A stretch of 64,000 bases of DNA. Source: Sphyrna mokarran (Eukaryota). The notes under the pieces were generated by a model. That model was not told where the DNA came from. It worked only from the letters and a program-made list of their open reading frames with translations, and did not search any database. The stretch covers positions 102,486,001-102,550,000 of the forward strand of contig JAGIQG010000009.1 of assembly GCA_024679065.1 (NCBI GenBank), given 5' to 3'. The position numbers and the translations under genes are program-made. Position 1 is the stretch's first letter. Each line of letters begins with the position of its first letter. Below are positions 1-64,000 of this stretch, piece after piece.

Positions 1-1085
1 TTTCTATAATAAGGTGACCAGAACTGTTCAAAGTGTTCCAAGTGTGGCCTTATCAATGTCTTGTACAACTTTAACAAGATGTCCCGGCTCCTGTATTCAA
101 TGTTCTAACCAATGCTGAATGCCTCCTTACCACGCTATCCACCTGTGACTCCACTTTCAAGACCTATGAACCTGTACCCCTAGATCTCTTTGTTCTATAA
201 CTCTACCATTAACTGATTAAGTCTTGCCCTGATTCAATCTACCAAAATGCATCACCTAGCATTTATCTAAATTAAACTCCATTTGCCATTCATCGGCCCA
301 CTGGCCCAATTGATCACCATCCCATTGCAGTCCTCTATAACCTTCCTCACTGTCCACTATGCCACCATTCTTAATGTCATCTGCAAACCTACTAACTGTG
401 CCTTCTCAACTCTCATCAAATCATTTACATAAATGACAACTAACAGTGGACCCAGCATTCCTCAGTACTGATTCCTGAAACATACCACTGTCACAGGCCT
501 CCAGTTTGATAAACACACCTCTACAACTATTCTTTGTTTTTTGTCATCAAGACAATTTTGTATTCAATTGGTTACTTTGCCCTGGATCCTATGAAATAAA
601 CTTATGCAAGAATCTACCATGCAGTACCTTGTCAAAGACCTTGCTAAAGACCACATGGGCAACATCTGCTGCACCGCCCTCATCTACCTTCTTGGTTAGT
701 CCTTGAAAAAACTCAATCAAATTTGTGAAATATGGTTTTCCACTCACAAAGCCATGCTGACTGTCCTTAATCAGTCCTGGCCTCTATAAGTGCCTGTAGA
801 CTCTGTCTCTCAGAATATTTCAAACAACATTTCCACTACAGATGTTAGGCTCACCAGTCTGTAGTTCCCAGGCTTTTCCCTGCAACACTTCTTAAATAAA
901 GGCATAATATTTGCTACCCTCCAATCTTCAGGCACCTCACCAATAGCTGTCAATGATCCAAATAACTCTGCTAGGGGATCTGCAATTTCCTTCCTATCCT
1001 CCCACAACATCCTTAGATACATTTCATTAGGTCCCAGGGATTTATCTACTTTGATACACTTTCAGACTTCCAGCACCTCCTTCTC
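1..1085 (-). mobile_element. CR1 LINE ORF2 (RT) fragment, decayed
   Basis: Minus-strand CR1 motifs: VPEDWRVANIMPLFKK..PGNYRLVSLTS (ORF 810-1022) plus downstream RT/C-terminal remnants. Confidence 0.85.
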
Positions 1086-1287
1086 TGTAATATGTACACA
1101 AAGATGGTGAGTTTTTTTTCTCTCAGAAGGTTGTGCGACTTTGGAACTCTCTGCTTCAGAACACAGTGGAAGCAGGATCATTGAATATTTTTGAGATTAT
1201 GCTGGATAGATTGTTAGGCAAGGGATTTGAAGGTTATCAGGCATGAATTCTAAGCACTGAAAGTAAGCTTGTAGGTTCAGTAGGCAG

Positions 1288-1652
1288 TTTTTTTTAAATT
1301 GAAGTCTGGGACAAGGATGTCACAGACTGTCCACCATTTATTGCCCATCACTAGTTGTCCAAGGGCGGTTGAGAGTCAACCACATTGCTGTGGCTCTGGA
1401 ATCATATGTCAGCCAAACTAGGTAAGGACGGCAGATTTCTTTTCCTAAAGGGACATTAATGAACCAGATGGATTTTTCCAACAATCGACAATGGTTTCAT
1501 GGTCATCAGTAGATTCTTAATTCCAGATTTTTTTATATGTATTTCAAATTCCACTATCTGCTACGATGGGATTTGAACCCAGGTTCCCAGAACATTAGCT
1601 GAGTTTCAGTGTCAATACTCTAGTGATAATAGCACTGGGCCATAACCTCCCC
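1288..1652 (-). mobile_element. tRNA-derived SINE (non-V family)
   Basis: Head with A/B-box-like motifs (GGTTCAAATCCC on minus); homologous to 7845-8154 and 36613-37025. Confidence 0.7.
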
Positions 1653-2210
1653 AAAGGCAAATGGTATGTTGGCCATCACAGTGAGAGGATTTGAATATAG
1701 AGATAGGGATGTTTTGCTGCAATTGTACAGGTTGTTGGTGAGACCACATTTAGAATATTGTGTGCAGCTTTGGTCTCTTTATCTGAGGAAGCTGGAGCTA
1801 TAGCTGGAATACAGTGAAGATTTATCAGCTGATACTGGGATGGCAGGTCTGTCAGATGAGGAGACACTAAGTTGGTTAGGATTGTATTTACAGTAGATTC
1901 AAAAGAATACTCCCAAAGTTGGGGGAGTCCAGGATTAAGGTTCATCATTTGAGGATAAGGGGTAAACATTTTAGAACTGAGAAGAGGAAAAATTTCTTCA
2001 CCCAGAGAGTGGTAAATGTGTGGAATTCCCTACCACAGAATATAGTTGAGGCCAAAGCATTGTCTGATTTCGAGAAGAAATTAGATATGGCTCTTGGGGC
2101 TAAAGGGATCAACTGATTTTGGAGGAAGGGGGAATCAGGATATTGAACTTGATGATCAGCCATAATCAAAATGAATGACAGGACAGGCCCCTGCTTCTAG
2201 TTTCTTTATT
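1653..2210 (+). mobile_element. CR1 LINE 3' fragment
   Basis: [11 protein letters not shown] and FFTQRVVNVWNSLP motifs. Confidence 0.85.
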
Positions 2211-2499
2211 TCCAAGTAATTTGAGACACAAGCAGATCAGCCATGTTCTTATTGAGTAGTGGAGCAGGCTTGAGAGGGGCAGAGTGGCCTGTTTCTCGCT
2301 CCTAATTAGCATGTTCGTAAGTTAGTATGTTTGTCTGACTCCAGTCCTGTCCGTTGCAACCTCTGAGATTGTCGTACAAGGGAACTGTGGTGTAATCAGA
2401 TGGGCTGGCAGTTCTCTGAGGTAGGACTTCCTCTGGAGATGGGCAAATTAAGTCACTTTGGAGCAATATTGTGTTGGGACAGGCACTATTGATAGGATG

Positions 2500-2843
2500 A
2501 CATGGTGGCACAGTGGTTAGCATTAATGCCTCACAGTTCCAGGGACCCAGGTTCAATTCCAGCCTTGGGTGACTGCATGGAATTCCTTTGTTTTCCCCAT
2601 ATCTGTAGTTCCTTCAGGTGATCTGGTTTCTTCCCACAGTCCAAAGATGTACAGGTTAGGTAGATTGTCGTGCTAAAGTGCCTCTTCATATCCCAAGATG
2701 GGTAAATTAGATGGATTGGCTAATGGAAATACATGGAGGAACAGGGATAGGGCAGGGGAATAGGGTCTGGGTAAGACACTCTTTCAGAGAGTGGGTGTAG
2801 ACTCGATGGGCCAAATGGCCTCACCTGCACTGTAGGGATTCTA
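2500..2843 (+). mobile_element. HE1-type V-SINE with CR1-like tail
   Basis: tRNA head GGTGGCACAGTGGTTAGCA..GGTTCAATTCC, V-domain remnant, tail GATGGGCCAAATGGCCT..CTGCACTGTAGGGATTCT. Confidence 0.85.
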
Positions 2844-2946
2844 CACATCAACATTTTAGGACTGAGATAAGGGGACATTTCTTCACCCAGACAGGAGCGA
2901 GCCTGTGGAATTTGTCAAGACAGAAAGCAGTTGACGGAAACATTAC

Positions 2947-3116
2947 GGACGAGATTTTCTGGGCTTCCAGCTGCGTGTTTCCCTTCGGCAGGAGCTGGCA
3001 TTCCTGGGAATTTCCATTGATATCATCCTACACTGGCGGGAAACCCACAGACATGGGTGCATGGCCGGCAGGACCAGAGAATTCCATCAACGTGAATGGC
3101 AGGAGAATTTCAGCCC
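2947..3116. mobile_element. MITE-like insertion (Harbinger-like termini) inside a CR1 fragment
   Basis: Imperfect TIRs GGACGAGATTTTC / GAGAATTTCAGCCC; interrupts a CR1 3' fragment spanning ~2850-3170. Confidence 0.45.
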
Positions 3117-3179
3117 GTATGGTTTCAAAGAGTTAGATATTGGGAGGAGGATCAAAGGATATGAGGGAGAGTAGGTGGG

Positions 3180-3752
3180 TCAGGCTATTGAACTGGGCCT
3201 TAGTTAGGCCTCATTTGCTATACTGTGTACAATTCTGGATGCCACACCACCAGAAGAACGGGGATGCTTTGGAGAGGGTACAGACGAGGTTTATCAGGAT
3301 ATTGCCTGCTCTGGAGAGCATTAGCATCGAGGGAATGTTGGATAAACTCGGTTTGCTCTCACTGGAATGACAGAGATTGAGGGGGCGATCTGACAGAGGT
3401 TTCCAAGATTATAGCAGCATGGACAGAGTGGATAATCAGACGTTCTTTCCTAGGGTAGAAAAGTCAAGTATGAGGGGACACAGGTTTAAGGTGAGCGAGG
3501 AAAAGTTTAGAAGCCGTGCGGAAAGCAAGTTTTTTATACAAAGGATGGTGAATGTCTGGAATGCGTTGCCCGGCAGGGAGTGGGAGCAGCTACGTTGAGG
3601 TATTTAAAAGGCAACTAGATGAATATGTGAATAGGATGGAAATGGAAGGATACAGACTCTGTAAGTGCAAATGGTTTTAGTTTAGACAGCTATGATCAGC
3701 ACAGGCTTGGAGGGCGGAAGGGCCTGTGCTGTACTTTTCTTTGTTCTTTTAA
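3180..3752 (+). mobile_element. CR1 LINE 3' fragment
   Basis: ALVRPHL.YCVQFW.PH, RGHRFKV, VWNALP motifs and CR1 tail GAAGGGCCTGTGCTGTAC. Confidence 0.85.
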
Positions 3753-3822
3753 TATTTAATACTGCTCCTATTTTCTATATATTCGGCACAAACTCCTCAG
3801 ATAGCAACACCCATCCGCACCT

Positions 3823-3828
3823 CCCCCC

Positions 3829-3878
<50 letters not shown>
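3823..3878. repeat. poly-C run followed by (CA)n microsatellite
   Basis: Directly visible. Confidence 0.95.
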
Positions 3879-3880
<2 letters not shown>

Positions 3881-4074
3881 TGGTCCTCAAAACCCTGTGC
3901 ATCATTTGCAGAAAGGGAGGGAATGAAATCTCTGGGAATCTCTGCAATTCCCAATGTTGTTGGTGCAGCGACTCCGATATATCCTTGTACAATTTGACCA
4001 ATTCCCTGGAGTCCGCTCCCATTCATTCCCCGTCGTGCGGGATTTCCTTCTCTCCCTGTTCCCCCCCCCCCCAC

Positions 4075-4141
4075 CTTCTGCACCGCCGGCCCGGAGTTGG
4101 AAGAGGACAGGCAGCAACAGGAGACGGAATAACTGCTCCAT
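4075..4141 (-). CDS. Probable first (signal-peptide) exon of a gene continuing off the left end of the window
   Basis: ATG in good Kozak context (GGGATGG); MEQLFRLLLLPVLFQLRAGGAE+G, then phase-1 donor AAG|GTGGGG; CpG/GC-rich surroundings. No downstream exons recognised in 1-4074. Confidence 0.55.
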
Positions 4142-4375
4142 CCCCGCAACGTCTTAACTTCCAGCCAGCATCCAGAGCTCAGTCTGGACCCCGACCCGCT
4201 CTCACCCTCTTCACAAAGCGGACTGGGATCCGGATTCACCCGCTCCCGCCTCGATTCCACTGGGACACCAGTACAGAGGAAGCACCTCTCTGAATTTACC
4301 TGTCAACAGCGGGAGGAGCTCAGTGAACCTCAGCTTCAAACAGGTTGAGTCAGTCTGTTCACATGTTTACAAGGG

Positions 4376-7300
4376 TTTTTTTAAAAGCAACACAGTACGG
4401 GAAACAGGCCCTTCGGCCCAACGAGCCCGCGCCGCCGTCATAACTTTATAGTAACAATTCCATTTTCCTGTTCTAATTTTAGGTTATACCTAATATGGAA
4501 GAATCTCAATATAGGGACAATTTGTTTCCCAATCAGCCTAAGAGCGAATTTTTGGGAAGTGGGAGGAAACCGGAGCGCCCGGAGAAAACCCACGCAACCA
4601 CGGGGAGAACGCGCAAACTCCCGCAGACACCGGCCCAATTCCAAGTGTCTGCACAGGTACAGCGATAGTCACTGAGCTGTCATGGTGCCCTTCAGATGGT
4701 CCAGTAAAGCACTCATTTACAACATGAGGTACCAGTCAACCCATGAATCAACATGCAAGAGCTGTCCTCGCACCACCTGCCGAATGCATGCTCCTTGTTG
4801 GTCAAGTTGGACCGAATTACCTGTGGAAAAAAAAAAGCCATAGTTAAACAGTCCTACTATATCCCTCTATCTGCATAACGCTCATGTGGCTGTCCAAGAG
4901 ACCCTTAAACAGCCTTAGCGTGCCTGCTCCCACCACCTTACTCGGCAGTGCATTCCACACCCCCACTACCCTTTGTGTGAAAAACGGCCCTCTAATATTC
5001 GTCTTATACATAGCCCCCCTCACCCTAAGGCCATGACCCCTCGTCCTATCCATTTCTGAAGGTGGAAAAAGTTTACCTCCATTTACTCTATCTATACCCC
5101 TTATAATCTTATCCACCTCTATGAGATCCCCTCTAAGCTGACGTCTTTCAAGGGAAAACAACCCCAGTCTATCTAATCGTTCCTCATAAGACAGTCCTTC
5201 CATACCAGGCAGCATCCTGGTAAACTTCCTCTGCACTCTCTTCAAGGACTCCACATCCTTCCGATAGTACGGCGACCAGAACTGGGCGCAGTATTCCAAG
5301 TGAGGCCTAACCAATGTTCTATACAACTGCAACATCAAACTCCTACTCTTGTATTCTATACCCTTTTCTATGAAAGCTAACATACTATACGCTTTCTTTA
5401 TCACCTTCTCCACCTGTAAAGACACCTTCAGAGACTTGTGAACCTGCACCCCCAAGTCTCTCTGCGTCTCTATACTCCGAATAGTTTTACCTTTTATTCT
5501 ATAACTCTCTTCTACATTTTTCCAGCCAAAATGCATCACCTCGCATTTATCCGGATTAAATTCCATTTGCCATCTATCTGCCCAGTCTACCAACCTGTCT
5601 ATGTCCTGTTGTATTGCCTGGCACTGCTCTTCTGTACCCGCCAATCCAAGCATCTTAGTGTCATCAGCAAATTTGCTGATCTCACCACCTACCCCAACTT
5701 CCAAGTCGTTTATGTAGACCACAAATAGAAGAGGACCTAGTCCTGAGCCTTGTGGCACTCCACTAGTGACAGGCTTCCAGCCGGAAAAAGAGCCTTCCAC
5801 TACTACCCTCTGTCTCCTCCTCCCGAGCCAGTTTTCGACCCATCTACATACTTGGCCCTGTATCCCATGAGCCTTCACCTTCTCTATCAGTCTACCATGA
5901 GGAACCTTGTCAAACACCTTACTGAAATCCATGTAGACGACATCAACAGCATGTCCTTCATCAACTGTTTTTGTCACTTCTTCAAAAAATTCCACTAGAT
6001 TTGTTAGACAAGACTCCCCCTTGACGAAGCCATGCTGCATATCCCTGATCAGATCGCAGCGCTCCAGATGCTCATACATCCTGTCCCTAAGGATCCTCTC
6101 CATTAGCTTGCCTATAACTGAAGTCAAGCTCACCGGCCTATAGTTCCCTGGGTGATCCCTCTGACCTTTTTTAAACAACGGTACTACGTTTGCTATCCTC
6201 CAGTCCTCTGGGACCTCACCTGTGTCCAAGGAAGAGACAAAGATGTGCGTCAGAGGCCCAGCTAGGTCTTCCCTCAACTCCCTTAGCAGCCTGGGGTAAA
6301 TGCCATCAGGCCCCGGAGCTTTATATGTCTTTAAGCCGCCTAACAGCCCCAACACCTCTTTCCTCGTAATCTTTATTTCCCTCAACCGATCCTCAACTTT
6401 GTCAAAATCAGCAACAGACATCTGGCCAGTCTCCTGCGTGAATACCGACGCAAAGTATTCATTCAGGATCTCCCCCATTCCCTCATGCTCTAAGCATAGA
6501 TCCCCTCCACTGTCCCTAAGAGGTCCAATCTTGCCTCTAACCATCCTTTTGCTCCTTACATAGGTGTAAAATGCCTTTGGATTTTCCTTAATCCTACCTG
6601 CCAGAGCCACCTCGTGGCCCCTTTTTGCCTTTCTAATACCCCTTTAAAGATCCCGTCTACACTCTCTATAAGCTTCCAGCGCTGTCTCAGTCCCCAGTTG
6701 CCTAGATCTAATGTAAGCCTCTCGCTTCTTCCTGATCAAGTCCTCAATATCCCTGGTACGCCACGGTTCTCTAATCCTACCTTTCCCATCCTTCCTCCTT
6801 GCCGGCACGTATCTTTCCTGCAGAGAGTTTAGTTTTCCCTTGAAAGACTCCCACATGTACCTCGTCGACCTGCCTCGAAAAGCTTATCCCAGTCGGTATC
6901 TTTAAGATCTTGCCTAATCTGGCTGTATCTAGCCCTCCCCCAGTTAAATACCTTCCCTTTTGGGCAGGTCTCGTCCCTTTCCATTAATATCCTAAAGTAG
7001 ACAGAGTTGTGATCACTATTTGACACATGCTCTCCTACCTCGACGTCAACCACCTGCCCTGGCTCATTCCCCAGAACCAAATCCAGTATAGCCCCCTCTC
7101 TAGTCGGGCTATCCACATACTGGTCCAAGGACCCTTCCAAAACACAATGTACAAATTCCTCCCCGTCCACTCCTACAGCTCTGGGCACTCTCCAATCTAC
7201 TCCAGGGAAATTGAAATCTCCCACTACTACTACCCTATTTTTCCTACATTTATCTAAAATGCCCCTGCATATCCCTTCTTCCACGGCCCGCGGGCTGTTG

Positions 7301-7807
7301 GGCGGTCTGTAGTAAACACCCAACATAGTAACCACTCCCTTCCTATTTCCTCAAGTCCACCCATAGAGACTCAATTCCTAAATCATCCATACCTCCCTCC
7401 CTCTGCACTGCTATGATGTTGTCCTTAACTAATAAAGCCACTCCCCCGCCTCTCCTCACACCAACTCTGTCATGCCTAAAACATTTATATCCTGGAATAT
7501 TCAGTTGCCAGTCTTGCCCCTCCTTCAACCACGTCTCGGTCACCGCCACCACTTCTAAACTCCTCGTGAACATTATTGCCTTCAGTTCATCTGTTTTGCC
7601 AGTCACACTCCTCGCATTAAAACACATGCACTGAAGACCCTCAGCTCTCGGATATTCCTTTCTACCTTCTGGTGTTACCCTATCATCCCTCTCTCTCCCA
7701 CTCCCAGTTCCCTCTCTCTCCCCACCCTCCCTCCCTACTAGGTTAGGCAGACTCAGCCTGTGTTCCCTCGGAGTCAAGAGATAAGAATTTGCAGTCCTGA
7801 CCCCCAA
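4376..7807 (-). mobile_element. Near full-length CR1 LINE ORF2 (APE endonuclease + RT) with frameshifts and ~470-bp 3' UTR
   Basis: CFNARS, VTETW, GGGVALLVK, YYRPPN, GDFN, SDHN (endonuclease); [13 protein letters not shown] (RT); split over ORFs 7343-7807, 6829-7335, 6644-6856, 4844-6610; A-rich tail at ~4376. Confidence 0.95.
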
Positions 7808-7844
7808 CCAATTCTGAGGCTTAAGACGCAGTTTTAAGCTGATT

Positions 7845-8154
7845 TTTATTCATTCTTGAATGTGGGCATCACTGGCATTTGTTGCAGTTCCCGGTTGCCC
7901 AAGTTGTGATTCTGGAGTCACATGTAGGACAGACCCTGTTAACTGACAGATTTCCTTCCCTAAGGGGACATTAGTGAATCAGATGGGTTTTTCCCAACAA
8001 TGGTTTCATGGTCATTAGTAGACTCTTAATTCCAGGTTTTGTTTTATTGAATTCAAATTCTACCATCTGCCATGGTGGGATTCGAACCTGCTCCCCAAAG
8101 ATGAGTTTCTGGATTAATAGTCTAGCGATAATAACATTAGACTGTTGCCTCCCC
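7845..8154 (-). mobile_element. tRNA-derived SINE (same family as 1288-1652)
   Basis: Homologous to the other two copies; B-box GGTTCGAATCCC on minus. Confidence 0.7.
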
Positions 8155-8600
8155 GAAATGTATAACCCTGTGTAAAACTAACATCAAACTCATCCTCTGC
8201 ATTTCAAATGCAGATGGTGAAATTGAAACTATACCATTTACCTTGCTGGTCACACTCCGATGCAGCAAGCAAACTTGCAACTCATCAACTTTCTTTAAAA
8301 GTTTATTAGTGTCACAAGTAGGCTTACATTAACACTGCAATTAGGTTACTGTGAAAATTCCCTAGTTGCCTCACTCCAGTGCCTGTTCAGGTACATTGAG
8401 GGCATCACACTATGATGTAAGGCACTTAATTTATAGAAACTGTTTGGTAGGAATCTTATGACAAACAAAATAGTACAGTTTATTCATTTACTCTTTTATA
8501 AAATACTATTTTATCTTGCTCATTATTATAAAAAAGCAGTAGCCAAAGGGTAGATTTAACATTTTCAAAAGATAAAGCAAAGGAAAAGGTTGTCCCAGCA

Positions 8601-9861
8601 GTGGTTTTGTGAAGGGTAGGTCGTGCCTTACTAACCTCATTGAGTTTTTTGAAAAAGTGACCAAAGAGGTGGATGGGGGTAAGGCGGTTGATGTGGTATA
8701 TATGGACTTTAGTAAGGCGTTTGATAAGGTGGCCCATGGAAGACTTCTGCAGAAAATGCAGATGTATGGGATAGAGGGTGATTTAGCTAATTGGATTAGG
8801 AATTGGCTAGCAGATAGAAGACAGAGGGTGGTGGTTGATGGAGATATTCATCGTGGAGTTCGGTGACAAGTGGTGTACCTCAGGGGTCTGTTTTGGGGCC
8901 CCTGCTGTTTGTAATTTTTATAAATGATCTGGATGAGGGTATTGAAGGATGGATTAGTAAATTTGCAGATGACACTAAAGTCGGTGGAGTGGTAGATAGT
9001 GAAGAGGGGTGTTATAGTTTGCAGAGAGACTTGGACAAGTTGCAGAGCTGGGCCGAGAGGTGGCAAATGGAGTTTAATGTGGAAAAGTGTGAGGTAATGC
9101 ACTTTGGCAGGAATAATAAATGTGTAGAGTATAGGGCTAATGGTAGGATTCTTAATAGTGTTGATGAACAGAGGGATCTTGGTGTGTATGTGCATAGATC
9201 CCTGAAAGTAGGCAGTCAAGTCGAGAAGGTTGTTAAGAAGGCATATGGAGTCTTAGCTTTTATTGGTAGGGGGATTGAATTTCGGAGCCGCAACGTCATG
9301 TTGCAACTGTACAAAACTCTAGTGCGGCCGCACTTGGAGTATTGTGTGCAGTTCTGGTCCCCACATTATAAGAAAGATGTGGAGGCATTGGAGAGGGTAC
9401 AGAGGAGGTTTACCAGGATGTTGCCTGGTATGGAGGGCAGGTCTTATGAAGAGAGGCTGAGGGATTTGAGGTTGTTTTCGTTAGAAAGGAGGCGGCTAAG
9501 AGGGGACCTAATCGAAACATATAAGATGATTAGAGGTTTAGATAGGGTGGACAGTGATAGCCTTTTTCCTAGGATGGAGAAAGCTAGCACGAGGGGACAC
9601 AGCTTTAAATTAAGGGGTGATAGTTATAGGACGGATATCAGAGGTATGTTCTTTACCCAAAGGGTGGTTAGGGAGTGGAATGCCCTGCCTGCAGCAGTTG
9701 TAGATGCGCCAAGTTTGGTGGCGTTTAAGAGGTTTGTTGATAAGTATATGGAAGAGAAGGGAATGGTTTAGTTTGGAGGGTCATTGCTTTTTATATTGGT
9801 CGGCGCAACATCGAAGGCCGAAGGGCCTGTTCTGTGCTGTAATGTTCTATGTTCTATGTTC
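8601..9861 (+). mobile_element. CR1 LINE, 5'-truncated, young
   Basis: RT ORFs 8609-8866 and 8863-9771 (one frameshift); (TGTTCTA)n tail; near-identical to 39310-41182. Confidence 0.95.
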
Positions 9862-11898
9862 CTGTGATCATTTTGATACTGCACGTGCATAAGAACGATT
9901 TTCTGATTTGTAAATACACTGAAATGGCCATCCCTGCAAATAAAATACAATATTTATGGCATTTTTAAACAGTTTCCACATCTGCAAAGTTTCATTGAAC
10001 ATATTATCATCCTTTATCTAGTAAAGTGATTGGTTGAACCCCTGGGGAGGCTTCTGTTGTGGCTGAACTCTAAACTTTGGGCAGAAGATATAAAGTGATA
10101 GGGATAAAAGATGTAAGCCCAGTCAGTTCAGCTGAACTGAGACCCAATATCCTGCTTTACAAAAGCAATCCAGAATCTGATGTGCAGTTTATTCTCTGAA
10201 TACCAATATTCTTCTCAGAGGCCTTCAGTTTAAAAAGTATTATTTTGATTTGAGAACAACACTTCCAGCTTTTGAAATTTCAGTGCGCACTGGTCCTTTA
10301 TTCTTTTCTGGCTTTTCTCCTCTGACCCTATCTCGAAAGATAAAGTTCTCTCATACCTCATGGGGTAGTTTTTCATTTGTAAGCCTAGTGAGTGCAAGTG
10401 GACATTTCAACAATGGAGAAACATTACAGCTGATCCAATCCTGTCTCCATCATTAAATTCAACTATCCCATTACCTTAGCTGCCAATCTTCACTTTGTGA
10501 TTTTTAGCAGCTAAGTGAACTATATGCAATGACTGCAATGGGCCTCAGCAACAACATTGCTGTAAATGCATATATCTATGAACCAGATAAAGCTAACTCC
10601 GAGTCATGACACCTAACACTGTTCCATCCACAAAAAGCAAAGCAAGTCAATTACTCTCTTATCAGAGTTATGACAGAAACTGTCAAGGATATCTACCTCA
10701 CCAGAAATTTGGACAGAAATGCTCAGTTCTGCCTCCAAATTTTGACGCGGCTTTGCTTGAAGAATGGAAATTAGCTGAAGGCTGGAGAGGAGGGTTGAGG
10801 TGCATTTGATTGTGGCATGAAGGAGCTGTAGCAAAACTGATACAAAGTAGAGGGATCCTACCTGAGTGCATGCTGTGTTTGGTAGTCAATCCAGATTACC
10901 ATTGCTAAACTTCTTGAGTATACGGACACCAACTGTTTTTAACTCCTTCCTCAGTGACTTCCCTGTCAGAAGATCAGATGGGGATTGTTTGGTTACAGTT
11001 TGAGTTTGGCCCTATAATGAAATAATCCATTCCAATACGCATTAGAATCTTGTCAAAATCAAAGAAAAGTTGAAAATTTATGATTATAGAAAAAGATATT
11101 TGACCACTCTTGCCTGTGTTGGCTGAGCAAGAGCTACCTAACCCATTTTCTGGCTCTCAAGGACAACAGTGTGACAAGTAATTTTTGGGCCATGTAAGTA
11201 CCTGGCAATTGCTTTCCCTTGTGTTAAAACATCCAATTAACCCCCCCAACCTTGAACACGCTTTCATTGTTAAGATCCTCACTGGCAAAGTCTTAAAGGG
11301 CTTTGGGAGCAATATTGATGTGATACATTATTGCCCAGAAGCTAGGCTGAACCAGCCATGTCAACATTGTCGCTACAACAGTAAGGAGAATGAGTACTAT
11401 GAATGTCTCTGTCTGTCAAATGAGAAGTGTTAAAGAATTGTGAGAGAATACTGAACATGTGAAAATATTTAATTAACTTGATCCTCTCCAGGACAGTGCT
11501 TAACCGTTGTCTTGGTCCTGAACTCTATCCACCCACTCTGCCATGGTTGTATAGTGGCAGTTGAACTAATTATCAACAGGGGTCATTTAAACAGCATATC
11601 CCCCACCACAACCTCCATTACCAAAGAGGACAACAGCAACAAAATCTTGAGTACCATCCCAAATTGGATGTAAATCATTCCCTTGTTGTTGGATCACAGT
11701 CCTACTAACGCCAACAACACAAAAAAACTATATTGGTTCCAGGTTTGAAGAGGCTTGATGGGCTTGGGACATGAGTTCAAATCCCACCACAACTATAAAG
11801 GAATGTAAAATGGATTAATTAGTAAAGATCTGGCAAACTGGAGTGAAGGGCACAATCAGATCAAACATAATCATATTATACAGTGGAGCAAGCTTCAG

Positions 11899-12170
11899 GG
11901 CGGCATAGTGGTTAGTGCTGCTGCCTCACAGCACTGAGGATTTGGGTTCAATTCCAGTCTTAGGTGATTGGCTGTGTGGAGTTTGCATATTCTCCCATGT
12001 CTGCATGGTCTTCTACCAGGTACTTTGGTTTCCTCCCACAGTTCCAACATATGTAGGTTAGGGGTATTAGTGGGATAAAATGCGTTGGGTTACAGGGAAG
12101 TGGGCCTAGATGCTCTGTCTTAGAGTAGAAGCAGATTCGATGGGCAGAATGGCCTCCTTCTGCACTGAGG
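11899..12170 (+). mobile_element. HE1-type V-SINE
   Basis: tRNA head, V domain and CR1-like tail. Confidence 0.8.
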
Positions 12171-12727
12171 ATCGTGTGTAAAGCTTGCTATCATCAAGAA
12201 AGATGGGCAATTTGACAGAGTCAGAGATTGCAGCAATGTTTCCTCTTACAAATACCAAGTGTATGGACCTTCAAAGATCAGAAAATGATTTATAATCCCC
12301 TACCACCAAATCTGCTGTCACTAGCAGCCAAATAAGCTGTCTTCTCTCAAAAGTTTATTTTAAATGTATAAAGAGGAAAAAACTTGCTTAAAATAAGAGA
12401 ATAGCAATGTTCTTAAAAAATGCTGCCTGTTTATATTACTAAATGTTATTTTACTGATCTAAATTATTTTGCCTCTGGTGCCTTTCTTTAATCTCCCTTT
12501 GCCACTGACGTTCATAAGTTAACTCTGTTCTGTAATCCTCTGGCTACAAAGATGACAAGTTAAGTTATTCACTCGTTAATGATTCACTCATAGCTGTGCT
12601 GTCACATCCATGAAAGATATGGTTGTCCTCAGTATATACACACAAGAACTTCATTTTGAGCATTTGATTCTGTTGCTCCTAATATTATTGCAGCAACTTC
12701 TTTGATCATATTGTTGACTATGCCAAT

Positions 12728-13112
12728 TGTGGCTCTGCTCTGAGTCATTTGTGGGTTCATGTCCCAGTCCAGGGTTTAAGTACAAAAATCAAGACAGCTA
12801 CAGCACTGCAGCATTTGTTGCTGATGGAATCTTTTGGACAAGATATAAAACCGAGGACTTGTTTGCCCACTTGGAGGGATGTAAAATATCCCATGGCACT
12901 ACTGTGAAGAAGAACAAGGGAATTATCCGTGGTTCCTGACCAGTATTGCTCAAGCAACATCAAAAACAGATTATCACGGGTCATTATCCCATGCTGTCTG
13001 AAGGATCCATGTCCAAAATGGCTGCCACATTCAGAAGTAGTTCCTTGACTATAAAGTGCTCTTGAACATTGAGATCATGTAACGTGCTATATAAACACAA
13101 ATTTGTTTTTTT
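12728..13112 (+). mobile_element. DeuSINE (SacSINE1/AmnSINE1-like)
   Basis: Deu-domain-like core GATGTAAAATATCCCATGGCACTA..GAAGAAGA..CAGATTATC..GGTCATTATC and tail GCTATATAAA; a minus-strand tail fragment also at ~20860-21000. Confidence 0.65.
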
Positions 13113-13169
13113 TAAAGTTCAATTATGAGTACTAAATATCAGTTTAGTCTATTGCAAACATAGTCAAGT

Positions 13170-13530
13170 TCTTTGTGTCATTGCCACATGCATCAGGTTG
13201 TATTTCAATCTGAGCAAGATTCATCCGATGCACAAAACATTGCCTCATGTTAGCTGTCTGTACAGAATTTGATTGGAGGTGTCGTCATCTATCCAATCAT
13301 GTCTGATCCATAAGCTGAGTCGTGCTTCTATTAGTATTTTCTGTCGTTGTCCACATTTTAACACAGGCAATTGAAAAAGTTGTCCTGTCATTTGATGTGC
13401 ACAAGGTGGTGCAACTGAAAATTGTCAAGCACTTTGTCATGATAGTAGTTGTAGGACCAGCTTTAAACCATAAGAAATTAGACTATAAGTGGTGTCATGC
13501 CAGTTGTCAGCGTGAAGATATTGTAAATCT
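13170..13530 (-). mobile_element. Highly decayed RTE-clade LINE C-terminal fragment
   Basis: Minus translation ..EARLSLWIRH..SNQILYRQL..LKYNL resembles the RTE QLRWxGH..PKQILYGEL..LKxNL motif string. Confidence 0.45.
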
Positions 13531-13563
13531 TTAAAACTATATTTTAAAAGCTACATTTTAAAT

Positions 13564-13643
13564 CAGTGGTCTCCAAACTCCCTTCTAGATGTAGCCCGCT
13601 GCAGCTTAGATGTGGCCCTCAGGCCATAGTTTGGAGACCCCTG
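13564..13643. mobile_element. 80-bp hAT/Charlie-type MITE
   Basis: TIRs CAGTGGTCTCCAAACT / AGTTTGGAGACCCCTG; perfect 8-bp TSD TTTTAAAT at 13556-13563 and 13644-13651. Confidence 0.9.
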
Positions 13644-14149
13644 TTTTAAATGATTAAAAATCAAAATTCCTTTCGAGGGCCACCAGACATCTTTTGTAGA
13701 TTAAGAAAATATCTTGTCCCCAGAAAGAACAAAGAGGATACTGATATTGACTCTGTCAAGCCAAAAGGTAAACAAACCTCATCAATATCTTCATTGTTAA
13801 TGCTGGTGTATTTCAAATACAAAAGTGTTTGGCTAACAGAAACCACAGGTGTGAGAAGCACTATACCTTATTTAGAAAATGACTCTGCACTTCTTGTGAG
13901 CTTAAAAGCAGCCATTTATCTTCTCTGCTAAAAAAATCGCAGAATTCAATTTGCATAGAAAGCAAGAATTCCATTAGAGTCCATGGAACAACTACATTGG
14001 TCAACTAAGTAGCCAAGATACTGAACAGAAATACCTTGAAAAGATTCATCTGTTTCAATTCAAGTTCCTTGGAGAAATCAACCTCCAGGCAGAGCAACTA
14101 CTAGAACCCTGAGAACCTTGCTTTTTTCAAGGCCATCACTCCAGCCAAA

Positions 14150-15040
14150 GTATCAACTCGGCTGTGTTCTCAGCCGCCTACTGAATTCCTCATACATCTA
14201 TGATTGTGTGGCCAAATTCCCCTTCATTTCAATTTTCAAATTTCTGATGACACCACCATAATGGGTCGGATCTCAAAAAATGATGAGACACAATATAGGA
14301 AGAAAGAATCTGGTGAACTAGTGCGGCAACAATAACTCTCCCTCAATGTCAACAAAATGAAGGAGATTGTCATTGACTTCAGGAAGTGTAAAGGAGAACA
14401 TGCCCTTGTTCAACAGGGATGAAATAGAAAGGATGAAGACTTTCAGGTTTTAGATCCAGATCACAAAACACCTGTCCTGGTCTCCACATGCTGATGCTAT
14501 AGTTAAGAAAGCCTACCATGCCTCTACTTTCTCAGAAAACTAAGGAAATTTGGCATTCAGCTACAACATTCAACAACGTTTACAGATGCACCAGAAAAAG
14601 AATTCTTTCTGGTTGTATCACAGATTGGTATAGTTCCTGATCTGCCCAAGACTGCAAGGAACTACAAGAGCTCCTGAATCCATCACTCAAACCAGCCTCC
14701 ATCCATTGACTCTGTCTACACTTCCCGCTGCCTCGGCAGAGCAGCCAGCTTAATTAAGGACCCCTAGCACCCCCGACATTCTCCCACCTCCTTCTTCCAT
14801 CGAGAAAAATATACAAAAGTCTGAGGCCACGTACCAACCGACTTAAGAATAGCTTCTTCCCTGCTGCTGTCAGACTTCTGAATGGACTTACCTCGCATTA
14901 AGTTGATCTTTCTCAATACCCTAGCTATGACTGTAATGCTACATTCTGCACTCTGTCATTTCCTTCTCTATGAATGGCCCACTTTGTATCGTGTATAAAA
15001 AAGAATACTTTTCACTGTTACCACACGTGACAATAAAATC
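14150..15040 (+). mobile_element. Rex1/Babar LINE 3' fragment
   Basis: GCVLS..YDCVAKF..DDTT..NVNKMKEIVIDFRK motifs; 3' end CACGTGACAATAAA. Confidence 0.8.
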
Positions 15041-15912
15041 AGCTAACAACCATCAGATCTCAGCAAAATAAAGACTGAATTAAATTTTATTTTTGCTTTT
15101 TTCTGTTGATATCCTTGTCTAATTTACATGGGTGCTAGTGTCATTGATTCACAAGTTTTTCATTAACCTTCAGGACAAGTGTGTGAGAATTCTTTTTTTA
15201 AAATCCTTCATTTTCAAATATATATAAACTTGCTGCTGGTTAATTGAAATTTAGTCACTCACAGAGTTTAAGAAAATGCACACATCCATTCACAAATATA
15301 GATCATAGACACAACAAAAGAAAACTCCTGATTTCCAGTTTTACTGTTTGCCAGGAGTTAACTGTCCAAAGCTGTAATTCTTCAAGCAGTGCAACAATTT
15401 GTTTCCCCAATCAGATGCAGATTTACTGCGCAACTTCAAATATTCTTTCCTCTCTCCGTGCAGTCGCTTGGCTCTTATCTATGGATACGTCATAAACGGA
15501 AATTGAAACTGTGCTTTTGACATTATTGAAAACCATATCATAAACATATAGGCTAACTGGCCCTGAGCTTCAAGTATATATTCATCAATAACCTGAAGTT
15601 TGTGAATGACCTGCTCACTACTTTTGCCTTGGTTCCTTTAGAACTGTTTTCTGAACTTTTGTAATAATGTCTATATTCCATCCGTTAAATATCCTGAGCA
15701 AATTCTGTGATATAATTTCTTAATCATTAAGTTAAAATTGACAAAGCTGTTAATGCATATTCCCTGGCTTTTCATAGTGATATCTGGTCGTTTCTGTATG
15801 GGGTATTGGTTTGATAAAACTGCGAGATGGCACAGTGGTTAGGACTGCTGCTTCACAGTTCCAGGGACTTGGGTTTGATTCCCTGCTTGGGTCACTGTCT
15901 GTGGACTTTCTA

Positions 15913-17041
15913 CAGGGAGTAAGTGGAGTGATCAGCAAGTTTGCAGACGACACAAAGATGACTGGACTTGCGGATAGTAAGGAGCATTGTCAGGCGATGC
16001 AGCAGGACATAGATAGGCTGGTAGCTTGGGCAGACAGATGGCAGATGGAATTCAATCCTGATAAATGTGAGGTGATGCATTTCGGGAGAAAGAATGTAGG
16101 GGGGAGGTATATGATAAAGGGTAGACCTATTAAGAGTATAGAAACGCAGAGGGACCTGGGGGTGCAGGTGAACAAGTCTCTGAAGGTGGCAGAGCAGGTG
16201 GAGAAAGTTGTGAAGAAAGCATATGGTATGCTAGCCTTTATAGGAAGGGGTATAGAGTACAAGAGCTGGCCTTTAATGTTGCAGTTGTATAAAACGTTGG
16301 TTAGACCTCATTTGGAATACTGCGTCCAGCTCTGGTCGCCTTACTACCGGAAGGACGTGGAGACTATGCAGAGAGTGCAGAGGAGGTTTACCAGGATGCT
16401 GCCTGGTATGGAAGGTCTGAGTTATGAGGAGAGGTTAGGCAAATTGGGACTGTTTTCCTTAGAAAGACGTAGACTTAGAGGAGATCTAATAGAGGTGTAC
16501 AAAATGCACAAAATAGGGATCATGAGCCTTGGGAGTCCCTGGGAAGTGTGTAAATAGATGATGATATTGATGTACTGTTTTTTATCCTACAGGTGCTTTG
16601 GTCCACCTTGTTGTCTAACAAGGGCATACACGCGATGGGTCGTGAGAGGGCTGCTCTTGGATTTTTTCGAGAGTATCTAGTGCTTCACGTCGTTAGTGTA
16701 CGCTTGACCTGGACCATTTGATGGGCAACACAACAGCTCAGTGACTATTGCTGTGCTGTGCAGATACATGGATTTGGGCCTGTGTCTATAGGAATTTGCG
16801 CATTCTCCCTGTGCTTGCGTGGGTTTTCTCCATGCTCCGGTTTCCTCCCACATCCCAAGGATGTGCTCTTAGGCTAATTGGCAAAACAAATTCTCCCTAA
16901 ATTGTCTCAAATTTGGTTTTTAATTCATAGATCTATAAACATAGACAGGGATCGCGGGTAGAGGTGGGAACATCGGGGTGGTGGCACGGGCTCGTTGGGC
17001 CGAAGGGCGTGTTTCCCGTGCTGTTTTATTCTTTGTTCTTT
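15913..17041 (+). mobile_element. CR1 LINE (subfamily 2) with V-SINE-derived 3' UTR, preceded by an HE1 SINE head (15827-15912)
   Basis: RT C-terminal ORF to 16557; UTR homologous to 61885-62369; TTCTTTG tail. Confidence 0.9.
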
Positions 17042-17199
17042 GAGAATTTAGGATGGCCAGTGCGTTGAACCAGTTCATTTTTCGGACTATGGGAGGAAAC
17101 CCATACAGACACTTGCAGACTCTACACAGACAGTGAGCCAAGCCAGCAATCGAATCCAAGCCCCGGCACTGTAAATTAATGCTTTTGATTTGTCATTAA

Positions 17200-17917
17200 A
17201 AATTAGAAAGAGTGCAGAAAAGATTTACTAGGATGCTACCGAGACTTGATGGTTTAAGTTATAAGGAGAGGCTAAATAGCCTAGGAATTTTTTCCCTGGA
17301 GGGAGGAGGTTTATAGAGGTCTATAAAATAACGAGGGCATAGATCAGCTAGATAGTCAAGAGCTGTTTCCAAAGGTAAGGAAGTCTAAAACTAGAGGATA
17401 TAGGTTTAAGATGAGAGGGAAGAGAATCAAAGGGGTCCAGAGGGGCAATTTTTGCACTCAGAGAACATAGAAGAACATAGAACATTACAGCGCAGTACAG
17501 GCCCTTCAGCCCTTGATGTTGCTCCAACCAGTGGAACCCATCTAATGACCCTCCAACCTAAACTATTCCAATGTTATCCACATGCCTATCCACTGACCGT
17601 TTGAACGCCCTTAAAGTTGGCAAGTCCACAACTGCTGCAGGCAGGGCATTTCACGCCCTTACTACCCTCTGAGTAAAGAACCCACCTCTCACATCCGTCC
17701 TATAACTAACAGAGGGTGGTGAGTGTCTGAAATGAACTGCCAGAGATAGTAGTAGAGGCGGGAACAACTTAGAAAGTTACATAGATAAGATGAGTGTAGA
17801 GGGATATGGATCATATGCAGGCAATTGGGACTAAGTGGGAAAAACTGGGTGGTATGGACGTCAGGTCAAAGGGACCTGTTCCTATGCTGTAAACCTCTAT
17901 AAATCTATATGACTCTA
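17200..17917 (+). mobile_element. CR1 3' fragment with nested antisense CR1 end (~17462-17705)
   Basis: CR1 C-terminal motifs interrupted by (GAACATA)n-tailed reverse copy. Confidence 0.75.
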
Positions 17918-18359
17918 GGATCCATCCTGGACATTGATCCATCCTTCAAAGCTGCAGTGTATGTTGGTGGGTTATAATTTCTAAAAGTGCCCACTAGTCA
18001 CATTATTCCGAAGTAGAGGGTTTTCGGATGACAGCAAGGCAAGAGTGTCCTTGCTGAGGAGGCCTCGCTCCCCCAGTCAAGTAGGAGTTTTATTTAATGG
18101 TTCCTACAGATTATGAATCTGGGGTTGTAACACTGTGAGGGATGTCACTTATTGGTACTATGCAGGTACCATCTATGTGGAGTAGGGTCTGGCACAACAT
18201 TCTGGACAGTCCATCAGCAAGTTGATTTGGCTGCATGAGGATTTGGTCAGCTCAGAGCATGGGTTTAATCATTATGTTACACTTCTACGTGCCTCTGCAT
18301 TGAATTCTCAAAAACAGCAACCTGGAGACATATGGATCTATTAACCACTGTGTCACTAT

Positions 18360-18646
18360 GGGCAGCACAGTGGTATAGTGGTTAGCACTGCTGCCTCATG
18401 GCATCAAGGACCCGGTTCCATTCCAGCCTTGGGTGACTGTTTAGAGTTTGTGGGTTTCTTTTGGTTACTCTGTTTTCCTACACAGTCCAAAGTTATGCAG
18501 GTTAGGTTGATTGGCCATGCTAAATGGCTTCTTAGTGTCAGAGGAGAATTAGCAGGGTAAATATGTGGAATAGGGCCTGGGTGAGTTTGTTGTTGGTCCA
18601 GGCTTGATGGGTCAAATGGGCTCTTTCTGCACTATCAGGATTTTAT
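18360..18646 (+). mobile_element. HE1-type V-SINE
   Basis: tRNA head and CR1-like tail. Confidence 0.75.
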
Positions 18647-19841
18647 GAATGTTGTAAAAATTGCTAAGACATTTTACAGAGGTGTCATCTATAAAGAATT
18701 ACATAACGCCACAAATAAAATGTTAGAGCTAATAATCAGAAACCTATTTAAAGAGGTAAGTTTAATGGAGCAAGTTAAACGAGGAAAGAGAAGTGGGAAG
18801 ACGGACACTTGTTTAAGTTTGTGGATCTTTAATTTTTTTGCCCAGAAGCATGTTATCTTAAAAGGAACACCTATGTGGTAATTTCCAGTTGCAGCGCGAC
18901 TATATTATCACCTCGCTTAAAGAGGACATTACCCTCTGTCCTGTGTCCATACCTCTTGTTTGAAGTAACTGTATTCATCAAGAGTATACTTGCAATTCAG
19001 TGCAACTTCCCTTTAAGAAAGAGACAGACTGCCTTTAATAACGTAAGAACACAAGAACTAGGAGCAGAAATAGGCCATCAGGCTCCTCGAGCCTCCTCTG
19101 CCATTCAATAAGATCATGGCTGATTTTTAAGAACTGATAGACTCCAAAATCATGCACGGGATTACAATGAACCACTAACCTGATGCAGGCCAATCAAACA
19201 CTCCCCACTCCTCCTCATACCAAGAGATAATTCCCAAACCTTACACTCCTTTCCTGCAGATCCAGCCCAGAAATGGACTCAGAGGAGGAAGAGAGTTGCA
19301 AAAAGGAGGTAAAGCAAATTTAAATCTTTCCTTGCCAGATACAGTCATGATGAGAGTTTGAAGATGAGGAGGGAGATGGAGGCAGACTGAAACTCACCTC
19401 TGAGTTCCTCATAGATGTAGTGGCCTATGTTCCTCTACCCAAACGCCAGTAAAACTTTCCCTGCACCACAGACTTCCTCAATGCAATGCTCTACCTCACA
19501 CACTGTGACCTATCCATGTAATGCCACACACTCCTTATTCAGGCAGAGGGTCATGACTTCAAGTATTATATAGGATTTACCTGTTTTTAACCTGGATCAA
19601 TCAAATCATACATGTACAGAAATACTGTCTGCTCGCACTAATGTCAAAATCACAAGAAGTTAGGGGCTAGGCTAACTTCATAATATATCTTGGAGTTTCT
19701 GACCTGGTCTCAACAACTTAAATTCACAGTTTGAGACTCTCAAATCAGAACTCATCCAAGTTCTCTACTTGCTAATAGATTAAACTGGTATTTAATATGT
19801 CAGAAGTACTGTACTGTGGAAGCAAAAAAACAGGAGCACAT

Positions 19842-20120
19842 GGGTGTGGCACAGTGGTTAGTGCTGCTGCCTTGCAGCACCAGGGACCTGTATTCAATTC
19901 CTGGCTTGGGTCACTGCCTGCGCGGAGTCTGCACATTCTCCGTGTCTGCGTGGGTTTCCTCTGGGTGCTCTAGTTTCTTCCCATAGTCTGAAAGACGTGC
20001 TGGTTAGGTGCATTGGCCATGCTAAATTCCCCCTCAGTGTACCCGAACAGGCTCCAGCGTGTGGCCACTAGGGGATTTTCACAATAATGTAAGCCTACTT
20101 GTGACGCTAATAAATAAATG
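19842..20120 (+). mobile_element. V-SINE with alternative (Rex1-like) tail
   Basis: tRNA head + V domain; tail GGGGATTTTCACA..AAGCCTACTTGTGACGCTAATAAATAAA. Confidence 0.8.
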
Positions 20121-20329
20121 TTTTTAAAAACCTGCAGTTTCATACCATTTACCAATAGATGGAGATCACAAACGGTTGCTTTAATGTGTATACAAATATT
20201 CCATTTCTGAATTTGACCTGAATTTAATGAACAAAACCTCAGTGTATATTATTGATTTCAATGGATGCAAAATAAATTTCAGCTGCTTTATTGAAAGGAG
20301 GGAAATTAAAGTGAGGTGACACCAGACTT

Positions 20330-20638
20330 TCATAGAACCATACAGTACAAAAGGAGACCATTCAGTCTGCACCAACCACAATGCCATCGAGACCCTATCC
20401 CAATGCCCCCATGTACATAACCAAGATAGTCCCCCTGACACTAAGGGGCAACTCAGTATGGCCAATCAATCTAACTTGCATATCTTTGGAGACTGTGGGA
20501 GGAAACTGGAGCACCCGGAGGAAACCTATGCAGACACAGGGAAAAAGTGCAAAACGCCACGCAGACAGCAACTCAAGGCCGGAATTGAACCCGAGTCGCT
20601 AGCACTGCAATGCTAACCACTCTGCCACTGTGCTGTCC
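20330..20638 (-). mobile_element. HE1-type V-SINE
   Basis: Reverse-complement head, V domain and CR1-like tail. Confidence 0.8.
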
Positions 20639-21227
20639 CATAAGTGAAGTGGAATTTCATTTTACACCTCAGTGCATTTCAATAACTGGTAGATTTTCTA
20701 TTCTACTGGAGCCAGTGGTAAAGAATATTGGGCATGTTGCGAAATTGGTGCCGGGTCATTATTAGTCAGTTTTACACTGCTGTCGTGGACCAATTTCATT
20801 CAGAATTAATAGCTACTGCAGACAGCAGGGTGAATTAAATAAACAGCTAAGGAGGAGCTGCAAATGACATTTTTCCTGGTCTCAAGATATCCCAAAGCTT
20901 CTCATAGCCAATAGCTTGCTTTTGAATAATACTGTGACTGTTGTAATGTAGAAACCAAGGCAGTCAATTTGCACATGGCAAAATATTGTAAACAGCTTGG
21001 AATGGTCTTCACCTGAACCACACTGGGACCAATGTCCTGATGAATGGTGTAACCTGGATGGTAGAGAGGGTACTTAACATCATCATGGGGTGGGGTTCAT
21101 GGTTATAGAGAATTGAAAAATTAAAGAGGAGAGACAATGCAATAATACAGAGTGAATATTGGTAGCCAGAGTGTGAAAGGAACGGACAGAATATACAAGT
21201 ATAAGACTGCACCAGAAAATTTATTGT

Positions 21228-21519
21228 TTTTATTTATTAGTGTCACAAGTAGGCTTGCATTAATTGTGAAATGAACTTACTGTGAAAGTTCCCTAATTGT
21301 GACACTCTATCTATTCGTGTACACTGAGGGAAAATTTAGCATAGGCAACACACCTAACCAGCACGTCTTTTGGACTGTGGGAGGAAAATGGAGCCCCCAG
21401 AGGAAACCCACGTAGACATGGGGAGAATGTGCAGACTCCACACAGACAATGAACCAAGGTGGGAATCAAACCCAGTCCCTGGCACTGTGAGGCAGCAGCA
21501 CTGACCACGGTGCCGCCCA
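21228..21519 (-). mobile_element. V-SINE with alternative (Rex1-like) tail
   Basis: Same structure as 19842-20120, reversed. Confidence 0.8.
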
Positions 21520-23164
21520 AGTAGGGGGGAGAAAAAAGCCCCCTAACAGAGGGTTGAGTGGATTCAAGTGAAGGGAGATTTTAAGATCCAAAAAAAGGCA
21601 GTTAAAAAGCATATTGGTGTGGTTAGAGATAAGCTGAGTGGGTCAGGAAGGTTAAGAGATTTTAACAGCAATATTGCACTATGGCGGAATATACAGGGGT
21701 AAAGAAACTAAAATCACTTTATCTGAATGTATGGAGCACCCTAAATAAGATAGATGAACTAGTGGCATGGTTAGTTTGATTACAGCTTATATTCAGTCAT
21801 CAATATAGGGACCTGGTTACAAGGGAATAAATATTCCTGGGCACACAATGGGATGGAGTTTACGGGATTCCATGATTTTTATTAATGTCTTGACACCACC
21901 CTTGATACTGCTTGATGTCTGACAGCAATTTCGACATTTGGAGCAATGTTAATTGCTTTAAGGGAAGACTTCCATTTCTACCTCAGGTGGATGTCCCAGC
22001 TTAGAGAGATACTGGCTGATAGGATGGTTGGCTACGCTGATCCTGGCAGTGCCAGGCAGGAACAATGTTAAGTAGCCCAGACTTCAGATAAGTCAAATGT
22101 GCTGCTGGGTTTCATTAAAAAGAAGGGGCTTATAATGTTGCAAAGAATAGTAATGGACTTGAAAATTGTGTTTGGAAACCAGCAAAGGCCCACCAGTAAG
22201 TTAATAAAAAGATAGAAAAAAATAGAATTTATAAATGAGCTAGCCAAGAACATCGAACAGATCTAAAGGTTTTAACAAGTACATAAAAAAGGGAGTAGCC
22301 AAAATAAATGTCAACTCTTCAAAGCAGAAAGAGGAGAAATTGTCATGAGGAATAGGGAAATAGAAGAGACATTGAACAAATATTTTATATCATGTTAGAA
22401 AACACAAGTTGAATTCTACAAATAAAAGCTAATGTAACAGCTAATAAAAGTGAGGAAATCAAAGCATTAATATCAGCAGCGAAAAATACTTGGGACACAA
22501 TGGGGACGAGAAACCCACAAATAAAAAAAGACCCAATGGCCTGTTTCCTATTGTTCTATAAGACATAGTGGATGCACTAGCTATGACTTTCTGAAATTAC
22601 CTGAATTCTGAAACTGTACCAGTAGATTGAAAGTTTGCAAATGTAAAAATACTATTTCTATGAAATAAAAATATAAACATGACTAAATATAAGTTCTACA
22701 AAATACAGACACTAATCGGAAGGATTGGCTTTTATCATTAGGACTGGACGATCAGTTTGATGCTTCAAGTCAACATAGTTATTTTCATTCATTTACATTA
22801 AGTGTAAGAATTAAGATATCATTGCAGAATGGTCCAATATAGACAGTGTAATCATTATTTTATAATCAGTCCCTCCATATTTGAATTCGACCATATTCCA
22901 TGTCCTCATCAATTACATACACATTCCTTTCAGTATTTCCAGTGGATTCAGGTGACTTCATGTCACTGTATAACACAGCAGGATCACTTGTTGATGACTT
23001 CTGCTATCGAATAAAAATATAATTGAACATCATTAGATAAAAACAGAATATGGCAGGTGTTACAAATCAGAAATAAAATGAGAAGTGATAGTAGTACACA
23101 GCCTATTAGCATTATCAATTGAAAGAGAAACAAATTAAACATTTCAAGTTGAATGTTCTTAGAA

Positions 23165-23810
23165 CCGTAGAGTCATAGAGATTTACAGCATGGAAACAGG
23201 CCCTTCAGCCCAATTATCCATGCTGCCCATTTTTTAAAACGCCTAAGCTAATCCCAATTTCCCACATTTGGCCCGTATCCCCCTATTTCCATTGTACCCA
23301 TGTAACTATCTAAATGCTTTTTAAAGATAAAATTATACCCGCCTCTACTACTACCTCTGGCAGCTTGTTCCAGATACTGACCACCCTCTGTGTGAAAAAA
23401 TTGCCCCTTTAGATCCTTTAGTACCTCTTCCCTCTCACCTTAAACCTATGCCCTCTAGTTTTAGACTCCCCTCCCTTTGGGAAAAGATATTGATTATCTA
23501 TCTTGTCTCTGCCCCTCATTATTTTATAGACCTCTATAAATTCACTCCTCAGCCTCCTACCCTCCAGAAAAAAAAGTTCCAATCTATCCAGCCTCTCCTT
23601 AAAACTCAATCCATCAAGTCCGAGTAGCATTCTAGTAAATCTTTTCTGCACTCTTTCTAGTTTAATATCCTTTCTATAATAGGATTGCCAGAATTACACA
23701 CAGTATTCTAAGTGTGGCCTTAGCAATGTCTTGTACAACTTTAACAAGACCTCCCAACTCCTGTATTCAAATTTCTGACCGATGCCTTCTTCACCATCCT
23801 ATCCACCTGT
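23165..23810 (-). mobile_element. CR1 LINE 3' fragment
   Basis: QKRFTRML.GLDGLS..ERLDRL, TRGHRFKVRG motifs and tail. Confidence 0.85.
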
Positions 23811-25017
23811 GTGGGCAACAAATCTCTGCCCCAACTCTCAGATTACCTTTCACTCTGCAACTGACTGTGGGCAATGTCAGGGGGAAGTTAGATGTGTCTC
23901 GGAGAAATGAACAAAGCTCCGTCAACCATTCAAACTTGATACGATGAGAAGTGGAATATAACAGATATCAATTTCATGCATTGGCCTGAATAAATGCCAT
24001 CAGCCTAATTTTTTTAGTTTTTCCTATGCAGAATGTATGATTGGTCATAGAATCCTACAGTGCAGAAGGACGCCATTCTGCCCATCGAGTCTGCACCTGA
24101 CAGAGCACCTTATTCACACCCACCACCACATCCTATCTACATAACTTCACATTTTAACCCCGCTAATCTCTTAACCTACACATGTTGGGACATTAAGAGG
24201 CAATTCAGCGTGACCAATTCACTTAACCTGCACATCTTTCTTCCACATTTAAGTAAAGACATATATTCCCTGCCATTGAGTTAAGGACTTGAATCTTTAT
24301 TTCCAGCTTTAACCTATCCTGAAGATGATGAGGATTTTTTCCTGAATTGAAAATTGCAATGAGTGAGAAAGAGAAAGATTTAAGGTCATATAATTGTCGG
24401 CTATTCTGTTGTAAGCTGGACACTAGTTTTACACAGGAAGCATATTTTTTATGTTCTGCGATAAGGCATACATGACCAGTCACATCAGTGGCCAATCATG
24501 TTCCTCCCAGCTATTTTTACCTTTAGAGGCCAGTTGATATGTACATATTGCGCAAGCCTTGGGTCAAGATCAAAGATAAATAAAGATTGAAATCTGACAC
24601 AACCTCAACTAGATGACAATGGAACATTTGTGGTTACATACGCATTGGAGAATTAAACCTCTAACACTCTGGCAGGAAGGGCTAAGAAATTATTTATCCA
24701 TGGGCATTGATCAGAAATTCAATTGAAATACAAGTTCTATTTTTGAACAGTTCATCACAGCCAGAAGGATGTATGAAAGAGGGCATAAACCGACATTGTG
24801 TCCTAACATTATTGAAAAATCTAATAACAAGCCGTATGTTACTTAGAACATTCTTAGCTTTCACTTATAATGATCTAGATTCTGAGTCAGACTGTATAAA
24901 AAACAAAGGCTGTAGTGATCGGGAGGTGGATTTCCTCCCAATGTGTAACCTTTTGAAAAGATAGTTGCTAAGATATGGGGAGTGATCTGTGAAGTTTATC
25001 CATCAAAAACAATAGCT

Positions 25018-26164
25018 TGTTATTAATTATTGTTATTATGACCAACCTTATGGCAATGTATTTTAAGCATGTTCTCTGCCGTTATAAGCAGGCAGTGAGT
25101 TGCCTGACTAAATGTCCTTTCATTGCTGCTTAAATGCTTTAATGGGGTTTTATTTCTTTTAATCTAGGCCTAATGCACTCGCTTGGAGTTTGTGATCTTT
25201 TTGGGATTGTTGGAGCAGTGGAAGGGGGGAGAATGATTGACAGGTCAGGTTGGACAGTTTTGTCTTCCTCACAGTTTTGGTTGGTGGTTAGTTAAAAGGT
25301 GCTTGGACTCCAGGCTGGATGCAATGATTTGTCTCTCTCTCTCTCTCCCTGAAATTAGAAATGCTGCTGGCTGGATGGAAACAGTCTTTCTTGTTTTTCT
25401 GGAGTGAAAATTTTGTTGATGATTTGCTAACTCGAGACAAGCAGTGGCTTGAGCTGCTGGGAGTTCCAGAACAGAGAAGCCAAAGTTTTATTTCTCCAAC
25501 CAAAGGACTAATTCACAGTAGCTATTATAGAGCTGAAATAAATTGCATGAGCATGTATCTTTTCTGTGCTAAACGGAATCTGGGAGTGTATGTTGGTAAC
25601 TATGCTGTGTTGGAATAATACATTGGGATGTTAAGGTTTAACATAACATCATGGGGTTTTTTTCCTTGTTTGTAATTGGTAAAAGTTATTACTGTTTTTA
25701 TTTCTATGTGTTAACTTCATTCTTAAATAAACTTTATTTGATAAAAGCTCCCTCATGGATTATTTGAATCATGTCTGGAATGAAACATGCTAAATTCAAA
25801 ATACAAAACTTATCATAGAATTTGTACAGTGCAGCCTATACTGACCACAATCCTCTCAGGCTCTATCCCTGTAAACCCACATATTAACTCTGCTAATCCC
25901 CTAACACTAAGGGGCAATTCAGCATGGCCAGTCAATCTAACCTGCACATCTTTGGAGTGTAGGAAGAGACTGGAGCACCCGGAGGAAATCTACGCAGACT
26001 TGGGGAGAATGTGCAAACTCCACGCAGTGATTCGAGGCGGGAATAGAACCCAGGACTCTGGTGTTGTGGGACAGCAGTACTAACCATTGTGCCACTGTGC
26101 TGCCCCTGATGGTCTAGGCTGACTTCTTAAAGTACTTTGGAGTTTCAGACTTTGAATTGTGACA
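25018..26164 (+). mobile_element. Probable solo LTR with nested HE1 SINE (~25814-26105, minus)
   Basis: TGTT..GACA termini, near-TSD AGCT/AGTT, internal (TC)n and AATAAA; resembles the sequence flanking the provirus at ~56400 and ~62520. Confidence 0.45.
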
Positions 26165-26242
26165 AGTTACAGATGTAAGTGCCGGTTGAGGGAGGATGGA
26201 TGACAGATTTTGCTCCTGCTGATGTATGAGAGAACAATCCTT

Positions 26243-26374
26243 TTATTTAAAGAGTTCCGGAAAGTTGGAGGAGAGGGGGATGGTCTGAATGTCACCTGCA
26301 ATATGGGCTACAATTGTATAATGGTCAGTATATCGTAAGCTCTGAATATACTGGAGGATCATCAGTCTCTCAGC
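26243..26374 (-). CDS. IgSF receptor, putative last coding exon
   Basis: Acceptor TTTTCAATCTCAACAG; phase 0 gives AERLMILQYIQSLRYTDHYTIV..FK*; a shifted frame encodes TDDPPVYSELTIY* (see findings). Confidence 0.4.
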   Translation of the reverse strand, partial: AERLMILQYIQSLRYTDHYTIVAHIAGDIQTIPLSSNFPELFK

Positions 26375-26975
26375 CTGTTGAGATTGAAAAGTTTCCCACT
26401 GAGTTGAACCCCAATCATCAGCCTCATAGAAGTTAGAATGAATGACCAGACTGAGATAGATACTGAAGAGAATTGACACAATCACACAGCCTCACTTGGC
26501 ACCCGTTCAGATACAAAAGGATTCAGTCTCCAGTTCACTGTGAAGGTTGCTGCCATACAGCAATTGCAGAGGCGTAACAAAAGTTGCTAGGCATCCAAAT
26601 CTCTGGACAAGTTTCCAAAGGATTTTGGAGTTGTTGGAGGCAAAATCATGAGACAAATTAAGAAAGGCTATATAGGGCTCTTTGCAATTTCCTTTTTCTC
26701 AGATTTGTCAAGTGACAAAAATCATGCCTATGGTTCCCTGGATAGTCAGAAACAGCCTGGAAAAATGTCTCTGCTGAAGTGTCAGAGGTGAGTCCTTAAC
26801 AAGGGACCTCCATGAGGTGAACTTAGTCTAAGGTGCTGTTTTTGTCCCCACCTTTTTAAATGGCAGTGAGACTTGAGTTACCAAAGGCACCTCCGATCAC
26901 TGGAGAATTCCCCTCAGCTAGAAAAGTTGTCAGATTAGGAATCATCATCTGAAAACTAATTTCTATCAAGTAGAT

Positions 26976-27270
26976 GGCGGCACAGTAGTTAATACTGCTG
27001 CCTCACAGTTCCAGGGACCCGGGTCTAATTCCAGGCTTCAGTCCCTGTCTGTGTGGTGTCTACACATTCTCCCTGTGTTTGTGTGGGTTTCCTCTAGATG
27101 CTCAGCTTCCTCCCACAACCCAAAGGATGTGCTGGCTAGGTGCATTGGCCATACTAAATTCTTCCCCAGTGTACTTCAACAGGTGCTGGAGTATGGCAAC
27201 TAGAGATTTCCACAGTAACTTCATTGCAGTGTTAATGTAAGCCTATTTGTGACACTACTAAGTAAACTTT
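26976..27270 (+). mobile_element. V-SINE with alternative tail
   Basis: Head, V domain, tail AAGCCTATTTGTGACACTA. Confidence 0.8.
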
Positions 27271-27308
27271 AAACTTAAATAACCTTTTCCACAAAATATT
27301 CCACTTAC

Positions 27309-27364
27309 CCGGCCATCCCAGGCAGCATTTTCCTTTTCTGTCTGTTTCTGCATTCGCTTGCAAC
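27309..27364 (-). CDS. IgSF receptor exon 4 (cytoplasmic)
   Basis: TTTTCTCCCTTAG|..|GTAAGT; phase 1 to 0; GCKRMQKQTEKENAAWDGR, in frame with the TM exon. Confidence 0.7.
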
Positions 27365-28339
27365 CTAAGGGAGAAAACTCTCCTGAATCATTTTTTGATA
27401 TCATTCTGGGAATACACAGTTCAGGTTAATACTCTCATTTTAAAATAATTGTGCTTTTTTTTAAGAAGAATACTGTGGAGATACAGTTTCACATATAACG
27501 TACTTACAGATTATTCGTTTTTACAGACAATGTCACAGTTTCAGCAGTGGCATTAGTGTGTCTTAACTTTATTGTATACAATAAAATTATACAATAGGAT
27601 TTTCTTTGCTCCGAGATTATTAAAAATATTACAGACAGTGTAAGGTCACCTGAGACTTGTTCAGTTGTGTTTACTTCAAATTGACCGTGCAGCTAATGTT
27701 GGCATTCACAATAAGAATGGGAATTCTTCCAGGATTTTTTAAGGATTTATAATTCCCAATCAGTGCTTAGTGCTACTGAATGGCAAGACAGGCTTGAAGG
27801 GTCTGCTAGCTTACTACTGCTTCTATGTCTTGTGTTCTTAATGAGAAAATCATTCCAGTTAATGCAATGTTTTGTTCATTTTATCTATTTTGGAAACAGA
27901 GGATATTCAGGTTTATCAGTTATGTTACATCTGTCCCTTAGGGTACAATTTTAACGTCAGCATCACGTCGGGAAGCTGGTAGGATTGGGTAGATGACTCA
28001 TTTTATATCTCTTCTGAATTTAATCCCCTTAATTTTAACAAAGAATAATTCTAGACAAGGTATGGAGCAGTCATATCATCTCATTTCTATAAAGTCCAGT
28101 CCAAACAGTATTCCAGATAAATGACAATAAAGATTGGAAATAAAATGGATGACAATACACAAGCCAACAAGGATCTATTGTTTTCATATTGCTGAACGGA
28201 GCTCACCTGGAACAAAGGAATAAATCCTTCATCAATTCCTATAATCTCCATTATAATGAACATATTTTAATTAAGATTGTAATTATAAATATAGAGCCAA
28301 AACAGATATATGTACCTGAGACACAACAATACCACTTAC

Positions 28340-28441
28340 CTCTTTGTGTTTTCACAGTGAAACACACAAAGAACAAGATAACAACAAGGGTTAAATATCG
28401 AACATTGGCTTCAACTCCTGGTGTTCGTTTCTTGTCCGTAT
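28340..28441 (-). CDS. IgSF receptor exon 3 (stalk + transmembrane)
   Basis: CTTACTTGTTGCACAG|..|GTAAGT; 102 nt, phase 1-1; DTDKKRTPGVEANVR-YLTLVVILFFVCFTV-KTQR. Confidence 0.75.
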
Positions 28442-28663
28442 CTGTGCAACAAGTAAGGATTTTGTCATTATATTGAAACAGTAAGAATGCTCACTGCTGT
28501 TAATTTCTATTCTAAGAAACGCTTTGGGAATGGGAGGAGCTCTTTTGGGGACATGTGGATCTTTATATGCCTCATTAGTTATATTCCATCTCTACATCCT
28601 AGGCTGTTGTCCTCAACTAAAGGCTTGCAATGAATTATTTACACTCTTGTTAATTAAGATTGT

Positions 28664-28983
28664 GGGCAACACAGTGGCAAAGTGGTGAGCACTGCTGTCC
28701 CGCAGAGCCAGGGACTCGGCTTTAATTCCCACCATGGGTCACTGTCTGTGTGGAGTTTGCACGTTCTCCCCATGTCTGCGTGGGTTTCCTCGGGGTGCCC
28801 TGGTTTCCTCCCACAGTCCAAAGATGTGCAAGTTAGGTTGATTGGCCGTGGCAACTTGCCCCTCCATGTCAAGTGGACTAGCAGGATAACTGAGCAGAGT
28901 TATGGGCATAGGGACTGGGAAGGATTGTTGTCAATGCAGGCTTGATGGGCTGAATAGCCTGCATTGGCACTCTACGGATTCTA
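28664..28983 (+). mobile_element. HE1-type V-SINE
   Basis: Well-preserved V domain GTCTGTGTGGAGTTTGCACGTTCTCCCC..CCCACAGTCCAAAGATGTGC. Confidence 0.85.
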
Positions 28984-29542
28984 GGGTTGAGAAGATGAGG
29001 ATCATTTTTTGCTATAGCTTTTTACCTGATCGAGGAAGTAGGCAGTAGATTCTACCTAGATATAAAAAGTTCTGCATGTTATCCATATGGTGGGGGAGGA
29101 ATGGGGGTTCGCTGCCACTCTGCATGCAATTGGTGGGGGAAGGGAGGGGAGCGGTGGCCTTGATCAGTCTGAGTAGTAGGGGTGTGAGGTAAATAAGGAG
29201 GTCACTTACATTGTGAGAGTGGGGCAATATCTGTGAGGGCCGGGGGTGAGGGGAAGGCATTATCCACCAGAAAATGATGAGGCAGGGGAGCGTTTTCCTA
29301 TTTTTTTACTGCGCAAGTGCAGTTAAAGGCTCTGATAGGAATTGCAGCCTTTGGGGCTCGATAAGCACCCTACCCCCACCCCCTCTATTCCCCCCAGGCT
29401 TCCACAGTGTGATTCAGAATTGCTGATATTTTTTCAGGTAGGGTGCTGAGGGGGGCTCCGGAGAACGGGTTTAAAAGTCGGATCTGAAACACTTCCAGTT
29501 TCAGCACTTTGAATCAAAGTGGTAAAATTGGGCTGATAGTGT

Positions 29543-30272
29543 CATACAGTGTAAAAAAGGCCATTTGGCCCATTGAGTCCGCACCGAGATATCAACCACT
29601 AAAGACGCACTCATCCTATTTTCCTGCAATTGTCCCAGATTCTTGAATATTACGATGTTTCAAATGTTCATCCCAATATATTTTCATAATTGTAAAGTTT
29701 CCAATCTCGGCTAGCTTCCCAGGTAGTGCATTCCCTCCATCCTCTGAGTGAAAAAAATGTTTTCTCAAGTCCCCTCTGAATCTCCTGCCTCTTACTCTAA
29801 AACTATGCCACCTCGTGATTGACCCCTTGATCAAGGGTAACATTTGTGGCTTATTCACTCTGCACAACTCTTTCATAATCTTATACACATTAATCATGTC
29901 CCCACATCAGCCTTCTCTTCTCCAAAGAAAATAACCAAGCCTATCTAGTGCCTCCTTATAGCTCAAATACTCCATTCCAGGCAACAGGTGGTGAATCTTC
30001 TCTGACTCCCTTTACTGCAATCACATCCTTCCCATAGTGAGGTGACTGCATCTGTGTGGGTTTCGTCCGGGTGCTCCAGTTCCCTTCCACACTCCAAAAA
30101 TCTGCGAATTAGGTTGATTAACCATGTTAAATTGTCTCTTAGTGTCCTGGAATGCATAGGTTAGTGGGCTAAATATGTGCGGTTTTGGGGATGGAGCCTG
30201 AGTGCGACTATTATCAGTGTGAGCTCGACGGGCTGAATGGCCTCCTTCCGCACTGTAGGGATTCTATGATTC
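29543..30272. mobile_element. CR1 3' fragment (minus, to ~30045) abutting a V-SINE 3' half (plus)
   Basis: CR1 C-terminal motifs; V domain and tail. Confidence 0.7.
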
Positions 30273-30851
30273 TGTGACCCATCACCTACCATCTCAGATG
30301 ATTGCATCAATTCTTTTGCAACCCATATAAGTATTAAAACATACATTTTAACTATTGTAGCAACCCTTACTGATCAAAGCAAAGAGACTAAAAGTGTAAA
30401 AACAAACACCTCACATGCTTGAAGACTTACTTTCTTTAAGTGACATTTTGTTCTTGATTCTGTCTAATTGTTTCCAGTTGACTTTGATTGGAAGGATTAT
30501 TTAACGCAAAGGTGGAAAAATCAACAGTGATACTGTTCAAACCTGATGTGGTTTGGTAATGAAGCATTGAGTTGAAGCTACTAACTTACAAGTCAACTTT
30601 GCTTTAATCTGTGGTTAACCTGAGAACCAAATAGGCACCCTGATATTATTTCCTATTTGCTATATAGCCTGCCCTTGAAATTTGTTGCCTTGGGTCATAA
30701 GCTTCCGTGGTCTTGGTGTCGGACAGTAGAATTGCCTCTGATGTCTCATGTTAATTTGGATGGAGCAAAAGGGCTTTGGAACGTTAGACAATGAATAGAT
30801 CATTCAGACCCTCAAGCTTTTACCACTATTTATAGATCATGCCTGGTCTGT

Positions 30852-31187
30852 ATTTCCTCAGCAAAGCAGCCAGCATAATTAAGGACCCCACGCACCTCGG
30901 ACATTCTCTCTTCCACCTTCTTCTGTCGGGAAAAAGATACAAAATTCTGAGGTGACATACCAACCAACTCAAGAACAGCTTCTTTCCAGCTGCCATCAAA
31001 CATTTGAAAGGACCTACTTTGCATTAAATTGATCTTTCTCTACACCCTAGCTGTCACTATAACACTGTACCCTGCACTCTCTCATTTCTTTCTCTATGAA
31101 TGGTATAATTCATCTGTATAGCATGCAAGAAACAATACTTTGACTGTATATTAATACATGTGACAATAATAAATTAAATTAAATCAA
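30852..31187 (+). mobile_element. Rex1 LINE 3' end
   Basis: Homologous to 14730-15040; ends TACATGTGACAATAATAAAT. Confidence 0.75.
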
Positions 31188-32294
31188 AATTTATGTGCCT
31201 GAGTCCCATATCCTTGAATGTATCCTGAACAAATTAAATATCTATCTATGTCTGTACTGTAAGCACTACAGTTCACCATTTACCTAAACGATTTGGATTT
31301 CTGAGGTATAATATGAAAATTTGTGAAATGCACTAAATTAGGGGGCAGATTTAATACTATGGGATAATGTGCTAAATATTAGATAGTATTAAAAAATGAC
31401 AGAATGAAAGTATAAGTAGCCAAATAATACAAAGTAAGAGTTATATTTTGGTTGATAAGGAGGTCACGGATTCCTCTGAATCTAAATGGGATAGAGGAAT
31501 GAAGGGATTGAGAAGGGAAGATTCACTCATCATTAAAAGCAGCAATACAGGGGAACAAAGCCTTTGGAAGAGCGTCATGAAAAAGTAGTTTCATTTCCAA
31601 AAAATTAGAAATCAAAATGAGATCATTGGTTAACTCACATTTAGAGTATTATGCAGTATGACCTCCATATTGCAAAAAGAATCTCTGGTGAAAGTACCAA
31701 CAAAATTCCGCAGAGTAAGTTTGGATAGACCAGAGCTTTATTCTCCAGAAAAGAGAAAACTGAGTTTTCACAGTGAAGTACAGGAAGATTAATTTAAAAA
31801 AATCCTATCTTATCAAATTTTGATTCCTGTTTGTTTCTTGGTTTCCAAGTTTCACTGCATCTTGAGCCAGTCAGCAGCATGAGCTCAAGACCCTGTCCAT
31901 AATCCAAATTGAAAGAATGAGCAAGGCTAAGGGAGGAACACTGGGGGAACTGTACTTTCAGCAAGGCAGCACAGCATAGCTGGCCTCTGTGCTATAATCT
32001 CTCCATAATTTTCTATGATTTTATATTCCATATTCCCACAACATGAGGCATGTACTTCTTCTTGAACTGAAGTATTATTAAGACTAGTTGTTAGAAAATC
32101 TCACCCAACAATTAAAGAAATAATTCTGAATGGTAGGTTTAATTTATCCCCATGTTTCACTCCAACCTGTCTTCTGCTTAATGATTTACATTTCAGTGGT
32201 TAGGCCTCAGCGAGAATATTGGACACTCTATCGGAAGGACATCAATGTATTGGAAAGTGTATAGGAGAGTATTGTTAGAACTATATCAAGAATG

Positions 32295-32603
32295 GATGGC
32301 AGGATGGCTCAGTGTTTAGCACTGCTGCCTCACAGTGCCAGGGACCCGGGTTCAATTCTAGCCTTCGATTACTGTCTGTGGAATTTGCACATTCCCCTCG
32401 TGTCTGCGTGGACTTCCTCTGGGTGCTCCGATTTCCTCCCACAGTGCGACGATGTGTGGGTTAGGTTGATTGGTCGTGTTAAATTAACCCTAGTTTCAGG
32501 GGGATTAGCAAGATAAATATGTGGGATTACGGGAATCGGGCAGGTGGGATTATGGTTAGAGCAGATCCGATGGGCCAAATGGCCTCTTTCTGATGATGAT
32601 TCT
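32295..32603 (+). mobile_element. HE1-type V-SINE
   Basis: Head, V domain, CR1-like tail. Confidence 0.85.
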
Positions 32604-33635
32604 AATGTGTGACTTAGAGATTTCAGTTAAATGGGAGAGAAATTGGAATCATTCTCAGAGCAGAGAATTAAGGTGAATGATACATATCAGTAATGACCTT
32701 CAGAAAGAAATTGCACACATAGTTGAAAAATATTAGAGATTGTCGGGTAATTAGGGAGAGCAGAACTAATTCGATAAAAGTACAAAACATCCGACAAAGG
32801 CACGTAAGCTTAAATGGCCTCTCTCTCCCTGAACTGTCAGGTTCTATCACTTTGTTGAACCCTGATTTTGAAGGCACTGTATAAATATTAAATTGTTATT
32901 ATGTTGAATAACAAGACACTTGATGAGTTTCACATTGTGAACCTATTTCTAACATGTCGACTCTTGTTGTGTAGTCTGGAAAAGTTTATCAGGTTTTTAT
33001 CAGGTAATTATCAAAATGATAATTACAGTCAGTTGTCTTCTAGTGAGCATTGAAAGCTTCTGTGTTGACCAGTGTATGAATGTTTTTTAATTTAAATATT
33101 AGTGATTAATTTTGCGATGAAGCTTCATTCTAAGTGATTGCTGCTGATATTAGTGGGCCGATACTTAGTGCATTCCAATGACAATCATTGTTCACTGAAT
33201 TTTAAAGGGAACTATCAAAGTTAAGTCATGGTGTGACGGATATTTCAACTTTATCCTTCCACACAAGGCGGCATCACTCAACCTGCCCCAGGAATTGTGT
33301 CAGGAGCATTCTCTTTTCTGATTCCCACCCCAGGAGATTTTCAATCCAATCTTTGCATAAAGAAATATTTTTTGATTAATTATTTGACAACTTTCACAAC
33401 TTGTTTGCACACAATTCTCCCTGAGTGTACTCAGGAGTGTGGGGCTAGGGGATTTTCACAGTAACTTAATTGCAGTGCTAATGTAAGGATACTTGTGACA
33501 AATAAATAAACTTTCCTTTATGTGCCATTTTATCCAAACTTTAAAATGAATGGGTCAGAAACCAAATGGAAGTTTTGCTCAGATGAATATATTAACATTG
33601 TGACTTCACTTCAGTGATCAGAGCTAAAATAGGCA

Positions 33636-34517
33636 TAGTGAGTCATAGAGTTTACAGCGTGGAAACAGGCCCTTTGGCCCAACTTATCAATGCCGCCCTT
33701 TTTTTTAACTACTAAGATGTCCTAATAGTCTGTATTTGGTCCATACCCCTCAAATCCATCTTACACATGTAAACGCTTCTTAAAAGACAAAATTGTACCC
33801 GCCTCTACTACTACCTCTGGCATCTTGTTCCAGACACTTACCACCTTCTGAATGAAAAAAATTGCCCCTCTGGACCCTTTTGTATCTCTCATCTCTCACA
33901 CTAGTTTTAGACTCCCTTACCTTTGGGAAAAGATATTAACTATCTGGCTGATCTGTGCCTCTCATTATTTCATAGACCTCTATAAGATAACCCCTAAGCC
34001 TCTTATGCTCCAGATGAAAAAAATCCCAGTCTATCCAGCCTCTCCTTATAACTCAAACCATCAAGTCCTGGTGGTATCCCAGTAAATCTTTTCTGCACTC
34101 CTTCTAGTTTAAAAATATACTTCCTATAATAGGGTGACCAGAACTTCACACAATATTGCAAGTGTGGTCTTACCAATGTCTTGTACAATTTCAACAAGGT
34201 GCCCTAACTCCTGTATTCAATGTTCTGATTAATGAAATCAAGAATGCCAAATGCTTTCTTTATCACTCTGTCCACCTGTGGCTCCACATTCAAGGAACCA
34301 TGAACCTGTACCCCTAAGTCTCTTTGTTCCATAACTCTCCCCAATGCCTTACCATTAACTGAGTAAGTCCTGCCCTGGTTCAATCTACCAAAATGCATTA
34401 CCTCACATTTCCCTAAATTAAACTCCATCTGCCATTCGTCAGCCCACTGGCCCAATTGATCAAAATCCTGCTGCAATCCTAGATAACCTTCTTTACTGTC
34501 CACAATGCCACCAATCA
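33636..34517 (-). mobile_element. CR1 LINE 3' fragment
   Basis: [14 protein letters not shown] and [10 protein letters not shown] motifs. Confidence 0.9.
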
Positions 34518-34801
34518 AAGTATATAAGCTTTTAAAGGGATGAACATTAGATGCAAGATCGACCTCTATATCCTACTCAGCAGCCCAGACAAAATGATTT
34601 AAAATTTTATTCCCTCCCAACTAGACTTTTTTACAGAACTACAATTCCCCTGGATGTGTTTTACCTTAGCTGTGAAGGCTTTACCATTCCCAATTGTAAT
34701 TTGCTTAACCATTAACAATGGTGCATTCCCTCCTTAAATCTCTCACCTTTCTCTCTCTCTCTCTCTCTCTATACATAAATATATGTATATGTATATATAA
34801 T

Positions 34802-35193
34802 AGTAAGAAGTCTCACAATGTCAGATTAAAGCCCAACAAGTTTATTTGATATTACAAACTTTTGGAGTTCTGCCTCTTCATCAGGTGAGTGAAGAGTTGG
34901 GTTCATCAACAGGACATTTATGAGCAAAGACACAATTAGAAGATAATTGTTGGAACGTGAGCCCTTTCAGGTAATGAAAGCTTTACAGGGTCAGACATTG
35001 TGAGTGGAGTGATGGATAATCACAGACTAAAGAGGTATGAATTATTTCAAGCAAGGACAGTTAATTATGAAATCTACCTCTCCATTCACCTGATGAAGGA
35101 GCGATGCTCTGAATAATCCTGTTGGATTTTAATCTGGTGTTGTGCGACTTCTTATTGTGTCCACCCTAGTCCAACGGCAGCATCACCACATCA
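34802..35193. mobile_element. Penelope-like element ends in inverted arrangement, with decayed hammerhead cores
   Basis: Left arm is the reverse complement of the Penelope 3' region seen at 49620-50058; right arm TCACCTGATGAAGGAGC..GGTGTTGTG..CAACGGCAGCATCACCACATC. Confidence 0.7.
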
Positions 35194-35536
35194 TCTCTCT
35201 CAGTCCCTCTCTCTCTATAATACATATATATCTGCCTCCTTCACAAGGACTTCTGAAAGTAACCAAGCTTTGAAGCTAATGCAATCTTTGGTAATTGTTG
35301 TCAAATTCTGCTTGGAGATTCCTTCTGAAAAGGAATATTTCACTGTGTTGAAGCACGATGTAAATATAATGGAGTTGAAAATTCTCATTACAAATGAACT
35401 CACTGCAAACTTGGAACACACAAAAAAAATTTTGTGCCTAGTGTTGTTGTAAAAATAATTACATTACTAGATATATGCAGCTTTACAAGTAAATATATCA
35501 TTAGGACTAGTTATTTTTATTGTAAAAATTGCCTAC

Positions 35537-35914
35537 CCATTCCATGCTGGGCCTGTGGCTGCACTGTTAACATTAAACTGGCCAATTTTGTCCCCATTGG
35601 GTGGCTAATGGACAATTCATATATCCCGCTGTCATTCAGTTGCAAATCTTTCAACAGCAAGGAAGCATTTTCTGGGAAAAGGACAGCCCGACGGTTATAG
35701 TCTTCAGGAACAGAAAGGTAGTGGCATCGCTCTGTTTGCATGTTGTTTCGCTTCGAAATGCATCTATAGTCCACAATCCGTACCCCAGTTTTTCTGAGCC
35801 ATTTGATCCGGAGATACCCACTGCTGTCTGAGATTGTGTAAGAGGCGGATAGGAGCACAGACTGATTAACTGTTCCATTGAGACTCTCTTGACTTATCCT
35901 CACTGTTACAGAGG
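35537..35914 (-). CDS. IgSF receptor exon 2: V-set domain of CD2/SLAM/CEACAM/HEPACAM type
   Basis: CTTCTACCTTTAAG|..|GTAGGC; 378 nt, phase 1-1; NGTVNQSVLL, IKW, RAVLFPENASLLLKDLQLNDSGIY..LTV; canonical B/F cysteines absent. Confidence 0.9.
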
Positions 35915-36004
35915 CTTAAAGGTAGAAGTAATAATTGTTTCAATGTAAAAGCGACAATGTCGAATTAGTCAATGCAAAATTGTTCAAACAATAACATTTA
36001 TGTA

Positions 36005-36270
36005 CTTATTAGTCACAAGTAAGCTTACAATAACACTGCAATGATGTTATTCTGAAAATCCCTTGTTGCCACATTCTGACACCCGTTTGGGTACACTGAG
36101 GGGAGCTTAGTATGGCCAGCACGTCTTTCAGACGATGGGAGGAAACCAGAACATCTGGAGGAAACCCATACAGACACAGGGAGAATGTGCAAATTCCACG
36201 CAGGCCATGATCCAAGCCAGGAGTCGAACTAGGGTCCCTGGTGCTGTGAGGTAGCAGGGCTAACCACTCT
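36005..36270 (-). mobile_element. V-SINE with alternative tail
   Basis: Reverse-complement head, V domain and tail. Confidence 0.75.
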
Positions 36271-36559
36271 GATGTAAAATATTGAACTGGATTTGCATTG
36301 CATTAACATACTACATGATGATCATGCAATAGGGACATTATGCTCCACAGCTCATTGTAACTGGGATCTTTGTAGTGACATTTCATGGTAACCTTTCACT
36401 CATTTTTGTGGAAGGCCTAATTCCATTACACATTGAAAATTTTGCATCAGTTTTTTAAAATTTATTTATTCATACTGCAATGAAGTTACTGTGAAAATCT
36501 CCTCGTCGCCACACTCCAGTGCCTGTTTGGGTACACTGAGGGAATATTTAGCATGGTCA

Positions 36560-36748
36560 ATGCACCTAACCAGCATGTCTTCTGCACTATGCGACATTCC
36601 ATAGTAACATTAAGGGGAAGTGATGGCCCAGTGGCATTATTGCTAGACTATTCATCCAGAAACTCAACTAATGTTCTGGGGCCATCGCTTCCCCTTAATG
36701 TTACTATGGAATGTCACATAGTGCAGAATATGCGCTGGTTAGGTGCAT
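36560..36748. repeat. 70-bp inverted duplication with ~49-bp spacer
   Basis: 36560-36629 is the reverse complement of 36679-36748 with about 6 mismatches. Confidence 0.9.
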
Positions 36749-37025
36749 GTTAGTTTCAAATCCTGCCATGGAAAGTGATGGAGTTTGAATTCAATTAAAA
36801 AAAAATCTAGAATTAAGAATCTACTGATGACCATGAAACTAATGTCAGGAAAATCCCGCCTGGTTCACTAATGTCCTTTAGGGAAGGAAATCTGCCGTCC
36901 GGCCTAAATGTGACTCCAGAGCCACAGCAATGTGGTTGACTCTCAGCTGCCCTTGGGCAACTAGACATGGGCAATAAATACTGACCAGCCAGTGACAACC
37001 ATGTTCCATGAATGAATGAAAAAAA
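36613..37025 (+). mobile_element. tRNA-derived SINE with (TGAA)n tail
   Basis: Same family as 1288-1652; tail GGGCAATAAAT..CCATGAATGAATGAAAAAAA. Confidence 0.75.
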
Positions 37026-37485
37026 TCACTAATATTTGTGACAGGTCTAACTTACTTTTACATCAGAGTTATACACTAACTGATGGAAGTAATGCTGAAA
37101 TTGGAATAATGTAGAACAGGGTCAGGCAGCATGGTGACACAGTGGTTAGCACTGCTGTCTCACAGCGCCAGGACCCTAGGTTCGATTCTAGACTTGGCCG
37201 ATGGTTTGGCAAGAAGCTGTTTCGAAGCATTGGTGCAGAATCAATGGGCCAAATAGCTTCCTTCTGCACTGCAGGGATTGTACGGATATGTAGTGGTCAA
37301 ATTCAACAACCATTAAAAATCAAACATAATTCTCATTCGAGCAGAGTTGCAACAGATGAACACACAGATATATTTTCATAAGCATGTGTGCACTAAGCAT
37401 ATATTATCCCAGATCATTCCTCCATCTTTCACAATCCAAGTCAATATTAAAACATATTTTATATGTTAATTGTAGTCACACTTAC

Positions 37486-37555
37486 CGATCAGAACCAAGG
37501 GAGCAAAAGCAAAAACAGAGAGCAATGTGGAAACCCAATTTCTTCTGAGTAACAT
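37486..37555 (-). CDS. IgSF receptor exon 1 (signal peptide)
   Basis: MLLRRNWVSTLLSVFAFAPLVLI+G, then phase-1 donor |GTAAGT, matching the phase of the V exon. Confidence 0.85.
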
Positions 37556-37569
37556 TTAGTTACAGATGT

Positions 37570-37835
37570 TGTTTAACCACTGACAGTGGAGTTTGTTGGA
37601 AGAATTGTTCAGTCACTGTGGGAATAACAGCAACAATACTGTTCCAAACTCCAGTCAAGGAAACAAATGAGGGTTCGGCACCAAAAAGTTGAAGTGAACT
37701 CCGCAATGTAGAATTCAGCATTATTTTACTCTGTGGTCAACCTCAGAACAAAATTGATAGCACTTCCTGTTGGCTGAAGGTGCTCTCAAAGCATGCTAGC
37801 TGTCTTTTACTACAGGTTTTAAAACTGTGGTCTTG
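37570..37835 (-). promoter_or_regulatory. Candidate leukocyte-type promoter of the IgSF gene
   Basis: ETS motif CACTTCCTGT (37761-37770) and RUNX motifs TGTGGT (37732, 37826) within 300 bp of the ATG; motifs only, no functional evidence. Confidence 0.3.
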
Positions 37836-37928
37836 ATATCAGAAGATTGAATTACCACTGGGGTCTTGCAATATTCTGCTGTAATCTATGATGACACATT
37901 AGCACATATCATGCTAGAAACTAGCTAA

Positions 37929-38332
37929 GTGGTGCGAGGACAGCTCTTGGACGTTGATTCATGGGTTGCCTGGTGCTTCATGTCGTAAATGAGTGCTTTA
38001 TCTGGACCATCTGAAGGGCACCATGGCAGCTCAGTGACTATCGCTGTAGCTGTGCAGACACTTGGAATTGGGCCGGTGTCTGCGGGAGTTTGCACGTTCT
38101 CCCCATGGTTGCGTGGGTTTTCTCCGGGCGCTCCGGTTTCCTCCCACATCCCAAAAAAATTCGCTCTTAGGCTGATTGGGAAACAAATTGTCCCTACATT
38201 GAGACTCTTCCATATTAGGAATAACCTAAAATTAGAATAGGATAATGGAATTGTTACTATATAGTTATGACGGCGGCGCGGGCTCGTTGGGCTGAAGGGC
38301 CTATTTCCCGTGCTGTGTTGCTCTAAAAAAAA
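37929..38332 (+). mobile_element. 5'-truncated CR1 consisting only of the V-SINE-derived 3' UTR
   Basis: Closely matches 61948-62369 and reverse 4376-4778; A-tail. Confidence 0.9.
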
Positions 38333-38345
38333 CGGGACTGGGCTC

Positions 38346-39113
38346 TTCAACGCGGATAAATGTGTGGTGGTCCATTTTGGCAGGACCAATGGGATGAAGG
38401 AGTATAATATCAAGGGTAGGAGTCTTGGCAGTGTTGAGAAGCAGAAGGATCTTGGGTCTGGGTCCATAGGATTCTTAAAACGGCCCTGCAAGTAGAGGAT
38501 ATGGTCAAGAAGGCATATGGTGTACTAGCCTTCATTAATAGAGGGATTGAGTTTAGGAGTCGGGAGGTAATGCTGCAACTTTATAAGACCCTTGTCCGAC
38601 CCCATTTGGAGTACTATGTACAGTTCTGGTTGCCTCACTATAGGAAGGATGTGGAAGCTATTGAGAGGGTGCAGAGGAGATTTACAAGGATGTTGCCCGG
38701 ATTGGGGGGCATGCCTTATGAAGGTAGGTTGAGAGAGCTAGGCCTTTTCTCCCTGGAGAGACGAAGGTTGAGAGGTGACCTGATAGAGGTTTATAAGATG
38801 TTGAGAGGAATAGATAGAGTGGATTTTCGGACGCTATTACCCAGGGCTGAAATGGATGCTACGAGAGGACATAGGTTTAAGTACAGAGGAGATGTTAGAG
38901 GTAGGTTTTTCGCTCAGAGGGTGGTGAGTGAATGGAATCGGTTGCCATCAGTGGTGGTAGAGGCAAACTCACTGGGGTCTTTCAAGAGACTTCTGGATGA
39001 GTACATTTAATGGGATTGGGAGTTACAGATAGTTCTATGGCCTGGTAGGTACTGATATGATCGGCACAACTTGTGGGCCGAAGGGCCCGTTTGTGCTGTA
39101 GTGTTCTATGTTC
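38346..39113 (+). mobile_element. CR1 LINE 3' fragment
   Basis: ORF 38501-39010 with CR1 C-terminal motifs; TGTTCTA tail. Confidence 0.9.
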
Positions 39114-39309
39114 TGTCTCAAGCCTGTCTTTTCATTAAGTTAAATTATGGCTGATCTGTATCTTAACCAGTCCTGGTTTCATATCTCCTAAAACCCTTAC
39201 CAATTTTTTTTTAAATCTCAAATATATCTCACTGCGATTGGTGCTGAGATCACAATTGATCCCAATTTACACAAGTGAGAAATTCAAGATAGCATATCAA
39301 CTCTTTTGG

Positions 39310-41182
39310 TGATAGGAAGGAGGTAAAAAGTGAATTGAGGAGAGCTAAGAGGGGACACGAGAAGATGTTGGCTGATAGGATTAAGGAGAATCCTACAGCT
39401 TTCTTTCGATATGTTAAGAATAGAAGATTGGTTAGGGCAAGATTAGGGCCAGTCATAGATAGCAGTGGGAAGTTGTGCGTGGAGCCTGAAGAGATTGGCG
39501 CGGCACTGAATAAATATTTCTCTTCGGTATTCACGCAGAGTGCTGGAAATGTAGCTGTGGAGAGCACTGAGGTACAGGGTTGCAAATTGGGGAGTATTGT
39601 AGTAGATAGGGAGGCTGTGTTAGAAATTCTCGAGGGTTTGAAGTTGGATAAGTCCCCTGGGCCGGACGGGATTTACCCTAGGATTCTCTGGGAGGCAAGA
39701 GAGGAGATTGCAGAGCCTCTGGCTCTGATCTTCAGGTCCTCGTTGGTTACGGGTGTGGTTCCGGAGGACTGGAGGATAGCGAATGTGATCCCATTGTTTA
39801 AGAAGGGGAAGAGAGACCTTCCAGGGAATTATAGGCCAGTGATTCTTACTTCTGTTGTGGGCAAGGTATTGGAGAGAATTATTAGGGATAGGATTTATAG
39901 TTATTTAGAGAGAAATGAATTGATTGGGGATAGTCAGCATGGTTTCGTGAAGGGTAGGTCATGCCTTACTAACCTCATTGAGTTTTTTGAGAAAGTGACC
40001 AGAGAGGTGGATGGGGGTAAGGCGGTTGATGTATTATATATGGACTTTAGTAAGGCGTTTGATAAGGTGGCCCATGGAAGACTTCTACAGAAAATGCAGA
40101 TGTGTGGAATAGAGGGTGATTTAGCAAATTGGATTAGGAATTGGCTGGCAGAGAGAAGACAGAGGGTGGTGGTTGATGGGAGATATTCATCGTGGAGTTC
40201 GGTGACGAGTGGTGTGCCTCAGGGGTCTGTTTTGGTGCCCCTGCTGTTTGTAATTTTTATAAATGATCTGGATGAGGGTATTGAAGGATGGATTAGTAAA
40301 TTTGCGGATGACACCAAAGTCGGAGGAGTGGTAGATAGTGAAGAGGGGTGTTCTAGTTTGCAGAGAGACTTGGACAAGTTGCAGAGCTGGTCCGAGAGGT
40401 GGCAAATGGAGTTTAATGTGGAAAAGTGTGAGGTAATGCACTTTGGCAGGAACAATAAATGTGTATAGTATAGGGCTAATGGTAGGGCTCTTAATAGTGT
40501 TGAGGAACAGAAGGATCTTGGTGTATGTGTCAATAGATCCCTAAAAGTAGGCAGTCAAGTGGATAAAGTTGTTAAGAAGGCATATGGAGTCTTAGCTTTT
40601 ATTGGTAGGGGATTGAATTTAGGAGCCGCAGCATCATGTTGCAGCTGTACAAAACTCTAGTGCGGCCGCACTTGGAGTATTGTGTGCAGTTCTGGTCGCC
40701 ACATTATAAGAAAGATGTTGAGGCATTGGAGAGGGTACAGAGGAGGTTTACTAGGATGTTGCCTGGTATGGAGGGCAGGTCCTATGAAGAGAGGTTGAAG
40801 GATTTGAGGTTGTTTTCGTTAGAAAGGAGGCGGCTAGGGGGGATCTTATTGAAGCATATAAGATAATTAGAGGTTTGGATAGGGTGGACAGTGATAGCCT
40901 TTTTCCTAGGATGGAGAAAGCTAGCACGAGGAGACACAACTTTAAATTAAGGGGTATGAGTTATAGGACGGATATCAGAGGTAGGTTCTGTACTCAAAGA
41001 GTGATTAGGGAGTGGAATGCCCTGCCTGCAGCTGTTGTAGATGCGCCAAGTTTGGTGGCGTTTAAGAGGTTATTTGATAAGTATATGGATGAGAAGGGAA
41101 TGGTTTAGTTAGGAGGGGCATTGCTTTTTATTTTGGTCGGCACAACATCGAAGGCCGAAGGGCCTGTTCTGTGCTGTATTGT
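39310..41182 (+). mobile_element. CR1 LINE, 5'-truncated
   Basis: RT ORF 39335-40468 and continuation; (TGTTCTA)n tail. Confidence 0.95.
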
Positions 41183-41255
41183 TCTATGTTCTATGTTCTA
41201 TGTTAACTCTGCAGATGACACCAAATTAGGAACAAAGTTAATTCAGAGGAAACAG

Positions 41256-41570
41256 AGCAGCATAGTGGAACAGTGGTTAGCACTGCTGCCTCACAGCGCC
41301 AGGGACCTAGATTCAATTCTGGTCCTGGGTCACTATCTGTGTGGAGTTCGCACTTTCTCCCAGTGTTTGCGTGGATTTCCTCTGGGTGCTCCGCTTTCCT
41401 TCCACAATCCAAAGATGTGTGGGTTAGATTGATTGGCCATGATAAATTGATCTAGTGGCAAGGGGATTAGCAGGGTAAATGTGTGGGATTACAGGGATAA
41501 AGCCTGGGTGGGATTGTGGTCAGTACAGACTTGATGGGCGAATGACCTCCTTCTATGCTAGAGGGATCCT
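41256..41570 (+). mobile_element. HE1-type V-SINE
   Basis: Head, V domain, tail. Confidence 0.8.
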
Positions 41571-42679
41571 CTGATTGTCTTAAAAATTGCAACCAGTTAT
41601 AAGTCATCAGGAAATTTGTTGGAAATAGCAAATTAATTCCAATATAGACAGACGTGAGATATTGTGTTTTCAATGGAGATAGGAATAAATAATGCATTCC
41701 TTCGGAACTAAGAATTGAAATAAATAGAGGGTCGGAGATATCTTGAGTAGATAATTAAAAGTAGCAATGCAGATTAACAAAGCCACATGCAAATAAAACA
41801 GAGTTTCATTTCTCAAAGATGAGAATCCAAAGTGAAACAAGCTATATAACATACTTGTGAAAGTTTGATTGATTCATGTTTAAAATACTGCATACAGTTG
41901 TAATCTCTATATTAACAAAAGAATGTAGAAGCACTGGAAAAAAGATTTCCAAAATTAAATCATAATTATGAGGGTGCTTCTCAACTTCTCTGACCCACAG
42001 TGCCACAATGTCCAACGCAAATGGGCAACGTACTCTTTCACATGCATATTGTAGATGTTGTAGACGTATCTTTCCATTACATGACAAAGCAAGAATCCTT
42101 CTCACTTTTACCATCCTGTGTGGAAGGAATTACAGATTGAATATTCAATTTGTGTGGCTACATTGTGAAAATCCTTGGTCATCAACAGTGGGACTTGAAC
42201 ACAAAGCTTCGGACTCAGAGATAAGGACATCGCTGATTGCAAAACAAGGGGTAGGGTTTATGGCCTCACTCGCTCCGAAATTGGAAATCCGACCTTTCCA
42301 TGGTCTGCCCCTTCCCCACTCCAATTCTTGTGGAAGACAGGATAGTAAAATTTACCCCAAGGTCTTCTTTAGGCTGTAACTATTAGGAAAAATTGCATAG
42401 GCTAGACTCTAAAAAAAAGGTCTGAAAGGTGATCTGATAGAGGTCCTTAAAATGATGAAAGGATACTATTGGGATGACCTATAGATGTTTCTTTCAGTTG
42501 TGAAGAGATTCCAAACTAAATTAAGAAATGAATTTGATTGAAATGTCTTCACTTAGACAGTGATGAGAACGTGGAATTTGCTACAACAGCAAGTGGTTAA
42601 TGTGAATAGCATAGATGTGTTGTGCCTGCCACACAGTCTGTTTTATGCAATTGGCAAAGAATTGTGAGTAAAGTTAAAG

Positions 42680-42932
42680 TTGATTTATTAGTCACAAGTA
42701 AGGCTTACATTAATACAGCAGTGAAGTTACTTTGAAATTCCCTGAGTTGCCACAGCCTGGCACCTGTTCGGGGCAATGCACCTAACCAGAATGTGGGAGG
42801 AAACTGGAGAACTAAGAGGAAACCCACGCAGACACAGGGAGAATGTGTAAAGTCCACACAGGCAGTGACCGGAGCTGGGAATTGAACCCAGCATTGTGAA
42901 GCAGTAGTGCTAACCACTGTGCTACCATGCCA
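42680..42932 (-). mobile_element. V-SINE with alternative tail
   Basis: TTTATTAGTCACAAGTAAGGCTTACATT end; V domain reversed. Confidence 0.75.
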
Positions 42933-43639
42933 TTCCACTCTTCTTGTTAGACATCTTACTAGTACAGTAACATTTATCTACACACACACACACACACAAT
43001 TATTAATCATCCGCACAATCAATACTAAATTATCTTACGGAATACTAAAGTTCAAGTCCAATACTAGACCTTGACTTAACTTTTGCGTGACTGGCAAGTA
43101 CTCCCAGTCAGATATTGACCTTTATCTGCAAGTTATTTTCCGTAGTCTTCTGTGAGTCTGGTCTTTTGGTCTGATACCCTAGCTCTGGTCTTCCTTCCTT
43201 CTTTGGTGTGGTGGCTGTCCTCGTAAGGCTCAATCAAGTGCTGCCACACCAACCTCTGGGTGTGTACCCAACAGGTACTCCCTGAAGGAGGAACGAGACT
43301 CCGAAAGCTTATGCTGCCAAATAAACTTGGTGGACATTAACCCTGATATTGCAAGACTTTTTACTGTATGTACCCAACAGCTGTGCCTGTCAGTGCTGGA
43401 GACACATAGATCACATACCTCCCTCACAAATAATGCTATCTATGTGTCTGGTAAACAACTCATTTTGACCAGAAAGTGTCCTTTGTCCTTGATATGGCCT
43501 ATATCCTGTCTATTCCAACGTCAGCAGCTGTAGCCTGTTCACCTCTGCCCAATTTCTTCTGAGGCTGTCTGTTTCAGTGCTTGTCCAATTATCCCAGCAT
43601 GCTCTTGCAAATTGTCATCTTAGGGGTCCATTTGGCCAC

Positions 43640-44126
43640 AGATAGAACATAGAACATTACAGTGCACTACAGGCCCTTTGGCCCTCGATGTTACGCTGTG
43701 AAATCAATCAAAAGCCCATGTAACCTACACTATTCCAATATCATCCATATGTTTATCCAATGACTATTTAAATGCCCTTAATGTTAGGGAATCCATTACT
43801 ATCGCAGGCAGGGGATTCCCCACTCTTTCTACTGTATAAGTAAAGAATCTACCTTTGACATCTGTCCGATATCTATCACCCCTCAATGTAAAGCTATGTC
43901 CCCTCATGCTAGCTATCTCCATCTGAGGAAAAAGGCTCGCACTATCCTCTCTATCTAATCCACTGATCATCTTATATGTCTCTATTGAGTCACTTTTAAC
44001 CTTCTTCTCTTTAACGAAAACAACCTCAAGTCCCTCAGCCTTTCCTCATAAGAGCTTCTCACCATACCAGGCAACATCCTGGTAAATCTCTTCTGCACCC
44101 TTTCTAATGCTTCCACATCCTTCTTA
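43640..44126 (-). mobile_element. CR1 LINE 3' fragment
   Basis: RGHSF.LRGDRYRTDV.GRFF motif; GAACATA tail. Confidence 0.85.
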
Positions 44127-45141
44127 TGCAGATGCATGTAAGTAGAAGCTAGATAACTACAAGAGGAAGAATGAAATAAGCTTTTTTTTATTCATTAGTT
44201 GTAAGTACGCTTACATTAACACTGCAATGAAGTTACTGTGAAAATCCTCTGGTGCCTGTTCAGGTACACTGAGGGAAAATTTAGCATGGCCAATACATGT
44301 AACCAGCATGTCTTTCAGACTGAGAGGAAATCGAATAGATAGGGGAGAACGTGTCCCAAGACGGGAATCGAATCAGATTCCCTGTGCTCTGAGGCAACGG
44401 TAGTAACCTCTGTGTCACCTAGTGTAGATCCTAGAACAACACTGCGGAAAACCACTCCAAATTCAACACCAGTTGAATTAAATTCTAGGTTTTTCACATT
44501 GCCATGGGATAAGTGGAATGTGTGATATGGGAACACCAGTCTGACAGTTTGTGATTCTGTGAACAGATATGGGAGTTTAACCCGACCTGTGTAATGTCAT
44601 CTTCGGTCAGATGCTGTCAACTGGGAAGAGTTAGCCAAGTTCCATTGGCCCCTATTGACATCACACACTTCAATAAAGAAAATAATTTTTGTGAAGATAC
44701 GCATAAATATTATACACAGATGACAGGTTGGGTTGGTGATTACAACTGAATAGAAATCTAGGAACAAACATTCAGAGGTAAAGAGTTTCAGATTTGATTC
44801 AATGAATGGGGAATGGCTCCAATAGAAGGATATGGACCCAGTAAGGGCTGAAGTTTTTTTTTAAATTTAGTACATCAAGATTGGTTTGGAGGTCCAAAGG
44901 CCCTGTTCCTGTGCTGTACTTTTCTTTGCTCTTTTGACATTGAACTATAGATGAGAATCCTCTGATGTTCATCTATCCTGGGAGACAGTGGCTGTACCCA
45001 GGGTATATATCATTACTGTATCGAAGATCACATCGTATTTTTGCATTATTGCACATAGCCCACATTCTAATATCCATATAAGGAAACACTAGCTCCAAAA
45101 AGTCGAGAAAGTACTCCCTTAGCTCTTTGCATGGTTTAACA

Positions 45142-45318
45142 CCATAAGTAGACTCACAGCACCAGGTTAAATTCAAACATTTTGGTAATTGAGCTTTCAG
45201 AGTGCTGCCCCTTCATCAGGTGAGATGAAGGAGCAGTGCTCCTAAAACTGGTGCTACCAAATAAACGGACTTTAACCTGGCGTTGTGAGGCTACTTACTG
45301 TGTTTACTCCACATCATG
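45142..45318. mobile_element. Penelope-derived hairpin element with hammerhead core
   Basis: Inverted arms; minus-strand CTGATGA-AGGGGCAGCACTCT-GAAAGCTC at 45191-45219, stem I damaged. Confidence 0.7.
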
Positions 45319-46821
45319 GTTTAACACCTCGTGAGTATTTAATACCTTATAGTTTTTGTTAAGTTTATTGCCAATTTGGTCACAGGAAATCCTAGCACGC
45401 TTAAAAAAATCTTTGGCCACAAACCCGTTTTGCCTGATTGAAAATCTTTCAGCATCTTAAAAGTTAAATCTCTGCAGGTCACTCAGCTACAGTATTAAAA
45501 AAAATGGGCCAAAGTCAGGCTGGAGTTAGACCACAGATCAGCCATGATCTGATTGAATGGCAGAACAGGCTCGAGGGACCAAATGGCCTATTCTTGATCC
45601 TAAATAAAATCACTGTGCAATGGGCACTGCTCAGTCAGAGAAATCACCACTTTAGTGTTTAACTGGGGTAAAGGAACTACCCAGAAGGCAAAGGGAATAT
45701 GTAACACACCAAGGCAACACTTATTTGGTGAAAGAAAAGCTATTCAATGCTAAAAGAACCTGCAAGTGGGGAGAGTCACAGACCAATGTAACAACACAAG
45801 GCGGCCCTCAGTTTATTCCTATCTTTGCTGAGTTAACTGATCTCAGCTGTGGCAGCAGTTAGAAGCTACAACTGACCTCTGTCTTGAAGATTAGAGTATC
45901 CCGTGCCACCCTCCCCCAATCCACAGCCCACCCCTCCCTCCACACTGCCCCACAGAAGGATTACTTACACCCCTTTTAGTAATAATTGTATGATATCCCA
46001 GCTTAGAAATAACAGGCTTTCCAGTCACTATGATTTGGTCTGGCTGAATAACTTGACGGCAATCTTTCACGTCAAAGTCATTCAATGTTTAAGTTAAACA
46101 ATCTTGAATGATTAATTAATCCCTACTAAATCTTCAAAAAGTAATCTGGAATTCCTAAAATTCTTTTAAGTACGGACGGCTCATGTAAGTTGTATTATAT
46201 TGGATTGCTTATTTCATAATCCTTTAACATTTAATTTCATCGGTAGTAAACTATTTTTTCTATATTTTTGACCCAGTTGCTTTGGTCACTGTTCGTGTGG
46301 AGGACAGGAAATCTGCTCAGCTGTGGTTAACAAGCATCCGAGCTGCTTTTGTTCTTGTTTATCTTAAATATTTCTCTCGCTGTATTTCTGAAATGGAAAT
46401 AATTATTAATGTTTATTGAGTATTGTTACTGGAAGTGACTACAGTGCATCGCATGCACACGCACACACACAAAACGTATGCACAAATTCATACATGTCAT
46501 ACTAACAAGGTCTGAGTCACAGACAACAAGACAACAAAAACTTGTAGACAAACTGGTAAGAATCCATGTAAGAAAGTGAATCCCAGTCTTGCTAAAACTA
46601 ACACCAGATATTTGATATTAGACAGTGAATTTCCCTAATGAATGTGTGTGTGTGTCTAGGAAATATTTCATCGGAAATAGGAAATCAATCGTAGCCAATC
46701 ACAATCGCCTCTTTTTCTGTTTAAAGAGAGGAATGCCCCTCATGGAACCTCATTTCCCTCAGAAGGTGACATCACATGGGATCTGTGGTGAGCTGTTAAA
46801 ATGGATACAGAATTGTCTTGG

Positions 46822-47397
46822 TGTCAGAAATCCCGGTTACCAGCAACTTTAGGCACTCTTGAGTACAAACACCACGCACAATCTGATACAAGGCCTTTAA
46901 TTACTCGTGTAGAAGGAGAAATCAGCTTGCAATTGTCCTGCAAGTGTTTCTGAAGTTACAAACAAACGACCTGGCAATTACAGTCAATTACAGCAAATCA
47001 GAAACAATAATTTTTCTATTCCTCAATTGTTTACATATTCACCACTTAAATCCTGGCTTTCTGCCCTTTCTCATTCGATGAGAATCTATCTTCTGCTGAT
47101 CCTTCATTTGCATAGCATATCCCCATATCTCGTCTTTGGTATTTGTAATGGAAAAATCTGGTCTTGCTGACCCTCTGGTGAAGGCTGGAAAACAGAATGT
47201 TATGTGGCCTACGCAGATGAAGATTAGCCTGTTCATGCTGAAATAGCGGACACTGACCCTTTTAAATATCTGCAAGCTGATAAACATTTTCCACTAGTGC
47301 ATAGAGAAGGAATGAAACTTTAATTTGAACTCTTAAACTTTCTCACAATTTAACTTCCAAACTATGAAACTTCAATCTGAACATTCGAACTTCCGCA
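46822..47397 (-). mobile_element. Solo LTR inserted into a CR1 fragment
   Basis: TG..CA termini (TGTCAGAA / TTCCGCA); exact 4-bp TSD TTGG (46818-46821, 47398-47401); CR1 sequence is continuous across it. Confidence 0.75.
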
Positions 47398-48589
47398 TTG
47401 GCCACAGACAACAGAGAGTAGCGGTGGAAGGGTGTTTTCCAGAATTGAGATCTGTGATCAGTGATGTCCCGCAGGGATCTGTGCTGGGACTCCTTTTGTT
47501 TGCAATATAATGTTTATACATGATTTGGAGGAAAATGTAGGTAGTATGATCAGTAAGTTTGCGGATGACACAAAGATTGGGGGAGTTGTGAATGGTGAAG
47601 AGGATTGCCAGAGGATTCAGGATATAAATAGGCTGAAGATCTGGATGGAGAAATGGCTGAATGGTCTGTTCCTGTTACTGTGTTGTTCTTTGTTTTTTGT
47701 AGGGAGCTCAAAACTTGGTGTTACGGAGGTCCTGTACAACTGAAGATATCTTTACTTCTGGACTCCAATCCTCTTCTAATTTTCCTTCTTAATTGCTGGT
47801 TGCAGTTGTTTCTTCCACATCGTTGGATTATGGGAGGAAACCAAAGCTCCTGGACTAAATGCACAGAGATAGAGATAGAATAGAATGTATGGAGGAACCG
47901 AGGCCAAAACTGGACCTGGGTTTCTGTGAGGCAGCAGTGCCAACCACTTATACCTCCATACCAGCCCTCACTCCCTGATAGAGAGCCTCAGTCACTCAGT
48001 ATAACAATAGGTTCACTATCTCATCTTTTCCCTCACTCACTGTGAACCAGCAACTGCTGTCAATATTAACCCTCAAAGGGAAGCTGGATAAATAATTAAA
48101 GAGGTACAGACGATTCGAAGAAGAAAAAAGATAACTTCAGGAGCTGATTTGGCATTGGATGGTACAAGTACTTTTAGAAGCAGCTGGAATGGGGAGTCCT
48201 TTATTTCTCGGTGAATGAATTTTAAAAAATGGCCAAAAGCATCTCTTCCTCAAAGCCATCTCTCTGATGACAATGATACAAATGCACCCTCTGCTGGCGT
48301 CTGGATGCTAGTGCACCAATGGATGAGACAGCATCAGGGATCCATGATGTGGAACTGCGACCATGACACCACACAACCCTGCCGCAGCAATGTCCGCATG
48401 ACATGCCAGGTCATCGACACAGATGCCATTATCACACATGAGAAAACCATCCGCCAGGTATATGCTACATACGCATGCCAACAATGGCTACCTGATACAC
48501 GATGTAGAGATGCCGGCGTTGGACTGGGGTAAACTCAGTAAAGTTTTACAACACCAATTTTAAATCCAACCAATTTATTTGATAGTAAA

Positions 48590-48627
48590 TCCACGAGCTT
48601 TCGACTTTACAGCCTTCGTCAGGCAAA
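48590..48627 (-). ncRNA. Minimal type I hammerhead ribozyme (mirror copy)
   Basis: Reverse complement UUUGC-CUGACGA-AGGCUGUAAAGUC-GAAAGCUC-GUGGA. Confidence 0.75.
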
Positions 48628-48635
48628 AACACTGC

Positions 48636-48675
48636 ATTTGCCTGACGAAGGCTGTAAAGTCGAAAGCTCGCGGAT
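48636..48675 (+). ncRNA. Minimal type I hammerhead ribozyme
   Basis: Stem I AUUUGC/GCGGAU; core CUGACGA; stem II GGCU-GUAA-AGUC; GAAA; palindromic AGCU stem III; predicted cleavage after C48669. Confidence 0.8.
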
Positions 48676-48999
48676 TTACTATCAAATAAATTGGTTGGAT
48701 TTAAAATTGGTGTTGTAAAACTTTACTGAGTTTACCTGATACACTGCAGGAAAGGATGTCCCAACACATGGTACATTGACGAGACCATGCAGACTTTACG
48801 ACAATGGATGAATGGACACTGCTCAACAATTACCAGGCAGGAATGTTCCCTTCCTGTCAGGAAACACTTCAGGAGTCGAGAGTATACTGCCTCCGATCTT
48901 CGGGTATGCGTTTTCCAAGGCGGTCTTCAACAACACAGAATTGCCAAGCAGAAACTGATAGCGAAGTTCCAAACATATGAGGAAGGACAGAGCACTCAT

Positions 49000-50058
49000 C
49001 TAGTGCTTCCCCGGAGCGGAGAAGCTACGGCACCTTCTCCGGAGCCTTCAACACATCATTGATGAAGACGAATATCTCGACTAGGCCATGCTCACGCCCC
49101 CTCTTCTTGCCTTCATACAACTGCACAACCCCAAACAGACCATTGTCTGCAACAAACTACCCAGCCTTCAGGATAGTGACCACAACACCACACAACCCTG
49201 CCACAGCAACTTCTGCAAGAAGTGCCAGATCATCGACACGGATGCCATTATCTCATGTGAGAACACCTTCCATCAGGTACACAGTACATGCTCTTGCAAA
49301 TCAGCCAACGTGTCTACCTAATGCACTGCAAAAAAGGATGTCCCAAGGCATGGTACATTGGAGAGACCATGCAGACGCTACAAGAGTGGATAAACGATCA
49401 CCGCTCGATAATCACCAGGAAAGACAGTTCTCTTCCTGTTGGGGAACACTTCAGCGATCAAGGGCATTCAGTCGCTGACCTTCCGATAAGCGTTTTCCAA
49501 CGCAGCCTTCATGACGCACAACAGCGCAGAGTTGCTGAGCAGAGATTGATAGCCAAGATCCGCACACATGAGGACGGCCTCAAACAGGGATCTTGAGCTC
49601 ATGTTACACTATCTATCACCCCCATAATGACTTGCCTGGGTTTGCAAAATCTCACTAACTGTCCTGGCTGGAGACAATACATATCTGTTCAGCCTGTGCT
49701 GGGCCCTGTATCCACTTGCATTGTCTTTAAGACTTGATTATCTGTAAAGACACACATTCCAACCACTATCTTGTAAATTGAGTTTGTGTCTTTATATGCC
49801 CTGTTTGTGAATAGAATTCAATAAAGTCTGACAACACCAATTTTAAATACAACCGATTTATTTGATAGCAAATCGGTTGCATTTAAAATTGGTGTTATCA
49901 TACTTTATTGAGTTTACCCCAGTCGAACGCCAGCATCTATACATTGTGAATAGAATTCACACTTACCTGATGAAGGGGCAGCACTCCAAAGCTGGTGGAT
50001 TTTGCTACCCAATAAACCTGTTGTGAGCCTCCTTACTATGTTTACCTTCGTCCAACAC
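49000..50058 (+). mobile_element. Penelope-like element 3' part (GIY-YIG remnant + pLTR), copy 2
   Basis: VYLMHCKKGCPKAWYIGETMQTL..H..LPVGEHFS..R..AEQRLIAK..GL (ORF 49288-49596); decayed hammerhead at ~49965-49995; typical 3' end. Confidence 0.85.
49821..49943. mobile_element. Short Penelope-derived hairpin insert
   Basis: Inverted arms without the ribozyme; 16-bp TSD TTGTGAATAGAATTCA (49805-49820, 49944-49959). Confidence 0.85.
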
Positions 50059-50274
50059 AGTAAGAAGTCTGACAACACCAGGTTTAAGTCCATCCGATTT
50101 ATTTGATAGTAAACTCAGAAGCTTTCGAGGCTATCCTCTGATGAAGCTTCTCTGATGAAAAGATATCCTCAAGAGCTTCTGAGTTTACTATCAAATAAAT
50201 CGGATGGACTTAAACCTGGTGTTGTCAGACTTCTTACTGTGTTCACCCCAGTCCAACACCGGCATTTCTACATC
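50054..50274. mobile_element. Penelope-derived hairpin element
   Basis: ~70-bp inverted arms (50054-50122 / ~50174-50243) around a broken hammerhead core; tail CACCCCAGTCCAACACCGGCATTTCTACATC. Confidence 0.85.
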
Positions 50275-50340
50275 TCAGAACATCGCCAGGGACACAGGGC
50301 AGAAGTGGCAGGAGGCGGTCCACTACCTTTTAAGGGAAAT

Positions 50341-50348
50341 ATGCAAAT
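50341..50348 (+). promoter_or_regulatory. U1 distal sequence element (octamer)
   Basis: ATGCAAAT 206 bp upstream of the U1 start, the canonical DSE position. Confidence 0.8.
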
Positions 50349-50483
50349 TTAAAGGGCAGGATATTTAATCGAAAGTTTGCTTACAACAGAAGAACAGTGA
50401 AAGATTAATGGGAAAAATAAAGCGTAATTGATGGGCTTGGTGCAGAAGTTTGTAGGTAAGGCGACAACGTGGCTTTTGAAAAG

Positions 50484-50510
50484 GAGTAAGTATGAGTGTA
50501 AGATGTGATG
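50484..50510 (+). promoter_or_regulatory. U1 proximal sequence element (PSE)
   Basis: GAGTAAGTATGAGTGTAAGATGTGATG at -63 to -37; resembles the human U1 PSE region AAGTGACCGTGTGTGTAAAGAGTGAGG. Confidence 0.6.
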
Positions 50511-50546
50511 TTTGATGGCGGTTGTAGGTGGGGAGAGTGTTCGGGC

Positions 50547-50710
50547 ATACTTACCTGGCAGGGGTGAAACCGTGATCATGAAGGCGGTTCGCCCAGGACG
50601 AGGCTATCCCATTGCACTCCGGGTGTGCTGACGCCTGCGATGTCCCCAAATGCGGGATACTCGACTGCAAAATTTGTGGTAGTGGGGGACTGCGTTCGCG
50701 CTCTCCCCTG
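50547..50710 (+). ncRNA. RNU1: U1 spliceosomal snRNA gene (variant, full length, 164 nt)
   Basis: ATACTTACCTG 5' end, U1A loop ATTGCACTCC, Sm site AATTTGTGG, SL4 ending CCCCTG; DSE, PSE and 3' box present; no poly-A. Confidence 0.97.
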
Positions 50711-50718
50711 ATTTTCAA

Positions 50719-50731
50719 GTACAAAAACAGA
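50719..50731 (+). terminator. snRNA 3' box
   Basis: GTACAAAAACAGA 9 nt after the U1 end, close to the GTTTN0-3AAARNNAGA consensus. Confidence 0.7.
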
Positions 50732-50920
50732 TGTATTTCCACTTGCGATGCTGTACCGCAATTCCTGGTTTCAGATGTTTTGTTCGTTTGTGTGCTTGCT
50801 TTCAGGCATAACGGCGTGCTTTTGCCATTTTTCACAAGCATCGTTTGTCCTGAAACAAACAATACGCCGAGCTCTCTCTAAAATGTCTGCCGTCGCTCGC
50901 TGGTTACCATTGCTGCTTCA

Positions 50921-51125
50921 CGTACCAACAATTCACGACTCAACAATAGCTTCTTCCCTGCTGCTGTCCTATCTCGCACCAAGTTGGTCTTTTTCTGCAC
51001 CCGACCTATCACTCTTAACACTACCTTCTACACTCCCTCATTTCATTCTCTATGAATGCTATGCTTTCTCTATGCAAGAAATACTATTCTTCACTGCATG
51101 TTGATACATGCCACAATAATAAATC
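50921..51125 (+). mobile_element. Rex1 LINE 3' end
   Basis: Homologous to 14830-15040. Confidence 0.65.
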
Positions 51126-54084
51126 ATAGATTGGTGCATGCTCAATGGCCCATTCAGCAAACTGATGCTGCCTTCTTGGGCAGGATTAGGCTCCAGCCCA
51201 CCAGCATGAATCCCCTGGCAGCCTCTGTGATGCAATGTGACAGAAATTCATCCCAGTTAGTAAGCAGGATAATCTCTTTTTTGTGGGAAAATTGCCTCCA
51301 TCCCTTCTTTCCCATAAATTCCCGCAATCTGCTGAGTTGTTGGATCATTGCCAATGATAGTGAGGGCTTTCAGAGAAAAGAACTACCTATTGCCTACTGC
51401 TCTTATGTCATAGCTAATTGAATCCCTACAGTGCAGAAGGAAGTAATTGCATCTGCACCAACTCTTAGAGCATTTTACCCAAGCACTTTCTCCCATCCTA
51501 TCCCTGTAATCCTGCACATTTCCCTCGGCACATCCATCTAACCTAATCATCTAGGGACACTAAGGGACAATTTTGCATGGTCAACCCATCTAACCTTTGG
51601 ACTGGTCGTCATTAGACTTTCAATTCCAGGGTTTTTATTTCATTGAAATTTCACCACTAGTCGTTATGGGATTGTTAGCCAGATTACCAGAGCATTGCCC
51701 CGGAATACGAGCAGAGTTACGAAGCCACAGCCTTCCCTTGTGAAAGAGAGTCTCCATATTGTGAGCAGCATTCCCTCAGTTAGTTAGAACCAGAGTCTGC
51801 CTCACACCCAATTCCCCCATGATCATCCTTGACCCCCAGTAATCCCCATGCATCCCCCATGACCATTAACCTGAACTTTCCCAAAAGCCTCCTCAGATTT
51901 TCCTCAATAACCCCCTCATGGCCCTGAAAACTTCTGACAGCATCAAAATCTGCATCACTCCAGAAATCTCCTCATTGACATCTCTCTCTCCAGCCAACCC
52001 TCCAACGGCCTCCTCCCCACCTCCGCCCAGTGTCTGAAAAGTTAAATACTTCCTTCCTGAAAATAGTTAGCTCTAAGGAAGGGCTTTTCTGACCCGAAAG
52101 CCATCCTTGAAACTGAAGGAGGTTCACTTCCTTGTTAGGGAAATGGGCAAATGAGACTGCAAATATTTTATCAACATTTCCCTTTTTGGATAGGAACATT
52201 CAAACATTTATCAGAATAATATGGAAGGATTGAAGGAAGGACCTTGATGCAGAATTCTCCAGTTTTTGTACCTGATGTCTGCTACGAGGAGGTGAACTCC
52301 CACCCCCGCCTCCGCCCCCGACCACCTCCCTAACTTCAGAGATGGTAAAGCCACCTCCCCACAGCAGGTTGCCTAGGCCCGAGGAACAGCAGTTATTCCC
52401 ACATGACCAGATGGACGGTCCGTGGGACCATACACTCGATCAATGCCTGTAGCTGCTGAGGTGAGGTATTCTACACTCCTGCAGGAACAGCAGGTCGGCC
52501 TTGACATTGGCCAGGTGGGACAAGGTGGCTGCACATTTCGAGCGGGCTTTAATGCTGCGTACATTTATTGTGGCAAACTTTAAAGCCATTTTTACAATTT
52601 AACAGCAATAACAGCACACAGTAATTTTTGAGGCATGCATATAGTTGTAAGTTTGAAATATTATGACTGGAATTTGAATAGAACTGTAAAAAAGTTTTAA
52701 TTCTGCACTGTTTGCATTCCAAAGGTGTATAAACTCGCATGGTTTATTTGAGATTTTTCTGAATACAGTATATTTTTTGAAAAAAAGAAGACATGACTTT
52801 GAGACACTATAGAGCTACAGCCAACTGCAGAGCGTAACCTGAAGACTTACTGCTGAAGGACCATAGAGCTTATAACCGACTTCAGAGCATTACCTGTTGT
52901 GTTGGTTGCATTTTTGTTGGATCCCTTTATCTATTCAGTGTCTACAGTAAGAAGTCTCTCATCACTTTACTGCATTTACCCCAGTTTAACACTGGCACCT
53001 CCACAGCATGTATGGGTTTTCCAGTAGAAGCTGTTGATCTTGGTTGTTTGTTCTGTTACTGAAGGAGTTGATGGCTGAGTCTGGTGGAGCTCTACACCAA
53101 TATGTGAGCAACACTCTGGATAGCAGTGAGTGATGGTACATGTTTTTGTGCTTCTGTTGTGGCATATATCTTTCTGGATACCTGTGGATTTGAGGCTTTG
53201 GATGTCCATTGTTTGCAGGGTTTCCCCACTGCTGGATATGCAGATGTTACATTGACAAATGTTGCTTCTTGCACAAGTCCTCCTAAGTGTTTGAGGACGG
53301 AGACCTGGCTTACCTGAAAATACAAAATTCAGAGCGTCACTTTATCCTGCTACCTCAACGGGACAATGGCGATTGTATTAATCTATAACCCCTGCTTTCT
53401 ATATGTAGCTGTGCTCACCTTCCTTGAAGAATGATCATTCTTTTCTCTCCTCCCCTCCCTATCTTTGAAATCTAAGGAAGCTGTGGCTATTTTCTGGCCA
53501 GCTGTTAGTTGCATCTATGGCAAGTGCTGAGGCCTTACCTGTGGGAAAGGCAAGCATGAAGGAATAGTGTCTCTAATGTATTATGTTTTTTGTGCAATTG
53601 TTTAGTAGTTTGTTCTATGGATGCCACTTTGTCTATCTGACAGCCCGTGTTGCTGCAGCAACATAATTGATCTTAATTGTTGGAATGTTTGCCTCAAGTG
53701 GTTTAATGCAAGGTCGTTACTTACTTGTTTGTGTTTATTTAGAGTGAGGCTTGATTTGAGTCTTTGCGGGGAAAGTCCAGTCACTGAGTGAGGCCGGGCT
53801 CAGGAACCCAGTTATGTTGGGGGCTATGAAGGAAATAGTTCTGAATCGATTTGGAGACTGAGAAGGGTCTCTGAAGTTTTACCAAAAAAGAAAATATCAG
53901 GCCTGACAGCATCTGTAAGGAGAGAAAAGAGTTGATATTTTGAGTCCAGATGATCCTTTGGCTTAAAACTTAAACTCCTTCCTTGTAGATATTGCTAGAC
54001 TTGCTGAGATTTTCCACCATTTTCTCTTTGGTTTCAGATTCATGCATCTGCAGTCACTATGTGAGGAAGTACAACCAACTTCAG

Positions 54085-54208
54085 AGGAGATCTATAAACA
54101 TAGACAGCGATCGTGGGTAGAGGTGTGAACATCGGGGTGGTGGCTCGGGCTCATTGGGCCGAAGGGCCTGTTTCCCATGCTGTTTTGTTCTTTGTTCTTT
54201 GTTCTTTG
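54085..54208 (+). mobile_element. CR1 subfamily-2 extreme 3' end
   Basis: Matches 16928-17041; (TTCTTTG)n tail. Confidence 0.8.
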
Positions 54209-54314
54209 AATATAGTGGAGCTCCACAGAAACATGTGAACAACACTTTGGAAGAAACTACAAAAGGTTGTAAACGTAGCCCAATCCATCATACAAACCAA
54301 CATCCCATCCATTT

Positions 54315-56020
54315 GATTTGATGTATTAACATACAGTGAAAAGTATTGTTCCTTGTGCACTACACAGACAAAACATGCTGTTCATAGAGAAGGAAACAAG
54401 GTTGTAGAATGTATTGTCACAGTTATAGTGGAGGTGTAGAGAAAGATCAATGTAAAGCAAGGCAAGTCCATTCAAAAGTCTGACAGCAGCAAGGAAGCAG
54501 CTGTTCTTGTGTCGGTTGTGTCCGATCTTGGTGCATGACCTCAGACTTTTATATTTTCACCGAAAGAAGACGGTCAAAAAGAGAATGTCTGCGATGCATG
54601 TGGTCCTTAATGATGCTATCTGCCTTGCTGAGGCAATGGGAAGTGTACATGGAGTCAATGGATGGGGGGCTGGTTTGCATATGGATTCACGACCTTTCAT
54701 AGTTACCTGTGGCCTTGGGCAGATTAGGAGCCATACCAAGCTGTGATACAACTAGAAAGAATGCTTTCTGTGGTACATCTGTAAATATTGGTGAAAGTTG
54801 ACATGCCAAATTTATTTAGTCTGAGAAAGTAGAGGAATTACTGTACTTTCCTCACTATAGTGCCAGCATGGGGAGAATCAGGACAGGTTGTTGGTGATCT
54901 GGACACCGAGAAACTTGAAGTGTTCAACCCTTGCTACTTTGTCTTCATTGATGTAGACAAGGGCATGTTCTCCTTTACATTTCCTGAAGTCAGTGACAAT
55001 CTTGTTGAGGGAATTTGGCCCCACAGTTACATGTATAAGGAGTATAGTTGGGGGCTGTGAACACAGCCTTGTGGGGCCCCAGTGTTGAGGATGATTGTGG
55101 AGGAGGTGTTGTTGCCTATCTTGGTGATTGTGGCCTATGTGTTAGGAAGTTCACTTATTGTAGTGGTGTACTCACTCGGGTTGGTCGCAGAGTTTTTAAA
55201 TACTGACCAATCCATTGGCTCCAAGCAGCCCTGTAAGAGATTATCTGACTCCTCAGACCAACGTTGCACAACTCTGATGGATTCTTCCACTTCAGTTTTT
55301 GCTTATAATCAGGGAGCAGGAGCACAGCCTTGTGGTCCGATTTGCCAAAGTGTGGGTGGGCGATAGACCAATGGCATGTCTTTTTTCCAGAAATATACTT
55401 TATTTGTAAAAATCTCAATTAAAACATCGCGAGTCTACATCTCAATAAGTTGCAAACAGTGCAGAGTAAGACATTTTTACACTTGTATACAGATTACGGT
55501 TATTTCATTTCAATCAGAACAGATCCATAGAATTCTCAATTAAAACGTTGCAAGTGTACATGTCTGCAAAAGGCAAACAGTGCAGAATGAACATTTTTAT
55601 AGTGCTATACAATCTACAGTTTTTCCATTTCAATACTGAAACTATATGCATGGCTCAAAAATTACTGTGTGCCGTTGTTGCTCAGATTGGCACACAGTTA
55701 CACAGGTTGAGGGTATTTGCAGCTCCCGGGCCCTCAGTCTGCCTCCGTTAAAAGGCCCCATAGTGTGGCCCTTCCCCACTGCGCCCCCACATGTTTGATA
55801 TTTGTATGGCAGTGGCATAGGGTGTTTGGGCCTCTGGTGGAGCAGGAGACGTATTGGTGGTAACTTGATAGAATGCTTTTGAACTTTGCCTGATTGAAAT
55901 CTCTGTCCACGATAAACAAGGCCTCGGGATGTTTTGCCTCAGGGCTTTCTTAGTGGTGTATATTTTGTCCAGCGCGATCTTCACGCCCACACGGGGTAGG
56001 ATGTAAACTGCTGACTCCAT
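54315..56020 (-). mobile_element. Rex1 LINE fragments with internal deletions
   Basis: Reverse Rex1 3' end, RT pieces and endonuclease motifs (PHFGKSDH, DFNQA, AVYI.P). Confidence 0.7.
55381..55790 (-). mobile_element. L1/Tx1-like LINE 3' end inserted in Rex1, with ~120-bp tandem duplication
   Basis: A-tail and AATAAA on minus; ORF end AQWGRAT; two imperfect direct repeats (~55411-55520, ~55532-55641); CATGT at both junctions. Confidence 0.45.
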
Positions 56021-56434
56021 TGACTCTTTCTACATTACCAGCTCTCTTTCATCACCTTCCGTCGGGAAAAACATTCAAAGGTCTGAAGTCACATACCACA
56101 ACCAACTCAAGAACAGCTTCTTCCTGCTGGTGTTAGACTTTTGAATGGACTTAGTTGATCTTTCTCTGCATCGCTTAGCAAATTGTGTGCAGTTTTGGTC
56201 ACCTAATTACAGCGAGAATATTAATACGGTTGAAAGAGTGCGGAGAAGTGCTGTCTTTCTGTATCTATCCCAGGGGGTCAAAAGGCAGAAAACCTGGCAT
56301 CTATTTGACCATTATCTGTTGTTTGGTAATAATTGGTTCTGAAGTAAGATATATGTCTATGGGGGATTTTGCTTAAATTAGAACTATGGCAACAAATAGC
56401 TGTTAATCATATTTTGTCATGTTTTAATTTACGC

Positions 56435-57138
56435 TGTTGAGAAAAGATTTTAAGAAAAGGTTCAGAGGAAATAATATTGTTTGTTTAGGTGCTTGTATAA
56501 CAATTTGTATTCATAGGTATCTGTATAACAGTTTACATTGGTAGGGATAGGACACAATAAATATGTTTGAATTTATTGTTATACAATCACAAAAAACATG
56601 CATTTAAGCTCCACCATGTTAACAGAAGTTCAGAATATTAAAATGACACAATGCATATTAGCTGGGTTAGCCACATTCCTGAACACAATTAGCTGGCTTA
56701 ATCATACTGGTGGCTGATACATGGTCAAAGTCTTGGATGAAAACCAGCCACAAGAGATTAGGGAGGGCATTCATAGAAAATGATAAGGAAGCTGACTGGA
56801 CAATGAGTATTATAAACTCAAGGACTCCAGATGGGAGAAAGGAACAAAATACTAATGAGTTGTGTCCATGAGACCACGCGATGATCATGCACAAGCCCAC
56901 CCTATGTTATGCCTTTGGCATTGGATATGTGACTAAGGTATGTAATATATAATCAATACTATTGGATAAGGCCCAGGTGTAATGGACTGTGTAGATGTTT
57001 GAATAATGTATAAGAATGGATATTTGTCAGAGAGAGGTAATGGATTTAACAGAAGCCATCTCCCCACATGCGAAATAAACCATTTAATATGAGGACCTGA
57101 GCATTGAGTAATTTCTTTGAGATTCAGTCCCATTAATA
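56435..57138 (+). repeat. 5' LTR
   Basis: Aligns along its length with 60414-61021 plus 62370-62517; contains AATAAA. Confidence 0.85.
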
Positions 57139-57141
57139 ATT

Positions 57142-57159
57142 TGGTGCTGTGATTTGGAT
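57142..57159 (+). promoter_or_regulatory. Primer-binding site, tRNA-His
   Basis: TGGTGCTGTGATTTGGAT vs tRNA-His PBS TGGTGCCGTGACTCGGAT: three C-to-T changes, two at CpG; 3 nt after the LTR. Confidence 0.85.
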
Positions 57160-59489
57160 TCCTCAGTCGACCGATCAAGAGAACGGACTGAGTATATTTA
57201 CTCACAAGTACAGACTTATCCCAGGAGATGGATGGTGTTTGGTGACTGATGAATTTTGAACTGGTGAACAGAGTGTGGCCAGCAGTCATGTGATGGTGGG
57301 TAGTTCATTAAGAGATGTAGGCATTGTTCCCTGTATTAGAATAACTTGACTCATGACCCGTCAATTGGCCAAAAGATGTGTCCATTATGAGTGGCGTGGA
57401 CCTCTGAGTAAATTTCTAACAGTTCTTGTCCCACCCAAATATCACAAGTAAAGATAGTGAGCTCGAATTGGGGCCAGTAGGCTCCTTGAGCCACCACCTA
57501 TTGGAGCAAAATAATAAAGTTATTGGCAACATGATCAAGTCAAAGTAAATTGGTTAGTCTGAAGCATCATAGACCAACGAAGGGAGTAAAGAGTTTGAAA
57601 AAAACAAGAAAGCACTGATTCTGTGTGACAGAGAGTGAGGATGTGGTTTGCAATCTAGAGCGTGATGTGATGGAATAAGTTATAACAGGTCAAAGTGAAT
57701 CGCTTCTCTCAGACTTTAATAAATTACTTTCCTCCCAGTTGAAATTTTATGATAGTGCAATTGAGGCATGGTCAGGATTCCTTAATCTCGGTGGCCATGG
57801 TCATTTTCAAGAACAAGAACCAGACAGAGATTTCAGCTCTGCCACATAGGAAAGAAAAGTCAATTTCAAGATGGCATTACATTGCATCTGAAAAGTTGTA
57901 AGGAGAGTTAACCATTTTAGCACACAGTTGATTTGATTTTATATCTGCTCTTGTTGGTTACTGAGCAGAGTTGTAGAAATAATTAATCATGCAAATTTTG
58001 AGCTTAAGATGGAGAGATTATAAGAAAGTGTAAACGTCTTAATTTAGTAGGAATATTTAAAGTGATTAAAAATAAATCTTATTTCGGATTCATCTTGTCA
58101 GGCTTTTTGTTAAGTTTGAAAATGAATTGACCGAACTATCAATGAAAAGATAAACGGAAAGAATTATTCTGGAGTGTTTGAAGCGATGCCAATCTGAATG
58201 AATTTACACACCCACCCTTCTGCTAAAACAAGCAGAGAATTAACCCATTCTGTCCCAGACAGGATGGATCTTTATGTTATAAGACTTGCAGTAATTTTAA
58301 GGCATAAAATCAAAAATTTAACAGGGGAGTGAATGTTTATTGGGGAGTTACATAAGGTAGAATGGGAGCATGTTTAATGGTGAAAATTATTATACCACCA
58401 TAATGCATATTAGTTACAATGTATGACATGGATATGCAAAGTAGTGAATCAAAATTGGAGCAGCAGTTATGAACACAACACCCTGTTCTAAATTTTGACC
58501 ATGGGAAGGTTGAAAAGTATTAGGTGCCAGACAGGTTACAGAGGAGAGCCCAAACTGACAGATTAATACAATCATAGATAAGGGAAATAATTTAGCGCAA
58601 TATATGAGAAAATTAAATGAGCAGCGTAATAAAAGACATGTTATAGAGGAACTGATAATAAACAGAGGAGGACAGAATCAAAAGTGGGATTTTGGAAACA
58701 AGAGAGACATTTAAAGGGATTTAGGAAGTAGAATGCAGTTTAGGTGATAGCTACGTATGAAGGGACAAAGTTTTCTTAAAGAAGAGTGACCATTATGACC
58801 AGTGACACCTGTGCTTGTATTGATATGAAAACTGAAGAGTTATAATCCAAAGAATAATGTCTGAGCCCACCATGGTCCCAATTTATAGGAAACTGCCTGC
58901 CTGGTATGCTAACTTATCAGGCATGGGTTAACGATCTGCAACACATTGCAGTTGGGTGGTCACATTTAATTTTCATTTATATGGGGTGTACATTTATTTT
59001 GAAATGGACAATATCATGCAGTAGACCAAGGTGCCGTTTACTGAAACCACCTGAAGAGATAGAAACGTTAAGGCCCCCTAACCTAAACTGGATTCTCTCC
59101 TTTTACCCCTAGGACATCAGCTCGTGTGGAAGGAGTTAAATTAATATGACCGATTTCTAAGCATGCCGTCAGGCTCCTATATTTTAAGCCTTTAGGTCAT
59201 GAAATATATATGTGTATTTCAAATACAACACACCTTGGCAGGTCAAAATCCCATGGTCTACAGAGCATTGGTACAACTTCACCAACAGAATCTGCATCCC
59301 ACTAGGGAAAAACTGGACTTGAATGCTTGGTTATAAATTTATCTGGGCAAGGATCACATGTGTCAAATGTACTTCCGATGGGACCACCGGTTGTGCAGAT
59401 CCCAGGGAAGTGCAGTAGCAAGATGGATGTATTTTTGGAATTATATGTGCACCAGTGCTTGGTCCATCCCAACTGGCCAAGAAGGGACT

Positions 59490-60390
59490 GGGGTTATGGG
59501 GATATTATGAGGCTACAGATACAGTGGCATTATCCCTGTATGTTTGTTTTTCCCCTCCTACAACTCCATCGCCCACTCTGACTCCCTCTCCAGCAATATT
59601 GCCATGTCCCATGGTTTTCAACAGATCAGAAAACAGTATTCTACTTTTAAACAAAGGAGACGTTTTGAATGATAACATGAAACATGAGATTGTACCGGTT
59701 CTGATCAATATTTCTGCAATTCAAATGTGGGAATACTGTTCAGAATAACCTAAAGCATTCATGTTTTGTTAAGTAAAATTGTTATGAGTCAGGCTTCTGA
59801 TGCAATGGAGACCTCTAGAGTTCAGAGACAGCAGAGACAAAGAGGAACAGGATGTGCTCAAAGGGGTAACGACAGGAATCTTCCTCACAAATTCATTAAA
59901 TATACAGAGATTAAATAAGAAGGTGGAACAACTTAAATCGGTCATGAGGAATCTCCTAAAATGATCAGAATAAACAAGAGGTAGAAACAGAGAGACTGGT
60001 GTGGATATTCACTTAGATGCAATAACAGTGCTGGAGGCCCATGCTCGAAGGTTTAACCACCTGATAGACAAAGGGAGGAAACTACAATTACGACAGGGGC
60101 AACTATGTCATGTATACCATCTATGGATGGTGGGACAGATGAGAGACGATCTCAGTCAGATCCAAAATGGGGGGAGTACCCAATTGGATTGACAGCTCCC
60201 TCTTGGTACAGATAGCCAGATGGGCACGGGCCATTGGAAAAATGCACCTCAAAGGTCTAACCAGGGAACACTCAGCAGTCCAAAAGTGTGGGATGAGCGA
60301 GGCTACTGGAGTGGGGATGGTTCTGATAATCCACATAGTTACACCGGACTCAGAGCCTTTTCCCTTGTTCCAGACAGAAAACATTGAGGT
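59490..60390 (+). pseudogene. env remnant, fusion-protein-like, 3'-truncated
   Basis: Frameshifted pieces: ILLLNKGDVL..IVPVLINI..YC; GVTTGIFLTNSLNIQRLNKKVEQLK (fusion peptide + heptad); LSQIQNGGVPNWID; GMVLIIHIVTP..PLFQTENI. Confidence 0.6.
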
Positions 60391-60413
60391 ACCTCTCTCT
60401 GTTATCACCTGTT

Positions 60414-62517
60414 TGTTAAGGGAAATTTAGGAATAGATTTAGAGGGAATATTATTGTTAGTTTAGGTGCCTGTATTAACAATTTATATCTCTAGGTACCT
60501 GAATAGCAATTTATTTTGGTAGGGATACATAAGTACGTAATAAATGTGTGTGATTTTATTGCTTTACGATCACAGAAGGCATTCATTTAAGTTCCATGTT
60601 GTTAACAGAAGTTCAGAATATTAAAATGACACAAAATGGATACCAGCTGGTTTAGCCACATTCCTGATCACAATAAGCTGGCTTCATCACACGTTTATGT
60701 ATAATAGACCATAGATATTGGTGGCTGCTACCAGTCTATGGTCCAAGGTCTCAAATGGAAGCCAGACCACAAGATTAGGGACGGCATTCATAGAAAATAA
60801 GGAAGGCCACTGGACAAGGAGTATTGTAACTCAAAGACTCCAGATGGGGGAAAGGGAGATAATAATAATGAGTTGTGTCAGTGAGACCACAAACTGATCA
60901 TGCATAAGCCCACCTTATGTAATGCCTTTCTCATTGAATATGCGACTAATGTGAATAAGCTGTACTCAATGTTATTAAATAAGGTACAGCCGTGATGGGC
61001 TGTGTCGATGTTTGAAACATGGACTTGGAAGTTGGGGTAGGTGGTGAGATCAGCAAATTTGCTGATGACACCAAGATGCTTGGATTGGCGGGTACAGAAG
61101 AGCAGTGCCAGGCAATACAACAGGACATAGATAGGTTGGTAGACTGGGCAGATAGATGGCAAATGGAATTTAATCCGGATAAATGCGAGGTGATGCATTT
61201 TGGCCGGAAAAATGTAGAAGAGAGTTATAGGATAAAAGGTAAAACTAATACGAGCATAGAGACGCAGAGAGACTTGGGGGTGCAGGTTCACAAGTCTCTG
61301 AAGGTGTCCTCACAGGTGGAGAAGGTGATAAAGAAGGCGTATAGTATGTTAGCTTTCATAGAAAAGGGTATAGAATACAAGAGTAGGAGTTTGATGTTGC
61401 AATTGTATAGAACGTTGGTTAGGCCTCACTTGGAATACTGCGTCCAGTTCTGGTCGCCGTACTATCGGAAGGATGTGGAGTCCTTGGAGAGAGTGCAGAG
61501 GAGGTTTACCAGGATGCTGCCTGGTATGGAAGGACTGTCCTATGAGGAACGATTAGATAGACTGGGGTTGTTTTCCCTTGAAAGACGTCGGCTTAGAGGG
61601 GATCTCATAGAGGTGTATAAGATTATAAGGGGTATAGATAGAGTAAATGGAGGTAAACTTTTTCCGCCTTTAGAAATGGATAGGACGAGGGGTCATGGCC
61701 ATAGGGTGAGGGGGGCTATGTATAGGACGAATATTAGAGGGCAGTTTTTCACACAAAGGGTAGTGGGGGTGTGGAATGCCTGCCGAGTAAGGTGGTGGGA
61801 GCAGGCACGCTGGGGCTGTTTAAGGGTCTCTTGGACAGCCACATGAGCGGTATGCAGATAGAGGGATATATTAGGACTGTTTAACTACGGCTTTTTTCCA
61901 CAGGTAATTCGGTCCATACTTGACCAACATTGAGCATGCATTCGGCAGGTGGTGCGGGTACAGCTCTTGGATGTTGATTCATGGGTTGCCTGGTACCTCA
62001 TGTCGTAAATGAGTGCTTTATGTGGACCATCTGAAGGGCACCATGACAGCTCAGAGACTATCGATGTGGCTGTGCAGACACTTGGAATTGGGCCGGTGTC
62101 TGCGGGAGTTTGCGCGTTCTCCCCGTGGTTGCGTGGGTTTTCTCCGGGCACTCCGGTTTCCTCCCACAACCCAAAAATTCGCTCTTAGGCTGATTGGGAA
62201 ACAAATTGTCCCTATAGTGAGAATTTTCCATATTAGGAATAATATATATATTATTATATAGGAATAATATAATAAGATAATGGATTTGCTACTATATAGT
62301 TATGACGGCGGCGCGGGCTCGTTGGGCCGAAGGGCCTGATTCCCGTGCTGTGTTGCTCTTAAAAAAAAATGTATGAGAATGGATGTTTTTCCTTTATTTG
62401 TCAGAGAGACACTGGGCTTTAACAGAAGCCATCCACCTGCCGGTGAAAATAAACTGTTTGATGCAAGGACCAACCCTGAGCATTGAGTAATTTCTTTGAG
62501 ATTCTCTTCCATTAACA
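60414..62517 (+). repeat. 3' LTR interrupted by a CR1 (61022-62369)
   Basis: LTR homology stops at ..GATGTTTGAAACATG and resumes at TGTATGAGAATGGAT.. to CCATTAACA. Confidence 0.85.
61022..62369 (+). mobile_element. Young 5'-truncated CR1 with V-SINE-derived 3' UTR
   Basis: Near-identical to the reverse of 4376-5707; RT C-terminal ORF; A-tail. Confidence 0.95.
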
Positions 62518-62579
62518 ATGCTAATTCTTGTTGTATTTTAACTATTCTTAAATAAAGTTTGTGTTAATAAATGCTGATT

Positions 62580-63790
62580 TTTTCATGGACTCAGCTCCAC
62601 TTACCGCCTGCGCACCATAACCCTTCATTCCTCTACTGTTCAAAAATTTATCCCTGCCTTAAAAACATTCAATGAGATAGCCTCAACTGATTCACTGGGC
62701 AGAGAAATCCACAGATTCACAATCCTTTGAGTGAAGAAGTCCCTCCTCAACTCAGTCCTAAATCTGCCTCCTTTTATTTCGAGGCTCTGCCCCCTCGTTC
62801 TGGTTCACCTGCCAGTGGAAATAATTTCCCTACTTCGATCTTATCTATTGTTTATTTCTCACCTCACTGTGATGTCATTATTTGACCTATTCACTACACC
62901 AGTCAGTGACCTTTTCTCCTTTCTATTTCTAATTTTCACACAAATGGATTCAATCTTTTTTTCCACAGAACCTATATCATCTTTCAATGCCACGTTGATA
63001 TCATCTTTAAATATCAGGGCTACATCACCTCCCATAACTTCCTGTCTGTCCTTCTGAATACTCCTGGATACCCCTGGATATTAAACTCCCCAGTCATAAC
63101 CACCCTGCAGCCTTGTTTCTGTAATGGCCACCAAATCATACTCAGTCACAATGATTTGTGCCGTTTATTTACCTTCTATTGAATACTGTAGACATTCGGA
63201 TAAAGTGCCCTTATGCTAGTTTTTGTCCCTTCTTTTGAATACTGATATCTCCAATTATAACATACCCTGAGTTCTCCTTTTAACTATTTTCCTGATTTTC
63301 AATGTAGTTGAAACCTTTTCCCCACATGCTAACCTGCTGCTTTGCTTTCTGTTAACCGTTACACTTCCCATAGTTTTACACTTCAGCCCCACACCCCCAC
63401 TCCTCCCCACCCAATTTGCTAGTTTAAAGCCCTTGTGACCTTTCTACTTAGCCTTTTCCCTACTAGCCCCAGATTGGTTCAGGTGAAGACCATCCCAATG
63501 GTACAGATCCCTCCTATTCCAATACTGATGCCCCATGAAATGGAACCCCTCTTTCCCGCACCATTCCTTTAGCCATGTGTTAACTTCCCTCATTTTCTCA
63601 ACCCTATGCCAATTTGCATGTGGCTTGGGTAGTAATCCAGAGATTAAAACCCTTGAGGACCTGTTCTCTAATTTCATTTCTAGTGCTTGATATCCCAATG
63701 TAGGTCTTCTTTCCTATGTTGTTTGTCCCAGTCTGAATCATAACAACTGGATTCACCCCTTCCCACTCCAATATCCTTTCAAGCCAGTCA
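62580..63790 (-). mobile_element. Old CR1 fragments including ORF1 SGNH-esterase domain
   Basis: GTNNIG, RVLISGLLP, N.WLKEWC..EGF.F, LYHWDGLHLN..G (ORF 63444-63698), followed by endonuclease and 3' pieces. Confidence 0.8.
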
Positions 63791-63794
63791 GAGA

Positions 63795-64000
63795 TAGAAC
63801 ATAGAACATAGAACATTACAGCGCGGAACAGGCCCTTCGGCCTTCGATGTTGCGCCGACCAATTAAGAAAAAGCAATGACCCTCTAACCTAAACCAATCC
63901 CTCTTCATCCATAAACTTATCCACTAACCTCTTAAACACCCGCAAACTTGGCACATCTACAACTGCAGCAGGCAGGGCATTCCATACCCTTACCACCCTC
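63795..64000 (-). mobile_element. CR1 LINE 3' end running off the window
   Basis: (GAACATA)n tail; matches the reverse of 9660-9860. Confidence 0.9.

Follow-up and report, generated by a model that had tools for sequence, protein, structure and literature searches.

The stretch of DNA analysed here, which we call the window, is 64 kb long and carries at 48501..48736 an insert (E1) of two Penelope pLTR copies placed head to head. The insert is flanked by a direct repeat and lies within an older, decayed Penelope coding region. The features of the locus are as follows.

48359..49020, plus strand: target, a decayed Penelope-type GIY-YIG endonuclease coding region in opposite orientation to the tail-bearing arm
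48489..48500, plus strand: left copy of the target-site duplication, an exact direct repeat, with an uninterrupted paralogous site at 49315
48501..48527, minus strand: 27-nt Penelope "tail", unmirrored; 48501 is the fixed 3′ end of the family
48528..48627, minus strand: pLTR arm that bears the tail and is in element sense on this strand; identity to other pLTR copies of the window 76-88%
48590..48627, minus strand: minimal type I hammerhead motif, C3 at 48622, H17 at 48595, predicted cut after 48595 (descriptor scan and folding)
48628..48636, plus strand: spacer of 9 nt, belonging to the tail-less arm as parent sequence; contigs align from exactly 48628 rightwards
48636..48675, plus strand: minimal type I hammerhead motif, C3 at 48642, predicted cut after C48669 (descriptor scan)
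48637..48736, plus strand: pLTR arm without tail, in element sense on this strand; in three further pairs (E2, E3 and E4, see below) the arm lacking the tail ends at this point to within a few bases
48733..48744, plus strand: duplication copy on the right side, of which the first 4 nt double as the end of the arm (microhomology)

The inverted arms (48528-48627 and 48637-48736) are complementary at 99 of 100 positions and enclose a spacer of 9 nt, which confirms the near-perfect 100-bp palindrome of the original prediction. Their sole mismatch, 48593/48671, lies in a CpG context inside ribozyme stem I; later deamination or two different RNA templates may account for it. The folding energy of the E1 hairpin is -172.5 kcal/mol (z = -25.9), and none of 200 shuffled sequences was equally stable. 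The arms are inverted as claimed, but the element as a whole is asymmetric because the 27 nt at 48501-48527 form an unpaired tail which has no mirror in the opposite arm. A similar correction applies to the duplication, described before as 12 bp long. The direct repeat 48489-48500 = 48733-48744 is indeed without mismatch; the bases TACC at 48733-48736, however, are the last 4 nt of the right arm as well as the first 4 nt of the right duplication copy. The duplication therefore measures 8-12 bp and the insert ends at 48732-48736. An assembly artefact is unlikely; although no read spans the element, the perfect duplication, the asymmetry of the tail and the arm mismatch speak against it. We also discarded a microRNA precursor, as all Rfam matches were below threshold and of the kind which any long hairpin yields.

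A second relic, located at 49178-49577, shares 75-79% identity with the target flanks and is uninterrupted at the corresponding place (paralogous site at 49315, 74.5% identity over 263 columns). Thus, the duplication is target sequence. The translation of this second relic reaches a score of 0.95 against GIY-YIG clusters, and PF01541 is found on 41% of the members of the first cluster; Pfam returned no family for any of the three pieces of the target relic itself. Copies of the pLTR related to E1 adjoin the GIY-YIG relic. The region 48300-50274 is a nest of Penelope pieces with two endonuclease relics, one older pLTR and three later stump insertions (E1, E2 and E3), which agrees with reports that older copies tend to be targeted. 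In the older pLTR we note a TATA-like motif at 49791-49797 and, adjoining the hammerhead core, a CACT motif at 49960-49967; once E2 is removed the two are separated by about 28 bases of target sequence. This arrangement may point to a start site directly ahead of the ribozyme.

Besides E1 the window harbours four further, older head-to-head pLTR pairs.

34802..35192, plus strand: E5, an old pair with about 170 nt between the arms
45130..45328, plus strand: E4, an old pair at 45138-45314 with arms 76% alike and a perfect 14-bp duplication, its centre adjoining the hammerhead core
49805..49959, plus strand: E2, pair at 49815-49943, arms 91% alike, 29-nt tail, perfect 16-bp duplication, without hammerhead core, inside the older pLTR
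50054..50274, plus strand: E3, arms 93% alike, 31-nt tail, complex centre

The centres of all five pairs are different. No flanking duplication was found for E3, and for E5 the search for a duplication covered one arm. The tail-less arms of E1 to E4, compared base by base, all end within a few bases of one point (4/4) and enter the target via a short match. The tails measure 27 nt in E1 (31 nt with the four shared bases), 29 nt in E2, 31 nt in E3 and 10 nt in E4, the last of which looks deleted. We suggest that 48501 is likely the outer start of reverse transcription and that the end of the tail-less arm on the side of 48736 is likely the inner one.

Elsewhere in the window we observed a decayed single pLTR piece (43260-43380, plus strand) which lies between 15-nt direct repeats, 93% alike, and ends near the inner fixed site. 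A 70-nt inverted repeat at 36560-36748 (91% complementary, 49 nt apart) is not matched by the pLTR queries. A full-length copy of the U1 snRNA is present at 50547-50710 on the plus strand (158.5 bits against a gathering score of 69.5). LINE-like reverse-transcriptase frames, probably CR1-like, are located at 4844-6643, 8839-9771, 15781-16557, 38438-40468 and 61016-61846 and are stop-free over up to 599 aa. The wealth of such frames and the U1 copy mark the window as animal DNA; the source may be a cartilaginous fish.

The two hammerhead motifs of E1 are the only two descriptor matches in the 64-kb window, while random sequences gave a mean of 0.01 matches (100 sequences). On both strands an additional unpaired A sits between core positions 9 and 10.1; a strict descriptor without this base misses both motifs and the relaxed descriptor detects them. 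Stem II consists of four pairs, one of them G-U. Stem I has six pairs with two G-U on the plus strand and five pairs with three G-U on the minus strand. With the Rfam model Hammerhead_1 a 73-base stretch scored 13 bits (E = 1.1), below the gathering score of 34, and the match lacks most of the stem III loop of the model; scans of wider stretches gave no match to Hammerhead_1. The Infernal scan that had been proposed as a check thus yields a sub-threshold match only. The original prediction of an intact hammerhead on each strand holds for the core, which is present on both; the stems are weak, the extra A had gone unmentioned and cleavage is predicted only. The assignment to the minimal type I hammerheads of the dimer-requiring kind is borne out, since CUGANGA, GAAA, UH, the unpaired base 9/10.1, G10.1-C11.1 and the palindromic 15.2-16.2, the features listed in PMC4209133, are all present in the E1 motifs.

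How does E1 compare with known systems? Penelope insertions with an inverted truncated pLTR have been described with a 31-bp tail on one copy and duplications of 8-10 bp (PMC3846280), and elsewhere the tail is given as 30-40 bp (PMC8557442). E1 is like the insertions of both reports in its head-to-head pLTRs, its single tail and its duplication of about 8-12 bp, and also in that it went into an older Penelope in opposite orientation. It differs in that it has no ORF and only about 110-130 nt per arm and in that its tail is 27 nt instead of 30-40 nt long. All marks of a Penelope insertion which we tested are found in E1, namely a pLTR with a hammerhead motif, an inverted 5′-truncated copy, a tail at one end and a duplication. 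The Penelope origin and the non-coding nature of E1, both already proposed, are supported. The insertion is likely young as well, though the identity of the arms may overstate youth if they convert each other.

The minimal hammerheads of metazoan Penelope elements have the same core, the unpaired base 9/10.1, G10.1-C11.1, the palindromic 15.2-16.2 and no real stem III (PMC4209133). In Schistosoma, hammerheads occur as opposite-strand pairs 100-700 bp apart and have a stem II of 7-8 pairs (PMC4209133), whereas the cores of E1 are only 19 nt apart and stem II has four pairs. The Poseidon element of the green anole resembles E1 in having two fixed ends which bound the tail, an outer junction without homology to the target and a hammerhead kept uncut in the copy (PMC11167929). 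The Poseidon ORF, however, starts in stem II, where the equivalent triplet of E1 is ACG. Non-LTR retrozymes (bioRxiv 10.64898/2026.07.22.740005) are, as E1, non-coding, derived from pLTRs and equipped with a type I hammerhead. They are built of head-to-tail tandem units, whereas E1 is a single head-to-head pair and never has two sense ribozymes per RNA. We therefore rejected E1 as a retrozyme. The build of E1 comes as no surprise: opposite-strand hammerheads (PMC4209133) and the inverted pLTR with tail and duplication (PMC3846280, PMC8557442) are already published, and siRNA has been reported from Penelope inverted repeats (PMC3681739).

For a view beyond the window, contigs of 4 of 24 listed public sequencing runs (X1, X2, X4 and X15) were aligned to 48251-49000 at 90% likeness. 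Over the unique left flank X1 has a depth of 14.9 and no differences across 138 bases; this run likely represents the same species, and the window itself may derive from it. In X1, 26,307 contigs aligned, 3,608 of them at >= 99%, and most of the summed depth lies on the pLTR end; the summed contig depth was not taken as a copy number. The Penelope family of E1 is very abundant and E1 is one of very many stumps. Contigs which leave exactly at 48501 into unrelated flanks (agreement 0.37-0.40) number 446 in X1, 50 in X15, 95 in X2 and 243 in X4. The consensus just outside 48501 is common to three runs, which suggests that some copies of the family continue past this point into further element sequence. 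From X15, only guessed to be RNA, the pieces listed differ from the E1 locus and the unique flank is uncovered; its joint 48437-48733 likely comes from other endonuclease copies. Among the 15 joints listed none is the empty-site joint of the E1 locus. The tail pattern has no match in the metagenome contigs and none in the viral contigs, and these collections yielded no parent ORF with RT and GIY-YIG endonuclease joined to the pLTR.

With a palindromic reference, any joint that leads from the left arm into the right one stems from another copy with another centre. The arm-to-arm joints listed for X1 are 14 and 5 from two listings; one X15 row, which is target sequence, and one X4 row were left out. 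All 19 are distinct, hence at least 19 centres. Fourteen of the 19 rest on 1-7 contigs each at a depth of 21-245. Among the contigs listed, none bridges the own centre of E1 (48627|48628). Position 48628 is exactly where the fit starts in six of the listed contigs, drawn from three runs; ahead of it they carry 0-7 letters which disagree with the reference. Two other X1 joints likewise resume there. It follows that the spacer belongs, as parent sequence, to the right arm and that the true junction lies at 48627|48628. To judge from these sequences, 48628 may be the natural 5′ end of the RNA.

These joints bear directly on the original prediction, in which the whole 236-bp palindrome is a non-autonomous element that is copied as a unit and contains a ribozyme-or-hairpin switch. 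The clean duplication, the intact motifs on both strands and the 99% identity of the arms fit such an element. A few other centres are found at high depth too, two joints of other copies reaching 136 and 245 as compared with 14.9 for the unique flank, and thus some centres may recur or have been amplified. A palindrome mobile as a unit, such as a MITE, has inverted repeats at both termini, and its copies share one centre and one length. In contrast, all centres differ among the joints listed and the window pairs (19/19 in X1 and 5/5 in the window). E1 itself carries the unpaired 27-nt tail at one end, so its ends are not symmetric, and we rejected the MITE for this reason. As the flanks at the tail end are unrelated and the centres differ, the palindrome is likely rebuilt at each insertion.

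The switch, too, does not hold up. In a head-to-head pair the antisense copy is transcribed ahead of the ribozyme whichever strand is read. When the growing transcript is folded, C3 is paired upstream with P >= 0.99 already three bases after its emergence, and in the full transcript of both strands stem II has a folding probability of only about 1e-20: the antisense copy captures the emerging ribozyme. In isolated arms stem II reaches P = 0.01-0.10 and other folds are favoured. Cleavage by the minimal type I class requires two ribozymes (PMC4209133, PMC6765202), and a single E1 transcript cannot form a double hammerhead alone because each RNA has only one sense ribozyme. For two molecules the double-hammerhead fold (-15.3 and -8.3 kcal/mol) is much less stable than the optimal fold of the pair (-31.5 and -25.7 kcal/mol), in energies which omit tertiary contacts and help by proteins. 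Mobility of the palindrome as a unit, with a ribozyme predicted never to fold in read-through RNA, is in our view very improbable. The folding does support the other half of the claim, a long hairpin upon read-through. The models predict that read-through RNA of E1 from either side is an inert long hairpin without self-cleavage which at most supplies the double-stranded RNA pathway. A transcript started at the centre would avoid the hairpin, which is at most conceivable by analogy with the fly Penelope, whose promoter is internal to the pLTR (PMC2377424).

We suggest instead that E1 is probably a Penelope stump insertion in which two copies of the ribozyme end were laid down head to head in one event, by two primings from the cut strands, and that it was likely dead on arrival. 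The model borrows from the enzyme of another species, the green anole, which cuts and extends both strands, is predicted to act as a dimer and mostly uses unprocessed RNA (PMC11167929). It starts at two adjacent internal RNA sites, one at either end of the tail, and can work without ribozyme cleavage (PMC11167929). The insertion could proceed in these steps. The Penelope protein would cut both strands of the target 8-12 bp apart. Reverse transcription would then be initiated internally in the RNA, at two nearby positions separated by about 27-31 nt, as the anole enzyme suggests. The top strand would prime at the outer site without homology and give the tail-bearing arm; the bottom strand would prime at the inner site via the 4-nt match and give the tail-less arm. 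Both cDNAs would extend to the 5′ end of the RNA, here an uncleaved RNA, and their ends would be joined. The product is seen in the DNA as duplication, tail, arm, junction, arm and duplication. Read-through RNA from either side would finally give the long hairpin and no self-cleavage. The portions of PMC11167929 considered here do not discuss palindromes. The two-priming reading of Penelope palindromes was not found in a literature search that took in few subscription papers and had the supplements of PMC11167929 and PMC4209133 outside its reach.

Alternatively, the inverted arm could be made anew at insertion by self-priming, that is by fold-back of one strand, as put forward for rotifer Penelopes. 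Palindromes at inverted junctions have been read in this way, perhaps on an antisense template (PMC3846280), and several X1 joints are nearly symmetric (e.g. 48588 to 48676 and 48589 to 48675). Yet the tail-less arm of E1 has 9 nt, in parent orientation, which are missing from the tail-bearing arm, and neither strand yields the other by simple self-copying. As far as this one junction tells, a snap-back of the tail-primed strand would reverse the orientation of the spacer, and had the other strand snapped back, the tail would be unaccounted for. Moreover, the tail-less arm ends at a fixed site which matches the target, as expected of a primed end. We consider self-priming improbable. The orientation of the spacer, which is that of the tail-less arm, favours two cDNAs over a simple snap-back.

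Another question is which RNA serves as the source. It could be a short non-autonomous element of a single arm with a promoter of its own, the palindrome still being rebuilt at each insertion. The abundance of the family in X1 (see above) would be in line with such a source, as would the internal promoter of the fly Penelope (PMC2377424), the rotifer pLTRs which act in trans (PMC3846280) and the non-autonomous pLTR derivatives described as retrozymes (bioRxiv 10.64898/2026.07.22.740005). The anole enzyme, however, depends on RNA reaching to nt 172 of the ORF, with copying starting at 111-118 (PMC11167929), and by analogy the stumps would be without the binding region. The consensus shared by three runs outside 48501 likewise suggests continuation into element sequence. 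A single-arm source therefore appears distinctly improbable to us.

Within the two-priming reading the centres might tell where the cDNAs ended. Among the 38 arm ends of the 19 X1 joints listed, 20 lie 0-10 nt after the predicted cut and 11 further on; three lie within 10 nt before the cut and four further back. In two joints the letters between the two sides complete the arm precisely up to the first base past the cut and agree with the common variant of the family at 48673. This clustering may be an artefact, because alignments stop near 48589/48675 where relatives differ from E1, and because copies with a divergent stem II fail the 90% alignment and the joints are a selection. The ends of E1 itself lie 33 and 42 nt upstream of the cut site, and its templates were therefore uncleaved. 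Tentatively, the stump centres might record the Penelope cycle, with cDNAs that reach the 5′ end of the RNA, which would be the transcription start (as in E1, 42 nt before the cut) or, more often, the cut site of the hammerhead. We offer this as a possibility which we would sooner doubt than assert. A clustering of Penelope centres after the cut site was not found reported in our literature search.

In summary, E1 as a single locus matters little and its value is that of a sample of the mechanism. If the centres do record the cycle, they would be direct evidence that a minimal Penelope hammerhead cleaves in vivo and that the cleaved RNA is copied.

What the first reader, a model, noticed from the sequence alone, without database searches (positions are those of the whole stretch)
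61885..62369. CR1 LINE lineage whose 3' UTR is a captured V-SINE
Seen: after the ORF2 stop, the ~480-bp UTR contains a decayed tRNA-head remnant (GGCACCATGACAGCTCAG.., B box lost), a recognisable V domain (GTCTGCGGGAGTTTGCGCGTTCTCCCCGTGGTTGCGTGGGTTTTCTCCGGG..GGTTTCCTCCCACA) and the CR1 tail. It recurs at 4376-4843 and 37929-38332, and in a clearly diverged subfamily at 16560-17041. Known: SINEs normally borrow LINE tails, and the function of the V domain is unclear. Inference: the reverse occurred, with an autonomous LINE adopting its SINE as its 3' end. Retention of the V core in two subfamilies while adjacent UTR diverged suggests the V domain benefits retrotransposition or RNA stability.
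Basis: partly seen in the sequence, partly recalled or inferred. Interest (0 to 1): 0.7.

Follow-up and report, generated by a model that had tools for sequence, protein, structure and literature searches.

The report
Shark LINE carrying a captured V-SINE
A self-copying retrotransposon lineage in a shark- or ray-like genome carries, in its 3' untranslated region, the front part of one of the short elements that normally parasitise it; the passenger has lost its promoter but kept its RNA fold, which offers a test of why this ancient 'V domain' is conserved.

Summary
A CR1 LINE lineage (three copies of subfamily A, two of B; the 4376 copy is on the minus strand) has a ~485-nt 3' UTR holding a V-SINE head and V domain. 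0 of 10 other CR1 3' ends in the window carry it. An empty paralogous site shows ORF2 and UTR inserted as one unit. A and B share 11 substitutions and the B-box deletion, so there was one capture. Head+V is 84% identical between subfamilies, against 60-67% at four-fold sites (p 0.0002-0.012). The Pol III promoter is broken, yet the SINE fold is kept (31-33 of 37 pairs, null ~25, P 0.001-0.004; B 29/34, P 0.024). Corrections: the SINE is internal, not the 3' end; the tail loop is LINE-type, not HE1-type; head and V are conserved together; a separate ~135-nt hairpin lies upstream. Best reading: a captured RNA fold kept as a post-transcriptional cis element (function untested). A 2016 paper says such domains are not found in LINEs; nine literature searches found no report; Repbase/Dfam were unavailable. 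Only two lineages, one window.

The parts
61022..61884 (+). 5'-truncated CR1 ORF2 (RT C-terminal half, aa ~313-599; one 1-nt frameshift near 61780), copy A1
   Evidence: 95% identical to A2 over the whole copy (1258/1321)
61885..61903 (+). UTR start: pyrimidine run ending in CAG (splice-acceptor-like; function untested)
61901..62033 (+). ~135-nt domain of unknown origin, not SINE-derived, predicted long rod hairpin closed by a GGUCCA/UGGACC stem
   Evidence: fold z -2.4, -3.2, -3.2 in A2, A1, B; pairs kept A to B P 0.001 and 0.0035, B to A P 0.14; found only in these LINE copies; no meaningful Rfam match
62036..62096 (+). V-SINE tRNA-derived head remnant: A box altered, B box deleted, hairpin arms kept
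62097..62168 (+). V-domain core
62169..62214 (+). 3' part of the V domain
62215..62306 (+). spacer, unalignable between subfamilies (29-41%) and not matched to free SINE 3' parts
62307..62368 (+). CR1-type tail stem-loop (GAAG loop) and short A run
   Evidence: 87-89% A vs B
61019..61021 (.). left target-site duplication ATG (right copy 62369-62371)
   Evidence: empty paralogous site at ~57000 has a single ATG
4376..7663 (-). copy A2: near-complete ORF2 (endonuclease + RT, with a stop and frameshifts in the 5' third) and the full V-bearing UTR (4376-4843); 5' boundary not fixed, no TSD found
37929..38332 (+). copy A3: 5'-truncated within the rod domain, UTR only
15916..17041 (+). copy B: diverged subfamily, ORF2 fragment (internal deletion of ~230 nt before the stop) and V-bearing UTR 16560-17041
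54088..54208 (+). copy B2: spacer and tail only, 105/113 identical to B

Best explanation
SHOWN: an ancestral chondrichthyan CR1 master acquired, once, about 400 nt between its ORF2 stop and its tail: a rod-hairpin domain, the head plus V domain of a V-SINE, and a spacer. The chimera stayed mobile and split into subfamilies A and B. SHOWN computationally: the passenger lost its Pol III promoter, changes about 2.5-3 times more slowly than four-fold sites, and keeps the multi-helix fold predicted for the free SINE (a stem joining the head's 5' end to the V core encloses three hairpins, followed by a V hairpin). INFERRED: selection acts on the RNA fold, inside the Pol II LINE transcript. MOST LIKELY MECHANISM (inferred, untested): the fold is a cis-acting platform that protects the RNA or binds a host protein and so raises the fraction of transcripts reaching ORF2p at the tail stem-loop about 110 nt downstream. 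It would do the same job in free V-SINEs, which would explain the domain's conservation. How the capture happened (SINE insertion into the UTR, or template switching) cannot be told.
For: One insertion unit: the empty paralog is continuous across 61016/62365 with a 3-bp TSD. 0 of 10 other CR1 3' ends have V. A+B ORF2 form a clade (99.4/100 nt, 97.9/95 aa; 89.8/97 with 25 named references, nested in chondrichthyan CR1). 11 substitutions and two deletions are shared by 4 of 4 UTRs and 0 of 9 free SINEs. Head+V identity A vs B is 149-151 of 178, against 31/52 to 33/49 at four-fold sites (Fisher p 0.0002-0.012). Structure predicted from the free-SINE consensus alone: 31, 32, 33 of 37 pairs kept in A copies (null 24-26, P 0.004, 0.002, 0.001) and 29 of 34 in B (P 0.024). 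With a hand-set 35-pair structure the UTR rows keep 30-34 pairs (P<=0.0004) while 9 decayed free copies give P 0.04-0.81; 12 of 35 pairs show a change on both sides, 1 of 500 shuffles as high. By eye, 4 of 4 published frog and fish V-SINEs shown in full keep the head-to-V stem with A-U/G-C covariation.
Against: Only two lineages, and B's V region comes from a single decayed copy. Pair retention between A and B alone is borderline (P 0.015-0.13 in six tests; 0.086 and 0.012), so many compensations may predate capture. Compensated double changes alone are significant in some rows only (P 0.013-0.10; 0.02-0.16). The 35-pair structure was set after seeing the UTRs and the rows are related. B head+V folds no better than shuffles (z -1.0) and whole-UTR z-scores are weak (-1.8, -0.9). 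The four-fold baseline has only about 50 sites. Ten sister CR1 ends do without the element, so it is not required for CR1 mobility. No expression or assay data.
Confidence: 0.55

Rival explanations
1. Passenger kept similar by module exchange: the captured SINE has no effect on the LINE RNA, but head+V was swapped between subfamilies A and B more recently than ORF2 diverged (V as template-switch hotspot).
For: The high-identity island is bounded by a 62-70% domain and an unalignable spacer, and the spacer was probably replaced by recombination in one lineage. PMC5804259 (Discussion) proposes such domains as recombination hotspots. A SINE head is fused to LINE B at the V 5' boundary.
Against: Needs two crossovers that fall at the two ends of the SINE-derived block. 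It does not explain pair retention relative to free SINEs after promoter loss. Recent conversion from the window's free SINEs is excluded by 11 diagnostic substitutions.
Confidence: 0.2
2. Neutral passenger: captured once and hitchhiking. The fold was inherited from an older donor SINE family and the apparent constraint is small-sample noise.
For: One B copy; about 50 four-fold sites; A-B pair tests borderline. By eye the UTR's V shares two features with published MER6/Ac1 V domains that the window's free copies mostly lack, so the donor was probably a different family.
Against: p 0.0002-0.012 against four-fold sites. Changes that break the A box are compensated on the opposite strand of the hairpin, which a promoter-bearing donor would not be expected to carry. 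8-10 CpG remain in 131 nt of A copies in a window with CpG o/e 0.33.
Confidence: 0.13
3. The element is selected at the DNA or processing level rather than for RNA stability: a factor-binding site, a splice acceptor feeding spliced non-autonomous RNAs, or an endonuclease site that releases a SINE-like RNA.
For: An acceptor-like pyrimidine tract plus CAG opens the UTR in both subfamilies. A strict pattern chosen after the fact matched only 2 sites on both strands, one of them A2. PMC4824008 lists transcriptional and epigenetic roles.
Against: 0 of 5 copies start at the acceptor or at the head's 5' end. Compensatory changes point to RNA pairing. A1 and B miss the strict acceptor pattern.
Confidence: 0.08
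4. Reverse direction: this LINE UTR is the source of the V domain.
For: LINE UTRs have supplied SINE bodies (RTE and Vingi 5' UTRs; PMC5786205).
Against: V-SINEs occur from cnidarians to vertebrates (PMC4824008, PMC5804259) whereas A+B is nested in chondrichthyan CR1. The UTR includes a broken tRNA-derived head. Sister CR1s lack the domain.
Confidence: 0.02
5. Independent SINE insertions next to LINE copies, or an assembly or annotation artefact.
For: Free V-SINEs are dense in this window; no TSD was found for A2, A3 or B.
Against: Same junctions, same B-box deletion and same upstream domain in all copies; empty-site paralog for A1.
Confidence: 0.01

Closest known systems
   Same: tRNA-derived head followed by V domain; CR1-type tail stem-loop. 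The window's free SINEs with a CR1-type tail fit this description (name assigned from that table and recall, not by alignment to an HE1 consensus).
   Different: Here head+V lies inside an autonomous LINE's UTR, the promoter is broken, the tail loop is GAAG, and 11 substitutions separate it from all 9 free copies compared.
MER6/MER6A (Mariner-derived MITE carrying an Ac1-like V-SINE; PMC6887750)
   Same: Another mobile element captured a V-SINE that lost its own promoter and spread it.
   Different: The host is a non-autonomous DNA transposon with no RNA intermediate, and the paper sections read report no selection on the V fold. Here the host moves through RNA and the head's 5' half is kept.
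[quoted passage not shown]
   Same: A SINE 'conserved domain' sequence found in a LINE UTR; for Ingi-3_AC, recombination with a SINE is suggested as possible.
   Different: 5' UTR, mostly LINE-to-SINE direction, no tRNA head carried, not the V domain.
Canonical vertebrate CR1 LINEs (PMC13343379; sister lineages in this window)
   Same: Endonuclease plus RT ORF2, 5' truncation, short TSD, 3' stem-loop tail.
   Different: Stop-to-loop distance about 440 nt instead of under about 100 nt; structured, SINE-derived insert.

Membership tests
CR1-clade LINE | ORF2 with APE endonuclease and RT domains | tested here: met
   PF03372 and PF00078 above cut-off in copy A2
CR1-clade LINE | ORF2 groups with CR1 | tested here: met
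   named hits are elasmobranch, turtle and bird elements; nested in chondrichthyan clade 94.5/97; no L2 outgroup was included, and the CR1 label of those hits rests on recall
CR1-clade LINE | 3' stem-loop with terminal short repeat | tested here: met
   shared tail architecture with 10 other CR1 ends; B ends in 7-nt repeats, A in a short A run
CR1-clade LINE | esterase-type ORF1 and 5' UTR | not testable with these tools
   all five copies are 5'-truncated
V-SINE superfamily (as an element) | ~80-120 bp V domain | tested here: met
   profile of the window's free copies E 1e-20 to 3e-23; exact 11-12-mers in published V-SINE consensi
V-SINE superfamily (as an element) | tRNA-derived head with intact A and B boxes | tested here: not met
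   A box 2 mismatches, B box deleted; box patterns were recalled consensus motifs
V-SINE superfamily (as an element) | independent non-autonomous insertion with its own ends | tested here: not met
   moves with ORF2 as one unit; 0 of 5 copies begin at the head
HE1 family as donor | HE1-type 3' body and tail | tested here: not met
   spacer scores at shuffle level against both free SINE 3' parts; loop GAAG versus GAAT/AAAT
HE1 family as donor | identity to the published HE1 consensus | not testable with these tools
   source paper not held; no Repbase or Dfam access
Known structured RNA family (Rfam) | covariance-model match for the rod domain or head+V | tested here: not met
   best E 6.8 (A1) and 4.9 (B), far below gathering scores; ARAGORN found 0 tRNAs

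The most novel reading that the evidence does not exclude
The V-SINE head plus V domain is a portable, promoter-independent RNA fold that boosts retrotransposition of any RNA carrying it. An autonomous CR1 lineage exapted it from its own parasite and has kept it under selection. This would be the first SINE 'highly conserved domain' shown under constraint in a LINE 3' UTR, and would explain why V has persisted from cnidarians to vertebrates.
Probability: 0.3. Interest if true: 0.85.

Novelty: new variant of a known kind. Interest (0 to 1): 0.62.

Why it matters
Why SINE central domains such as V are conserved over hundreds of millions of years is an open question. PMC4824008 lists transcription, RNA stability, epigenetic control and host benefit as untested options. 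[quoted passage not shown] This lineage is a counter-example and a natural experiment: the Pol III promoter is gone, so continued conservation points to an RNA-level role. Because the element is autonomous, head+V can be deleted or mutated in one cis reporter. The proposed fold, pairing the head's 5' end with the V core, also gives specific mutations to test in ordinary V-SINEs.

Tried and rejected
Rfam scans of both UTR types: chance-level only. ARAGORN: no tRNA. Protein-database searches with two translated UTR frames, to find relatives in other genomes: no hits; uninformative, since the UTR is non-coding. GTDB scan with a 20-nt head motif: one match with no flanking similarity, taken as chance. 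The CR1 consensus supplement of PMC13343379 gave 0 motif hits, but its cells are cut at 400 characters, so 3' UTRs were not visible and even the common CR1 tail motif was not found: uninformative. First ORF2 tree on aa 400-590 gave only 38% support for A+B because B covers part of it; superseded by aa 313-513. Long-range pairing of the UTR start with the tail: 15/19 antisense match in A2 (0 of 300 shuffles), 13/19 in B (6 of 300), 12/19 in A1 (95 of 300), but duplex energies were not exceptional and ensemble probability was <=0.024 against 0.76-0.96 for the local stem: not adopted. The idea that the ancestral short UTR was split at its T run: 2 of 12 comparisons had under 25 of 500 shuffles as high, both for A: not adopted. 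TSD searches for A2, A3, B and B2 found nothing convincing. A V-region tree separated the UTR copies from free SINEs (98.6/97) but did not identify a donor family.

Full report
1. Setting. The window is repeat-rich vertebrate DNA, 42% G+C. The C-terminal 250 aa of the ORF at 4844-6643(-) has 1980 relatives at E<=1e-30; the most identical named animal hits are elasmobranch (Stegostoma 67%, Mustelus 62%, Chiloscyllium 60%), with birds and turtles at 38-52%. Pfam gives RT and endonuclease domains. The source is therefore most likely a shark or ray (inference), and the element a CR1 LINE.

2. Observation. My first alignment failed because the 4376 copy lies on the minus strand; on the right strand the four copies align. 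Subfamily A has three copies: A1 61022-62368(+), A2 4376-~7700(-) with nearly all of ORF2, and A3 37929-38332(+), UTR only; they are 92-95% identical. Subfamily B has one copy with ORF2 and full UTR (15916-17041) and one tail-only copy (~54088-54208). The window also holds many free V-SINEs of two types, with a CR1-type or an L2-type tail (type names from recall). A profile of 13 of them hits the four UTRs at E 1e-20 to 3e-23, and four V-core motifs occur 12-14 times each among published V-SINE and MER6 sequences (supplement of PMC6887750). The head remnant is marginal by sequence (shuffles as high: 93, 21, 7, 286 of 2000) but colinear with the SINE head for about 57 nt, followed by an 18-nt deletion. 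B-box mismatches are 4-5 in 4 of 4 UTRs against 0-2 in 14 of 14 free heads; A-box mismatches are 2 in the UTRs against 0-2 in free heads.

3. One unit, one capture, SINE to LINE. A1 sits in one copy of a ~700-bp direct repeat. The other copy (56449-57140) is continuous across the site, matching 60426-61016 and then 62365-62519, and has one ATG where A1 is flanked by two. ORF2 fragment and UTR thus arrived together. No TSD was found for the other four copies. None of 10 other CR1 3' ends printed overlaps a V hit, and their tails lie within about 100 nt of the stop (copy G unclear), against ~440 nt here. A and B ORF2 are sisters: 99.4/100 (nucleotide) and 97.9/95 (protein) on aa 313-513, and 89.8/97 among 25 named references, nested within chondrichthyan elements, with none of the 25 inside the clade. 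All 4 UTRs share 11 substitutions and two deletions absent from 9 of 9 free SINEs aligned. V-SINEs range from cnidarians to vertebrates (PMC4824008, PMC5804259), so the LINE is the recipient.

4. The SINE is internal, not the 3' end. From 5' to 3' the UTR has a pyrimidine run, a ~135-nt domain (61901-62033) found only in these LINE copies, head (62036-62096), V (62097-62214), a 90-nt spacer and the tail stem-loop (62307-62352). The spacer scores at shuffle level against the 3' parts of both free SINE types, and between A and B. The tail loop is GAAG in 5 of 5 copies; 9 of 10 other ORF2-linked or same-family CR1 tails have GAAG or AAAG, while 8 of 8 HE1-type tails have GAAT or AAAT. Five further tails of unclear family were left out of this count. 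Against this, whole-tail identity does not discriminate for A (35 of 52 with the HE1-type consensus, 36-37 with the closest LINEs) and only slightly for B (36 against 38-40). In L2 LINEs the loop is the specificity determinant (PMC4176376, abstract only). The simplest reading is that the LINE kept its own type of tail; a donor SINE that already carried such a tail is not excluded.

5. Constraint. A-versus-B identity: four-fold sites 31/52 or 31/48 and 33/49; upstream domain 62-70%; head 83-85%; V core 84-87%; V 3' part 82-84%; spacer 29-41%; tail 87-89%. Head+V together is 149-151 of 178, Jukes-Cantor distance 0.17-0.18 against 0.43-0.58 (Fisher p 0.0002-0.012), close to codon positions 1+2 (85%). 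The baseline is small and B is one decayed copy.

6. The fold. The free SINE consensus and A3 fold independently into the same architecture: a stem pairing the head's first nucleotides with the middle of the V core encloses three hairpins, then a V hairpin follows; B's minimum-energy fold shares only two hairpins. Using the structure predicted from the SINE consensus alone, A copies keep 31, 32 and 33 of 37 pairs (null 24-26; P 0.004, 0.002, 0.001) and B 29 of 34 (P 0.024); compensated double changes number 4, 4, 4, 3 (P 0.049, 0.030, 0.013, 0.10). With a 35-pair structure set by hand after seeing the UTRs, the UTR rows carry 35-40 differences from the SINE majority yet keep 30-34 pairs (P<=0.0004), while 9 free copies with 17-33 differences give P 0.04-0.81. 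12 of 35 pairs show a change on both sides (1 of 500 shuffles), and structures slid by 1-3 columns fall from 87% to 35-54% paired; these controls ignore relatedness or favour a derived structure. Changes that break the A box are matched on the opposite strand of the first hairpin. By eye, 4 of 4 published frog and fish V-SINEs shown in full keep the closing stem, two with A-U and two with G-C at one pair. Between A and B alone the signal is borderline (P 0.015-0.13), so part of the compensation may be older than the capture. The upstream domain is neutral in sequence but folds as a long rod in both subfamilies (z -2.4 to -3.2; pairs kept A to B P 0.001 and 0.0035, B to A P 0.14). It has no Rfam match and its origin is unexplained.

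7. Mechanism. Shown: single capture, co-mobilisation, promoter loss, slow evolution. Computed but not probed: the fold. Inferred: selection on RNA structure within the LINE transcript. I put 0.55 on a post-transcriptional cis role, either protecting the RNA or binding a host protein that helps it reach ORF2p at the nearby tail. Module exchange between subfamilies (0.2), a neutral passenger (0.13) and a processing or DNA-level role (0.08) remain.

8. Prior knowledge. Nine full-text searches found no description of a V-bearing LINE UTR; the library omits most subscription papers. [quoted passage not shown] The original HE1 and V-SINE papers were not seen (for the 2002 paper). With five copies in 64 kb the family is probably abundant and may sit undescribed, or described, in repeat libraries that I could not search.

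9. Verdict. Real, and more structured than first described. It is a CR1 LINE, not a V-SINE. Capture of a V-SINE by another mobile element has a precedent (MER6), so this is a new variant of a known kind. It contradicts a stated premise in the literature on SINE conserved domains and makes the V-domain question testable in an autonomous element. The evidence for function rests on two lineages in one window. Interest 0.62.

Noticed in passing
window 15819-15915: A V-SINE head, ending at the start of the V domain, is joined directly to the 5'-truncated LINE B: a SINE-head/LINE chimera that may reflect a template switch. B's 3' end abuts a truncated minus-strand V-SINE at 17043-17174 whose remainder was not found on the other side.
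   Followed up: partly
window 61885-61903; 4825-4843(-); 16560-16592: Pyrimidine tract plus CAG with a branch-point-like motif and no upstream AG right after the ORF2 stop in both subfamilies; looks like a 3' splice site.
   Followed up: partly
window 61900-61918 versus 62321-62339: The start of the rod domain is antisense to the tail stem-loop (15/19 in A2, 13/19 in B, 12/19 in A1); not favoured thermodynamically; origin unexplained.
   Followed up: partly
window 56449-57140 and 60426-62519: LTR-like direct repeats about 76% identical around a ~3.3-kb degraded interior, with a primer-site-like motif after the first copy (identified from recall only); possibly an old endogenous retroelement. 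It supplied the empty site.
   Followed up: partly
window 48528-48736: Near-perfect inverted repeat: 100-nt arms, 99% complementary, 9-nt spacer; possibly a small foldback element.
   Followed up: no
window 19838-20130, 21225-21518, 26972-27280, 35995-36272, 42670-42935, 44180-44420: A second free V-SINE family with the same head and V but an L2-type tail, beside the CR1-tailed type: tail exchange within one genome.
   Followed up: partly
window 61022, 15916, 34572: Three CR1 copies from different subfamilies begin at about the same ORF2 position (aa ~313-317); may be chance.
   Followed up: no
window 62240-62270: A1 has a 17-nt AT-rich expansion in the spacer that A2 and A3 lack.
   Followed up: no
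protein P0004: A CR1-type RT 64% identical to this ORF2 is annotated under a bacterial species on a 1.7-kb contig, probably host contamination of that assembly.
   Followed up: no
window ~7850-8150(-): Another SINE-like repeat, with a B-box-like motif, lies just upstream of copy A2; family not tested.
   Followed up: no
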